Shown here piece by piece: positions 1 through 64,000 of a DNA stretch of 64,000 nucleotides. How positions within the stretch are numbered: position 1 is the first letter of the stretch; every line of letters begins with the position of its first letter. Origin of the DNA: Cetorhinus maximus. Lineage: Eukaryota. Below the pieces are notes generated by a model that was given only the letters and a program-made list of their open reading frames with translations, was not told the origin of the DNA and searched no databases. A program made the translations under genes and the position numbers. The stretch spans positions 48,050,001-48,114,000 of the forward strand of contig NC_135898.1 in NCBI RefSeq assembly GCF_964194155.1, written 5' to 3'.

Positions 1-582
1 GTTGGGAAAACCAGGAAGTTCTCTCTGTTCATGATGTTTGATAACACAGCCTTTATTTTTCTCATTTTAGGGTGAAAATTGGGGGTGTGCTAAATCTCCC
101 AGGAATCTGTTTTTTTTATTAACTAAAATACATTAATTGTTGAACTGCACTCTATGAAATCTCTATTAAAAGCTTGCCAGTTAAAAATGGGAAAAGTCAG
201 TCTATTAAAACCTGGAACAGACCTGCTTTGCTGATGGAATGGGTGAGACGTTAATCAAGGGAAGCCGGCAATGCTGCACCCACTTACATCCTGGGTGAGA
301 TGAAGTGAAACTTCTTTAAAACAGTTGCTGTTGATTGAAAAACCACCTGGATCATCTCAAACAGAAATTAAACCTCAGATTTTCTTTGACTCTCTTTACA
401 CGCATCAATGAGAATTTTCTCACACTTCCGGAGAAGTTACAGTGCACGGTAGTAGAAAATCCAAGGAAATTCAAGGCCACAGTAACAGATTTCAGATTTA
501 CTGGCCAGTTATTAGTGTGACAGCTTTTCCACAGCTAAAATTACAGAAGGGCTTCTATTATTTGCTAAAGCACAAAGCTCAA

Positions 583-1276
583 CTTGTACATTACAGGCAT
601 TGCAGATAACTGAACGTTTTCCATAGTAATTTTAACTTTCACCAATAGTCTAAAGTGGCCAATATTCAATGGGCAATGCATTATACACCAAGCTCAAGTC
701 TGCATTCCATTGAAGTCAACTGAAAACACAATCAGGGCAGGGTATATAACTATCCAATGCTGTTTGTTTTATATCTTTTCCAAGAATTAAAATAACCAAT
801 TTTCTTCTCAGATATATGACAAACAATAGGTAATCCATTGCATTAGTAAACACCAGAATCAAAGACTGCAGCTAAGACTAAGCTTTAGGTACCAGTGTGT
901 TCCCATCTGAGAAGTTGCTTCCTACGTTCTGACCATGTGACAAACAGAAATTGCAAGGGCAAGGCAAGTCCTGAGAAATGCATAACTTTGTGATCCTTCT
1001 CAATCTTCACCTCAATCAATCTTATGAGTCTAGAAAGGTTATCCATCAGAGTCTTGATATAGCAGCAAGTGCTTGCAAGTCAATAGCTGTAGTGTTTGAC
1101 TTGGCTAGTTATATACCCTACCCTAACTGCGTTTTCAATTGACTTCAGTGGAAAGCAAACTTGAGCTTGGTGTATAATGCATGGCCCATTGAATATCATC
1201 TGCCTTAGACTATTGGTGAAAGTTAAAATTACTATGGGAAATGCTCAGTTATCTGCAAATGTCTGTTATGTACAAG
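583..1276. repeat. Inverted duplication, arms about 583-757 and 1101-1276, spacer about 340 bp
   Basis: Left arm cttgtacattacaggcattgcagataac...ccatagtaattttaactttcaccaatagtctaa is the reverse complement of right arm ttagactattggtgaaagttaaaattactatgg...gttatctgcaaatgtctgttatgtacaag, with scattered mismatches. Confidence 0.85.
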
Positions 1277-1949
1277 GTGGAACTGCTCTTCCTGATGGAA
1301 CATTAAAAAGACCTGTTGGTCCATGCATATAACTGATACTCTAATTATATCATGTTTGATTATTTATCTAGTCTTGTACATTTACATTAAACGTGAACAT
1401 ACACTAAACATGAATATACAATTATGTACATATACCCCTGAACATATGCTATTCACTATATGTACACTATGCATGCAGCTACATAACCTATTTGCATGTT
1501 TGCTACCCTATGCACATATATTGCCAATGCAAACATGCTATCCACAAAAATATACTACCCATATAGATAGCTGCCCATGCATATACCTAAACACACACAT
1601 ACACTACTTTTATAAAGTATAAGAGCTCCAATGGTTGCCTGAGCACTTTTTAAGTCAAGCTTGATACAGGTTTAGAGCCAAAAACTTTGCACTTGTAAAA
1701 AAGAAATACACCCAAAATGCACAAAGTAAAAAAAATGCACACAGAAGTATAACTCCATCAGACAAATCTATTCCAACACAACTGAAAAGTGTTCTTAATG
1801 ATATTTTGGTTTAAGCAATATGGGACAAACATCGACTGAACCGCAATACAAACCTGGCTGCTGTACATTTTTTCAAGAATAGTGAGGGCTCAAATCTGAA
1901 CTGTTGATTTAATGAAGGAAGTACTACAGTCTCGCATTAATAATTCTTA

Positions 1950-2300
1950 TCCTTATGTTGAAATCCCTCTATGGCCCCGCCCTCCAGCACTACAACTCAC
2001 TGAGCTTTCTGTGTTGATCCAATTCTGGCCTCCTGTGCACCCCCAATTTTCAGAGAACCACCACTGACATCTATGCCTTCAGCTGCCATGGCATCAAGCT
2101 CTGGAATTTCCTTCGTAACTTCTCTACCTCTCCCTCTTCCTTTAAGATGCTCCTTAAAATCTACTTCTTTGACCAAGCTTTTGCTTATCTGACCTATTAT
2201 CTCTTAATGTGGCTCAGTGTCAAATTGTGTTTGATAATGCCCCTCTGAAGTGTCTTTTGTTCTATTACATGAACAACGTTATATAAATACAAGTTGTTGA
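1950..2300 (+). mobile_element. Degenerate L2-type LINE/SINE 3' tail
   Basis: ctctggaatttcc...ctttaagatgctccttaaaatctacttctttgaccaagctttt...ending atataaatacaagttgttg resembles L2-type 3' ends (recalled pattern). Confidence 0.45.
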
Positions 2301-3128
2301 TGTATTTCAAACTACAGGGTAACTCAAAGAAAACAGACATAAGTATCACGTTGCAAAAATGTTACAATATATTATATGTGAACGGCATCAGTGTCTGGAG
2401 GTGCTTTGTGCAGACAAAGCCCATCTATTCTAAAACACTGTTGGCTATCAATGGTGGACCTAAAACGGCATTTCGAAAAATATTACTAGTGATTCAGAAT
2501 AGAGCTCTCGTCTTTCTCCAAAAAGTCACAATTATCAGAATCCTCTGTATTGTGATAAAACCTTTCAGTTCTATTGGATAATGGTTTTCTAATGGAATAC
2601 TACTTTTGGATGCTTTTCTATTACCACCATCATGTCAATGCAAAGCACCTTCTACTATGTGTAGTTCCATTAGAATGTCAAACTGGGTTTAAAAAGCGCC
2701 TGCTCAGTCAGTCCAATGGAGCCCCTGTGGTTTGCAAACTTCCAGCACTCTATTTAAAGTTGTGAGAGAGCAGACATATCCACATTTGTACTGTCACAAC
2801 TTTAAAAGTTCCAGCTAGTGGGCAACATTCTGCACATGCAACATTCAACACACTCGAGTTAAAATTACTTTATTGGCAAGACCAGGGGTTGTTTATTTTC
2901 TTGGAGAATTAGATTTTGTGCAGTTGTGCCTTATATTATCATCTATCTGTAATGTAATTAAGTTCTGCATCTACTGTACATTTCTTGAGCAATTTCCATC
3001 ATGCCTGCTAGCTAGCTTTAATCCTTAAGATATACACACAATTACAATTACACTCATCTTTCAGGTTTCTCAATCGGAGGTGATGATGTTGCTTTTCCAA
3101 ACTCGAACCGCACGGGTGCAGACCTCCT

Positions 3129-3146
3129 GACACTAGGTGGCAGTGC
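3129..3146 (+). promoter_or_regulatory. Candidate CTCF site
   Basis: gacactaggtggcagtgc is close to the CTCF core CCACYAGRKGGCAG. Motif match only. Confidence 0.4.
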
Positions 3147-3554
3147 TGTTCCTTCCTGAGGTCCATTATTGTACTTCCAACTAATGTTGGTATGTTTTAT
3201 TTATTTTTAATAATTTCTTTTCTAGTTTTATTTCTACCTTCCCTATTGTTTCACACCTGCAGCACCTCTCTTCACAGCCGCCTCCAAGAACACACGCTTT
3301 AAGCTGCAGTCACAAGCACAGGCCTGAGGCATCCTTTCTCCTCTTCCTGCCAACATCCCACTCCCAATTCCGCTGACCACTTTTGGATTACTGCCCGTTA
3401 CTCACTGCTCCCACAACCTCTCTGTTGTCGTTGGTACAGAATTTTTCCTTAAAGCCATCCTCCTAGTCAACATGTCAGCACCTTTAAGAACCAAACTGCT
3501 GATTTTTCAACTCACTGCTAGGAAATTGGTGAAATTGAAGGTCAAGGGAATTGA

Positions 3555-3627
3555 TGGGGATGGGTGGGGGATTTGGTGGGGAATTGGTGGGGGTGGTTGG
3601 GGGGGGGGAGGGGGGGGTGGCGGGGGC
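3555..3627 (+). repeat. G-run low-complexity tract with G-quadruplex potential
   Basis: Many G runs of 3 or more separated by short loops (tggggatgggtggggg...gggggggtggcggggg). Confidence 0.6.
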
Positions 3628-4111
3628 ATGAGAAAGGGAGCGGGCAGTTCTGAAATAGTCGACAGGACAAGGTAGGGTCATGGGTGACGGAACACGAAGC
3701 TTAGGGGAAGCTGCTAAGAGGCAATGCAGATGAAGAGAAGAAGCGTAAAAGAGTTGAAGGGAGGAAGATTTGAAAGATGGGAGGGTCGGGAAGGGTAAAG
3801 GAGTGAAAGAGAGGTGCACCGAGCAGACAGGAGATTGGAGGAGAGCAAAAGGAGACTGGGAAAGAGAAAATAGGGGAAAGGAGGGAATTGTGAAGCAGGA
3901 AGAGGGGGATAAGGGAAATAGGATCAAGGAAGGGATGAGGTCAGGAGGCATGGTGAGATTATTAGGCATGATGACTGTGAGATGTGGTGAAGATGGACAA
4001 CACAACAGCGGATGAAGAATTTGAGAAAATATGAAAGGGAAAACAGAAGTGAAATGAAGTGGTTACAGATTGACCCCTTTCACACTGCTTTCCACTCAAA
4101 CTCTGCACCAG

Positions 4112-5372
4112 CTCTCACCTAAACATTGCCCACAAGCTCCTGGTAACTCTCACCTAAACATTGCCCGCAAGCTCCCTATAACTCTAACCAAAACTTTACC
4201 CGCAATTTCCCTGTAACTCTCAGCGAAACATTACCCGCAATTTCCCTGTAACTCTCAGCGAAACATTACCCGCAACTCCCTGTAACTCTGACCTAAACAT
4301 TACCCGCGAGCTCCCTGTAACTCTCAGCGAAACATTACCTGCAATTTCCCTATAACTCTAACCAAAACTTTACCCGCAATTTCCCTGTAACTCTCAGCGA
4401 AACATTACCCGCAATTTCCCTGTAACTCTCAGTGAAACATTACCCGCGAGCTCCCTGTAACTCTCAGCGAAACATTACCCGCAATTTCCCTGTAACTCTC
4501 ACCTAAACATTACCCGCAATTTCCCTGTAACTCTCACCTAAACATTACCCGCAATTTCCCTGTAACTCTCAGCGAAACATTACCCGCAACTCCCTGTAAC
4601 TCTCACCTAAACATTACCCGCGAGCTCCCTGTAACTCTCAGCGAAACATTACCCGCAAACTCCCTGTAACTCTAACCAAAACATTACCCGCAACTCCCTG
4701 TAACTCTCACCTAAACATTACCCGCGAACTCCCTGTAACTCTCACCTAAACATTACCCGCAAGCTCCCTGTAACTCTCAGCGAAACATTACCCGCAATTT
4801 CCCTGTAACTCTCAGCGAAACATTACCCGCAATTTCCCTGTAACTCTCACCTAAACATTACCCGCGAGCTCCCTGTAACTCTCACCTAAACATCAGCCGC
4901 AACTCCCTGTAACTCTCACCTAAACATTACCCGCAAACTCCCTGTAACTCTCACTTAAACATTACCTGCAAACTCACTGTAACTCTAACCAAAACATTAC
5001 CCACAATTTCCCTGTAACTCTCACCTAAACATTACCCACAATTTCCCTGTAACTCTCACCTAAACATTACCCACAATTTCCCTGTAACTCTCACCTAAAC
5101 ATTACCCACAATTTCCCTGTAACTCTCACCTAAACATTACCCACACACTCCCTGTAACTCTCACTTAAACATTACCCGCAAGCTCCCTGTAACTCTCACC
5201 TAAACATTACCCACAAGCTCCCTGTAACTCTCACCTAAACATTACCCACACACTCCCTGTAACTCTCACCTAAACATTACCCGCAAGCTCCCTGTAACTC
5301 TCACCTAAACATTACCTGCAAACTTCCTGTAACTCTCACCTAAACATTACCCACAAGCTCCCTGTAACTCTC
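4112..5372. repeat. 35-bp minisatellite, left block (about 36 units)
   Basis: Tandem unit taactctcacctaaacattacccgcaaactccctg with recurring variants. Confidence 0.95.
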
Positions 5373-7169
5373 GAGGGAATTCAAAATTGGATCCAACTGC
5401 TCTACACTAACATCAGTAGCGCAGTCTCAATCAATGGGTGGGAAACAGATAGCTTTCCGATTAAATCTGGAGTCAGGCAGGGCTGTCCTCTCTCGCCTAT
5501 TCTTTTCATGTGTTGCATAGAACCCTTTGCCGAGTCCATCAGGAAGGATCTGGGCATAAGAGGAGTGACGATCCCAGGCAGTGGAGGCACTCAGGTAAAA
5601 GCCTCCCTGTACATGAATGATGTCGCCGTCTTCTGTTCGGATGCGCTGTCAGTGCGCAGACTGATCCACATCTGCGACCAGTTCGAACTGGTCTCGGGAG
5701 CCAAGGTAAATCGTGGGAAGAGCGAGGCCATGTTCTTTGGGAACTGGGCTGACCGATCCTTTGTCCCCTTCACTGTCAGGGCTGACGGCCTGAGGGTGCT
5801 GGGGATATGGTTCGGAGGGACCAGGGCATGCGTTAGAAACTGGAAGGAGCGAGTGTCTATGGTGAAAAGGAAACTGGGCATGTGGGAGCGACGCTCCCTC
5901 TCCATTACGGGCAAGAACCTGGTCATCAGGTGTGAGGCACTCGCGCTGTTGCTGTACGTGGCGCAGGTCTGGCCCATTCCACACTCCTGCGTGGTGGCGA
6001 TCACTCGAGCCATCTTCCGCTTTATCTGGAGGTCAAAAATGGATCGTGTCGGCAGGGACGTGATGTATAAGCCTCTAGATAAAGGGGGAAAAAACGTGCC
6101 CAACATCGCCCTCATACTGATGGCCACCTTTGTGTGCGGCTGCATCAAGCGGTGCGTAGACCCTCAGTACGCAAACACCAAGTGTCACTACATGCTGAGG
6201 TTCTACCTGTCCCCAGTGTTGCGAAGGATGGGTCTGACCACGCTGCCGCGGAACGCTCCAAGTAGTTGGACCGTGCTGTACCACCTGTCCCTCATAGAAA
6301 AATTTATGCAGAAAAACACCTTTGACCACAAGTCCATCAGGCAGTAGTCAGCACGTAACGTCTTAGAGGCCCTGAGGGAAAAGGAGAGGGTGGATCCTGT
6401 GGGATGGTTCCCCGAGCAGACTGTCAAAGTCATTTTGCAGAATGCCTCATTGCCAGAGCTTTCCAACAAGCACCAATACGTGGCTTGGCTGGTGGTGAGA
6501 AAGGCCTTCCCCGTCAGATCCTTCCTACACGTCAGGAGTCTCACCCCCTTGGCACATTGCCCTCGAGTTGGCTGTGGTGGAAGAGACCGTTGTTCACCTC
6601 CTTGTGGATTGTGCCTTTGCAAAGAAGGTCTGGAGAGAGATGCAGTGGTTGCTGTCGAGGTTCATCCCGAGCAGTTCTGTGACATAGGACTCTGTGCTCT
6701 ACGGGCTGTTCCCAGGGACACACATCGAGACAAACACCAACTGCAGCTGGAGGTTCATCAACTCGGTGAAAGACGCGCTTTGGTCTGCCCGAAACTTGTT
6801 GGTCTTCCAGCACAAAGAGTTGTCCTCAACCGAATGTTGCGGACTGGCACAATCCAAAGTCCAGGACTACGTGCTGAGGGACGCACTAAAGCTTGGGGCA
6901 GCTGCCGCAAAGGCGCAATGGGGAAGGGTCGCTGTCTAAGACCTTTCTGCCACAGCGCACCGAGAGACTGGGAACTGTTTAAATCCCCTCGGGCTGTACA
7001 GCTCAAAATGAAAGGCTGTAAATGATTGTAATATTGTTTGTACTGATGCACCTGGTGATACATTTTGTAAAAGTTGAACCGGATTGTACCCTTGTAATGG
7101 TGTTTTTGAAATGGTTTGGAATGTGGTTGAAGATATTTTATGAATAAAGTATATTTTTCAACAAAAAAA
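5373..7169 (+). mobile_element. 5'-truncated Tx1-clade (L1 group) non-LTR retrotransposon with inactivated ORF2
   Basis: RT motifs SGVRQGCPLSP and SLYMNDV (YxDD mutated), LSITGK motif, C-terminal CPRVGC...HLLVDC zinc knuckle, stop at 6345-6347 and a later frameshift. AATAAA at 7143-7148, A tail, and 9-bp duplication gtaactctc at 5364-5372 and 7170-7178. Confidence 0.88.
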
Positions 7170-9658
7170 GTAACTCTCACCTAAATATTACCCGCGATCT
7201 CCCTGTAACTCTCACCTAAATATTACCCGCGATCTCCCTGTAACTCTCACCTAAATATTACCCGCGAGCTCCCTGTAACTCTCACCTAAATATTACCCGC
7301 GAGCTCCCTGTAACTCTCACTTAAATATTACCCACGAGCTCCCTGTAATCCTCACCTAAACATTGCCCACAATCTCCCTGTAACTCTCACCTAAACAAAA
7401 CCCGCAAACTCCCTGTAACTCTCATCTAAACATTACCCGCGAGCTCCCTGTAACTCTCACTTAAATATTACCCGCAAGCTCCCCGTAACTCTCAACTAAA
7501 CATTACACACAAACCCCCTATAACTCTCACCTAAACATTACCCACAAACTCCCTGTAACTCTCAGCGAAACATTACCCGCAATTTCCCTGTAACTCTCAG
7601 CGAAACATTACCCACAAGCTCCCTGTAACTCTCACCTAAACATTACCCGCAAACTCCCTGTAACTCTCACTGAAACAGAACCAACAAACACCCTGTAACT
7701 CTCACCTAAACATAACCAACAAACACCCTGTAACTCTCACTGAAACAGAACCAACAAACTCCCTGTAACTCTCACCTAAACATTACCCGCAAACTCCCTG
7801 TAACTCTCAGCGAAACATTACCCGCAAACTGCCTGTAACTCTCATCTAAACATTACCCACAAACTCCCTGTAACTCTCACCTAAACATTACCCGCAAACT
7901 CCCTGTAACTCTCACCTAAACATTACCCACAAACTCCCTGTAACTCTCACCTAAACATTACCCGCAAACTCCCTGTAACTCTCACCTAAACATTACCCGC
8001 AAACTCCCTGTAACTCTCACCTAAACATTACCCGCAAACTCTCTGTAACTCTCACCTAAACATTACCCGCAAACTGCCTGTAACTCTCACCTAAACATTA
8101 GCCGCAAACTGCCTGTAACTCTCACCTAAACATTAGCCGCAAACTGCCTGTAACTCTCACCTAAACATTACACGCAAACTTCCTGTAACTCTCACCTAAA
8201 CATTAGCCGCAAACTGCCTGTAACTCTCACCTAAACATTACCTGCAAACTGCCTGTATCTCTCAGCGAAACATTACCCACAATTTCCCTGTAACTCTCAC
8301 CTAAACATTACCCGCGAGCTTCCTGTAACTCTCACCTAAACATTACCTGCAAACTCCCTGTAACTCTCACTTAAATATTGCCCGCAGTCTCCCTGTAACT
8401 CTCAGCAAAACATTACCCGCAACTCCCTGTAACTCTCACCTAAACATTACCCGCAAACTCCCTGTAACTGTCACAAAAACACTACCCGCAAACTCCCTGT
8501 AACTCTCACTTAAAAATTTTACCCGCAAACTCCCCATAACTCTCAACTAAACATTACACGCAAACTCCCTATAACTCTCATTGAAACATAACCAACAAAC
8601 TCCCTGTAACTCTCACCTAAATATTACCCGCAAACTGCCTGTAACTCTCACTTAAACATTACCCACAAGCACCTGGTAACTCTCACCTAAACATTACCCG
8701 CGAGCTCCCTGTAACTCTCACTTAAATATTACCCGCAATCTCCCTGTAACTCTCACCTAAACATTACCCGCAAACTCCCTGTGACTCTCACTTAAACATT
8801 ACCTGCAAACTCCCTGTAACTCTCACCTAAATATTACCCACAAGCTGCCTATAACTCTCACCTAAACACTACCCGTAAATTCCCTCTAACTCTCACCTAA
8901 ACATTACCCGCAAACTCCCTGTAACTCTCACCTAAACATTACCTGCAAACTCCCTGAAACTCTCACCTAAACATTACCCGCAAACTCCCTGTAACTCTCA
9001 CCTAAACATTACCCGCAAACTTCCTGTAACTCTAACCTAAACATTACCCGCAAACTCACTGTAGTTCTCACCTAAACATTACCTGCAAACTCCCTGTAAC
9101 TCTCACCTAAACATTACCCGAAACTCACTGTAGCTCTCACCTAACCGTTACCTGCAAACTCCCTGTAACTCTCACCTAAACATTACCTGCAAACTCCCTG
9201 TAACTCTCACGTAAACATTACCCGCAAACTCCCTGTAACTCTCAGCGAAACATTACCCACAAACTCCCTGTAACTCTCACCTAAACATTACCCAAAACTC
9301 ACTGTAGCTCTCATCTAAACATTACCCGCAAGCTTCCTGTGACTCTCAACTAAACATTACCTGCAACTCCCTGTAACTCTCACCTCAACATTACCCACAA
9401 GCTGCCTGTAACTCTCACCTAAGCATTACCCTTAAACTCCCTGTAACTCTTACCTAAACATTACCCAAAACTCACTGTAGCTCTCACCGAAACATTACCC
9501 ACACACTCCCTGTAACTCTCACCTAAACATTACCTGCAAACTCCCTGTATATCTCACTGAAACATTATCCACAAGCTCCCTGTAACTCTCACCTAAACAT
9601 TACCCGAAACTCCCTGTAACTCTCACCTGAACATTATCCGCAAGCTGCCTGTACCTCT
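7170..9658. repeat. 35-bp minisatellite, right block (about 70 units)
   Basis: Same unit as the left block; the 35-bp period is directly visible (taactctcac at 7871 and 7906). Confidence 0.95.
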
Positions 9659-10176
9659 AGCTGAATCCCACCCCTGATCATCTACTGTCACCACCAAATG
9701 AATAAGGACAGGGAAGCCCAATAACGAAAGACAAATCACAGAGAAAGGAGAAACAGAAAACAATCACGGAAAGATCACAAGAAAGGAGAACACAAAGGTA
9801 CAAAGCACAGGGAGAGAATTAAACAAAGAGAAGAGGACACAGTTAATAAAAACGTATGGAGGATGCACACAACTCCCAGCATGAAAAGACACCAATTGAT
9901 GTTCAAAACGGCAAACTCCAACTTCACAAGAACGCCACTAAAGATCCATTCGGATTGTTTTCCACCTGTCCTGTGTACCATCACACACTTTGCAGTGTTC
10001 GTGTGTGTGGGAATAAATGTAGGATAATTCAAACTTCTTAAACAATAATTCCTAGTTAATCGTTTCAGGAATGCTACCTTGTATAAATCATACTGATCAG
10101 ATGCCACTTCGAATTGCATTAGAATGTAGCTGCTAAATATTATTGAATGCATGTCAGTTGTTCAATAGCAATGTAC

Positions 10177-10653
10177 CTTCGTAACATTAGGAACATTCTG
10201 CACCTTCTTCGTACGTGCTGTCCATCCCACTACCCCCACATCCAATGGAAAAACTATCTCACTCTGTGGAGACACAAGATTATTCTCAAAACTGGAGTCT
10301 CTGGTCACATTAAAAAGTCTCGTGGCCACTTCTGCCATGCCATTCCTCGACCTGAATAGAAACATGCTGCCTCTATCTGCATTGACCAGGGTGACAATCC
10401 TCTGGAGTACCTTGTGCATCTGATTCTCCACATTGCAGTCATCCTGCATCTCTTTGACCAACTCAAACACAATGTCAGACTCCTCCAGCTTGCACAGGTC
10501 TTTGAAGGAGGCCCAGTCCTTTAACTCTGCCTTTGCATCCTTGAAGATTGCACCAATTGTCTCTGGCCTGAGTTTCCTGTCAAAATATTCCTTGGCGAAT
10601 TGTGGGTTGTTCTCCAAGTATTTCTCAACAACTTCCTTGCTAATGTCTCCCAT
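10177..10653 (-). CDS. PDE6C: Cone cGMP phosphodiesterase alpha' subunit, coding exon 1 (N-terminus and start of GAF-A)
   Basis: MGDISKEVVEKYLENNPQFAKEYFDRKLR...ADRGSMFLFRSRNGMAEVATRLFNV...EIVFPLDVGVVGW matches PDE6C. 477 bp, phase 0 donor AAG|gtacat. Synteny with RBP4 and FFAR4. Exon 2 was not found in the window. Confidence 0.95.
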
Positions 10654-10814
10654 GTTTGCTGCTACTTTTCTTTTTAGATTTGCATCACTGAAGGTTGGGA
10701 GAGAAAGGGTGAAATCAGCAGTCCTTCTTTGGTAGCTGCAGGACAAGGTTAGTTCGAGGCATCAGGCATCCCATTTGTCATGGCAGGTCTGGCCAGTTGC
10801 TTCCAGGGTTGACA

Positions 10815-10960
10815 GACGGCAACGATTAATGATTGTGAAAACTTCCAGACTGCTCCTCGCCCTGACGTCAGGACTTTAAATCCTAATGAATGCATTAGAT
10901 CATGAATCCTTATCTTCATTCGAGAATGAGCAATCCCGTTACTGAACCCGATTAATACTT
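10815..10960 (-). promoter_or_regulatory. Putative PDE6C proximal promoter
   Basis: Perfect 12-bp palindrome cctgacgtcagg containing a CRE (10861-10872), TTTAAA (10875-10880), and TAATC homeodomain (CRX/OTX-type) cores on the gene strand near 10824-10829 and 10950-10955. Motif-level only. Confidence 0.5.
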
Positions 10961-11465
10961 CCAAAGATCACTGCTCCACGTGAGACAACCACAATCAGTT
11001 TAGAGCTTCTTTTCGCCTCCAAAGCTTATTATGTGTGCAATATCAGCTGACTTTTAACGTGTGCTGTGCCGTTTGGGAACCCATGCCTTTAAACGCCCGC
11101 AATGTTGTGCTTTAGGAAGTTTCAACTTTAAATAAAGCGATGTAAAGATAAATGGTTAACATTCTGTGTGAACCAGAAGCGTGTGGACACCGGCTGCCTG
11201 ACAATGCAGCTGGACTTAGGCTTCATTTTTAAAAAGGCAGTTCGCTTTTTTCCCCCCTTATAAACTAATCTGTCCACGGAATATTCAAGCTACTGCTTTC
11301 AAGAATAAATATACCTGTTAATTTTGAGTAGGTTGCATTTTGGGCCCACGTTTGCATGTATTGTCATCCAGCATAGTTTACTGTAAAGATTGCAGATGAT
11401 TTCTACCCCATCATAAAACAACATTTTGCGATTTAAACGCATTGGGCTGACCCCAGGAGCTTTGA

Positions 11466-12370
11466 AAAGAAATAAAAACAGAAAACGCTGGAAATAGTCA
11501 GGCCAGGCAGCATCTGTGGGGAGAGAAAGTTAATTTTTCAGCTGAACCTCTGGCTAGAACTGGAGGAAGCTCAGGCTTGAAGCAAGTACAGAGGCAGGGA
11601 AAGGGTACATGATTACATTTCTCTCCACAGATGCTGTCAGACCTGAGTTTTTCCAGCAATTTTTGTTTTTGTTTCAGATTTCCAGCATCCGCAGTATTTT
11701 GCTTTTAACAAAAGAGGAGATATGTGATTGAGTGGAAAGCAAGTGAGATTAAATGATAAAAGGGATGATGGTGCAAGACAAAGTGGGATGGTAATGGGAC
11801 TAGTAAAGAAACAAAGATGTGTCAAGAAGAGGTGTAAATGGCAAGAGCAGAATCTGCACCAACAGTTGCTATCCAAACAGTGTGAGTAATGGTTATAACT
11901 GAAGTTGTTGAACTTAATTTTGAATCTGGAAGACTGTAAATTACCTAATTAAAAGATGAGGTGCTGTTGCTTGAGCTTATACTAAATTTCACTGGAACAG
12001 TGTAGGAGGCTGAAATCAGAATGGGAGTGGGGCAGAGAATTACAATGTGGTTGAACGAAAATGCGGGATTACACGTGTAGACTGAACAGAGGCATTCCGC
12101 AAAGCAGTTACTTAATCTGCATTTGGTCTTCCACATTGGGAACTTTTCACCCTTTCATAGGCCTTCCCTTTTGTTCTTACACCACCCACCCTTTACCTAC
12201 CTCTGCACTTGTTTAAAACCTGTCACATCTCTAACTTTTTAAAAATTCTGATGGTAAGTCTAAAATATCCTAAAATGTCTGTTTCTCTCTCTGGGGACGC
12301 TGCTTAACTGCTGAGTGTTTCTGTTTTTATTTCCACTTGTGTGCATCTGCGCTATTTTGCTTTTGTTTTG
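11466..12370 (-). mobile_element. Penelope-like element remnant with inverted terminal pieces
   Basis: Minus-strand KTKCRLSNCFAECLCSV resembles the Penelope GIY-YIG GETKRRLxxRFxEHLRS motif. Terminal motif ...gcagcatctgtggggagag... occurs in both orientations (11480-11530, 11618-11706, 12280-12370). Confidence 0.65.
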
Positions 12371-13831
12371 AGGAGAAATGTTGGCGAATGTTACAGCATT
12401 GGGACAGTGGAGGAGTCACATTGGGAAAGAGATAAAACCTCTTGCTTCCTGTAATTCCCCATAATACGATCAACAGTGTTGCTATTTGCACCTTGGATAG
12501 TAGAGCTTTCCTTAATATACTTTCTGAATTTAAAGTATTGGAAAATATGTTTAAATTTAGCTTGGTGGGGAACCTATCAGGAATCAAGAGGAGTTAAAAA
12601 ATGTTGTAAATATTGAACAATGACATAAATTCAGTGGTTCTGATCAGCACTGTTCAGGTGGAGAGTGTCTCCAAAGTTAAAGCTTTTTTTAAACTTGTTC
12701 TTGGGATGTAACACTCTTACCTAGTAAGGATAGTCCAATAGGACAAAATCATTCCCACTGAGCCAAGATGCAGTTGAAGGCAAAAGAATTTCACCAACCA
12801 GGTGGCTGAAAACCAAGCACATAGTCCTTGCAGTAATATGATATATGAGAAATGAATATGAATAATGTTCTGTCTCATGGTTGTTTTCACCATTGGATAG
12901 CTGGCATTTTACTCCATGTATTTTCTATTTGGTTTCACATGGGTTTTCATCACTTCTCTGAAGATACTAGGTGCAGGAATCTGGGAAGTTCGGGTGTGAC
13001 TTTTATAAATGTGTATGAGCCATCAAGCATGGCCAAGAATGTCTTTTATCCAAATTCCATAAGTGCTTTCTGCATTCAGTATTGCACAACTAATTCAGTA
13101 GGTTTATGTGCATGTCAATGCCCAGGGTCAATGGTCAAATGGATCTGTAACCTTTATGAATAACAGTATGTATGATTAAAATGTATTTCATGACATAACC
13201 ATGCCATAGGAACAGGAATAGACTACCCAGCCCCTCAAGCATGTTTTAATGTTCAGCTGGATAATAGCTGCTCAACTCCCTCTACCCACATTGGTTCTGC
13301 AACTCTTCGTCTCCTTGCCAAACAATAATCTATTAACTGCATAATCTGGCAAAGGATCTATACTTGAAATGTTAACTGGCCTCTTCTCTGCATAGATACT
13401 GATAGAGCTATTAAGTATCTTCTGTTTCTGTTTCAGATAGCTAGCATCTGCAGTTTTGTGCTTATTATAGTTTTCTCACAATTGGTTTTCCTTTAGTTTT
13501 CTTCTAGGAGCTTATAATATTTCATTCCAATCCATTATATATGTAATGACATTTCAGAAGGATTTTTGTAGAGAATCTGCCTAGCCTTTTTCAGGCATTT
13601 TCATTATTCGCCTCATTAATTAACGTTCCAGCTAAATTAAACAACCTAGCAAAACTGGAATATAATTTCAGTTAATGTAAGGGATGAAGGTAGGGATGCT
13701 AAATTAAAACAAATTTAACCCAATTATGTCTGGAGTTGAAGGAGCAGCTTCTGCATGAAAAGTACTTTGCAAGCTTTTTCCATTTCTTACCAATGGAAAC
13801 AATAGCATTATGTTACTGGACTAGTAATCCT

Positions 13832-16040
13832 AATCACTGAATCACAGAATCACAGTGCAGAAGAGGCCCTTCAGCCCATCGAGTCTGCACTGACAGGTGA
13901 GAAAGACCTGACCTACCTACCTAATCCCATTTACCAGCACTTGGCCCATAGCCTTGAATGCTATGACGTGCCAAATGCTCATCCGGGTACTTTTTAAAGG
14001 ATGTGAGGCAACCCGCCTCCACCACCCTCCCAGGCTGCGCATTCCAGATCATCACCACCCTCTGGGTAAAAAAGTTTTTCCTCACATTCCTCCTAAACCT
14101 CCTTCCCCTCACCTTGAACTTATGTCCCCTCGTAACTGAACCTTCAAGCTGCTCCCTATCCACCCTGTCCATGCCCCTCATAATCTTGTGCACCTCAATC
14201 AGGTCGCCCATCAGTCTTCTCTGCTCCAATGGAAACAACCGAAGTCTATCCAACCCCTCTCCATAACTTAAATGTTTCATCCCAGGCAACATCCTGGTGA
14301 ACCTCTTCTGCACCCCCTCCAGTACAATCACATCCTTCCTATAATGTGGCGGCCAGAACTGCACATTATACTCCAGCTGTGGCCTCACCAAAGTTCTATA
14401 CAACTCCAACATGACCTCCCTACTTTTGTAATCTATGCCTCGATTGATAAAGGCAAGTGTCCCATATGCCTTTTTCACCACCCCATTAACATGCCCCTCC
14501 GCCTTCAGAGATCAATGGACACACACGCCAAGGTCCCTTTGTTCCTCAGAACTTCCTAGTGTCATGCTGTTCATTGAATACTTCCTTGTCAAATTACTCC
14601 TTCCAAAGTGTATCACCTCACATTTTTCAGGGTTAAATTCCATTTGCCACTTATCTGCCCATTTGACCATCCCATCTATATCTTCCAGTAGCCCAAGACA
14701 CTCAACCTCACTGTTAACCACCCGGCCAATCTTTGTGTCATCCGCAAACTTACTAATCCTACCCCCCACATAGTCATCTATGTCGTTTATATAAATGACG
14801 AATAATAGGGGACCCAGCACAGATCCCTGTGGTACGCCACTGGACACTGGCTTCCAGTCACTAAAGCATCCTTCTGTCATCACCCTCTGTCTCCTACAAC
14901 TAACCCAATTTTGAATCCACCTTATCAAATTACCCTTTACCCATGTGCATTAGCCTTCTTTATAAGTCTCCCATGTGGGACCTTGTCAAAGGCTTTGCTG
15001 AAATCCATATAAACTACATCAACTGCACTACCCTCATCTACACACCTGGTCACCTCTTCAAAAAATTTAATCAAATTTGTTAGGCATGACCTCTCTCTGA
15101 CAAAGTCATGCTGACTATCCCTGATCAAACCTTGCCTCTCCAAGTGGAGATAGATTCTCTCCTTCAGAATTTTCTCCAATAGTTTCCCTACCACTGATGT
15201 GAGACTCACTGGCCTGTTGTTCCCTGGCTTCTCTCTACAACCCTTCTTAAATAGCGGAGCCACATTAGTTGTTCTCCAGTCCTCTGGCACCTCCCCCGTG
15301 GCCAGAGAGGAATTAAAAATTTGGGTCAGGGCCCCTGCGATCTCCTCCTTTGCCTCCCTCAGCAGTCTGGGACACAAATCATCGGGACCTGGAGATTTGT
15401 CCACTTTTAAGCCTGCCAACACCTCCAACACCTTGTCACTCCCTATACCAATTTGCTCAAGAACCTCACAGTCTCTCTCCCCAAGTTTGATACTTTCATC
15501 CTCATTTTCTTGGGTGAAGATGGATGTGAAGTATTCATTCAACACTCTGGCAATGTCCTCCAGCTCCATCCATAGATTGCCCCCTTGGTCCATTATGGGC
15601 CCTACTCTTTCCCTGGTTATCCTCTTCCCATTGATATACTTATAGAATATCTTGGGATTTTCCCTACTTTTACCAGTCAGAGCTTTCTCATATCCCCTCT
15701 TTGCTCTCCTAATTGCTTTCTTAAGCTCCACCCTGCACTTTCTGTACTCCAGTAATGCCTCCGCTGATTTACTCCCCTTGTACCTGCTAAAAGCCTCTCT
15801 TTTCCTTCTCATCGTATCCTGAATATCTCTGGTCATCCGTGGTTCTCTGAGCACGTTACTGCTTCCTATCACCCTAGAGGGAGCATGTTGAGCCTGTACC
15901 CTCCCCATTTCCTTTTTGAACGCCCCCCCCACCCCGCTCCTCTGTAGAGTTCCCTGCAAGTAGCTGTTCCCAGTCTACCTTGGCCAGATCCTGCCTTATT
16001 TTACTAAAATCTACTCTCCCCCAATCCAAAACATGTTTTT
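13832..16040 (-). mobile_element. CR1 LINE, 5'-truncated, ORF2 broken by frameshifts
   Basis: ORFs 14937-15959, 14512-14928 and 13921-14481 give KSPGPD, YMDFSKAFDKVPH, SGVPQGSVLGP, KFADDTK and LVRPQLEY. The 3' end has (ATTCTGTG)n-type repeats. Confidence 0.95.
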
Positions 16041-16044
16041 GCAT

Positions 16045-18830
16045 GGTCTGGAGACTTGAATTTAAATCCTACTGTAGCAAGTGTGGAATGTAAATCCTGT
16101 TAATTATATACATCTGGAATAAAAGGCTAATATCAGTTATAGTGACCATATAACAACCAGATTGCTGTAAAAACCCATAGGTTCACTATGTCCTATAGGG
16201 AAGGAAATCTTTCCTTACCCAGTCTGGCCTACAGCAACATGGTTAACTCTTAACTGCCCTCTGAAGTGGCCAAGCCAGCCAGTCAGTTGTATCAAACCGC
16301 TATGAGAAAATATAATCAGAAGAAAACTGACAGACCACCCAATATTTGACCTGAAGGAAAACCCAATAAAACTTTGAGATGACCAGTACTGGTCTGAACT
16401 GGAATGCCATTTTAAGGGGTACAGGACCAGTTCAGACCAGTATCAGCCATTTCCAAGTTTTACTGGGTTTTCCTCTTGGGTAGGCATCAGATTTGGACTT
16501 GAAAAAGACAAACCCAGCCCAATCTACCCTGCAAAATTCTCCTCACTAACATCTGGGGACTTGTACTAAAACTGGGAGAGCTGTCCTACAGACTAGTCAA
16601 GCAACAACCTGAAATAACCATACTGACCAAACCATACTTTACAGCCAATGTGCCAGGCACCACCATCACCATGCCACATGTATGTCCTGCCACACCGGCA
16701 GGATAGAACCACCAGAGCTGGCCGCACCGTGGTATGAAGTCAGGAAAGAGTGGCCCAGGGAGTTCTCATCATTGAGCCCACCTCCGCAAAGCCTCATACA
16801 TCAGGTCAAACATGGACAAGGAAACCACCTGCTGATTGCTACCTGTTGCCCTCAGCTAATAATTCAGTATTCCTCCAATGTTGAACATCACTTAAAAGAA
16901 GCACCAATGGCAGAACGGGTACAGAGTATAGTCAGGAGGACTTCAATATCCATCTCCAAGAGTGGCTCAGTAGCTCCCCTTTAGGACATATCTGTCAGAC
17001 TGGGCCTGCAGCAGATAGTTAGAGAACAAACAACAGAGTCTGTCGTCTTGACCAATTTACCTAAGACAAGTGACCTGTCCACAGCACAGTACGGTTCTAT
17101 TGGAGACAGAGTCTATCTTCACGCTGAGGACACCCTACATTGTGTTGTGTGGCACTACCATCATGCTCAATGGGATAGATTCAGAACAGATCTAGCAGCT
17201 GAAAACTGGGCATCCAGAGGTGCTGTGGGCCATCAACAGCAGCAGAATTGCACTCAATCACAATCTCTAACCACATGGCCTGGCATATCCCCCACTACCA
17301 TCAAAACAGGGGATCAACTCTGGTTCAATGGAGAGGTAGAAGAGCATACAAGGTGTAGCACCATGCATACCTAAAAATGAGATGCCAAGCAGGTGAAGCA
17401 ACAACACATGCATGCTAAACAGCAGAATCAGCATGCTATACACAGAGCTAAGCAATTCTGTAACCAATGGATCAGCCCTGCAGAATGGCCAGATGCTGTG
17501 TTAAATGGCCGTGGACAATTAAACAACTAAGGCGGGTGGGGGTTGGGGGGAGGGGGGTGGGGGGGGTGGTGTGGGCGTGAGGTGAGAGGATCCATGAACA
17601 TCGCCATCCTCAATGATCGCAGAGCCTAGAAGGTCAGAGCAAAAGATGAGGCTAAGGCTTTGGAACCACCTTCAGCCAGAAGTGCTGAGTGGATGATCCA
17701 TCTTTGCCTTCTAGCGAAGTCCCCACAATCACAGAAGCCTGTCTTCAGCCAATTCAATTCACACCAAATGATGTAAAGAAATCATTGAGTTCTTCGGATA
17801 CAGTGAAGGCTTTGAGCTCCAATGACATCCCAGCTACAGTGCTGAAGACTTGTGCTTCTGAACTAGCCCATACACCTAGCCAAGCTGTTCCAATACAACA
17901 ACAACACTGGCATCTACCCAACAATATAGAAAATTGCACAGAAATGTCCCGTTCACAAAAAGCAGGCCAAATCTATTCCAGCCAGTTACATTCAGCCTGC
18001 TTTCACTCATCAGCAAAGCGATGGAAAAGATCGTTGATGGTCCTATCAAGTGACACTTACTCACCAATAACCTCTTCACTAATGTTCAGTTCTACCAGGA
18101 CCACTCACCTCCAGACATTATTACAACCTTGGTCCAAGAATGGACAAAAAAGCTGAATTCTAGCAGTGAGGTAAGAGTGGCTACCATTTATATCAAAGTA
18201 ATATTTGACCAAGTGTGGCATCAAAGTGCCCTATTGAAGTCAATAGGAATCAGCGGGAAAACTCTCCACTGGTTGGAGTCATAGCTAGCACAAAGGAAGA
18301 TGGTTGTGATTGTTGAAGGACAATCATTCCAGCCACAGGACAACGTGGCAGGAGTTCCTCAGGGCAGTGTCCTAGGCCCAACCATCTTCAGCTGCTTCAT
18401 AAATGACTTTCATTCCATCATTAGATTAGAAATGGTGATGTTTGCTGATGATTGCACAGTATCCAGTGTATCTTGGACCAATTGTATTAGTGGAGCCCTC
18501 CTCATAGAAGGGGGCACTAATCAGTAACTGATGGTTACTTTCACAACTTCTCAGGTAATGACTCCATGTCCACATGCAACAAGATCTGGATAATATTCAT
18601 GCTTGGGATGGTAAGTGGCAAGTAACACCCACACCACACAAGTGCCAATGAAAGAAAGACCAAACTCCTCCCATCGTATTCAATTACATTATCATAGCTG
18701 AATTCCCCACCATCAACATCTTGAGAGTCACCACACTGCAGCGGTTCAAGAAGTTGACTCACCACCACCTTCTCAATGGCAAAAAATGCTGGTATTGAAG
18801 ACAATGGCCATATCCTGTGAATGAATGAAA
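16045..18830 (+). mobile_element. Old CR1/L2-group LINE with SINE-like 5' head; its first piece at about 13800-13830 is split off by the CR1
   Basis: AP-endonuclease-like start (ctcactaacatctggggacttgtactaaaactgggagagctg...), RT remnant AGVPQGSVLGPTIFSCFIND...MFADDCT (18300-18527), and a 3' tail ending tgaatgaatgaaa. Confidence 0.75.
16355..16474. mobile_element. 120-bp hairpin (MITE-like) inserted in the LINE
   Basis: aggaaaacccaataaaactttgagatgaccagtactggtctgaactgg pairs with ccagttcagaccagtatcagccatttccaagttttactgggttttcct; 24-bp loop. Confidence 0.7.
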
Positions 18831-18999
18831 GATGAAATGCAAACCATACTAGTGACTAACAATACCAATATGCAGGCTCTAGTAATTTACATCAAAGAGA
18901 CAGAGAGTATTAGCTTTTATTTTGCTGCATCCAGTAAACTGGCATCAGTTTCTCCTATTTCCAAAAAGTAACCATCAGTTTCTGATGAGTGCCCCCTTC

Positions 19000-19860
19000 T
19001 ATGAGGAGAGCATTACTAATACAATTGGTCCAAGATAAACTAATAGTATATGAGGGTCCCTGAATGCAAAACCTGAAAAATCTGTGGAATAATCAAGAAC
19101 ATCTGCAAAGGTGATCCAGTATGTTCTGGGATCAGGAAAGTCATTGGGGAGATGAATGAGGATCAATAGATTGTCTTTATCCAATTACAGTCACTGATCT
19201 TAAAGTTGTGAGAGTTTCTGATGAAGTAAATTGGAAGTTACTATTTCCATTGGTCATGAGTAATGCAAGAGCATAAATTTCACATCATCGTCAAAAGAAA
19301 AAAGAGAGGTTAGGGCATTTTTGTTTATATGCAGAGCATGTTTAGAAACTGAAAGACCCTACCAGAAACAGTGGTGGAATCCATAGTATCTTTTAAGAGG
19401 GGAAGGGATAAAAATATGAAAAATAGGAATTTTAAATGGTAGCAGGTTTGGGACCGAGTGGATAACTCCTTAAGAAACCTGGAATAGGTGTGATAGGCTG
19501 AATGGTCCTCTACCACTCTATAGAATTTTATGATTCTATATTATTTTTCTATTCACTAAAGCCTGTGCTCTGTCACAACTAAACCTGGACTAGTGCTAAT
19601 GGTTTCCATTGGAGGGCGACTACACAAATGAACTGCAATGATACCAGGGCTTAAAGAGTTCAATTACGCAGTGAGCTTGAACAATCTTAGCTTCTATTTT
19701 CTTGAGTTTAGAACGTTAAGAGGTGATCAAATCAAGGTGTTCAAAATGATTAAGGAATTAGATAGTGTAAATGCAGAGAAACTATTTCCTCTGATGGAAG
19801 AGTCCAGTAAAATAGGGCATGATCTTAAAATTAAAGCAACACAATTAATCCAATGTGGTG
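19000..19860 (+). mobile_element. Two degenerate CR1 3' fragments
   Basis: ORF 19638-19880 MIPGLKEFNY...LEFRTLRGDQIKVFKMIK, and an attctat-type tail near 19530. Confidence 0.6.
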
Positions 19861-19908
19861 TGGTGCATGTACCCTATTGACATCAAGGAATGGTAGCAAT
19901 GGATTAAT

Positions 19909-20636
19909 GGGCTGAAGTTTTAGGATGGTGAGGTTCGCGGCTCCAATTTTACGGTCTAACGAGTGTTGATTGGCATAAGGCGGGACTTCTGCCCCTCAGT
20001 CGGAGGAAGTCAGCCTTGGGGAGCTGCTGGTCAATCAGATTGGCCGGCAGCTCTCCAGTCCCCCCAGCAACAGCGCTGCTGGAAGAAGCACCCCACAGAA
20101 CTGTCAGACTGAAGTCTCAGGAACCAGGGGCCCAGGTAAATGTCAGAGGTCCCAGGGTGGGGAGGGCAGGAAAAGCCTGTGGGGGTTGCAAGGGTGGTGA
20201 TCGGGGTCCCGTTGGATAGGCCGTGGGGAGAGGGCGGTCTTGAGGTCATCTTAAGGGGAGGGTGCCCCCAGTCAGAAGGGGGCTTCTGGCGGAGGCGCCC
20301 ACCTCCCCAACCTTCCCACCTGAGTTCAACCTTTCTTCATTTCCTACTTCCCCGCACCCCTCCCCGCCAAGCTGTCATCTGTCCGCCAACCCAAAAATTG
20401 AGGCTGGGCAGGAAATGGCTCTTAAGTGACCATTAATTGGCCACTTAAAGGCCTCAATTGGGGCAAGGGCAGGCTTCCCATCCGAGGCCTTGCCCGCTCC
20501 AGTGTAAAATCACTGCAAGGTCGGGGCGGGAACTGGGAAGGAATCCTGTTCCTTCAATTTCACATTCCCAACAACCCCCCCTTCCCCTTGAACCCCACCT
20601 CCGAACCTAACGCAGTGGGAGCGTAAAATTCTGGCC
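19909..20636. mobile_element. GC-rich non-autonomous DNA transposon (Harbinger-like MITE)
   Basis: Termini gggctgaagttt and aaaattctggcc with a probable 3-bp TSD aat. Internal ccattaattggccacttaaaggcctcaat is shared with the copy at about 46340-46375. Confidence 0.6.
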
Positions 20637-23553
20637 AATGTACCTTTTGATGAGTTGTACTACTTATCAGATTTCTCATAAGAAGCTCCTTGTATGTGGT
20701 GCCTATCAAATTCACAGATGCCTGCTGAACAGCTAATGGTTATCCTCCTAATGTGTGGGACAGGGACAAGTGGAGAAAGTGAGGCTCAAAGATGACGCAC
20801 CTGGTGATAGAATCTCAGAACCATGTCAACTTTCTGTAATAGACCCAATAATCCAGTGCCTGCACTGGACAGGTCTATAGTACATCAGGACATTACTAAT
20901 AAGCCAGCCAAGCTAGCTCACTAATGGAACATGGAGTGGTAAGCCAGATTGTACTCTAGATACAGAAAGAAGAAAGAACTTGCTTTTATATAGAGCCTTT
21001 CACAATTAAAGGACATATACCCTGCGAACTTAAACACTACTGTTAAGATGATCCTAGTTGCATGGGTTATTTGATTATTTGATGCAGTATTCCTGTGCAT
21101 ATCGTGGGATGACCAGAAAAAAAAATCAACAACACTGCAGTGACTTGTATTTAAATGTAGCGTTCCTAGGGTCCAGGATTCTTCTTACTTGGCTCCAGTT
21201 AAGCCTCAAGCCAATGTTCTAACAGGTAATGGTGGTACTAGATGGAAAAGTAACAGCATTATGAAAATGATGTACAGCTCTTCCTGTTTCTCTTCTACAT
21301 AGGGAAATCTGTTCACCTAATATGTTTTCAGGAAGGTAATATAACCTTAATGGGCTATATTTAAAATACATTATACTTTACTGATTTTTTTATTATTGCA
21401 ATAGCAACACACAGTCATACTTCCATAATTTGTAGTTTGCAATGTGTCTCAGTAATGTATGCTGCTCTTTCTTTCTTCTTATGCACAGTCTCCAGCCAAT
21501 GGGTCTCATACAGCTGCAACATCCACACATTAAATTCATCTGATTGATTAAGACTGGCAACTTGGTCCAGAAGGTGAGTTTTTCTTTAGGGTCAGTCTTT
21601 CCAACTGTTACTATTTCCAGTAAACAACAACAGCCTGTGTTTATATACAGATTTTAAGAAGAAAATTACCAAAGGAATCCTACAGATTTAATTTCATTTA
21701 AGTAGATTAGCAAAAAAACCAGAGTCAACACAAGGAAAAACCTTTTTTCTCTTCAAAAGAACTGGCACAGTCCCGGTGGGCTGAATGGCCTCCTTCTGTG
21801 CTGTGCTGTGCTGTTCTATTCTATTCTATCGGACTTCATAGACAAAATCAGCCAAGAATTGACACTGAGCCCGGACAGTAGATAACAGGACAGATGATCA
21901 AAAACTTGGCCAAAGAGATTGGCTTTAAAGGAGGAGTGAAAGTTGGTGGGGTGGCAGGTTCAAACTAGGCATTCAAGAGGGCATTAGATGATTATTTGAA
22001 TGTGCAAGGGTGCGGGGGAAAAGCAGGAGAATGACACCAATTCGTGATGCTCATTTGGAGAGCCAGTGCAGAAATGATGGGCCAAATGGCTTCCTCCTGC
22101 TCCGTAACAATTCTGTGACTCTGAAATGTTTAGGGAGGGGATTCCAGAGCTTAGGGTCTAGATAGCTGAATCCGTGGCACCAATGGTGGGGTGAAGGGAG
22201 TGCGGGATAGACAAAAGGTCTGAGATGGAGGAATGCAAAGTTCTTGGAGGGTTGTAGGGCTGAAAGACGTGACAGAAATAGGGAGGATCAAGTCCATGCA
22301 AGGCTTGTGCTGTTCAGTGGCAACATGATTCCTGTAGTAGCATCACAATGTCAGAATATACTATATACTGGGATCCATATGGAGACCAGACATCTTGTTA
22401 GAATGTAGGCCATGGCACCTTGTGGCATTACATGAATTCACATATTATCTACATATACCTAACTGGAAAATCTATGGTTCACTATCCAAGCTAGGATATG
22501 AAGAGCAACCTGACCAATGTTCTGCAGCACTGTTGGGACCTGTAGTCCAGCACAAATTACCACCTTCTCAACAGGAAGGATGAGGAGAAAATATAGTTGG
22601 AGAAAAGCATGACCCACGCTGGCTGTCATTATGCCGCTAAGGTTCAAAGATAAAAAAGGAATTCTTCAAGATGCTCTTGTGGGCTGAGGATCCCAGTGTT
22701 GCACCAGCATGTTGAGGAATTATAAATATTTATTCCAGAGAAGCACTTCCGCCCTGATGAAATAACAAAGGCCCAGTTACATAAAAAGCAAAACACTGTG
22801 TATCCTGCAAATCTGAAGTTATATCATTTTATGATGACGATCCAATTTAATTAATGAACTAAAATGCTTAGGTATAAACTCAGCAGCACATTGAACTTGA
22901 TAAACCTTTTGTCCCAGAGTGCGTTTACTTGCACAAACTAAAGTCAGTGTGCAAATAATATCCCTTTAACAAATATTCCTGGTACAAAGTGCAATAAGAT
23001 TTCAGCATATGGCACTGACCCAGTTCCAGCAAGTCCCACACACATCTGTGACTACTGCACAGCCAGGAGCTGTCAACATGAGTGCCAATTATTTGTGGAA
23101 TAGGGAATTGTGTAAGGGAAAGGCGATGTTAGAAGGAAAACAGTTATGAAAGCAACTTATAAAACCGTCCCAAGCATTTGGAGTGCATCTGCGTTCCGTT
23201 AAGAAGTAGACGCCGCCCCATTCCTTTGTTGATGGCTGCCAGATGTGAATTGTACAAACTGAGCTGCTTAAGGACTATCTGGGGAAGCAGAACTTTACTC
23301 AGCAATGTAGCTTCACTTTGACAATCTCTCGTCGAGTTAAATGAATGTGAAAAAGTAAATCAGTAGTCTGTGTGTGTTTGTTGTGCGTGGAGGATGAGCT
23401 GGTTCTGGATAGACTATCATTGTGCAGTTATGTAACTGTTGAGAATAGGGTCTCTGTCAATGATTTACATTCCGAAGTCTTTTTCTGTTTGGGTGGAGGA
23501 GGGGAGGGTAGATTACGAAAGATAAATGACACAGGATGGTGGGGGGTGGTAGT

Positions 23554-23700
23554 GATTGGTGTATATATAGATGTGGGTAACTTTTCGCGAGTTGCTTCCA
23601 GCGTTTTACTCACAATTGTATGAAAGGTAAATTCCTATTTTGATCGAGACCTGAATCCGAGTGAATTGAGATTTGTATCACACGCTGTTGACGGTAAGCA
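23554..23700 (+). promoter_or_regulatory. RBP4: Candidate RBP4 core promoter and non-coding exon 1
   Basis: ATTGG box near 23555, TATATATA at 23562-23569, candidate donors at 23627 (aag|gtaaat) and 23694 (acg|gtaagc), and an acceptor ggcag ending 23807 just before the ATG. RBP4 genes typically have a short non-coding first exon. Confidence 0.4.
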
Positions 23701-23822
23701 GAACCTGAGTTTGGTGTTTGAGGACATTGCCAGCAGTTGAACCAGGCTGCCTAAAGCCCAGGGGGAGTTTGTCTTCTTGCGCTTAATGTGTGTTTGTTTG
23801 ATGGCAGAGAATCTGAAGGACG

Positions 23823-23945
23823 ATGGTGCAGTGCAAGATCTTGGGGCTCCTTGTGGTCGTCCTTTTTTCCACTTCCAGCTGCTTGGCCAAGTCCGACTGC
23901 ATGGTGAGCAATTTCCAAGTGAAAGAAGACTTCAACAAGACCCGG
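23823..23945 (+). CDS. RBP4: Retinol-binding protein 4, coding exon 1 (signal peptide and DCMVSNFQVKEDFNKTR)
   Basis: MVQCKILGLLVVVLFSTSSCLAKSDCMVSNFQVKEDFNKTR resembles human ...ERDCRVSSFRVKENFDKAR. Donor CGG|gtaagt, 123 bp. Confidence 0.93.
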
Positions 23946-24024
23946 GTAAGTTGATGCCTTTGGTGTTATGAGGAGTAGAAGGAGATGATCTCCCCTAGCT
24001 GACCGTCCGCCCTGTCTCTTGCAG

Positions 24025-24158
24025 TATGTGGGGAAATGGCACGCGTTCGCAAAGAAGGATCCGATGGGCATTTTTCTGGAGAGTAACATTCACGCCGAGT
24101 TCAAGGCTGAAAACGAGACGATGACCGCCAAAGCGACAGGATTGGTCACCTTACTGCC
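24025..24158 (+). CDS. RBP4: RBP4 coding exon 2
   Basis: ttgcag|YVGKWHAFAKKDPMGIFLESNIHAEFKAENETMTAKATGLVTLLP|gtaagc, containing the lipocalin GxW motif. 134 bp. Confidence 0.95.
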
Positions 24159-24273
24159 GTAAGCACCGGTACCCCCGGGCCAGCCTTTACTGAGCGCCTG
24201 TCTCCACTCCCTCCCCCACCTCTCTCTCTCTCTCTCTCTTTGTTCTAACTCGGTATTTTTTTTATTCTTGCAG

Positions 24274-24380
24274 CGAATGGATCGTGTGCGCCGAAATGTT
24301 GGGAACGTTCAACAATACCGAACACCCCGCCAAGTTCAAACTGAAGTACTGGGGAGCAGCCGAGCACCTCCAGCAAGGCA
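24274..24380 (+). CDS. RBP4: RBP4 coding exon 3
   Basis: ttgcag|[36 protein letters not shown]|gtgagt. 107 bp, splice phases consistent. Confidence 0.95.
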
Positions 24381-24729
24381 GTGAGTAGGCTGTTTGCACT
24401 CGCCATGCTGCTTGGTTTCACAGTGAAAGTCAAGCCCTATTTTATCCTCCCCCAGGCTGCATTGAAAGCTTAAATCCCTGTTCGTATTTATTTTTATAGT
24501 CCTCTAGTTGCTGGTTTTAAAGGATCCAGGCATTCCAAAGTACAGCCCTTTCCAAACCTTCCCACCCCCACCACATTCAAACAGGATAAAGCGGTGAATA
24601 CAATTATAGAATGATTACAGCACAGCCGCCACTCGGCCCGTCATATCTGTGCTGGCCCTCTGAAGGAGCAATTCACCTAGTGCCACTCTCCTGCCTTTTC
24701 CCCACAGCCCAGGCAGCGCATTCCAGATC

Positions 24730-27265
24730 CTAACCAGCACTGATTTGTTAAAGGCACATCATGTTTAACTAATTTGCTTGAATTTTTTGATGAGGGAACA
24801 GGGAGGGTTGATGAGGGTAATGCTGTTGATGTGGTGTATACGGACTTCCAAAAGGCATTTAATAAGCTGCTGTGCAACAGACTTGTGAGTAAAGTTAGAG
24901 CTCATGGAATAAAAGGGACAGTAACAACGTGGATGCAAAATTGGCTCAATGACAGAAAACAATGTGGTGAATGGTTGTTTTACATGCTGGACGAAGGTTT
25001 ATAATGGATTCCCTAGTGATCAGTTAGGACTCTGCCCTTCCAAATATATATCAATGACCTAGACCTTGGTGTACAGGGCATAATTTCAAAGGCTGCACAT
25101 GATATGAATCTTAGATGTATTGTGAACCATGAGGAGGGTAGTGTAGACAGGTTGGTGGAATGGGTGGACAAGTGGCAGATGAAATTTAATGTAAAGAGGA
25201 TGAAGTGACTCATTTTGGTAGAAAGAATGCAGGGAGACAATATAAAATAAAGGATGTAATTCTGAAGGGGCTACAGGAGAAGAGGGACCTAGGTGTACAT
25301 GTGCATAAATCATTGAATGTGGCGGGACAGAATCAGAGGGCAGTTAAGAGAGCATTTAAAAAATATTCAGGAGATGTGAACATCGCTGGCTAGGCCAGCA
25401 TTTATTGCCCATCTCTAATTGCCCTTGGGCAGGTGATGGTGAGCTGCGTTCTTGAACACTGCAGTCCTTGTGTTGTAGGTACAGCCATAGCACTATTGGG
25501 GAGGGAGTTCCAGGAATTTGACCCAGTGACAGTGAAGGAACAGCGATAAAGTTCCAAGTCAGGATGGTTTGTGGCTTGGAGGCGAACTTCCAGGTGGTCA
25601 TGTTCCATGTATCTGCTGCCCTTGCCCTTCTAGGTGGTAGAGGCTGTGGGTTTGGAAGATGCTGTCGAAGGAGCCTTGGTGAGTTGCTGCAATGCATCTT
25701 GTCGATGGTACACACTGCTGCCACTGTGCGTCAATGGTGGAGGGAGTGAATGTTCATTGTGGGTGCCAATCAAGCGGGCTGCTTTGTCCAGGATTGTGTC
25801 GAGCTTCTTGAGTGTTGTAGGAGCTGCACTCATCCAGGCAAGTGGAGAGTATCACTCTCCTGATTTGTGCCTTGTAGATGGTGGACAGGCTTTGGGGCAT
25901 CAGGAGGTTAGTTACTCTCCATAGAATTCCCAGCCTCTAACCTGTTCTTGTGGCCACAATATTTATATGGTTAGTCCAGTTCAGTTTCTGATTAATGGTA
26001 ACCCCCAAGATGTTGAAAGTGGGGGGATTCAGTGATAGTAATGCCATTGAATGTGAAGGGGAGCTGGTTAGATTCTCTCCTGTTGCAGTTGGTTATTGCC
26101 TGACACTTGTGTGGTGCAAACGTTACTTGCCACTTATCAGTCCAAGCCTGAATGTTGTTGAGGTCTTGCTGCATATGGACACAGATTATTTCAGTATCTG
26201 AGGAGTCGTGAATGGTGCTGAACATTGTGCAATCATCTGCAAACATCCCCATTTCTGACCTTATGATGGAGAGAAGGTCATTGATGAAACAGCTGAAGAT
26301 GGTTGGGCCTAGGACACTGCCCTGAGGAACTCCTGCAGTGATGTCCTAGGACTGAGATGATTGGCGTTCGACGGCCACAACAATCTTACTTTGTGCTAGG
26401 TATGATTCCAACCAGTGGAGAGTTTTCCCCCTGATTCCCATTGACTTCAGATTTGCTAGGGCTACTTGATGCCACACTCGGTCAAATGCTGCCTTGATGT
26501 CAAGGGCAGTCACCCTCATCTCACCTCTTGAGTTCAGCTCTTTTGTCCATGTTTGGACCAAGGCTGCAATGAGGCCAGCAGCTGAGTAGCCCTAGCAGAA
26601 TCCAAACTGAGAGTCAGTGAACAGGCTATTGCTGAGCATTCGGCATCCTGGGCTTTATCAATAGAGACATAGAATACAAAAACAAGAAAGTTATGTTAAA
26701 CCTCCATAAAACACAAGTTTGGCTCAACTGGAATATTACATTCAGTTCTGGGACCACACTTCAAGAAGGATGTGAAGACATTAGAGAGGGTGCAGAAAAG
26801 ATTCACCAGAATGGTTCCAGAGATGAGGAACTTCAATTATGTAGAAAGAGTGGAGAAGTTGGGACTGTTTTCCTTGTAGAAGAGAAGGTTGAGAGGAGAT
26901 TGGATGGAAGTATTGAAAATGATGAGGGTTCTGGATGAAGTAGATAGGGAGAAACTGTTCCCATTGATGGAAGTATCGAGAACAAGAGGGCACAGATTTA
27001 AGTTGGGTGGCAAAAGAGGCAACAGTGACATGAGGAAAAACTAATTCACACAGCAAATGGTTAGGCTCTGGAATGCACTGTATGAGAGTGTGGTGGAGGT
27101 AAGGGTAATTGCGACTTTCCAAAGGGAGTTGGATCATTATCTGAAAAGGAAATATTTGCACAGCTGCAGAGAAAAGACGGGGGAATGGTGTGCCTTCAGA
27201 GGGCCAGCACAGACATGATGGCAATGGCTCCTGTGCTATAATCATTCTTGGATTCTAATCTCCTA
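24730..27265 (+). mobile_element. CR1 LINE fragment interrupted by a second LINE
   Basis: LEFFDE...VDVVYTDFQKAFNK (24774-25004), resuming after 26640 with the CR1 C-terminal region and an attct-type tail. Confidence 0.85.
25357..26633 (-). mobile_element. CR1/L2-group LINE 3' part, same family as 16045-18830, nested in the CR1
   Basis: ALDIKAAFDRVWH and GMFADDCT on the minus strand; flanked by gagcatt at 25350-25356 and 26634-26640. Confidence 0.85.
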
Positions 27266-28304
27266 TGATACATTGTTAGTGATAAACTGGACAATTATTA
27301 AGCATTTTCTGTGTGCTTCACCCTAATGCTGTGTACGGGAATGATTTTAATCACCATGATGTTGCAATGTTTGAATCCCACCAAACCTGTTCACTTTTCT
27401 AATCACTGCTGCACATTGAATACATAGCACATGTTATCAAAGGGCCCACATACCAACTTAATTCTTAAAGGAGTATTTTAACTTAAAACCAAAGGAATAA
27501 AATCACAAATGGCACTCATGCCAGAAAGTCCTTCGTGTTTGTCCCTGGTTATTTGCCTGTCCTTTTTGTTATTATTTTATGCAGTGTATTTGCCTGCATA
27601 TATGAACCACTCCAGTTGGCTTATGTTAAAAAAGATTATGCTGGTAAAAAGGAACAGAGTCTCTTTTGTTGTGTTGTGCAACACTTTAAGGGATAGCACC
27701 AAACTTCTCCTTTACCAGATCCACTTAACAAGCATGTATTAATAACAATGTCCAAGGACACCATGTCCAACCTGTAAGGCCACAGTCCTAGTGATATATT
27801 TCCTCACTGCTAGGGTAAGCCACTTAAATTGGCTGAATAATTTCCACAATCAGATTCATTTACAATGCTGAATGTGGACCTTACATTTGCAAATAAGACA
27901 AGTTCCTATATCCTGTTATTCATTGAACTGCTGACAGAATCCCTCTTTACATTACCATATGATAAACTAAAATTCTATGCATTTTCCTTGTTTCCCTTTA
28001 CCTAATTCCTGTGTCATTTTCTTTCTTCCTGCTATTTTACTTTTTAAGAACAAAATAAAAAATACTTTGGTAAAGTAATGATGAAACAGGGAGTAACAGA
28101 CAGACGCTTAGCAATGTTGGATTTTCATCTTTATGGACTCTCTGCCCTGCAGCAAGTGGGGATGGGCCTTTGTACATGTGTCGCAGTAAAGAGCACACAT
28201 CAGGGGACTTCTGGGAATCCTGCTCTCCTGCTACTAGAATCACTTGATCTGGCTTTACAGCTTCACACATGTGAACTGGAATCAGGCAAACAATGTGAAA
28301 CTAG

Positions 28305-28740
28305 TATCAGTAACTTGCATTTATATAACATCTTTTAACACAATGAAATGTCCCAAGGTGCTTCACATTATTAAAAAAAATTTGAAACACCTGAGGAAAT
28401 ATTAGGACAGATAACCAACAGCTAGTCAAGCAGGTTTTTAAGGAGTATTGTAAAGCAGGAGAGAACAGCGGAGAGGTTCAGCAAGAGAGTCCTAAGGCCC
28501 AGGCAGCTGAATGGTGGAGCAGTTAAAATTAGGGATGCTCAGGAGGCCTCAATTGGAGTAGCACAGTGATCTTGGAGGGTCGTAGGGCTGGAGGAGATTA
28601 CAGAGGTGGGAAGGGGGTGAGGCCGTGGAGGAACTTGAAAACAAGGAGGAGAAGTTTAACATTGAGGTATTGCCAGACCACGAGCTAATGCAGGTCAGCA
28701 AGTACAGGGGTGAAGGGTGAATGGGGACTTGGCTGTGAGA
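28305..28740 (-). mobile_element. L2-type LINE 3' fragment
   Basis: aacttgcatttatataacatctttt...tcccaaggtgcttcaca...tagggctggaggagattacagag pattern, similar to other copies in the window (about 22120-22300). Confidence 0.5.
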
Positions 28741-28836
28741 GTGTTGGAATAATCAACCATTTTTGTAAGTAAAGCAGCCTAAGTTACATTGTAATTCATT
28801 AGGGTAAAAAAATACTTTGCAACTTGTTTCTTTCAG

Positions 28837-29049
28837 ATGATGATCATTGGATTATTGACACGGATTACGATAACTATGCCATTACGTATACGTGTCGAAA
28901 GCTGAATGATAACGGAACTTGTGCAGACAGTTACTCATTTGTATTCTCGCGGAGTCCTAAAGGACTGACCTCTGAAGCACAGCGCATTGTCCGAAAATGG
29001 CAGGATCATCTCTGTCTGGCTTACAAATACAGGCGTGTTGCTCAAACAG
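28837..29049 (+). CDS. RBP4: RBP4 coding exon 4
   Basis: tttcag|[71 protein letters not shown]|gtaaat, containing the TDY lipocalin motif. 213 bp. Confidence 0.96.
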
Positions 29050-29496
29050 GTAAATGCAACAGAATTCTAGAGTCATCTTTGAAAGAGAAGTTGTGCCTTG
29101 TCCCACATCCCCGCGGTTTGTCTGAAACGCTGTAAGTTCCTCATTGTCAAATATCTGTTCAACTCCCTTTTAAAATTATTTTTGAAATTGGCCTCCACTG
29201 CCTACTCAGGAAGAACATTCCAGATCTCGACAATTCTCTGAGTGAAAACATTTCTCCTCATATCTTCTCTAGAATTTTTTCAGTGATTTTGAATCCTTGG
29301 CTCCTAGTTATTCTAGACTCTCCAGAGGGAATAACTAGTTTTCCTCTATTTACTTTACCAAAACCTCAACAGGTTACCTCTTAACCTCCACTGTTCCAAG
29401 GAGAATAGTCCTAACTTTTCCAATCTCTCCTCATCCCTGGTAACATCCTGGTAAACCTTCTCCAGATCCTTTCTAATCTTATATCTTTAGTATTGC

Positions 29497-31420
29497 TGAA
29501 AAAAGAGACATGCTATTGAAACTTTTTGTCTTGCACTCATCAGGACAAACGTATAAATTAGAAGCAGGAGTAGGCCACTTGGCCCATTGAGTCATTCAAT
29601 AAGATCATGGCTGATCTGACTGTAACCTCAGCCCCACATTCCTGTCTACCTCCAATAACCTTTCACCCTTTTGTCAATCAAGAATCTATATAGCTCTGCC
29701 TTAAAAATATTCAAAGACTCCGCTTCCACCATCTTTTGAGGAAGAGAGTTCCAAAGACTCTCAACTCCCTGAGAGACAAAAAAATTCTCCTCATCGCTGT
29801 CTTAAATGAGCGACCCCTTATTTTTAAACAGTGACCCCTAGTTCTAGATTCTCCCACACGAGGAAATATCCTCTCTGCATCCATCCTGTCAAGACCCCTC
29901 AGGATCTTAAAGATTTCAATCAAGTCGCCTCTTAATCTTCTAAATTCCAGTGGACACAAGCCTAACCTGTCCAATCTTTCCTCGTAAGACAACGTGCCCA
30001 TTCCTGGTATTAGTCGAGTAAGCTTTCTCCGAACTGCTTCTAATGTATTTACACCTTTCCTTATATGAGGAGACCAGTACTGTACACAATACTCCAGATG
30101 TGGCCTCACCAGTGCCCTGTACAACTGAAGCATAACATCCCTACTTTTGTAATCAATACCCCTCACAATAAATGATAACATTCTATTAGCTTTCCCAATT
30201 ACTTGCTGTACCTGCATACTAGCCTTTTGTGATTCATGCACTAGGACACCCAGATCCCTCTGAATCTCAGGGCTCTGGAATCTCTCACCATTTAGATAAT
30301 AAGCTTCTTTTTTATTCTTCCTGCCAAAATGAACAATTTCACATTTTCCCACATTACCCTCCATTTGCCAGATCTTTGCCCACTCACTTAACCTATCTAT
30401 GTCACTTTGTAGCCTCCTTATGTCCTCTTCACAATTTACCTTCCTTCCTATCTTTTCGTCGTCAGCAAATTTAGCCACCATTCCTTCTGTCCCTTCATCC
30501 AAGTCATTTATGTAAATTGTAAAAAGTTGAGGACCCAGCACTGATCCCTGTGGCACACCACTCATCACATCCTGCCAGCCAGAAAAAGACCTATTTATGC
30601 CAACTCTCTGCTTCCTGTCAGATAGCCAATGTTCTATCCATGCCAACATTTTACATCCTACACCATGAGCATTTATTTTTTGTAATAACCTTTGATGTGG
30701 CACTTTATCAAATGTCTTCTGGAAATCTAAGTACAGTACGTCCACCAGTTCCCCTTTATCCACAGCACATGTGACTCCTTCAAAGATCTCCAATACATTG
30801 GTTAAACATGATTACCCTTTCACAAAACCATATTGACTCTGCCTGATTGCCTTAAATTTTTCTAAGTGCCCTGTTAAGGCATCTTTAATAATAACTTCTA
30901 ACATTTTCCCTATGACAGACGTTAAGTTAATTGACCTGTAGTTTCCTGCTTTCTGTCTCCCTCCCTTTTTGAATAAAGGAGTTACATTTGCTATTTTCCA
31001 ATCTAATAATTTTGGAAAACTAAAACCAATGCATCAACTATCTCACAATTCAAAAGATACCAAATCTCAAAAGGAACAATTTATACTGCATGAGAAAAGG
31101 GTGCTGATTGGTTGGAAAATGGAGTCTGATTGGTAGAGGTGTTGCCATGGAGAATACTCAAGGGAACAGTTAACTGCCAAGCTGTGTTTAAATTCAAACC
31201 AGGCAGATCAACTCTGGTTGGTCAAGACATTTCCATGGGGAATGAACCAGGAAATGGCTGTCCCCAAGCTTTTGTTTAGTTGAAAAAGGCACAGTGTGTG
31301 GACATGTTCTTTCTGTTTGCAAAGGACAGAGCCCTGTATGTGAATATATGTAGCTTCTAGCATGCATAACTGAACCACATTGCAAGCCAACTGATAATCT
31401 TAAATTGGTTGTCACTGTTA
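29497..31420 (-). mobile_element. Penelope-type non-autonomous element (29497-29555 and 31050-31420) split by a CR1
   Basis: Minus-strand GTCCTGATGAGTGCAAGACAAAAAGTTTCA is a degenerate minimal hammerhead of the type found at PLE ends. Related sequence appears to resume after the CR1. Confidence 0.5.
29557..31047 (-). mobile_element. CR1 LINE, 5'-truncated, 360-aa RT ORF
   Basis: ORF 29711-30793: YLDFQKTFDKVPH, SGVPQGSVLGP, KFADD, LVRPHLEY. Confidence 0.95.
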
Positions 31421-31519
31421 TTCGAAGTGTCATGTTGGACACTATGTTTTGAGTTTTGCAAGCATGGGCTGGTTGGTTATGGTCAGTACTTTGCCTGTTA
31501 TGAACAGCCAAAGGGACAT

Positions 31520-33120
31520 GCTGTTCTTTCCTGAAGTGTCATGCCCAGAATTGTCCACAATACCCAAACTGAGGCATACCAGTGATTTATAAAGTTCTAG
31601 CATGACACTTTTGCTTTTATACTTTATTCTTCGATTTATAAATCCAAGTAATCCATATGCTTTTTAACCACCTTATCAACTCGCCTTACCACCTTGAAGG
31701 ATTTGTGTATATGGACACCAAAGTCTCTCTGCTCATCTACACTTTTCAGATTAACTCCATTCATAGTTTACTGTCTTTCCAGATTAGTTCTCCTAAAGCC
31801 CATCACTTCACACTTCTCCACATTGAACTCCATCTGTCATGCTTTTGCCTAATTCACCATTCTGTCTGACACCCTAAAGCCTACAACTGTTCTAATTATT
31901 TACTACTTTGCAAATTTCATATCAACTGCAAGTTTTATAATTTTGCTTCCTGTCTAGGTTGTTTTCAAAAGTTAAGAGTAATGGACCCAAAACTGACCCA
32001 TGGGGAATACCACTGCAGACCACTCCCCAGTCTAAAAATTATCCATCCACACCACTACTCTCTGCTACATGTCACTGAGCCAATTTTGTATCCATATTTT
32101 CCCCTTAATTCCATGGGCTTTTATCTTCTTAATAAGCCTCGCAAATAGGAATTTTTTGAATGTCTTCCAGAAGTCAATATACAATATCTTCTACAGTACC
32201 TCCAGCAACCTTTTCTGTTACCTCATGAAGGAATTCAATCAATTTATTCAGATACAATTTGCTTTTAACAAATCCATGTTGGCTCTCCAAGATTAACACA
32301 TGCCTTTCCAAATTAAATTTCATATAACCCTGATAATGCTTTCCAGTAACTATATCATCACTGATGTTGGGCTCACTAGCCTGTAATTTCCTGTCTTATC
32401 CCTCTCTCCTTTTCTTCAATAGTGATGTAACATTAGCAACATCCAGTTCTTTGGCACTACTGCTGTATCCAATGAGGGTTGAAAGATTGTGACCAATGCC
32501 TCTGCTATCCCTACCATTGCTTCTTTCAGCAACTGAGCTTGTGTTACATCCAGACCGAGTGGCTTACCAATGTTCAATAATTCTAATCCTTTTAGTATGC
32601 CTTCTCCCACTATTACTATCCAGTCTGTAATTTCCTTCTCCTCTTTTAAGTGTAATTTTCACATCATCCATTTTCTTTGTGCTCATTTAACACTTTTACC
32701 CAGGTCCTCTGGTTCTACATGAAGATTTTCCTTTGTGTCCTTCATAGGCCCAGCTTTTTCCTTAGCAAACTGCTTACACGTCTTATGCTTATAAAATGTT
32801 TTTGGGTTTAATTTAACGTTGCCTACTTAACCGTTCTTGTAACCTGTCTTTGCCTCCTGTGTTACCTTCTCAATTCACTTCTGTACTTTCCATAATCTTC
32901 CTGGTTATTAACTGAATCTTGCTCCACACACTTGTCATAAGCCTCACCTTACCATTTTATTTTAACTTCTATTTCCTTTGTCATTCAGGATGCAATAGCT
33001 TTGGATGCTCCAACGTTTCCCTTCAAAAAAAAAGTCTAGTTTGTACCTTAACTATCTCTTCCCTGAATGTTCTACATTGCTCCATTACTGCTTTACCCTG
33101 AAACCACCTTTTCTAATCTA
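31520..33120 (-). mobile_element. Old degenerate CR1, probably continuing at about 35830-36300 beyond the LTR cluster
   Basis: ORF 32416-32610 (KPLGLDVTQAQLLKEA...IAEALVTIFQPSLDTAVVPKNW) is a decayed CR1 RT N-terminus. Confidence 0.65.
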
Positions 33121-33469
33121 TGTTATCCCAGCTCAGGCTAACCCTGGTCAAGCCTGATTCCAGAGTGGAACCCAGCTTGATAGATCCTAACTTTTATTTG
33201 TTTGTTTAGATATGTGGAGAGTATCTACTGAACAGAATCACAGTAGGCAGCTGATAAACTTTTAACAAAAGAATAAAACATTTATTCAACAAAAAAAATG
33301 AACTATATTACAATACTCTTTCACCAACAACTATAGCTTTACAGATATATACAGATTTGTAAAGATAACACAAGTTACAAAAACTATCTTATACTCTAAT
33401 GTTCACAGTAAGTACACAGTCCATGTACCAATAGACACCCTGTGGTCAGACACACCACACTGAAACCAA

Positions 33470-34067
33470 GGACAGAATTTTCCCCCCATCGGGGGGGGAT
33501 GTTCAGGAGCAGGTGCGTGGAGGTGCACCTCTGATTGGGGGCGTGCCGCCATTTTACGTGGGCATGCCACTTAAGGCCTGCCCAGTGTGACGTCCACCAG
33601 GAAGCGCTATGCGCTCCCTGTGCGGGTGAGGGTGGGGATTCCCTGAGCCTCAGGGAGATTGGCTCCACATTAAAAAATATTAAAAATTAGAAAAAAAAAT
33701 TTCCCTGACACTGTCACATGAGTTGAGACATGTCCATCACTTTTAGTTACACTTTTATTAAATTTTTAAAAACTTACATGAAACCTCATCCCACCCGTGG
33801 ATGAGATTTCATGCTTTCTCTGAAGCCCGCCAGGGCTCCCGGCCTGCCCACCAACCTTAAGATTGGATGGGCAGGTCCATTAATTAATTAATTAATAGGC
33901 CATTGACAGGTCGGCGGGTGCACAGCTAATTCGGCTGACCCCCGCCGACCTGAAAATTGAAATGAGGCGGGGTGATGTCGGGAGTTCCGCCCGACATCAT
34001 CCCACATCATTTTATGCGTCGGCGAGCGGACCCCACCCGCCCGCTCGCAGATCGAGAAATCCTGGCC
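33470..34067. mobile_element. Harbinger-like MITE
   Basis: caa|ggacagaatttt ... gaaatcctggcc|caa gives imperfect TIRs with a 3-bp TSD. Confidence 0.65.
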
Positions 34068-34548
34068 CAAGTGACAGATGCCTCCTCAACCTGAAGCGAT
34101 GGCTCTCTCATCAACTCCCCCCAGATATTTGTCCCACTCTGAGCCAACCGGTCTCACTGACCTCCGTCTTTCACATGAGGGTTTCCAATCTCCACTTTCC
34201 AAGAACTCGCTTTGGAATCTTCTCCCAAACCAACATTTTCTCTCAGACGCCTTCTGCACGGTCTTACCTCCAGGGTTTCAAACTCTCCTTCTGATCTTCC
34301 TCTCCGCTGGGTCACCACATGCATTCAAGCTGTCTTCCACACACTCTCTCACTGACTCAACCATCCACAGTACCACTGCCCCACATGCTCATAGCAAAGA
34401 GTTACAGACCTTCAGTTGTCTCTCTGTACCTTCTTGCCACTTACAATCTGCTCTTGCTTTAAATCTGCTTTCTGCACCTTTTGTCTCTTTAAAACTGAAG
34501 TTTATAGCTTTTCTCTCTGCCCCTCATTCTTAGCTTCATTAACAGGAT

Positions 34549-35283
34549 TGTCATGAAGCTATTAATATATATAATATTTTGGAAAATATTTTTCTTTTAA
34601 AATAGAAGTTTAGTCTGTGGGTGTGTCTTAATTGGATTAAAGCCAGCCAGTCTGGGTGCTTTGATGGGTACTAATTTTGATATGCAAGAGAGATAGCATT
34701 CAAGAAATGGGGTGAAAACTTGACGCCTATCTAGCAGATACCAAGCAATATGTTTATATTACTAATAAAATTGGTACTATGAAAGGGGTTTCATTGTTAA
34801 AAGGTGAAGTTCAAAGAGGCTGGGGAGACAATGAGAATCTGAATTCAATCATTGGCGGTAGGTATAACTTCCTCAGTTTTCGGGTGTGCAGAGCGGAGGC
34901 AATGTAAGATCAAAAGGCAGCTGCAAGCCTCTAACTGGCTCCACAGTGAAAAGAACCTCATTTTGAATTTGTAAAGTGAAAATGCTTTGCCTGGTGTTTG
35001 GTTAAGTCTATGGGTTGCTGTTGCCTTAATGGAGATTAGTTTGGGAATTTGTTATAAGTTATGATAGTAATTTGTAGCCATTTGTATATACATTTTTAAC
35101 CTGTAAATTAATAAATTGTTTCAATTAGTTTAATGTAAAACCTCAAGAACTGATGGTCTGATTCCTGAATTTAGAGTCGCACCTCAAACATAACACTTAA
35201 AGTTATAGGTTATGACAGTTGTTTAAGGTTTCCCTTTGGGATTTTTAAATAACTCCGCTTTACCAACTGAATCGGTCATAACA
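34549..35283 (+). mobile_element. Solo LTR (735 bp)
   Basis: TGTCATGA...TCATAACA termini, 4-bp TSD ggat/ggac, internal AATAAA. Confidence 0.75.
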
Positions 35284-36309
35284 GGACCTTTTCCAGGTTC
35301 CTGTCCTTCCTTTGACTAGAAGGTCTGCTTGGGACTTTCCCCTGTTGCACTCCCCTGGATTTTGGGATCTATTCTTAAGCTTGGGGCTGGCTATCTGTCC
35401 CCTTTTCTCCAGTCTCTCTCTGGCAGCTACTTTCAACCAACTTTGGCTTGGGACTGGCTATCTGCCCCTTCTAGGTTGCTTCTGCCTGGCAGCTGTCTTC
35501 GAAACTGCTGAACTCCAACAGCTTCCAAACCAAAACTGCTGTCTCTAACTTTTCTGTGTGTGTGCCTGTGGGAGGAACCACCTCTCTGGAACCCTGTTGC
35601 AGCAACAGCACTTTTTTTTCTACTCTTGTTTGCTTAACTTAACTTACAGTAAGCCTCATTAGAAATGCAAGCACCTATTATAGTGAAACTAAAACTCCAT
35701 TTGACCTTTCTTAACACACAAATACAGAAATACAAATCAAACTTAAACTTTAAAGCTACAACTCATCCCTAACACCTACAAATACCAATTTAACTTACTT
35801 AAACTATCTCTGTTTCCTAATCGCTATCAAATAACTGAACCTTTCCCCAGTTGAGCAATTTTACCTCGGCTATTTTCTGGTCTTTTTCTGCAATTACTCT
35901 AAACAAATAATGTGGTCGCTATCTGCCACATGATCTCATTCTATGATGCACTCCACTGGTCTTTCTTTCCCAGAACCAGATGCAAAGTGGCTTCCTTCCT
36001 TTTTGGACTGGTGACACATTGATCAAGAAAGTTGCCCTGTGCACATCTTAAAAATTCTTCTCCTTCCCTACCTTAGCACTATGTTTTTTTTTCCCAGTCT
36101 TTTAGGGTAATTCAAGTCTCCTAACATTACCACACTCTTGATGTTGCATAGTATTGGAACTTGCTGATAAATTTGCTCATTTATCTCCTTCTCACTGTTT
36201 GAAGCTGTATAAAAAAACTCCCAAAAATATAACAGCTGCCTTTCTGTTCCTCAACTCAAGCCAAAGATTCAGTCCTAAAACCCATCTGGCAAATACTTTC
36301 GATTTAGAA

Positions 36310-38150
36310 CTATAACTGTAAGAGCTTGCAGAGGGATTAAGATGAATGGTTAATTGAGTAGGCAAACATTTGGTAGATGGAGTATAATGTGGGAAAATGT
36401 GAGGTTGGCCATTCTGGCAGGAAGAAAATAAAATTATTTAAATGGAGAGAGATTGCAGAATGTTCTGGTACAGAGGGACCTGGGTGTCCTTGTACATGAA
36501 TCACAAAAAGTTAGCATGTAGGCGCAGCAAGTAATTAGGAAAACAAATGGAAAGTTGGCTTTTATTGCAAGGGGATCGAGTATAAAAATAGGGAAGTCTT
36601 GCTGCAACTGTACAGGGCATTTTACGACCACATCCAGAGTTGTCTTTTATTCATTTACGGGATGTGGATGTTGCAGGCTAGGCCAACATTTATTGCCCAT
36701 CCCTAAGTGCCCTTGAGAAGGTGATGGTGAGCTGCCTTCTTGAACCGCTGCGGTCCACATGGGAACACCACCATTTGTACAGAGTGTTGGTGAGACCACA
36801 GCTAGTGTACTGTGTACAGTTTTGGTCTCCTTACTTAGGAAAGGATATAAATGCATTAGAAGCATTGAGAAGGTTCACGACTGATACCTCAGATGGTCGG
36901 GGGGGTGGGGCGGTTATCTTGCGAGGAAAGGTTGGATAGACTGGGCCTGTATTCGTTGGAGTTTAGAAGATTGAGAGATGATCTTATTGGAACATATAAG
37001 ATCCTGAAGGGACCTAACAGGGTGGATGCTGAAAGGATGTTTCCCTAATTTGTCTGCATATTTCTTCCTCCAACTCCCTTCCACTATTAGCTGCTCCTTA
37101 GACTGTACCAATTAGTGTGATTGATCCTTTATTATCTTTTAGCTCTAGCCATATGAATTCTATTTTTGTTTTAATGATAACTGTGTCCCTTTTTTTATTG
37201 CTGCTATTATGTTATCCCTGATAACTATAGGTACTCTACCTCCCCTCTTTCCCTCTATATCTTTTTGAAATGTTATACCAGCAGTGTTTAATTCCCAGTC
37301 CTGATGTTTTTGTCGCCAAGTCTCAGTGATCCCTACTATGTCTGATTCCACCCAATGCATGACTGCCTCCAGCTCCCCTGTTTTATTATGGACACTGTGC
37401 ACAGGCATTTTAACTCATTTTTATTAGGATTTCCTCCACCTTTATGTTTAACCATCTTTTCAGACTCCTGTTCTACAACTCTATTTATTACAATGCCACT
37501 AATCTGTGTGCTCCTATGGCAATTTGCACATGATTCATGCACTAATCCGAGGTTAATATGCTGGAGATCCTGCTTTTTAATTTATAGTCTAACTGCTGAT
37601 ACTCTTTCAGCAGGACTACCTCCATGGTGTTTGTTACAATATGAGCCATGTCAACTGGATTTACCTTTTCAAGTTCCTCTCCAGCCACCATGAGATAGCC
37701 CATACTCTGGCAGCGCAACACAACACAACTTTTGGGATTCTCATTCTTGGCTGCAGAGTTTGCTATCTAGCTCCCTAATTAAAGAGTCCCCTAAAACTAC
37801 CACCTTTCTGTTCTACTCTCTCCCTGCCCCTACCCCTGCTCCACTCATCCTGGACTGCCTTCTGAGCCAGGGTGCCATGGTTTGCATTCTGTTGTCCTCC
37901 CCGCAGCCTGTCTCCTGGTCCTCACAGGTAGCGAGTACATTGTACCTGTTGAACGGAACTAGCATATGCAGGACTTCATTCTCAACCTCCCCTAAATTCC
38001 TGCTACCCAGCTCCCTAACAGTCACATCCTCCCTTTCCTGAACCTGTTTTCCTCTGGGTGTGACTATATTCTGGATAAAACTTTCCAGGAATTTCTCCCC
38101 CTCCCAGGTGTGCCAGAGTCTGTAACTCGCACTCTAGCTCAATGACAATA
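36310..38150. mobile_element. CR1 fragments in both orientations with a small L2-type tail insert (36645-36770)
   Basis: Plus-strand LYRVLVRPQLVYCVQFWSP; minus-strand endonuclease motif DIVGITETW (37160-37408). Confidence 0.7.
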
Positions 38151-38204
38151 TATTACAGTGACATATCTTTACATTTCTTTCACAGATTTCCATGTTCAGC
38201 TCTT

Positions 38205-38635
38205 GCTCGCTGACTTTCTCTCTTTGATCTCACTGTCTCTCTCTCTCTGCTCTTTGTCTTTCTCTCTCCTCCATCACTCTCTCTCTCCACTCTCACTGTC
38301 TCTCTCTCTCTTCTCTCTCTCTCTCCTCTCTCACTATCTCTCTGTCTTCTCTCTGCTCTCACTTTCTATCTCTGCCCTCTGACTGTCTGTGTCTCTCCTC
38401 TCTCACTGTCTCCTCCCTCTCTGCTCTCACTGACTCTCCTCCCCTCACTGTCTCTCCCCCGTCACTCTCCTCTCACTGTCTTCCGCTCTCCACTGTCACT
38501 GTCTCTATCTCCTCTCTCATTGTCTCTTTCTCTCTGCTCTCACTGTCTCTGTCTCTGCTGTCATTGCCTCCCTCTCACTGCTCTCACTCTCTCCACTCTC
38601 ACTGTCCCTCTCTCTCTCTCCTCTCACTGTCCCTC
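38205..38635 (+). repeat. CT-rich (ctctcactgt-type) low-complexity array, left part
   Basis: Directly visible. Confidence 0.9.
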
Positions 38636-40660
38636 TTTGATAAAGTGCCACAGCAAAGGTTATTGCAGAAAATAAAAGCTCATGATATAGGGAGTAACAT
38701 ATTGGCATGGATAGAAGATTGGCTGGCTACCAGGAAGCAGAGAGTAGGCATAAATGGGTCTTTTTCAGGTTGGCAAAATGTAACAAGTGATGTGCCACAG
38801 GGGTCAGTGCTGGGACCTCAGCTGTTTACAATTTATGTAAATGACTTAGATGAAGGGATGGATGGAATGGGTGCTAAATTTGCTGATGACACAAAGATAG
38901 CTAGGAAAGTAAGTTCTGAAGAGGAGGCCATAAAAAGATATATATAGACTAAGTGAGCGGGCAAAGATTTGGCAAATGTAATATCATGTGGGTGTTATGG
39001 CACAGCTGATGGCAAATGCTGAATTGTTCAAATCCCAAAGGGAAACTTTAAACAACTGCCACAACTTGATTTATAATTTGTATAAATTTCGAGATGTATG
39101 CCCTAAATTCAGTAGTAATAAGACTACCAAGTCTTATAGATTTTTACAAAACTAGATTAAACATTTATTAATAGAAGAAATGACTTTAAAATACATACAT
39201 AGATCTAAGAATTACTGCTATGATAACTTCTAAGTCCCCTACTTAATCTGATTCCCAGTTACACCTTTGTTAAGGCAACAGTAAGACACACAATTTTAGA
39301 AGATCCAGGAAAAGTAAACAATACCCTGAACAGTCGAATTCAAAGTGAGTTCTCTTAACTTCAGTCGTTGAAGGCAGCAGTTTGGTACATACAGGCTGAA
39401 GGCATTTCACACTTGTTGAATCTTAGACTTCCTTGCCTTCGTTCATTTATACATATTTTCCCCTTTGAATGCAAATACCCACTGTTTCATTGTCTTTGGG
39501 CATCTTCCTGATAATAAAAATCTCTCATAGCACTAAGTTTACCAGTAATCTTTGGGAAAAATAAGTAAACACTATTTCTTACTACTTCTGCTGGCTAAGT
39601 ATCCATTACACCCCCACTTTTGAATTCAAGCCACACCACTTTTGTTTAAATAATTCAAGTTTCACCCTTTACACTTCACATTTTAAAACTTCCCCATGTT
39701 TACCTAATTAAGACTTCAAACCTAACTTCTCTTCTTTTTCAAAGCACCCAGACTAGCTGCCTCTAATTCTATTAAGTCTCACACAGACACATATAGACAC
39801 AGACTCTATTTTACAATAAATTCCAATAACACCATGGACATTATTATATCTTCCTGAGAGGTGGAAAAAGGTGAAGTTGTACATTTTGGCAGGAAGAATA
39901 AAAGAGAAGCGTATTATCTAATTGGTGAGAGATTGCAGAGCTCTGAGGTACAGAGGGATCTGGGTGTCCTAGTGCGTGAATCACAAAAGGCTAGTATGCA
40001 GGTACAGCAAGTAATTAGGAAAGCTAATAGAATGTTATCATTTATTGCGAGGGGAATTGAATACAAAAGTAGAGAGGTTATGCTTCAGTTGTACAGGGCA
40101 CTGGTAACATCACATCTGGAGTACTGCGTACAGTATTGGTCACCTTATGTAAGGAAGGATGTTACTGCATTAGAAGCAGTTCAAAGAAGGTTTGCCAGAC
40201 TAATACCTGGAATGGGTGGGTTGTCTTATGAAGAAAGATTGGACAGACTATGCTTGTATCCACTGGAGTTTAGAAGAGTAAGAGGTGACTTGATTGAAGC
40301 ATGTAAGATCCTGAGGGGTCTTGACAGGGTGGAAGTGAAGAAGATGTTTCCTCTTATGGGAGAATTTAGAACTAGGGGTCACTGTTTAAAAATAAGGGAT
40401 CACCTATTTAAAACAGAGATGAGGTAACATTTTTTCACTCAGATGGTCATGAGTCTTTGGAACCCTCTTCCTGAAAAGGTAGTGGAAGCAGAATCTTTGA
40501 ATATTTGTATGGTAGAGGTGGATAGATTCTTGGTAAGCAAGGGGGTGATAGGTAATCGAGGTTAGGTGGAATGCAGATTTCACTATCAGATCAGTCATGA
40601 TCTCATTAAATGGTGGAGCAGGCTTGAGGGGCTAAATGGCCTACTCCTTGTTCAAATGTT
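38636..40660 (+). mobile_element. CR1 LINE (5'-truncated) interrupted by a solo LTR
   Basis: FDKVPQQRLLQKI...VPQGSVLGP...KFADDTK, then ORF 39861-40427. Very similar to the 29557-31047 copy but in the opposite orientation. Confidence 0.9.
38993..39859 (-). mobile_element. Solo LTR nested in CR1
   Basis: Starts tgttatgg, ends ttcctgaga (degenerate ...TGACA), and cleanly interrupts the CR1 RT. Shares a ctgaatttag motif region with the 34549-35283 LTR. Confidence 0.65.
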
Positions 40661-40669
40661 CGTCTGTTT

Positions 40670-42540
40670 GGTCTCATTGTCTCCCTCTCTCTCCACTCTC
40701 ACTGTCTTTCTCTCTGCTCTCACTGTCTCTCTCCTTTCAATGTCTCTCTCTCTCTCTCTCCACTGCCACTGTCTCTCTCTCCTCTTTCACTGTCTCTTTG
40801 TCTGCTGTCATTGCCTCCTTCTCGCTCTCTCTACATCTCCACTCTCACTGTCTCCCTCCCTCTCCACTCTCATTCTCTCTCTCTCCTCTCTCACTGTCTC
40901 TCTCTCTCTCTGCTCTCACTCTCTCTCTCTCTCTGCGCTCACTCTCTCTCTGCTCTCACTGTCTCTCTCTCTCCGCTCTCACTGTCACTCTCTCCTCTCT
41001 CACTGTCTCTCTCTCTCTGCTCTCACTCTCTCTCTCTCTGCTCTCACTCTCTCTCTCTCTCTGCTCTCACTCTCTCTCTGCTCGCACTGTCTCTCTCTCT
41101 CCGCTCTCACTGTCACTCTCTACACTCTCTCTGTCTCTCTCCCTCTGCTCTCATTGAGTCTCTCCATTCTCACTGTTTCTCTCTCTCTCTCTCTCCACTC
41201 TCTCTCTCTCTGCTCTCACTGTCTCTCTCTTTCCTCTCTCACTGTCTCTCTCCATGTCTCTTTCCTCTCTCTCCGCTCTCACTGACTCTCTCTCCACTGT
41301 CACTGCCTCTCTCTCCTCTCTCACAGTCTCTCTCCTCTCACTGTCTCTCTGTTTCCACTCTCACTGACTCACTCTCTGCTCTCACTCTCTCCTCTCTCAC
41401 TGTCTCTGTCACTCTGCTTTCGCTGTGTCTCTCTCTCCGCTCTCACTGTCTCTCTCTGCTCTCACTGTTACTGTCTTTCTCTCTCCTCTCTCACTGTCCC
41501 TGTCCCTCCACTCTTACTGTCTCTCTCTCTCTCTCCACTCTCACTCTCTCCTCTTTCACTGTCTCTATCCCTGTCTGTCTCCTCTCTCTCCCTGCTCTCA
41601 TTCTCTCTCTCTCTGCACTCACTGTCTCTCTCTCTGTTCTGTCTCTGTCCACCCTCACTGTCTCTCTCTCTCCACTCTCACTGTCACTCTCTCCACTCTC
41701 ACTGTCTCTCTGTGTCTGCTCTCATTGAGTCTCTCCATTCTCACTGTCTCTCTCTCCACTCTCTGTCTGTCTTTCTGCTCTCACTGTCTCTCTCTCTCTC
41801 CCCCCTCACTGTCTCTCCCTCCGCTTTCATTGAGTCTCTCCATTCTCACTGTCTCTCTGCTCTCACTGTCTCTCTCTCTCTTTCCATGTCTCTCTTCCCT
41901 CTCGCTCTCTCTGCTCTCACTGACTCTCCACTGTCACTGCCTCTCTTTCCTCTCTCACTTTCTCTGTATCTCTGCTCTTCAATGTCTCTTTCTCTCTCTC
42001 CACCCTCACTGTGTCTCTCTCCGTTCTGACTGTCCCTCTCTCTCCATCCTCACTGTCTCTCTTTCCATTCTGACTGTCTCTCTCTCTCCACTCTCACTGT
42101 GTCTTTCTCTGCTCTCACCATCTCTCTCTCTCTTTCGCAGATGCTCTTCTCTCTTGCTCACCCTCTCCTTTCTTGCTGACTCGCTTTCACTGACTCTCTC
42201 TCGCTGACTTTCTCTCTCTCTTGCTGGCTCTTTCTCTCCCTCATTGCCTCTCACTCTCACTGTTTCTCCCTTTCTTGCTGACTGTCTCTCGTGACTCTCT
42301 TCTCTCGCTGTTTCTCCCTCTCTCGTTAACGCTCTCTCTCTCATGACTCTTCTCTCATCGAATCTCTCTCGATGAACCATTGCTGACTATCTCCTAAATC
42401 GCTAACTCTCTCCTGCTGACTCTCCTCTCTTGCTGATTCTCTCTCTGAATCTCTCTCTGTCTCACTCTCTGCTCTCTCAATGCCTCTCTGTCTTGTTGAC
42501 TCTCCCCTCTCCCGCTGACTCTGCCTCTCCCGCTGACTCT
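40670..42540 (+). repeat. CT-rich low-complexity array, right part
   Basis: About 1.9 kb of (ct)n interspersed with cactgt, ctgctc and ccactc motifs. Confidence 0.95.
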
Positions 42541-43407
42541 CATCTACACATTCTGCCGCTTTTAACCTTGTCCTTTCGCTCTCTGTTCTCTACCTAACAA
42601 ATCTTTATGTGAATTCTGCTCCATTGTAAAATGCTATGTAAACACTCCTGTGGAACCTACATCTCATGTAAAATGTCTACAGGGAGCTGTGATGTTTCAC
42701 TCATACTCAGAGCTACTCTAATAGGATTACCAATGTTAATCTGATCACTGAGCTATAATGGCTGCCTGGAGCACCACACTTTAATCAAATTCCTTCCGGT
42801 CTTCTGCATGGAGTTGCAGAGTTTCCACCACTGGGGGTACTGTAAAGTCTCTGTCCAGTCTACCATCCATCGGAGTGCTGCTGTAGGCTTCCATTCATCA
42901 ATACTCAATCCTTCTTTGCACAGAAATAAGTAGGTTTTTCTTTTTGAAATTCACTTTTAAAATATTCTTTTGGCATTTTAGGAGAGACCCGACCCCTGCA
43001 CCTGAGAAATTAGCTGCCAAAGCTGGAATCCTGGCTGCTGCCAATTACTCACATAACCTTCCTTTTCCCACTCCTCTCCCCTCAGCCGGTCCACTCATTT
43101 CCAATGGCTCCTGCAGTAGCCCCTGGCCTGTTTCCTTTGAGTTGACTGCCCCTTGTGTCTGCCTCCCCCGTTCTTTCCCTCACTTCCACACCCCACCCCC
43201 AACCTCCAGCCATGCTTCACCTTGGCATCTACCAGTACTCGTCCTCTATCCGGCCTGCCCCACTCCCTGCTCACCTCAAGACTGGCCTTCTGACCTCCCT
43301 GCCTTTCGACCTACAACCATGCTCCCTCTCCCTGCAACCCAGTAACCTGCCAGTCTCTAACTATGGCCTATAGTCTCTAACTGTGGTCTCCAGCTCTCTC
43401 AAACTCT

Positions 43408-44872
43408 GAAATCACAATTAAACAGGTTCAGGACATAGCAGTCCACGACTGATAAATGGGAATGCGAACCAACAATTAAAAATTGCTACTCTGAGAATAG
43501 TTTCCAGTCAAAGTATAGCCAATCAGGTAATTCAAAGAATATTTTTGAAAATAGTTTTGGTTACCATTTTGTTTATCTGTTCGCCTGAGCAACACTGCAC
43601 CAAAGGACATTTTCAATATACCAAACACATAAAAATATATAATTCAGAACAAACGTCATTAAGCACATCCATATCTGTTTCATGCCATTGTAGAATTCTG
43701 CACAATATGCCTCCTACTGCCCTCACCAGGCCTATCTGCTTTCAGTATAACCAAACCATTGGGACCTCTCCCTGCCCAGCACTCTCAGAGTCTGGGTTTC
43801 TCTCCATAAGGCTTCTAGATCTTGGGTCACTCCCCCCACCCAGGTGCTTCCAGACCCATGATTCCCTCACTGCTGTTGGGTTCCACGAATTTCACCTTGT
43901 TTGCAGATGCTGAGTATATCATAAATATTCCCAGATTCTTAAACCCCTTCCCCAGCACTTCCAGATTCAGGAACTCTTCTTCCTAGTATTTCCAGACAGA
44001 AGAATTCCTCTCACCCACCCATTCACCCTCCTCTTCCCATCTGTTAGATCCCATCCCCCTGCGCCCTATACAATTAGACACTAAGATTGACCAGTGTAGC
44101 CAAGAAAGAAATCAACCAAAGGAAACCAAAGCTAAGCTCATCAAACAACTCAATGTCTTTTCAAAAAAAACTTTCATTTGCTATTTTTCATCACCTCAAA
44201 TACCCAGAGCTCAAAACAGCATCTTAAGAAACTTAAAACTTACATTTTTCATGAAGTAGTTTTTGTGTTTTTTGATGTTTTCATTAGTGTTTTTACTCAG
44301 GGCCTCAGGTTCCCTCAAAATCCTAAACTCAGGATTGATATCACTCAAAAGTTGATATGAGTTACTAACTGCCCCTATGCCAGCAGTCCCTAGGATGTCA
44401 CTGTCTACATGTAATGCAATGTGAAATATTTTCCAGTGTGCATCAATGTTATTCTCTCAGGACATGTTGTAGAAATAGTTTCTATGTTCTTCCAAATGAT
44501 TTGAAACCAACTTGAAGAAAGAATTTGAATAGCTGGAAGAAGATAGATCTGGTGAGGGCAGGAGGAGGCATAGTTTTCAGGATTCTACAATGGCATGAAA
44601 CATACATGAGCATGTTTAATGTTGTTTGTTCTGAATTATATATTTTTATGCATGTGATATATTGAAAATGTTCTTTGGTGCAGTGTTGCTCAGGCAAACA
44701 GACAAATAAAATGGTAACCAAAGCTATATTCAAAAATATTCTTTGAATTACCTGATTGGCTATACTTCTTTTATTGGAAACTATTTCCTAAGTACCAATT
44801 TTTAATTCTTGGTTTTCATTCCCATTTATTAGTTGTGGATTGCTGTGTTCTGAACCTGTTTCATTGTAATTT
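43408..44872. repeat. Inverted duplication, arms about 43408-43745 and 44530-44872
   Basis: Arms are reverse complements, mirrored in the ORF track (43545 + KIVLVTILFICSPEQHCTKGHFQY versus 44733 - NIALVTILFVCLPEQHCTKEHFQY). Confidence 0.9.
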
Positions 44873-45505
44873 GTTGGTATTTTATGAAAACAATACTTAA
44901 ATAGAGCAATTACAAAGGTGATTCCCACTTTTAGATCTGATACTTTGAATTATGGCATGAGATATATGAAAGTGTGACTAAACATGCATGTCTCTGTGAC
45001 ATTGCTAATGTCTACTCTAGTGATAATTGTAAGGTTTAGCTGCAAACCTTGCTACGGCCATGGTTTAACTATTCCCTCTGAAAAAATGGGTCCAGCTAAT
45101 TGTAACAGTTTGAAAACTTGAGGTCACTCAGAGTGCAATTGTCACAACTTATACGTTTCAGATTCCAAGTTATTAACTGTTTTCTTTCTCTTCATTTTTG
45201 ATTGTTTTTCATCTTCAGTAAATTGTGTTTTCTGAAGTGTGATACCTGTGTGCTGATGTGCCATTTACAAATAGAATAGACATAGCAATTATCTACAAGG
45301 TTTTGGTCAACATTGTTCCATTAAAATGGGCTGCATTTTACAGGATGCCATGTTCCCCATCTCCCCAACAAAAAGTTGGTTGGGAGCCCATCCGTGCCCT
45401 GCAGCCATTTTACATGCAGCCGGGTGTTAACTGGCTCAGGGTTTTCACCCCCTCATCTGGGGAGGAAGCCCCACCTTAAAGAGTTGCATGCCAATTGGAT
45501 TGGCA

Positions 45506-46803
45506 GTATTGGTTGGACTCAATGCTTATGTGTGCGTTTCACTTTCACGTCCTGAATCTGTTATGGAGAAAGTTCCTTTTCCTCATTTACAGGCTGAATA
45601 AATAAACAGAATAGTATCAGTTATTCACTGATGGTAATTCATCATTTAAATACTGCATTTTCAAATTGCTGTGACTGTTGAATTCAATAAAAAGTGAGGC
45701 TGATTTCATCACTACGTTTAAATTCTCCTCCTTGTGGCCCACTGGCAAATGATGTACTAGCCAACATCACAACGTTAAAGGGATATATGTTCCCTATTGG
45801 ATCAGTGACATTGGGCTGGATCTTAGACTCCTCCACTGGTGTGTTTGAAGGTGGGGATTACACTATGAAATGTATAAGTTGTGACAGCTGCACTCTGAGT
45901 GACCTCAAGTTTTAAAGCTGTTACCATTAGCTGGATTTATCCATATGGACCCACTTTTTTCAGAGGGCATACTTGAACCATGGTCTTAGAAGCTGTGTAG
46001 CCCCAGCAGTACCAGGTTTGAGTGGTGGCTACTGCTGGGACTACAGCCAGTCCCCGAAGAAGAGAAGGTAATGAAGGTATGTCTGAGATATTGGCAGGTG
46101 TAGCTGGCAGACTCCAGTGAGGGGGTGAGGGCTGGGTTTGGAAGACCAGAAGGGGTAAAGGGAGATTATGACTTTGGGGTGCCTCCAATAAGTGCAGGGG
46201 ACTCCCCCCAAAGGAGGCGTTCGCCCCACCCACCCTTTGCCTGATACCAGCCTGCCCAATAAAAGCTGGATTACCTGCTTGGCATGGGCCTCCCCCTGTC
46301 ACAGGTAAAATTGTGACAGGGGCAGGAAGAGGCACTTGAATGGCCATTAATTGGTCACATAAGGGCCTCAATAGACCCAGGAGTGGGCAGGGTGCCCGTC
46401 GCCTCCGCCATCCTGCCCTTAAAAAGGGAGACAGGTCGGGTGCAGGTGATGAGAAGCCCACGCACTGAATTTTACAAGACTCCCACCTTCAAACATGCAG
46501 GCGGGGCAGTGTGAAATCCAGCCCAACATCGCTAATGTAATAGGGAACATATATCCCTTTAACATTATGACATTGGCTCGTCCATCGTTTGCCAGCGAGC
46601 CACAATGTGGAGAATTGAAATGTGGTGATGAAATCAGTCTCAATCTTCATTGAACTGAGCGGTCACAGCGATTTGAAAATGTAGTATACATCAGTGAATA
46701 ACTGATTCTGTTTATTTATTCAGTCAGTAAGGAAAAGGAACTTTCTCCAAAATAGTCAGAGGACTTGACAGGGATACACACCCAGGCAGTGAAACCAACA
46801 ATA
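45506..46803. repeat. Inverted duplication, arms about 45506-45856 and 46479-46803, enclosing a Harbinger-like MITE
   Basis: Mirrored ORFs 45694 + RLISSLRLNSPPCGPLAND...LKGYMFPI and 46643 - RLISSPHFNSPHCGSLAND...LKGYMFPI. MITE-type ends gggctggat (about 45813) and atccagccc (about 46516). Confidence 0.88.
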
Positions 46804-47539
46804 AAACTCACCCAAACTGACAACAACCTAATAACAACTGCAACTCTCAGTTTCTCTTACTAATTGCTCTGACTATTCATGTAGCTGCTTTGCTAGCTCT
46901 CTCTCTGTCATTCTCTCTGCTCCTTCCATCTCTTTCTCAGTTGCCTTCTCTCTGGAATACTCACTTTCTGCAATCTCTTTCCCAATGATCCTTTTTCCAT
47001 CTGATTTTATCCTAATATCCTGTCCCTGCATTCTGTTCACCAGCCCTGTGTTTAATGATTCTATTCTCACTGTCAGTTTGTTCAATGTTGAAACCTCTAT
47101 GAATAGATTAAAATTATTTTTTTATATTTTGAAATTCTTTTTACTTTATAAGTTATTTCATTTAGGTATTTACTGTACATGCACGGTATTTAAACTTAAA
47201 TTTTTTTTCTGATGAGAAATGACCAAAAGAACCTAAATCCAGTTTATATTTTAGTCCCAATGGGAAATCTGATTCGAGTAAAGTCTCAGGAACATGACTA
47301 GGGTATTAAGTGAGCAATTACTGTATAATATATAATACTTCTGAATGCATGCGTTTTTTATAGATAATAGTCTACATATATATAAAGAAACATTTTTGTT
47401 ATATATGTTTATATTCTGTTTATCAGTTTTTCCTATTCCAAATTCCTATGTCCGTATTGATAGTGGAAATCGCCAATAGAAACTTGTAATGCTGTCATTA
47501 CACCCAGTGGTGATGCTGTGACTCAGCCTGTGTTACAAA

Positions 47540-47735
47540 GAAAAGCAAAATACTGCAAATGCTGGAAATCTGAAATAGAAGCAGAAAATGCTGGAAATAC
47601 TCAGGAGGTCTGGTAGCATCTACGGAGAGAAACAAAGTTAACATTTCAGGTCGATGGATCCATCTGAATCATTAACTTTGTTTCTGTCTCCACAGATGCT
47701 ACCAGTTCTGCTGAGTATTTCCAGCATTTTCCAAT
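47540..47735. mobile_element. Hairpin made of two inverted Penelope-type termini
   Basis: gaaaatgctggaaatactcag...gttaacatttcaggt pairs with atctgaatcattaac...ctgagtatttccagcattttc. Confidence 0.7.
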
Positions 47736-48001
47736 TTTATTTGTTGAAGAAGAGGAAACTTCTCTGCTCCAACCATTGTATTTGGTTTCACATCTGCCAG
47801 AGCGTATGGAAATGTTCACAGATTGCACTGTTAAATGCTTTATGATTTACCTGTTTGTTTTGCACTTTCTTTACTTTCAATGCTTATATCTTTGTTGAAA
47901 GGAATATTCACTGTTAACTGGAAAAGTCCATCAGAGTCCGTGCTTGTGGTTGCTGACTTTATGATTATGGTATTTGACTGTACCTTTTGCTTCATGTACA
48001 G

Positions 48002-48015
48002 GTGCGTGCCCTTAG
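48002..48015 (+). CDS. RBP4: RBP4 terminal coding exon (G-A-C-P-stop)
   Basis: Polypyrimidine acceptor ccttttgcttcatgtacag|GT GCG TGC CCT TAG. Phase 1 matches the previous exon and supplies the sixth conserved Cys. AATAAA follows at 48170. Total CDS 591 bp. Confidence 0.85.
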
Positions 48016-48169
48016 ATCCACTGGATTATTGTAACTTTGGCAAAGGCTGTGACTGCAAACATCAGTCTGCAGCACTGCACCAGGACCAGCTTTCGTCACC
48101 TTGTGAATATATTTTTCTAAAACTCGCATTTTAAATACAAGCGGATTTCCAGTCATGTATTGCTCTTCC

Positions 48170-48175
48170 AATAAA
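48170..48175 (+). terminator. RBP4: RBP4 polyadenylation signal
   Basis: AATAAA about 155 nt after the stop, followed by GT/T-rich sequence. Confidence 0.7.
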
Positions 48176-48212
48176 GTTATGACAAACATTTGTGTATAAA
48201 TATTCTTACAGT

Positions 48213-48218
48213 TTTAAT
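48213..48218 (-). terminator. FFAR4: Candidate FFAR4 polyadenylation signal (ATTAAA)
   Basis: First AATAAA/ATTAAA hexamer found on the minus strand downstream of the FFAR4 stop. Confidence 0.4.
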
Positions 48219-48663
48219 TGTTGAATCAATTTTGTGGGTCTGGCCAACTATAGAAGGAAGACAAATGTTTAGTAAAAGAACCGTATCATTTTTTTACATT
48301 GTCACAGAATGTGATATCAGGATGGTAGAAGGCAAACCACATCATCTTTTTTCATCTTGCAATCCTAGCTTCCCATATGAGTTGTGTCGGGAGTTGTCAG
48401 ATCTGCCATTAATTAATTTGTATTAATCCTGCAGCAAAAGTGTCACAAAGAACAATCTCCTTTAGTGCCGTACAGATTTAACAAGAGTAAAGAAAAACTT
48501 AAAGCACCAAACACAATACACACAACAATTTGTGCCTTTGGGGTCCATGTGACTATTATACTGCACCTTGTTTTCCCACCTAAATACATAATCAGAATCC
48601 CTTGATCCAGTCATATAAATTTACTCTATGAAGTTCCTTTTCTATATTTCCCTTGTTGAAAAT

Positions 48664-49074
48664 TTAGCCACAAATAACAGAAGGTGCTGCCTGTGACTCT
48701 TGCCCTCTGACATTTGTATGTGTAAGTTCCGTAGCTCTTTTGTCACTGCTCTTAAAATGGAAGAAACAAAGCACATGTCGCCATTCGCCCCGAAATTGAG
48801 TGGCACCATATAAAATAGGATTCAGAGCTGAGTTGGTGAGTGTAAAGGTACAGACCCAGAAAAACACGGTGGGGGTGAGGAACACCTTTTTAAAGTTCTG
48901 TGCTAGAATCAAGAAGATAATTAGATAAATAGGTGTCCACATGATAAAGAAAGATATCATGAGTATCAGGAGAGTCCGGAAGAGCCAATATTCCTGTTTG
49001 GAAACTCGAATTTGTTGTTGGTCAACTGAACACGTCCTGCTGGCCTGCAATCTTTTGCTGGCGGCTTTGGTAAT
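48664..49074 (-). CDS. FFAR4: Free fatty acid receptor 4, coding exon 3 (ICL3, TM6, TM7, C-tail)
   Basis: cacag|ITKAASKRLQ...QIRVSKQEYWLFRTLLILMISFFIMWTPI...FFWVCTFTLTNSALNPILY...SVICG-stop. 411 bp. Confidence 0.95.
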   Translation of the reverse strand: MTKAASKRLQASRTCSVDQQQIRVSKQEYWLFRTLLILMISFFIMWTPIYLIIFLILAQNFKKVFLTPTVFFWVCTFTLTNSALNPILYGATQFRGEWRHVLCFFHFKSSDKRATELTHTNVRGQESQAAPSVICG

Positions 49075-50566
49075 CTGTGTGTGGAAGAGATCATATAATT
49101 ACACCATCAAAGAGTTAAAGGGAAATCTTACACTCAATGTATGGTTACAAACACTATCCATGTCTTCTCATTCAAATAATGTTATTGACACCAATAGTGT
49201 TATTACAGTTACACTAATATCACAGGTCTTGCAAACAGGGCAACATTGAACAGTGCCACCTCATTCTCATTTGACAAGTCACATTCAATTTCTTCTGAAG
49301 CACAGTGAGTATTCTTAGAATCAAAGGAAACCAAAGTACAGAATGCATGATCATTGTATGATGTGCCTGCATGCCACTGTAATGTAAAGGTGCTCAGCAG
49401 AGCAAGGGTTAACGTGGGGCTGGAGAATAGCACCACCCACAGTATTGGGAATAGAGTCACATGGTAATAGACTGAGAGAACGGTCTAGACAGAAAACTCT
49501 GGAACCAGCCTGCATGCAGGTAACAGCACTATGCATGATACTAGCCTGGGATCTGTAAATAGTTGAAGGTTAACAATAAACTGATCATGTTAAAATATAC
49601 AAGTCTCAAGATTTAATCACTGAGACATCTAAAGAACCCATAATACAACACGGTGACAGCAGTGGGATATCACCACTATCAGCATAGTGCACTGCGGTTG
49701 ACAGTGGTGATCGCTTCTACAAGATGTCACATCAGAGATAGTACCATAATCCGACATGGTGATCCAGAGTGATATGAAAGGTGGCAGCTAGATGCATAAC
49801 CCCAAAACAGCATCACAAGGTATGAAAAACTAGAAGCAACTGAAGCCTAACTAGAGAGATGCGTACCTAAGAAGAAAACTTGAAGAAGCTTCACTACATA
49901 CTTGAAAGTGAGGAATCCATCAGAATGAATGGAATCCATTACAGAAAATTGCAAGAGCCTGAGTGACACAGTTCATGAGATGGTGAGTGAAATGACAAAC
50001 AAATGTAGCTGTACTTACGTTTTAGAATAGGTGGCAGTCTCAAGGGCCCAGCATCCAGAGGGCAGCTGGAAGACAGCTGCAGTTAAAAAAAAGTTTAAAA
50101 GACTGGCAGAGTTAAATAGAGAAGCCTGAAGAGCATAGTAAGAAGAAAAGAAAAAGACTGCAGAGTTTAAGAAAAAATGGCTGCTGCTCTGAAGATTTTT
50201 TTACAATGGCAATCAATGCATAAAGAAGTGCTGTCCCTACAAGTTTTCAAAAAGGTGCCCTGATCGGACCTTGAGCCCATCAAAACTCCCAAAGCATTCA
50301 AAAAAAATGGAACTTGCAGAGTTTGAAAAAAAGAAAAGAAATCACTGCAGTGGCTTTAAAAAAAATGAAAAGTTTAAAAGTTTAAATAAAATGAGGTGGC
50401 CAATCACCATTGAGCCTGCCAAAAGTGCAGGAAATTCACTACAAAGAAAGCCGATAGCTGACGACAGCCTGAATGTAAAAAAAAGGTTACTGTACTCACA
50501 GTCGTAAAGAGGCAATGCAATTTAAAGCTGTAACTACAAGAAAACAACCATGGACAGAAAATTGGA

Positions 50567-50870
50567 AGAGACCCCAGAGTGAGGGCAACTCCACTGAGGC
50601 CAGCAAGATACCCCAGAGAGAGGGCAACTCCACTGAGGGCAAAAGGAGACCCCAGAGCGAGAGGACAACTCCACCGAGGGCAACAAGAGACCCCAGAGAG
50701 AGTGCAACAAAAGACCCCAGAGACATGGAAACAAAAGACCTCAGAGAAAGGGTAACAAAAGACCTCAGAGAGAAGGCAACAAAAGGCGCCAGTGTAGGAG
50801 CAACAAAAGACTCGAGAGTGAGGGCAGCAGAAAACCATAGAGGGAGCCAAAAGACCCCAGGGCGAGGGAG
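50567..50870 (+). repeat. Degenerate 21/33-bp tandem repeats inside the LTR element
   Basis: Recurring gaccccagagagagggcaac and caacaaaagaccccagag units. Confidence 0.7.
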
Positions 50871-50874
50871 ATAG

Positions 50875-51920
50875 ATGGCAGTGCAGAGTGAGCAGATGGC
50901 TATGAATGAAGGAAAGCTATCTGAGGTACCTCAAGCAAAACAAAATGTGCACAAGGTGAATGAAGCTGTTCTACAGGAAAATGTTTGCATCAGAGCTGAA
51001 CTGGAAGATTTGAAATGTAAAATTCAAACTCAGTATATACCTTTGAAAACACACAATAAACTGAAGTCTTCAATGAATCAAGCTGTTCGAGATCTGAACA
51101 AACAAATTTTAGAGATGACACAAAGGCAACAGGAGGAGATAACGACCTTCAATTCCACAGTTAGCAAATCAAAGCAGGAATTTAGAAAACTCAACCAAAT
51201 GTACAGCCAGGCAAAACAGCAGGCAGAAAAGGCATGCAAAGAAATTGTAACCCTGAAAGATTCCTTGAATCATATGTGGCCATGGAAAGACATGAGCTAG
51301 AGGGGATGTTGAATATTACTTGAGAAAAAAGTTGTGTTGGAACTATCAGTAGCAATGAAATGATGCACTAAAGCTCAGATTGAGTTGGCAAGAGGTCAAC
51401 AAGAAAATAAACTTTTGAAAGAACAAGTGATTGACCTTCAAGATCAAATGCAAAAGGAATGAATAACTATTCAGCAACATGAAGAAATGAAGACTGCCGT
51501 AAACAGCAGAATGGAAACATGGCAGAAGAAACTTGAAGCGACTCTATTGAATTACAGGAAAGCTCAAGATGAAGCAAATGAGCTTTGCAAAGAAAAGGAA
51601 AACCTGTTGACAGACCTTCACACGCTACAAAAATTCCTTACGTCAAAGTTTATTCTTCTGGAAAATTACAAAGAGAAGGAAAATGAATTTAACATCACTC
51701 TGATCAAACTGAGGATCCAATTGGCAGAGAAGACTCAGCAATGTTCTATATTCCAGGAGGAAGCTGAAAGCTACAAGAAAGAGACTGAAGAGCTGAAGAA
51801 GCAGTTGAATGGAAAAGAGGAGGCATTGAAAGGAAAAGCCATATAACTTTCTAAACTGTGAGAGCACAATGAAACCATGAGTAGCACAATTACAGAACTG
51901 AAACAAGACTTCACCGGAGA
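50875..51920 (+). pseudogene. Decayed coiled-coil coding segment, UACA/RAI14/ANKRD24-like, inside the LTR element
   Basis: QYIPLKTH, YVAMERHE, ITIQQHEEMK and LLNYRKAQDE...LHTLQ...EKENEFNITLIKLRIQLAEKTQQCSIFQEE...ELKKQL are colinear with the recalled UACA coiled-coil. Several stops and frameshifts. Confidence 0.7.
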
Positions 51921-53456
51921 CAGACCTGGCCAACAGTGAAACCAAAATGATAGACAAGGGCAAAGTTCTGTTGCACACAGAGAAAGTAAAGACAGAAATG
52001 AGATCAGAAAATGTAAATACGACAAGGAACTAGAAGAAGAAAAAGCACTAGATGCCTCAGAACCATTGAGCTGAATTAAAAGATTCGTAAGCTGCAAAAC
52101 AATTTGAAAATAAAACAGCAAATAAATGTTTGGCTGAAATTGTGAAACAAGTGGAAATGAAGCTTCCATTTGCAAAACATCCATGTCAAGCATGAATATG
52201 GCAGACATCATGGAAAAAGAAAATTCGACTCAACTCTAGGAACAAACGGAATGCACATTCCCCTCAGAAGGAACGGGACAAACCCACAGTGTCCAAAAAA
52301 AGGAGACAGCTTGTTAATAAAGAGAAACGCAACTTGAAGGAGCGTAAAAAGCAAATCAAATGGGGATGACCAAGTACCAGAAACACAAAATACCACTACC
52401 ATTCCTTCAAATGTGACAGACTGAGATGTGGAAGAACTGTCAAGACTCAAGACCATCAGATTTACAAAGTCAGAGACTTGAGATGGGGGAGCAGCGATAG
52501 CAAGTAAAGATTGCATTAAAAATTTACTCTGTTGGAAAGGAAAGTTTTCTTTGGAGAAGGGGGGAATTTTGTATGATGTGCCTGCATGTCACTGTAATGT
52601 AAAGTTGCTCAACAGAGCAAGGGTTAACATGGGACTGGAGAATAGAACCTCCCCCCATGGTATGATGTATAGAATCACATGGTAATAGACTGAGAGAACA
52701 GTCTAGAAAGAACACTCTGGAACCAGACTGCAAGGAGGTAACAGCACTATGCATGACAGGAACTATTTACAGATCCCCGGTTAAAGGTTAACCAGAACGG
52801 GTTCACGTTTAAATATACAAGTTTCAAAGTCTCATAATTGAGACATCTAAAGAACCCATAATACAACAATTCTCATTTTTATCAGGCCACACTTACGTTC
52901 CAGTAAGAATTTTTTGGGCTGGAGTAAACTGACTGAAAATCATTTTGGTTGTGCTGACTTAAGCTGTTATGATGGAGCTGATACCCCATATAAATACATG
53001 GCCAGGACTTAAATTTGTGTTGGTTCTACCAATTTTCTCCTCTTCCTTTTACCTCTGCTGATTGCTCACTCAACAAGAAGAGTATCAATGTCAAACCTGA
53101 TCCTGCCCCCACCCAGTGTGCAAACGGACACATTAGTAGCAAAGGCAAACAATGCTTCGCGAGCACAGTAATTGTACTATCTGAGCTGGAAGCTTGGAAA
53201 AATCAGCAGAAAGATGATAATTTCTTTGGACCTGCTGACAACCTAAGAATGACTTTCAAAACTTTTGTTATGTTCCTAGTACACAACTAAATTCTAAAGT
53301 ATAATGTATTTATGCTTTTTGACTTCTAAGCTCACTAAGAAATCCACCACAAAAACCATTCGTCATTAAATTAAACAAGTGTTTTGATAGAAATCTTAGA
53401 TGTCTAAACACTTTAAATGTGACAGGAATTAGGTCAGTTGAATGAATAGCAGACAC

Positions 53457-53585
53457 CTTTAATATCTTTGTGTAATTGATGATAACGATCAACCCTGGAA
53501 TGGCGAAGCTCAGCAGGCCATAGGACACATCCCAGATGATCTCTTGCACAGTACTTGGCCACTCCAGTGTGCAAATCTGACACTC
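53457..53585 (-). CDS. FFAR4: FFAR4 coding exon 2 (ECL2 and TM5)
   Basis: aacag|ECQICTLEWPSTVQEIIWDVSYGLLSFAIPGLIVIINYTKILK|gtgtct. 129 bp, phase 0. Confidence 0.95.
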
Positions 53586-55457
53586 CTGTTTAAACATCAA
53601 AAACAATGCTTTACTTGCAAAGTGGATTTATTCCACTAACCGATGAACCTTAAGATAGACAATGATGAAAAATATTTACATTGAGACTACTATTGGTGCC
53701 GTGCAGCTATAAGCAGGCAAACTCACCTCAGCCTGCATAAGTTAATAATGACTACACTTAATGCAGGGAAGTGAGAAGAATATATTCAATACCAGTAGAT
53801 CACCCATGGTATTACTGATGGATAATCCCAAGACCTGATCTCCAATTTCTGATACTTATTACAGTCTAAACTTGACAGTGGTCTGGTTTCACTGTAATGA
53901 AGTCAATTTATTGAAGCAATTCATCACATGATGAATGGAAAATATGAAATGTTACCAATACCAAAATACACACTCACTGATATGATGCCTATAGCACTTT
54001 TTATTTAATACTTTATAAAATGTATTTAAAAGCAAGCTACATTTCTGTTCTTCCCTCACCAATATTATTTTGTTATTTACATTGTAAAATATATTTCTGC
54101 CGTATCTCCTACAGTGGATTTGAAGTATTTACTGAAAAGTTAAATACCTTTATTTAATTCCTTATTATTTCCTCCTTACTCACCATAAAATTTTCTCAAT
54201 TATTTACATGATTTATAAAAGTTATTGTTTCTCCCACTTCTTTGGGTGGGGTTGCAGTTCTTACTGAAACACCCTGCTGGAGCACTGAATCAAGGAGGTT
54301 TTTCCAGTAACCAGTACTTTAACTCAGTTCACTAACTGCGTGCAGCCTGAATTTAGCACTGAACAGCAATAAATAACTCCCTGTGTTACCACTGCAAATA
54401 TCAGTCCTTTTCAATGACAAGAGAAACCTCAACCAATGGCAACCACTTAAAGATCGCCACGAAAATTGTTTGAGCAATTTGGTTGGTAGGTTTTGTGGTA
54501 CTTAGCACTTGTGAGTGGCAACAGTTGAAAATAAAACAATTTGCTGGCTTTTAGTTTTTCTTACTTGTCCAATGAATGGAACTCAGTTTTTTAGTCTCTT
54601 CACGTTTAGCCAATGAGAGATTTGAGCCAATTAATATAGCTAACATAATCGACAAAGACTATTTGAGCTGATTTTTAGCCTTCAGACATTTTGAGCTATT
54701 CCTTATAAAGCACAAAGAAATATAAGTGAATAGCACATGTAAATTGAAGAGAGACAATTGAATTCATTGTTGAGTTAGGTTGATATTCATCAAACCACTG
54801 TTACTAATTAACCTGTGGGTACTGTTTTGTCATTAGTACCTGGGTAACAGAAGTGCCAGCTAGCAGCAATGATATGTCTTATCAGCTGCACATCAGTCTG
54901 TGTTCTGGCAGAGGTTGGTGTGTATTTAAACACAGGCCTAAAGCTCAAGTCATCAACATCCAAATGCCAGTGACACTTTTAATGTTCCTGGAGAAGTTAC
55001 AGTCCTGTCAGGTCTTTAACATTAAACATGTAAAAACAGCCAAACTACCCACCTAGCATCTTATTGTGGTTCACTTTTATAGTTTAAAAACATGGCTTTA
55101 CACTGGCTGCAATCATGCTGCCAAATTTGAAAGCAGTTTCAATTGTAACATGAACAAAGCTATATTGTTGTTTCTGAATCGATGCAATTTTTACATGTCA
55201 AATCAATGCACAAGCTTCAGAGTTTTATTTTACAATTCAGTGAAACACCTCAGGTTGAATGTGTCTATGAATACTAGTTGTTGTATAACTGTCCTGTTAA
55301 ATCATCTTACAAATAAATATGTTACTGTGTCACTATAGCCAACATGAATGGGGGACAACCAATTGATCCCCAATTAATTCTGGATGGGCTCCTTCATATC
55401 ATAGGCAACAGCATAAGTCTTAGGCCTGAAAAGGGTTAGTCGGGTACTCAGAAACAA

Positions 55458-58400
55458 TGGGCTGAATTTTACAGAGTGAAAGTGGGGCTGCTGTGGTCCA
55501 TTGAAGCAGAATATCCTGTGTGTTGCACCACACTGGCCTGCAATAACACGATGGGTGTGCAGGCTCTGAAATCAGCAGCCCACCCACCATTTTGAAATTG
55601 ATTATTAAAGGCCATTTAAAGCAGTTAGCAGTCTAATTGACAGTAATAATACCTTCCCAAAACGATAATAAGGTGGGTGCTCATGAAGCACACCCAGTGG
55701 GAAGCTCGGTTTTTTCCATGTTCTACTGAAAGGACGGATTTCAAGGCTGGAGGTGGGTCCATGCCTGACTTTTTAAAAATTTATTCTTTGATGGGATGTG
55801 GGCGTCGATGGCAAGGACAACATTTGTTGTCCACCCATAATTGCCCTTGAGCTGAGTGGCTTGCTGGGGCCATTTCAGAGGGCAGTCAAGAGTCAACCAC
55901 ATTGTTGTGGGTCTGGAGTTAGATGCAGGCCAAACCAGGTAAGGAGGGCAGATTTCCTTCCCTAAAGGACATTAGCAGGAGAAGCTGCTGACAGTTATTT
56001 CGTTAGGAAATCTTCATAAACCTCTAAATATAATTGGAGCTATCCCTCAGTGGAGTGTCCAGAAATGTGTTGATCCTATCATTTTTCATCACTGCAACTC
56101 TTGTGCTGAAGAACGGTGTCCACTATGGGATCTTTGGGAGATACACCTTCCAGTGAGGAGGAGGAGGAGATGGAGGTGGCCTACTGTCCAGGGATAGGAA
56201 CAACATGATTTGGAGGAAGGTGGCCAAGCTGCTGAGAGTGAGAAGCTGTGGAAGGGAGACAACAGCAAGCACTGGGAGTCACCTGCCAGTCATGTTTACA
56301 GAGTGCAAGTGTCATATTTGCAGCTTACAGTGTCAACACAAGCCACTGTAATATCCCTATGTGATATGCTTGCCCCTGAGATAGCCTCCAATTGTGTGGG
56401 TGACCACCCGATGCCTGGGCATTAAAAGTCACAGTGGTGCTGAATATTTCCACCTCTGGATCACTTCAGGCTGCCTGTGGAGACCTGAGTGGGATCACCC
56501 AGCCTGCAGCTCATCACTGCACAAAGCTTTTCACAGATGCCATGTTTCACCATTTCTTCCATTACGGACAACAATTGTCAACTGGAAAGAGACTGAGGCT
56601 TTGTGGCCATGGCTAAATTCCCAAGGGTGCAAAGAGTCATTGATTGCACCCAGGCAGCAATCGAGGCACCAGCAGCGCAGCCAGGGGCATATAAAAACCA
56701 CTAGGGGTACCACTGCATCAATGTATAGATAGTGTGTGACCACCAACAACAAATCATGCAGCTTTGTGCAAGGTACCCAGGGAGCAGCCACTGCTCATAT
56801 ATCCTCAGGCACTCCCAGGTGCCAGGGATGCTCACAGGCCTCAATGTATTGGATGGATAGCTGCTTGATGTTAAAGGTTATCCCCTCAAGAAGTGGCTGA
56901 TGACTCCTGAGGTTCAGATGCCTCGACAGATCAGATGGATCGCTCCAATATGCACCAGCCAGGGTCTCTGTCATGGTCTGCTGTGTGCTACACGACCTGG
57001 CCATTCAGAGAAGGGAACCCCTTTCAGAGGATGAGTCAAGGGAGATGGCCCATTCCTCTGATGAGGACTCAGAGGAAGAGGAGGCTAAGCCACAGCAGGC
57101 AGATATTCAAGCCTCTCCCAGGGAAGATCTTGATGGCTTTGAGACACAGATAGCTCTCATCATGAGATGATTCCAATAGATGAGTCCCACAGCTTTAACA
57201 GAATCATGGCCAGTGGTTACTTCTCTGTGCTCCTCTATTACATGAAGTGCGATCCCTCATATGGGCAACGTCAACCAGCCAAATAAGGTCAAATGCCAGG
57301 ACACACAGAATCACATAATCAAATAAGACAACCAATTGATTCCTTCTCCATACGTACAAACACATATTTTATAAATGAATGCAGCCAGGTAAAATGTGAA
57401 TAACACCAATCATTTGTATACACAGAAAGGCAGAAAAATGTGCACATTTCACAAATGATGCAGACACTCATGCACCCATTGTGACTAATGTGGGTTTTTT
57501 TGAATCTTTTCCAGATATTGTGGCATGGCACTCCCCCCCTGGCCACCTGCTGTGTTTGAGACAGGTTGCTGACCATTACGTCCCCTTGTCTGAGTTAATT
57601 TTGGTGGCCGTTCTCTGGTCATGAGGACGTGAGGGCCCAGCATGGTGGGAATCTCCTGCAAAGTGGAGCATGCCCATCTGTCAATGTGGCACTCGATGGT
57701 ATCTGTGCTAATGACAGAAGTGCGGAGGAAAGGCTGTCCCCATCAGAAGCACCCTAAGAGGTGCCCCCACAATGGCATCAGCTGCTGCTCACCCTCCGGC
57801 ATGAGGTCTGTTTGGTCCCACCACCCCACTTTCCAGAGCGGGGCTGGAGCTGGATGTGTCTCCAGGCTCCTTATCCCCTTCTCATCCTGGCTCTTGGCCC
57901 CTGAGCTGAGGGACAAAGGCGATGGAGTGTAGGCCAGAATGCATTCCCACTATTGCTTCAGTGAGCTGCTGGGTTTGGCCCTCCATGACAGATGCCAGGC
58001 TGCCCATGGAGGAAGTCATGTGTTCTGTCGAGTTGGTAATTGCAGTGCTCATAGTCTGCAAGGACTCCTCCAACGTCCATGCCAGTGCACACAACCCCTC
58101 TGGTATCTCTGTCACATCTTCATGAACTTCACGCTGGACAACCAGCATCTGCCACCTAACCAACGACTCCAGAGGCTCATCATCAGACTGGGACGCAGCT
58201 TCTTGGTTGCATCCACCACTCCACCGACTGCCAGAGGCCTTCTCCATCTCAGTCTCCAGCAGCGGCACATGTGAATGTGATGCGCTTTCACCAGTTTGTT
58301 ATCCGTTACTGCCGACGATGCATACCCCCCACCCCCCGAGGTGCCTGTATCTGCACTGGTGCTGGGTGCAGAACAAGGGTGTGACACTGCACCCTGAGGC

Positions 58401-59470
58401 TCCCTCCTTTACCTCAGAAGTTAATGCGGGACTCTGAGGGCTAGCAGCAGCTGCTGTGATGTTGCACCTGTGTAGAAAACAAAAGTAAGCAGTGTTAGCG
58501 GCATTTTCAATCTTCAAGGTGAGTGCACTATGCTCAACCTTCCTCATTAAAACCTCTGGAACCATTGTGAGATGTGACTCGGTGTTTGGACATTGCATCT
58601 TTGAAAGTTCATTCACACCTTCTTCTTCAATGCATGAAAGTTTTCAAAGTCACCAACCATCAATGATTCATTCCTGTCAACTTTTCAATCCTCATGCACC
58701 CTCCCCTCCCTAATCCTCTTAACACGTTTGTTGGTATTATAAAAATGTTCCCTTGCAATCTCACCACCCTAGGGCCTTCCCCCTATCTCGCCCTGATCAA
58801 TGGCCCGATTCCAGTCATAGTCAGCCACTTGCAGCTCCTCCTCCTCAATGGGAGTAAATATGGCTAGGTTTGGCATACTGCCTCCGGTTCTGTTTCTTTC
58901 CTTGGCATTTGTGCGCCCTCTTCTCCTGCAATTAAAAAGGGACATTGTGATGATGATGATTCTGTGCTCCAAACATTCCCTCACATCTCCAGCCAATATC
59001 AACTCTATCAGCAGCACACTTTTCTCAATGTCCTCTGCAAACTAACTGGTGTGGTAATTCCCCACCACCACCACCACCCCTTCATAGCGCCCGTTGCCAT
59101 GCAGCGTGGCATGTGTGCATCCTGCAGCCTTACACACTTGGGTAACACGCCAAGACAATCCCACAATGGAGCCAGCACATGTATTTCCATCTCTAGAATG
59201 GTGGCACACTCACACGGACATTGTGCATTTCCAGCACTGAAGCCAGGATGGAACCTGGCCTCAAGGCTGCTCACCCCCCCGCTGCGACTTCCATCCAGCC
59301 TGTTTTGGTCAAGCATCAGCAGGAACGAGGACTTCCCACTGATCACTCACAGCCTGGAGGAGGACTCACAGGGAGTCATCATCGAACCTTGGGGGCATCC
59401 TTGATCTTTTTTGTCCTCCCCAGCTCCTGGCTCCATACTCTCAGCCATCTGTGGAGAGAGACAGAGAGTT
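55458..59470. mobile_element. Decayed PIF/Harbinger DNA transposon (transposase plus convergent Myb/SANT gene)
   Basis: Left end gggctgaattttac. Plus-strand HARBI1-like remnants at about 56300-57170 (TSGSLQAACGDLSGITQ, GYHCINV, KGYPL, VCCVLHDLA followed by an acidic tail). Minus-strand Myb-like remnants (PRFDDDSL..LL near 59390, KERNRTGG near 58890, coiled coil 57882-58268). Right TIR not located. Confidence 0.75.
55781..55976 (-). mobile_element. SINE made of the head and tail of the 16045-18830 LINE family
   Basis: Minus strand ctaatgtcctttagggaaggaaatctg...gcaagccactcagct joined directly to caagggcaatta...cgcccacatccc...aataaa. Confidence 0.75.
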
Positions 59471-60767
59471 AACAACCTGATATTCAATATCTCCATAAAT
59501 ACTTGCTATTCATCAGGGGAATAGCTCAGCTACATTCTAATGTTACTTTTTCTCTGGCAAAGCTGCTGAATGCTTCCCAGCTATAAGAACAGTCATACAT
59601 ATTTATAAATAATCACTTACCTTCTGCAATTGTTTAAATAAATTCAAATTCACCAACACAACATTCTGCATTGCAAAACCTGTTTCCTGGTTCACCTGAC
59701 ACAGCCCTGTGCTGGGGTTCCTTTAAGTGAGTGGCAGTGACCTCCTCCTGAGTCACAACCTGCCGCCTCTGTACCTGGACTTCATTGTCAATTGGGCACG
59801 CTGCCCGCCAACTCATGAAGCTGTTGGCGAGATCCATTTGTCCTGTCCCCATTGATAAAGTTGCTTCATGTGAAGGGTTGTACCATCATATGTACTACCC
59901 AGAGCAGAATTAACTCTCAGAAAGCTGCAGAGGCAAGAGACAAGACTTTGCACATTGTCAACAAGATGCAATTTAGTAACTGGGCTTTAATTTCTATCCA
60001 TGCATGTATTTACATATTTTAGCACTTTCACCACAAGAAAACATTTCAAAATAATCTGCATTTAATGTTTAATAAAATGTGAGATTTTGTGACTTTTTAG
60101 TGGGAATAAAACCATGGATGATTAAAAAGACCTTTTGGATTATGCATGTCAAAAATACTTGTAGGGAAATGAATGCGTCTGAGTTAATGAGTCATTGAAT
60201 TCAAGTATGTCAAACAATTCACAAATTGAGTTGTTATGAAATAGACCATGTCACTGAGGTGATAAAGACTATGGCCCCTCCATTTTTCTCACTCCCCTCT
60301 CTATGGGGAACAGTGGAAATGGTTGTTTCTACAAAAGGGATTGGGGGTGTGTGCAATGTGCCTCAGTCATGTCCACCTTCCTCTTCCAGAAGTTGATGCC
60401 TATAAATTAAAACAGAATGTTGGAAGAAAACATCAACTCACTTAGCACAGGGAGAGAAAACAGGCTCATATTTTGGATTTTTCATGCTAATTTGATTTTT
60501 CCCTTTTTAAATCTGGATAGACTTTAATGTATTTCTAGAGTTTTCAGTGTTTATTACAGATTTGCAGCATTTGGATTATTGTAGCCCTCCACTAAAACCA
60601 ATGATTTTCCATTCTCACAGAAAAATGGACAAATTCTTATTCAACCCCCAAAACACCACTAACAATTCTGGGACCCAATACAATAAAAACTTGAATTTGA
60701 CTTAGTCCAACACAGTAATCCAGTTGTCCTGGCAACAGCCACTGGTTTGGATCCCTGCTACAGACAT

Positions 60768-61270
60768 ATGAACATAAGAGCTAGGAGGAGGAGTAGGTCA
60801 CTCGGCCCTTTGAGCCTGCTGCGCTGTTCAAAAAGATCATGGATGATCTGACTGTAACCTCCTGCCTACCCCTAGTAACCTTTCATCCCCTTGTTTATCA
60901 AGAATCTATCTATCTCTGCTTTGAAAACATTCAAAGACTCTGCTTCCACTGCCCTTTGAGGAAGAGAGTTTCAAAGACTCTACCCTCTGAGAGAAAACAT
61001 TTCACCTCATCTCTGTCCTAAATGAGGGACCCCTTATTTTTAAAGTTACCCCTAGTTCTAGATTCTCCCACAAATGGAAATACCCTCTCCACATCCACCC
61101 AGTCAAGACCCCTCAGGATCTCATATCTTTCAATCAGGTTGCCTCTTACCCTTCTAAACTCCAGCGGATACAAGCCTAGCCTGTCCAACCTTTCCTCATA
61201 AGACAACCACCCATTCGAGGTATTAGTTTATCAATCCTTTTCTGAATGGCTTCTAATGCATTTACATTAA
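60768..61270 (-). mobile_element. CR1 3' fragment
   Basis: ORF 61018-61206 SYEERLDRLGLYPLEFRRVRG and a ttatgttc-type tail. Confidence 0.85.
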
Positions 61271-61653
61271 ATAAGACACAGATAAGAACAAAGTTAGCCG
61301 AGCACTTCTGCTTCAGAGGTCATCAGTTCCCGTCACCAACAACCTAAAAGCAATAAAATGTTTGGGATTGTGGAATTCACCAATATATACAGAGTTTTTA
61401 ATGTAGAAAATTAGCCCAAAGCACTGCACAGAGGCTTAATCAAAATCTGTAGTTTACTTCAAGAAATTAAAGAGTTTCGAAGTGACCAGAGAATGGACAG
61501 GTCAGGATTGGTCCGCTTGTTTATCTTCAACAACAGTAAATGTTTCTGCGTTGATGTGGAAGTTTTCTGAAAACGAGGCAGGAAAAAAAAATGGCTTAAA
61601 TCTACAGGTTAAATTTTGCTTCGTGTTTGACAGATTCGTTAGATTGGTCTTAC

Positions 61654-62193
61654 CTCGTCTTTAACATCAATGGTGATCACCTTAAAATACATGCAGAGGG
61701 GCAGAGATGTGAAGGCGGAGAACAGCCAAATGGTCAACACAACTGCTATCACCAACTTGCAATGCAGCGCAGCTCTTAGGCGCATTTGGAGAATGGAGAT
61801 AGACCGCTCGATGCTAATGACAGCTAAAGTGATAATGGTCACACTGCCACTCATGCTCATAACATAGACAAGAGCGTGACACGCAAAGGATCCAAGAGTC
61901 CATGATTCAGTCCAGCGAATGGTGATAATGACTGGAATGACCCCCACGAACACAATGTCTGCCAAGAAGAGATTCAGCACAAAGCACTGAAAATTGACGA
62001 GTTTCTTGCCCTTGAGAATGAGCGCGATCATGCATGCATTGGTCAGCAAGGAGATCAGGAAAACCAACACAAGGACGGCTGTCTCGATGCTGGCAGTGAG
62101 CATTTGGTCGGAGGACCTGAATTGAGAAAAGTACGTGAAAACGGACCCGTTCACCGCTTCGCTTCTGGGTGCATCAAAGAAACGAAATCCCAT
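61654..62193 (-). CDS. FFAR4: FFAR4 coding exon 1 (N-terminus to TM4)
   Basis: Kozak AAGATGG. FTYFSQF...IETAVLVLVFLISLLTN...VLNLFLADIVF...IRWTESWTLG..ACH..YVMSMSGSVTIITLAVISIER, with the fatty-acid-binding Arg in RWTE retained. Donor GAG|gtaaga, 540 bp. Confidence 0.96.
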
Positions 62194-64000
62194 CTTTGGC
62201 TTGCTATGCACAGCGTTATACCTGTGCACAATTCTAGAAGTGAAACCGGCAAATATTGCCTCGGAAGTGACAAAGTTCTTCAGGTCCGTCCTGAATTAAG
62301 ATCAGAAGAGCTGCTCTTTCGATTGGAATCCGGACAGTTTCAACTGATAAATCTACCAACACTGCAGCTCAAAATATCATGAGCACGATTCCCAAGAGTT
62401 TTTTTTAATGGATAATATTTCATATGCTAGTTCTTAGGATATTGCCTTCATGCTAATGCCCAATGAGGAAGTAAAAGTTGAAATAATCATAAATTAACTT
62501 GACAAACAGTGAGTAATCTGTTCATCATATTCATTAAGGATTATGACCCCCGATTGATAAGAGGCCTTTCCCTGGCTCTTACCCATTTAACTAGAGCCGC
62601 CCAGTAACATTTGAATGATGATATAACCCATCAGGACCTGCTTGTATTTATAGTCAAAACTTAACAGCAATAAACCATGAATAAAAGGTCACGGCTTGAA
62701 CTTTTAGAATACATTACAAGATACAAAGACATCCTCAGAGTCTTTCCACGCTCGTTATATCTGTGTTCGTCCTCTTATTGCACTCACTGACTGCATGTGC
62801 AGGACATTAGCCCGTATATGGCAGGTTGTCCTTGATAAATGTTCCACTGGGGGTGGAAGGGCTTAATTGTAGTTGTATGAATGATCAGTCCGCCTGTCAT
62901 AAAAAATCTCTAGAAGTTCTAGGCATGGGAACTGCAGCCTCAAGATTGGACCTCGCTAATTATGATTGCTTATGAACTCTGCATAAAATTGTGGCTCGGG
63001 CTTCTGACAAGGGTACAGGCCTCGCACAGTAAACATTGTTCAAATCATTTGAAACATAGAAAATGCTATTGCATTGGTTATGTTTATAAATGTTTTATTT
63101 TTAATGTCATTCTTCTGTTACACTCAGCTAATAACTGGTCATCGTTGTGGGAAAATAAGGATGTCAGCCATAGTGATTTGATTCCATCCCTTCCTCCTTC
63201 CTTTTATTGGCAAATTTTGCATGGGTTCATGTTTGGTTTGTTGCTTTAATAAATCCTTAGTAGTTATTCACTCCTCTCTTTTATTTATAATGCCCTACCT
63301 CTAAATGTTGTTGTGTGGCTGATTCAAAAACCATACATTGGCCCTGTGATCTGCATATAATACCTTCATTTTGAGCCAAGGTAACAACTGATTTTTAAAA
63401 AAAATCCCATCAAGTAAATTCCAGGAAAGTCAACAAGTAAAGGGAAAGGGTGAAAATAAACCTAACACTGAAAGTCAATGGTTTGTCTCCCTCGTGAAAA
63501 TTGGATGGAATCGTAGAATGCTAACCCAAAATATTGATAATAAATCTCCAAATCCCCTGCTCCTCTATGACAAGAGAAAATGAAAAGTACTCAGCTCTCT
63601 TGGAATAGAGAGCCTCGGTAACCTCCATTTTGAAACAGACAGCAAACTGGGAGATGCTACAAGTATTGCCAACTCTAAAAGCTGCCCATGCATTAAAGTC
63701 CATCAACACGGTCACATACACAACCACTGCAATGCTGTCCTGGTCCTGCTCTGAATTTGCAGTTATTCCTGCAGCAGGTAGCAGATTTCATTGAGGACCT
63801 CGCTGTCCTTAATGAAGCACCAACATCATACTGTTCCTATCTGAGGTTCTAATGGGAGAATTACTCTCTGAGCACCCTTGGCAGTTATGGCCTCCTGCCG
63901 AAAGCCCTTCTCCCCATCTTTCTCCTTTCTCTTCCAGCAGCTTGTCTGTGTTGCCTCTGCTCATTCGCCTAGTTGCAGGGAAATGCAAACTACTGCATCA

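What the first reader, a model, noticed from the sequence alone, without database searches (positions are those of the whole stretch)
49355..52868. Non-autonomous LTR element carrying a captured host UACA/RAI14/ANKRD24-like coiled-coil frame
Seen: two ~300-bp TG...CA LTRs, a tRNA-Leu-like PBS directly after the 5' LTR and a PPT directly before the 3' LTR, with no recognisable pol. About 1 kb (50875-51920, same strand as the LTRs) translates across stops and frameshifts into a coiled coil with repeated Y/I-x-x-x-x-x-H-E motifs. Recalled knowledge: it is colinear with the large coiled-coil region of UACA (window LLNYRKAQDE...LHTLQ...EKENEFNITLIKLRIQLAEKTQQ versus human ILANYRKGQEE...LDTIQ...ECERKFKATEKELKDQLSEQTQK; window ENKLLKEQVIDLQDQMQKE*ITIQQHE versus KNEILKRNLENTQNQIKAEYISLAEHE). 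Inference: a Gypsy-like element transduced host mRNA and was mobilised in trans. Possible gag (LEATEA near 49830) and pol-tail (LRRNG near 52263) remnants flank the cargo, and Lys-rich and 21/33-bp repeats precede it, so the ancestor may have encoded one chimeric gag-repeat-coiled-coil protein. A gene-carrying LTR family of this kind in chondrichthyans is not something I know to be described.
Basis: partly seen in the sequence, partly recalled or inferred. Interest (0 to 1): 0.82.

Follow-up and report, generated by a model that had tools for sequence, protein, structure and literature searches.

The report
Shark retrotransposon built from three genes
This is a decayed copy of a widespread shark LTR retrotransposon family that swapped most of its own genes for pieces of three host rod-shaped proteins (UACA, ninein, TPR) joined in one reading frame, and the frame was likely kept by selection while the family spread, which suggests a jumping gene that used stolen host parts.

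Summary
Confirmed and extended. 49355-52868 is a pol-less Gypsy-type LTR element (LTRs 84% alike, tRNA-Leu PBS, PPT) in an intron of a GPCR gene of a lamniform shark. Its cargo is host UACA: 63% identical to shark UACA (E 8e-55) and 77-81% to the host exon at DNA level. It is a family: 127 UACA-bearing loci checked, thousands of unscored candidates. All copies stay within one 1,551-bp exon segment, so there was one capture. Relatives show the full design: Gag capsid N-terminal region, UACA, ninein, TPR, pol tail, with every junction open in frame in natural copies. The TPR piece lacks its introns, so capture was from spliced mRNA. Between subfamilies, amino-acid changes are depleted in UACA (odds ratio 0.43-0.46, p 0.0005-0.004) and Gag (0.35); 0 of 67-80 fixed changes are stops; seven shared deletions keep frame. 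The same chimera appears in a catshark protein and a pol-bearing relative exists in the genome. This copy lost the Gag region and is broken. The function of the chimeric protein is inferred, not shown. Closest precedents: LTR-mediated retrocopies and maize Bs1.

The parts
49350..49354 (+). left half of a decayed 5-bp target-site duplication (ATCAT; right half ATTCT at 52869-52873)
   Evidence: 3 of 5 here, 4 of 5 with the allele in runs X5 and X14; family TSD is 5 bp: 13 of 22 copies match at 4-5 of 5, against 2% of random pairs
49355..49650 (+). 5' LTR (family termini TGT[T/A]GTA...TACAACA; the true start may be 49352, decayed)
49651..49668 (+). primer-binding site for tRNA-Leu
   Evidence: 15 of 18 nt match the 3' end of host tRNA-Leu(TAG/TAA); another copy (L136) matches 18 of 18
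49669..50549 (+). subfamily-A leader and A-rich stretch, likely non-coding; holds a second degenerate PBS-like unit near 49685-49710 and the LEATEA peptide
   Evidence: 49651-50180 has shared stop columns in all three frames; no Pfam gag hit; tandem PBS units seen in other A copies
50550..50570 (+). gag start codon (MDRKLEE) fused directly to the repeats; the capsid N-terminal region is deleted in this subgroup
   Evidence: 18 NTD-less A copies measured share this junction, 16 keep ATG; 21-22 of 52 A copies keep the NTD
50566..50868 (+). 39-bp (3.6 copies) and 24-bp (8.2 copies) tandem repeats, likely expansions of the gag linker motif ETPG/ETPERG
   Evidence: the same motif stands before the zinc knuckles in full-gag relatives L258 and L264 and is repeated in natural ORF L206
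50869..50910 (+). short linker shared by all subfamilies, origin unknown
   Evidence: no match to the host UACA, TPR or ninein loci, Pfam or PDB
50911..51903 (+). captured UACA: host exon nt 859-1084, 1172-1864 and 2298-2409 (about aa 694-1210 of Carcharodon UACA) with 102-nt and 450-nt in-frame deletions; 5 stops and a local frameshift in this copy
51990..52063 (+). ninein remnant
   Evidence: local DNA alignment to the host ninein exon scores 66; best of 500 shuffles 49; longer piece in relatives is 56% identical to shark ninein, E 3e-26
52068..52171 (+). TPR remnants (aa 342-355, weak on its own, and aa 414-440)
   Evidence: 78% DNA identity to a host TPR exon at 52094-52171; tblastn E 7e-7; longer piece in relatives E 1.5e-42
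52186..52512 (+). 3' region shared with gag-protease relatives (52186-52343, 70%) and pol C-terminal tail (52395-52512, 71% to pol-bearing L264)
52553..52566 (+). polypurine tract
   Evidence: sequence
52570..52868 (+). 3' LTR

Best explanation
This is a dead copy of a non-autonomous Gypsy-type LTR family whose single reading frame joins the start of Gag to captured UACA, ninein and spliced TPR coiled-coil pieces, and the chimeric protein likely helped the family spread by riding on particles of a pol-bearing relative. Shown: the anatomy, the three donor genes, loss of TPR introns, in-frame junctions, a pol-bearing relative with the same LTR, PBS, gag start and tail, and depletion of amino-acid changes between subfamilies. 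Inferred from known retroelement biology: host mRNAs were copied in by reverse-transcriptase template switches at short shared sequences, replacing the capsid C-terminal region, zinc knuckles, protease and pol, and the helper supplied Gag-Pol in trans. Inferred and untested: the retained capsid N-terminal region co-assembled with helper Gag, and the host pieces served as a generic, length-tolerant coiled-coil rod rather than keeping their host functions.
For: UACA, ninein and TPR identity. One UACA capture: all 108 copies lie within exon nt 858-2419; 66 start within 8 nt of 859 and 79 end within 8 nt of 2409. TPR exons abut with introns of about 0.9-2.3 kb absent. Stop-free natural frames cross gag-UACA (4), UACA-ninein (4), ninein-TPR (17) and TPR-tail (1, plus L205). 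L264 has RT, RNase H and integrase and shares LTR, 5' region, gag start, linker and tail with cargo copies at 65-87%. Gag breakpoint falls after the N-terminal region and resumes in the linker before the zinc knuckle. Selection: UACA fixed versus private changes, stratified by transition and transversion, odds ratio 0.43-0.46, p 0.0005-0.004 with or without CpG-prone sites; 0 stops in 67-80 fixed changes, P 0.007-0.023; fixed changes are more conservative, p 0.015; gag region odds ratio 0.35, p 0.004. Changes unique to the window's subfamily: 10 synonymous, 18 non-synonymous, against 3.55 non-synonymous per synonymous among singletons. Deletions of 34-251 codons were tolerated.
Against: No protein or particle was observed, and no intact copy was seen among the loci held. 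At least 18 of 52 subfamily-A copies, the window included, lost the Gag region and still spread, so it was not needed in cis late on. TPR shows no depletion between subfamilies B and C (5 non-synonymous, 1 synonymous, p 0.37) and ninein has no fixed change to test. In-frame deletions are weak evidence: 51-78% of microhomology pairs in this exon are in frame anyway, and the 147-nt class is split 3 to 2 with 148. The test rests on 67-80 changes, mostly on one branch, and on per-column majorities. The capsid assignment rests on leads: atlas 0.91-0.92 to gag-type families, PNMA E 0.002 for a relative, low-confidence folds.
Confidence: 0.55

Rival explanations
1. Only an open, translatable frame mattered (RNA stability or translation-coupled packaging); the protein had no job, and coiled-coil mRNAs were captured because purine-rich repeats favour template switches between them.
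For: Large variable deletions are tolerated and sit at 6-11 nt microhomologies in 5 of 6 classes examined; the Gag region was lost in a successful subgroup that kept ATG fused to the repeats; all three donors are A-rich coiled-coil sequence.
Against: This predicts no stops but no shortage of amino-acid changes; the odds ratio is 0.43-0.46 and fixed changes are conservative.
Confidence: 0.22
2. Passive cargo: one chimeric retrocopy hitch-hiked to high copy number, and the apparent selection is a by-product of few master copies, mutation bias or recapture from host mRNA.
For: Subfamilies B and C differ little; NG86 dN/dS of private changes is already 0.57-0.60 from mutation bias; all copies examined are broken.
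Against: The signal survives transition/transversion stratification and CpG removal. Subfamily-A changes are ones where B, C and the host agree, so they are not host recapture. No shared frameshift was found in the cargo beyond two junction alignment artefacts, while 234 of 294 private indels shift the frame.
Confidence: 0.12
3. The host pieces kept their binding specificity and acted as decoys or address tags, for example a TPR fragment easing nuclear export of unspliced element RNA or ninein steering particles to the centrosome (TPR and ninein roles recalled, not tested).
For: The donors are nuclear-basket, centrosomal and cytoskeletal rods; TPR pieces are kept in most B and C copies (44 of the 45 TPR-positive loci are outside subfamily A).
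Against: Subfamily A cut ninein and TPR to about 25-40 codons each and still spread widely; no selection signal on TPR.
Confidence: 0.11

Closest known systems
LTR-mediated retrocopies in animals (Tan et al. 2016, PMC5131818; passages read)
   Same: Partial mRNAs replace part of the internal ORFs of an LTR element by microsimilarity-dependent template switches; several parental genes can be combined; products can retrotranspose again.
   Different: In the passages read those are young, low-copy loci (15 in Drosophila, 5 of 7 in zebrafish), and 'purifying selection' does not occur in the main text. Here the chimera became a large old family with several subfamilies, an in-frame Gag fusion and a selection signal.
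Maize Bs1 (as summarised in PMC13317346 and PMC5131818; passages read, primary papers not read)
   Same: LTR element with segments of three different host genes forming a new chimeric ORF.
   Different: Bs1 is a low-copy plant element (PMC2774510 passage) with enzyme fragments; here three coiled-coil rods in a vertebrate, at 127 checked loci and present in two shark orders.
Gypsy/Metaviridae elements of the Mag-like type (clade name recalled, not tested by an RT tree)
   Same: TG...CA LTRs, tRNA-Leu PBS, PPT, 5-bp TSD, gag start and pol tail shared with L264, which has RT, RNase H, integrase in Gypsy order.
   Different: The cargo family lacks the capsid C-terminal region, zinc knuckles, protease and pol.
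Acutely transforming retroviruses with gag-host fusions (recalled)
   Same: Helper-dependent genome with an in-frame Gag-host fusion replacing pol.
   Different: No env or retroviral RT seen; germ-line family; structural rods rather than signalling enzymes.

Membership tests
Gypsy-type LTR retrotransposon | Two LTRs with TG...CA ends, PBS, PPT | tested here: met
Gypsy-type LTR retrotransposon | 4-6 bp target-site duplication | tested here: met
   5 bp in 13 of 22 copies with intact termini (33 LTR pairs examined), 2% in controls; decayed in the window
Gypsy-type LTR retrotransposon | pol with RT, RNase H, integrase in that order (autonomous form) | tested here: not met
   Absent from the window; present in relative L264, so the family is a non-autonomous derivative
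Gypsy-type LTR retrotransposon | Retained gag piece is a capsid N-terminal domain | tested here: inconclusive
   Homologous to the gag start of L258/L260/L264; atlas leads 0.91-0.92; no Pfam hit; model pLDDT 53 with Ty3 capsid NTD Z 5.5, rmsd 3.5, 72 aligned, tied with unrelated bundles
Mag clade of Gypsy | RT phylogeny within Mag | not tested
   Clade name recalled from motifs only
LTR-mediated retrocopy (Tan 2016) | Partial host mRNA replaces internal ORFs between LTRs | tested here: met
LTR-mediated retrocopy (Tan 2016) | Introns of the parent are missing | tested here: met
   TPR exons abut in relatives; the UACA and ninein pieces each lie inside one exon and cannot show it
LTR-mediated retrocopy (Tan 2016) | Microsimilarity at switch points | tested here: inconclusive
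   6-11 nt exact runs at 5 of 6 internal deletions; the gene-to-gene switch points border linkers of unknown origin and were not resolved
LTR-mediated retrocopy (Tan 2016) | Several parental genes and secondary retroposition | tested here: met
LTR-mediated retrocopy (Tan 2016) | Transcribed from LTR to LTR | not testable with these tools
   Only contigs of guessed-RNA runs were available
Domesticated gag-derived host gene (PNMA/Arc type) | Single locus with intact conserved ORF | tested here: not met
   The window copy has 5 stops and frameshifts in the cargo; private changes include 6% stops

The most novel reading that the evidence does not exclude
A vertebrate LTR retrotransposon lineage rebuilt its only protein from three host coiled-coil genes fused to the capsid N-terminal domain, kept it under selection through several waves of amplification in two shark orders, and used it to parasitise helper particles: a selfish element domesticating host genes, the reverse of Arc or PNMA. 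Sister non-autonomous families with other unidentified 3' inserts suggest this lineage did it repeatedly.
Probability: 0.45. Interest if true: 0.85.

Novelty: new variant of a known kind. Interest (0 to 1): 0.74.

Why it matters
Gene capture by LTR elements is known, but described animal cases are rare, young and low-copy. Here the captured chimera became a large repeat family with evidence that the element, not the host, selected the stolen coding sequence. It gives a dataset with thousands of candidate copies to ask what a non-autonomous element needs to encode. It also explains spurious UACA-, ninein- and TPR-like gene models in shark annotations (three named examples).

Tried and rejected
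Pfam and PDB on the cargo gave only generic coiled-coil hits. RAI14/ANKRD24 as parent: rejected, all 7 named hits of 8 are UACA and the host UACA exon matches at DNA level. Exon-junction test on UACA: impossible, the piece is inside one 2.7-kb exon. Helper search through integrase families: 0 of 30 rve loci and 0 of 30 H2C2 loci resembled the element; PF03732 found nothing; the helper-type L264 came from a gag search (1 of 20 loci showed RT and integrase ORFs). Structure of full relative gag: pLDDT 45, not searched further; profile searches of PDB gave nothing meaningful. Frame phase from ATG to UACA in subfamily A: scrambled by private indels, 7 of 18 and 7 of 14 in frame, uninformative. Origin of two linkers: not found. 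Expression: no RNA holder listed; guessed-RNA contigs cover the element but also the intron around it, so no evidence either way. Placement of the capture relative to the Lamniformes/Carcharhiniformes split: unresolved (p-AU 0.08 for the alternatives). Earlier scan notes: none found. Literature: no paper with UACA + shark + LTR retrotransposon; searches listed none on this family; Repbase, Dfam and most subscription journals were not searchable, and no supplements were read.
Full report
Observation. The element spans 49355-52868. Its LTRs are 84% identical over 292 ungapped columns. The PBS matches 15 of 18 nt of host tRNA-Leu, a purine tract precedes the 3' LTR, and no pol domain was found. 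The repeats have periods 39 and 24. The family's target-site duplication is 5 bp: 13 of 22 copies with intact termini match at 4-5 of 5 positions, against 2% of random pairs; in this copy it is decayed.

The cargo is UACA. The read-through of 51316-51921 hits shark UACA at 54-63% identity, best E 8e-55; 7 of 8 hits are named UACA and one is unnamed. The host gene lies at G000:C27, in a 2.7-kb exon that is 94.7% identical to Carcharodon UACA, so the host is a lamniform shark. The window holds three blocks of that exon at 77-81% DNA identity, joined by deletions of 102 and 450 nt.

It is a family from one capture. All 40 scored matches of the cargo are good and 4086 candidates were flagged but not scored. 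Of 20 loci picked by the LTR and PBS alone, 15 carry UACA within 9.5 kb; of 20 picked by the gag region, 19 do (chosen among top hits, so biased to close relatives). In 108 copies the UACA sequence never leaves exon nt 858-2419, and most start at 859 and end at 2409. Subfamilies differ in LTRs and in internal deletions of 102, 450, 282, 126, 210, 147/148 and 753 nt. Median LTR-pair identity is 80-85%.

Two more host genes. Downstream of UACA, relatives carry ninein (56%, E 3e-26) and then TPR (E 1.5e-42). Both host genes were located. In copies such as L113 and L119, TPR exons that are 0.9-2.3 kb apart in the host gene abut directly. This shows capture from spliced mRNA, which the single-exon UACA and ninein pieces cannot show. 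The window keeps short remnants: ninein at 51990-52063 (score 66, best of 500 shuffles 49) and TPR at 52094-52171 (78%).

The vehicle. Upstream, most B and C copies and 21-22 of 52 A copies hold a roughly 100-residue region that is homologous to the start of gag in related elements without cargo. One of these, L264, has RT, RNase H and integrase and shares LTR, 5' region, gag start, linker and tail with cargo copies at 65-87%. In cargo copies gag stops after this region and resumes in the linker just before the zinc knuckle. Its identity as capsid N-terminal domain is likely but rests on leads. Natural stop-free frames cross each junction: gag-UACA 4, UACA-ninein 4, ninein-TPR 17, TPR-tail 1 plus L205. 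The window belongs to a subgroup of at least 18 copies in which the gag start codon is fused straight to the repeats. LEATEA lies in a leader with shared stops in all frames, and the pol-tail match is 52395-52512 rather than LRRNG.

Selection. Copies were compared column by column on the host frame (52 A, 27 B, 24 C; 5 unclassified left out). Plain dN/dS between subfamilies is 0.21-0.35, but private changes already give 0.57-0.60, so mutation bias matters. Stratified by transition and transversion, fixed differences have 0.43-0.46 times the odds of being non-synonymous that private ones have (p 0.0005-0.004, with or without 304 CpG-prone positions). None of 67-80 fixed changes is a stop, against 5.5-6% of singletons; the one majority-stop column in B is a CpG decay site. 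Fixed changes are more conservative (p 0.015). The gag region behaves alike (0.35, p 0.004), while TPR (6 changes, p 0.37) and ninein (none) are uninformative. In-frame deletions add little, because 51-78% of microhomology pairs in this exon are in frame anyway. The sample is small and most changes fall on the branch to subfamily A.

Age and range. A tree of 19 natural ORFs places the cargo as one group (93/94) at an unresolved node with the Lamniformes and Carcharhiniformes UACA pairs. Grouping it with the host alone is rejected (p-AU 0.0003); the other placements are not. A Scyliorhinus torazame predicted protein has the same UACA-linker-ninein junction at 58-63% identity to element copies, so the chimera occurs in a second shark order; its DNA could not be fetched. 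Contigs of two other organisms cross from the flanks into both LTRs at about 4% divergence, so this insertion predates their split from the host. Its LTR divergence (K2P 0.18) is about four times that distance.

How it most likely works. Template switching during reverse transcription, the mechanism described in PMC5131818 (passages read), would have placed three host mRNA pieces into a Gypsy element in frame with gag. Helper elements like L264 would have supplied the enzymes. The protein-level constraint on both gag and UACA, with free tolerance of length, best fits a capsid N-terminal domain carrying a generic coiled-coil rod that co-assembled with helper particles (about 0.55). Rivals are selection for an open frame alone (0.22), passive cargo (0.12) and decoy or targeting functions of the host pieces (0.11). 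The late loss of the gag region in the window's subgroup counts against a strict need for it in cis.

Comparison and novelty. Multi-gene LTR retrocopies are known in animals, and Bs1 in maize joins three host genes (PMC13317346, passages); a maize survey found no LTR element with fragments of more than one gene under its conditions (PMC2774510, passages). PMC9004415 (passages) does not mention these genes or sharks. Nine literature searches (listings only) showed nothing on this family, but repeat databases and supplements were not seen. The verdict is a new variant of a known kind: unusual in copy number, age, the all-coiled-coil cargo, the in-frame gag fusion and the selection signal.

Noticed in passing
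window 48189-49074, 53457-53588, 61657-62268 (minus strand): Three-exon rhodopsin-family GPCR (7tm_1; FFAR4/GPR120-like by recall). A contig of run X21 splices all three exons and skips the element, so the element sits antisense in intron 49075-53456.
   Followed up: partly
window 47998-54234, runs X14 and X19: In one sample of organism C, contigs cover the last GPCR exon and run unspliced through the element to about 54234, with little cover further upstream; a possible alternative transcript, but contigs give no strand or level.
   Followed up: no
L258 and L260, about 700 bp before the 3' LTR: Sister non-autonomous family with full gag and protease but no RT or integrase, carrying its own unidentified coiled-coil-like stretch before the shared tail.
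   Followed up: partly
L031:702-3080 and L261, L271, L272, L276: Another gag-protease family of the same LTR lineage with a different, acidic and proline-rich unidentified 3' stretch; 8113 first-look candidates for its gag C-terminal region.
   Followed up: partly
L115-L118, L120, L124, L125, L128, L218, L219, L221: Subfamily with rearranged cargo: the 3' tip of the UACA piece stands before the rest, suggesting a tandem duplication followed by deletion.
   Followed up: no
L137:407-9901: Tandem array of a 2.58-kb LTR-plus-internal unit of subfamily A, 96-97% alike, without UACA.
   Followed up: no
L063, L132, L144, L149 and window 49651-49710: Subfamily A carries tandem repeats of the LTR-end plus PBS unit right after the 5' LTR.
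   Followed up: no
proteins P0130, P0132, P0141: Element copies are annotated as uncharacterized or hypothetical proteins in Cetorhinus maximus and Scyliorhinus torazame.
   Followed up: partly
window 29711-30811 and 38228-40427: LINE reverse-transcriptase fragments (RVT_1 for the first) and a long TC-rich simple repeat at about 40500-42400.
   Followed up: no
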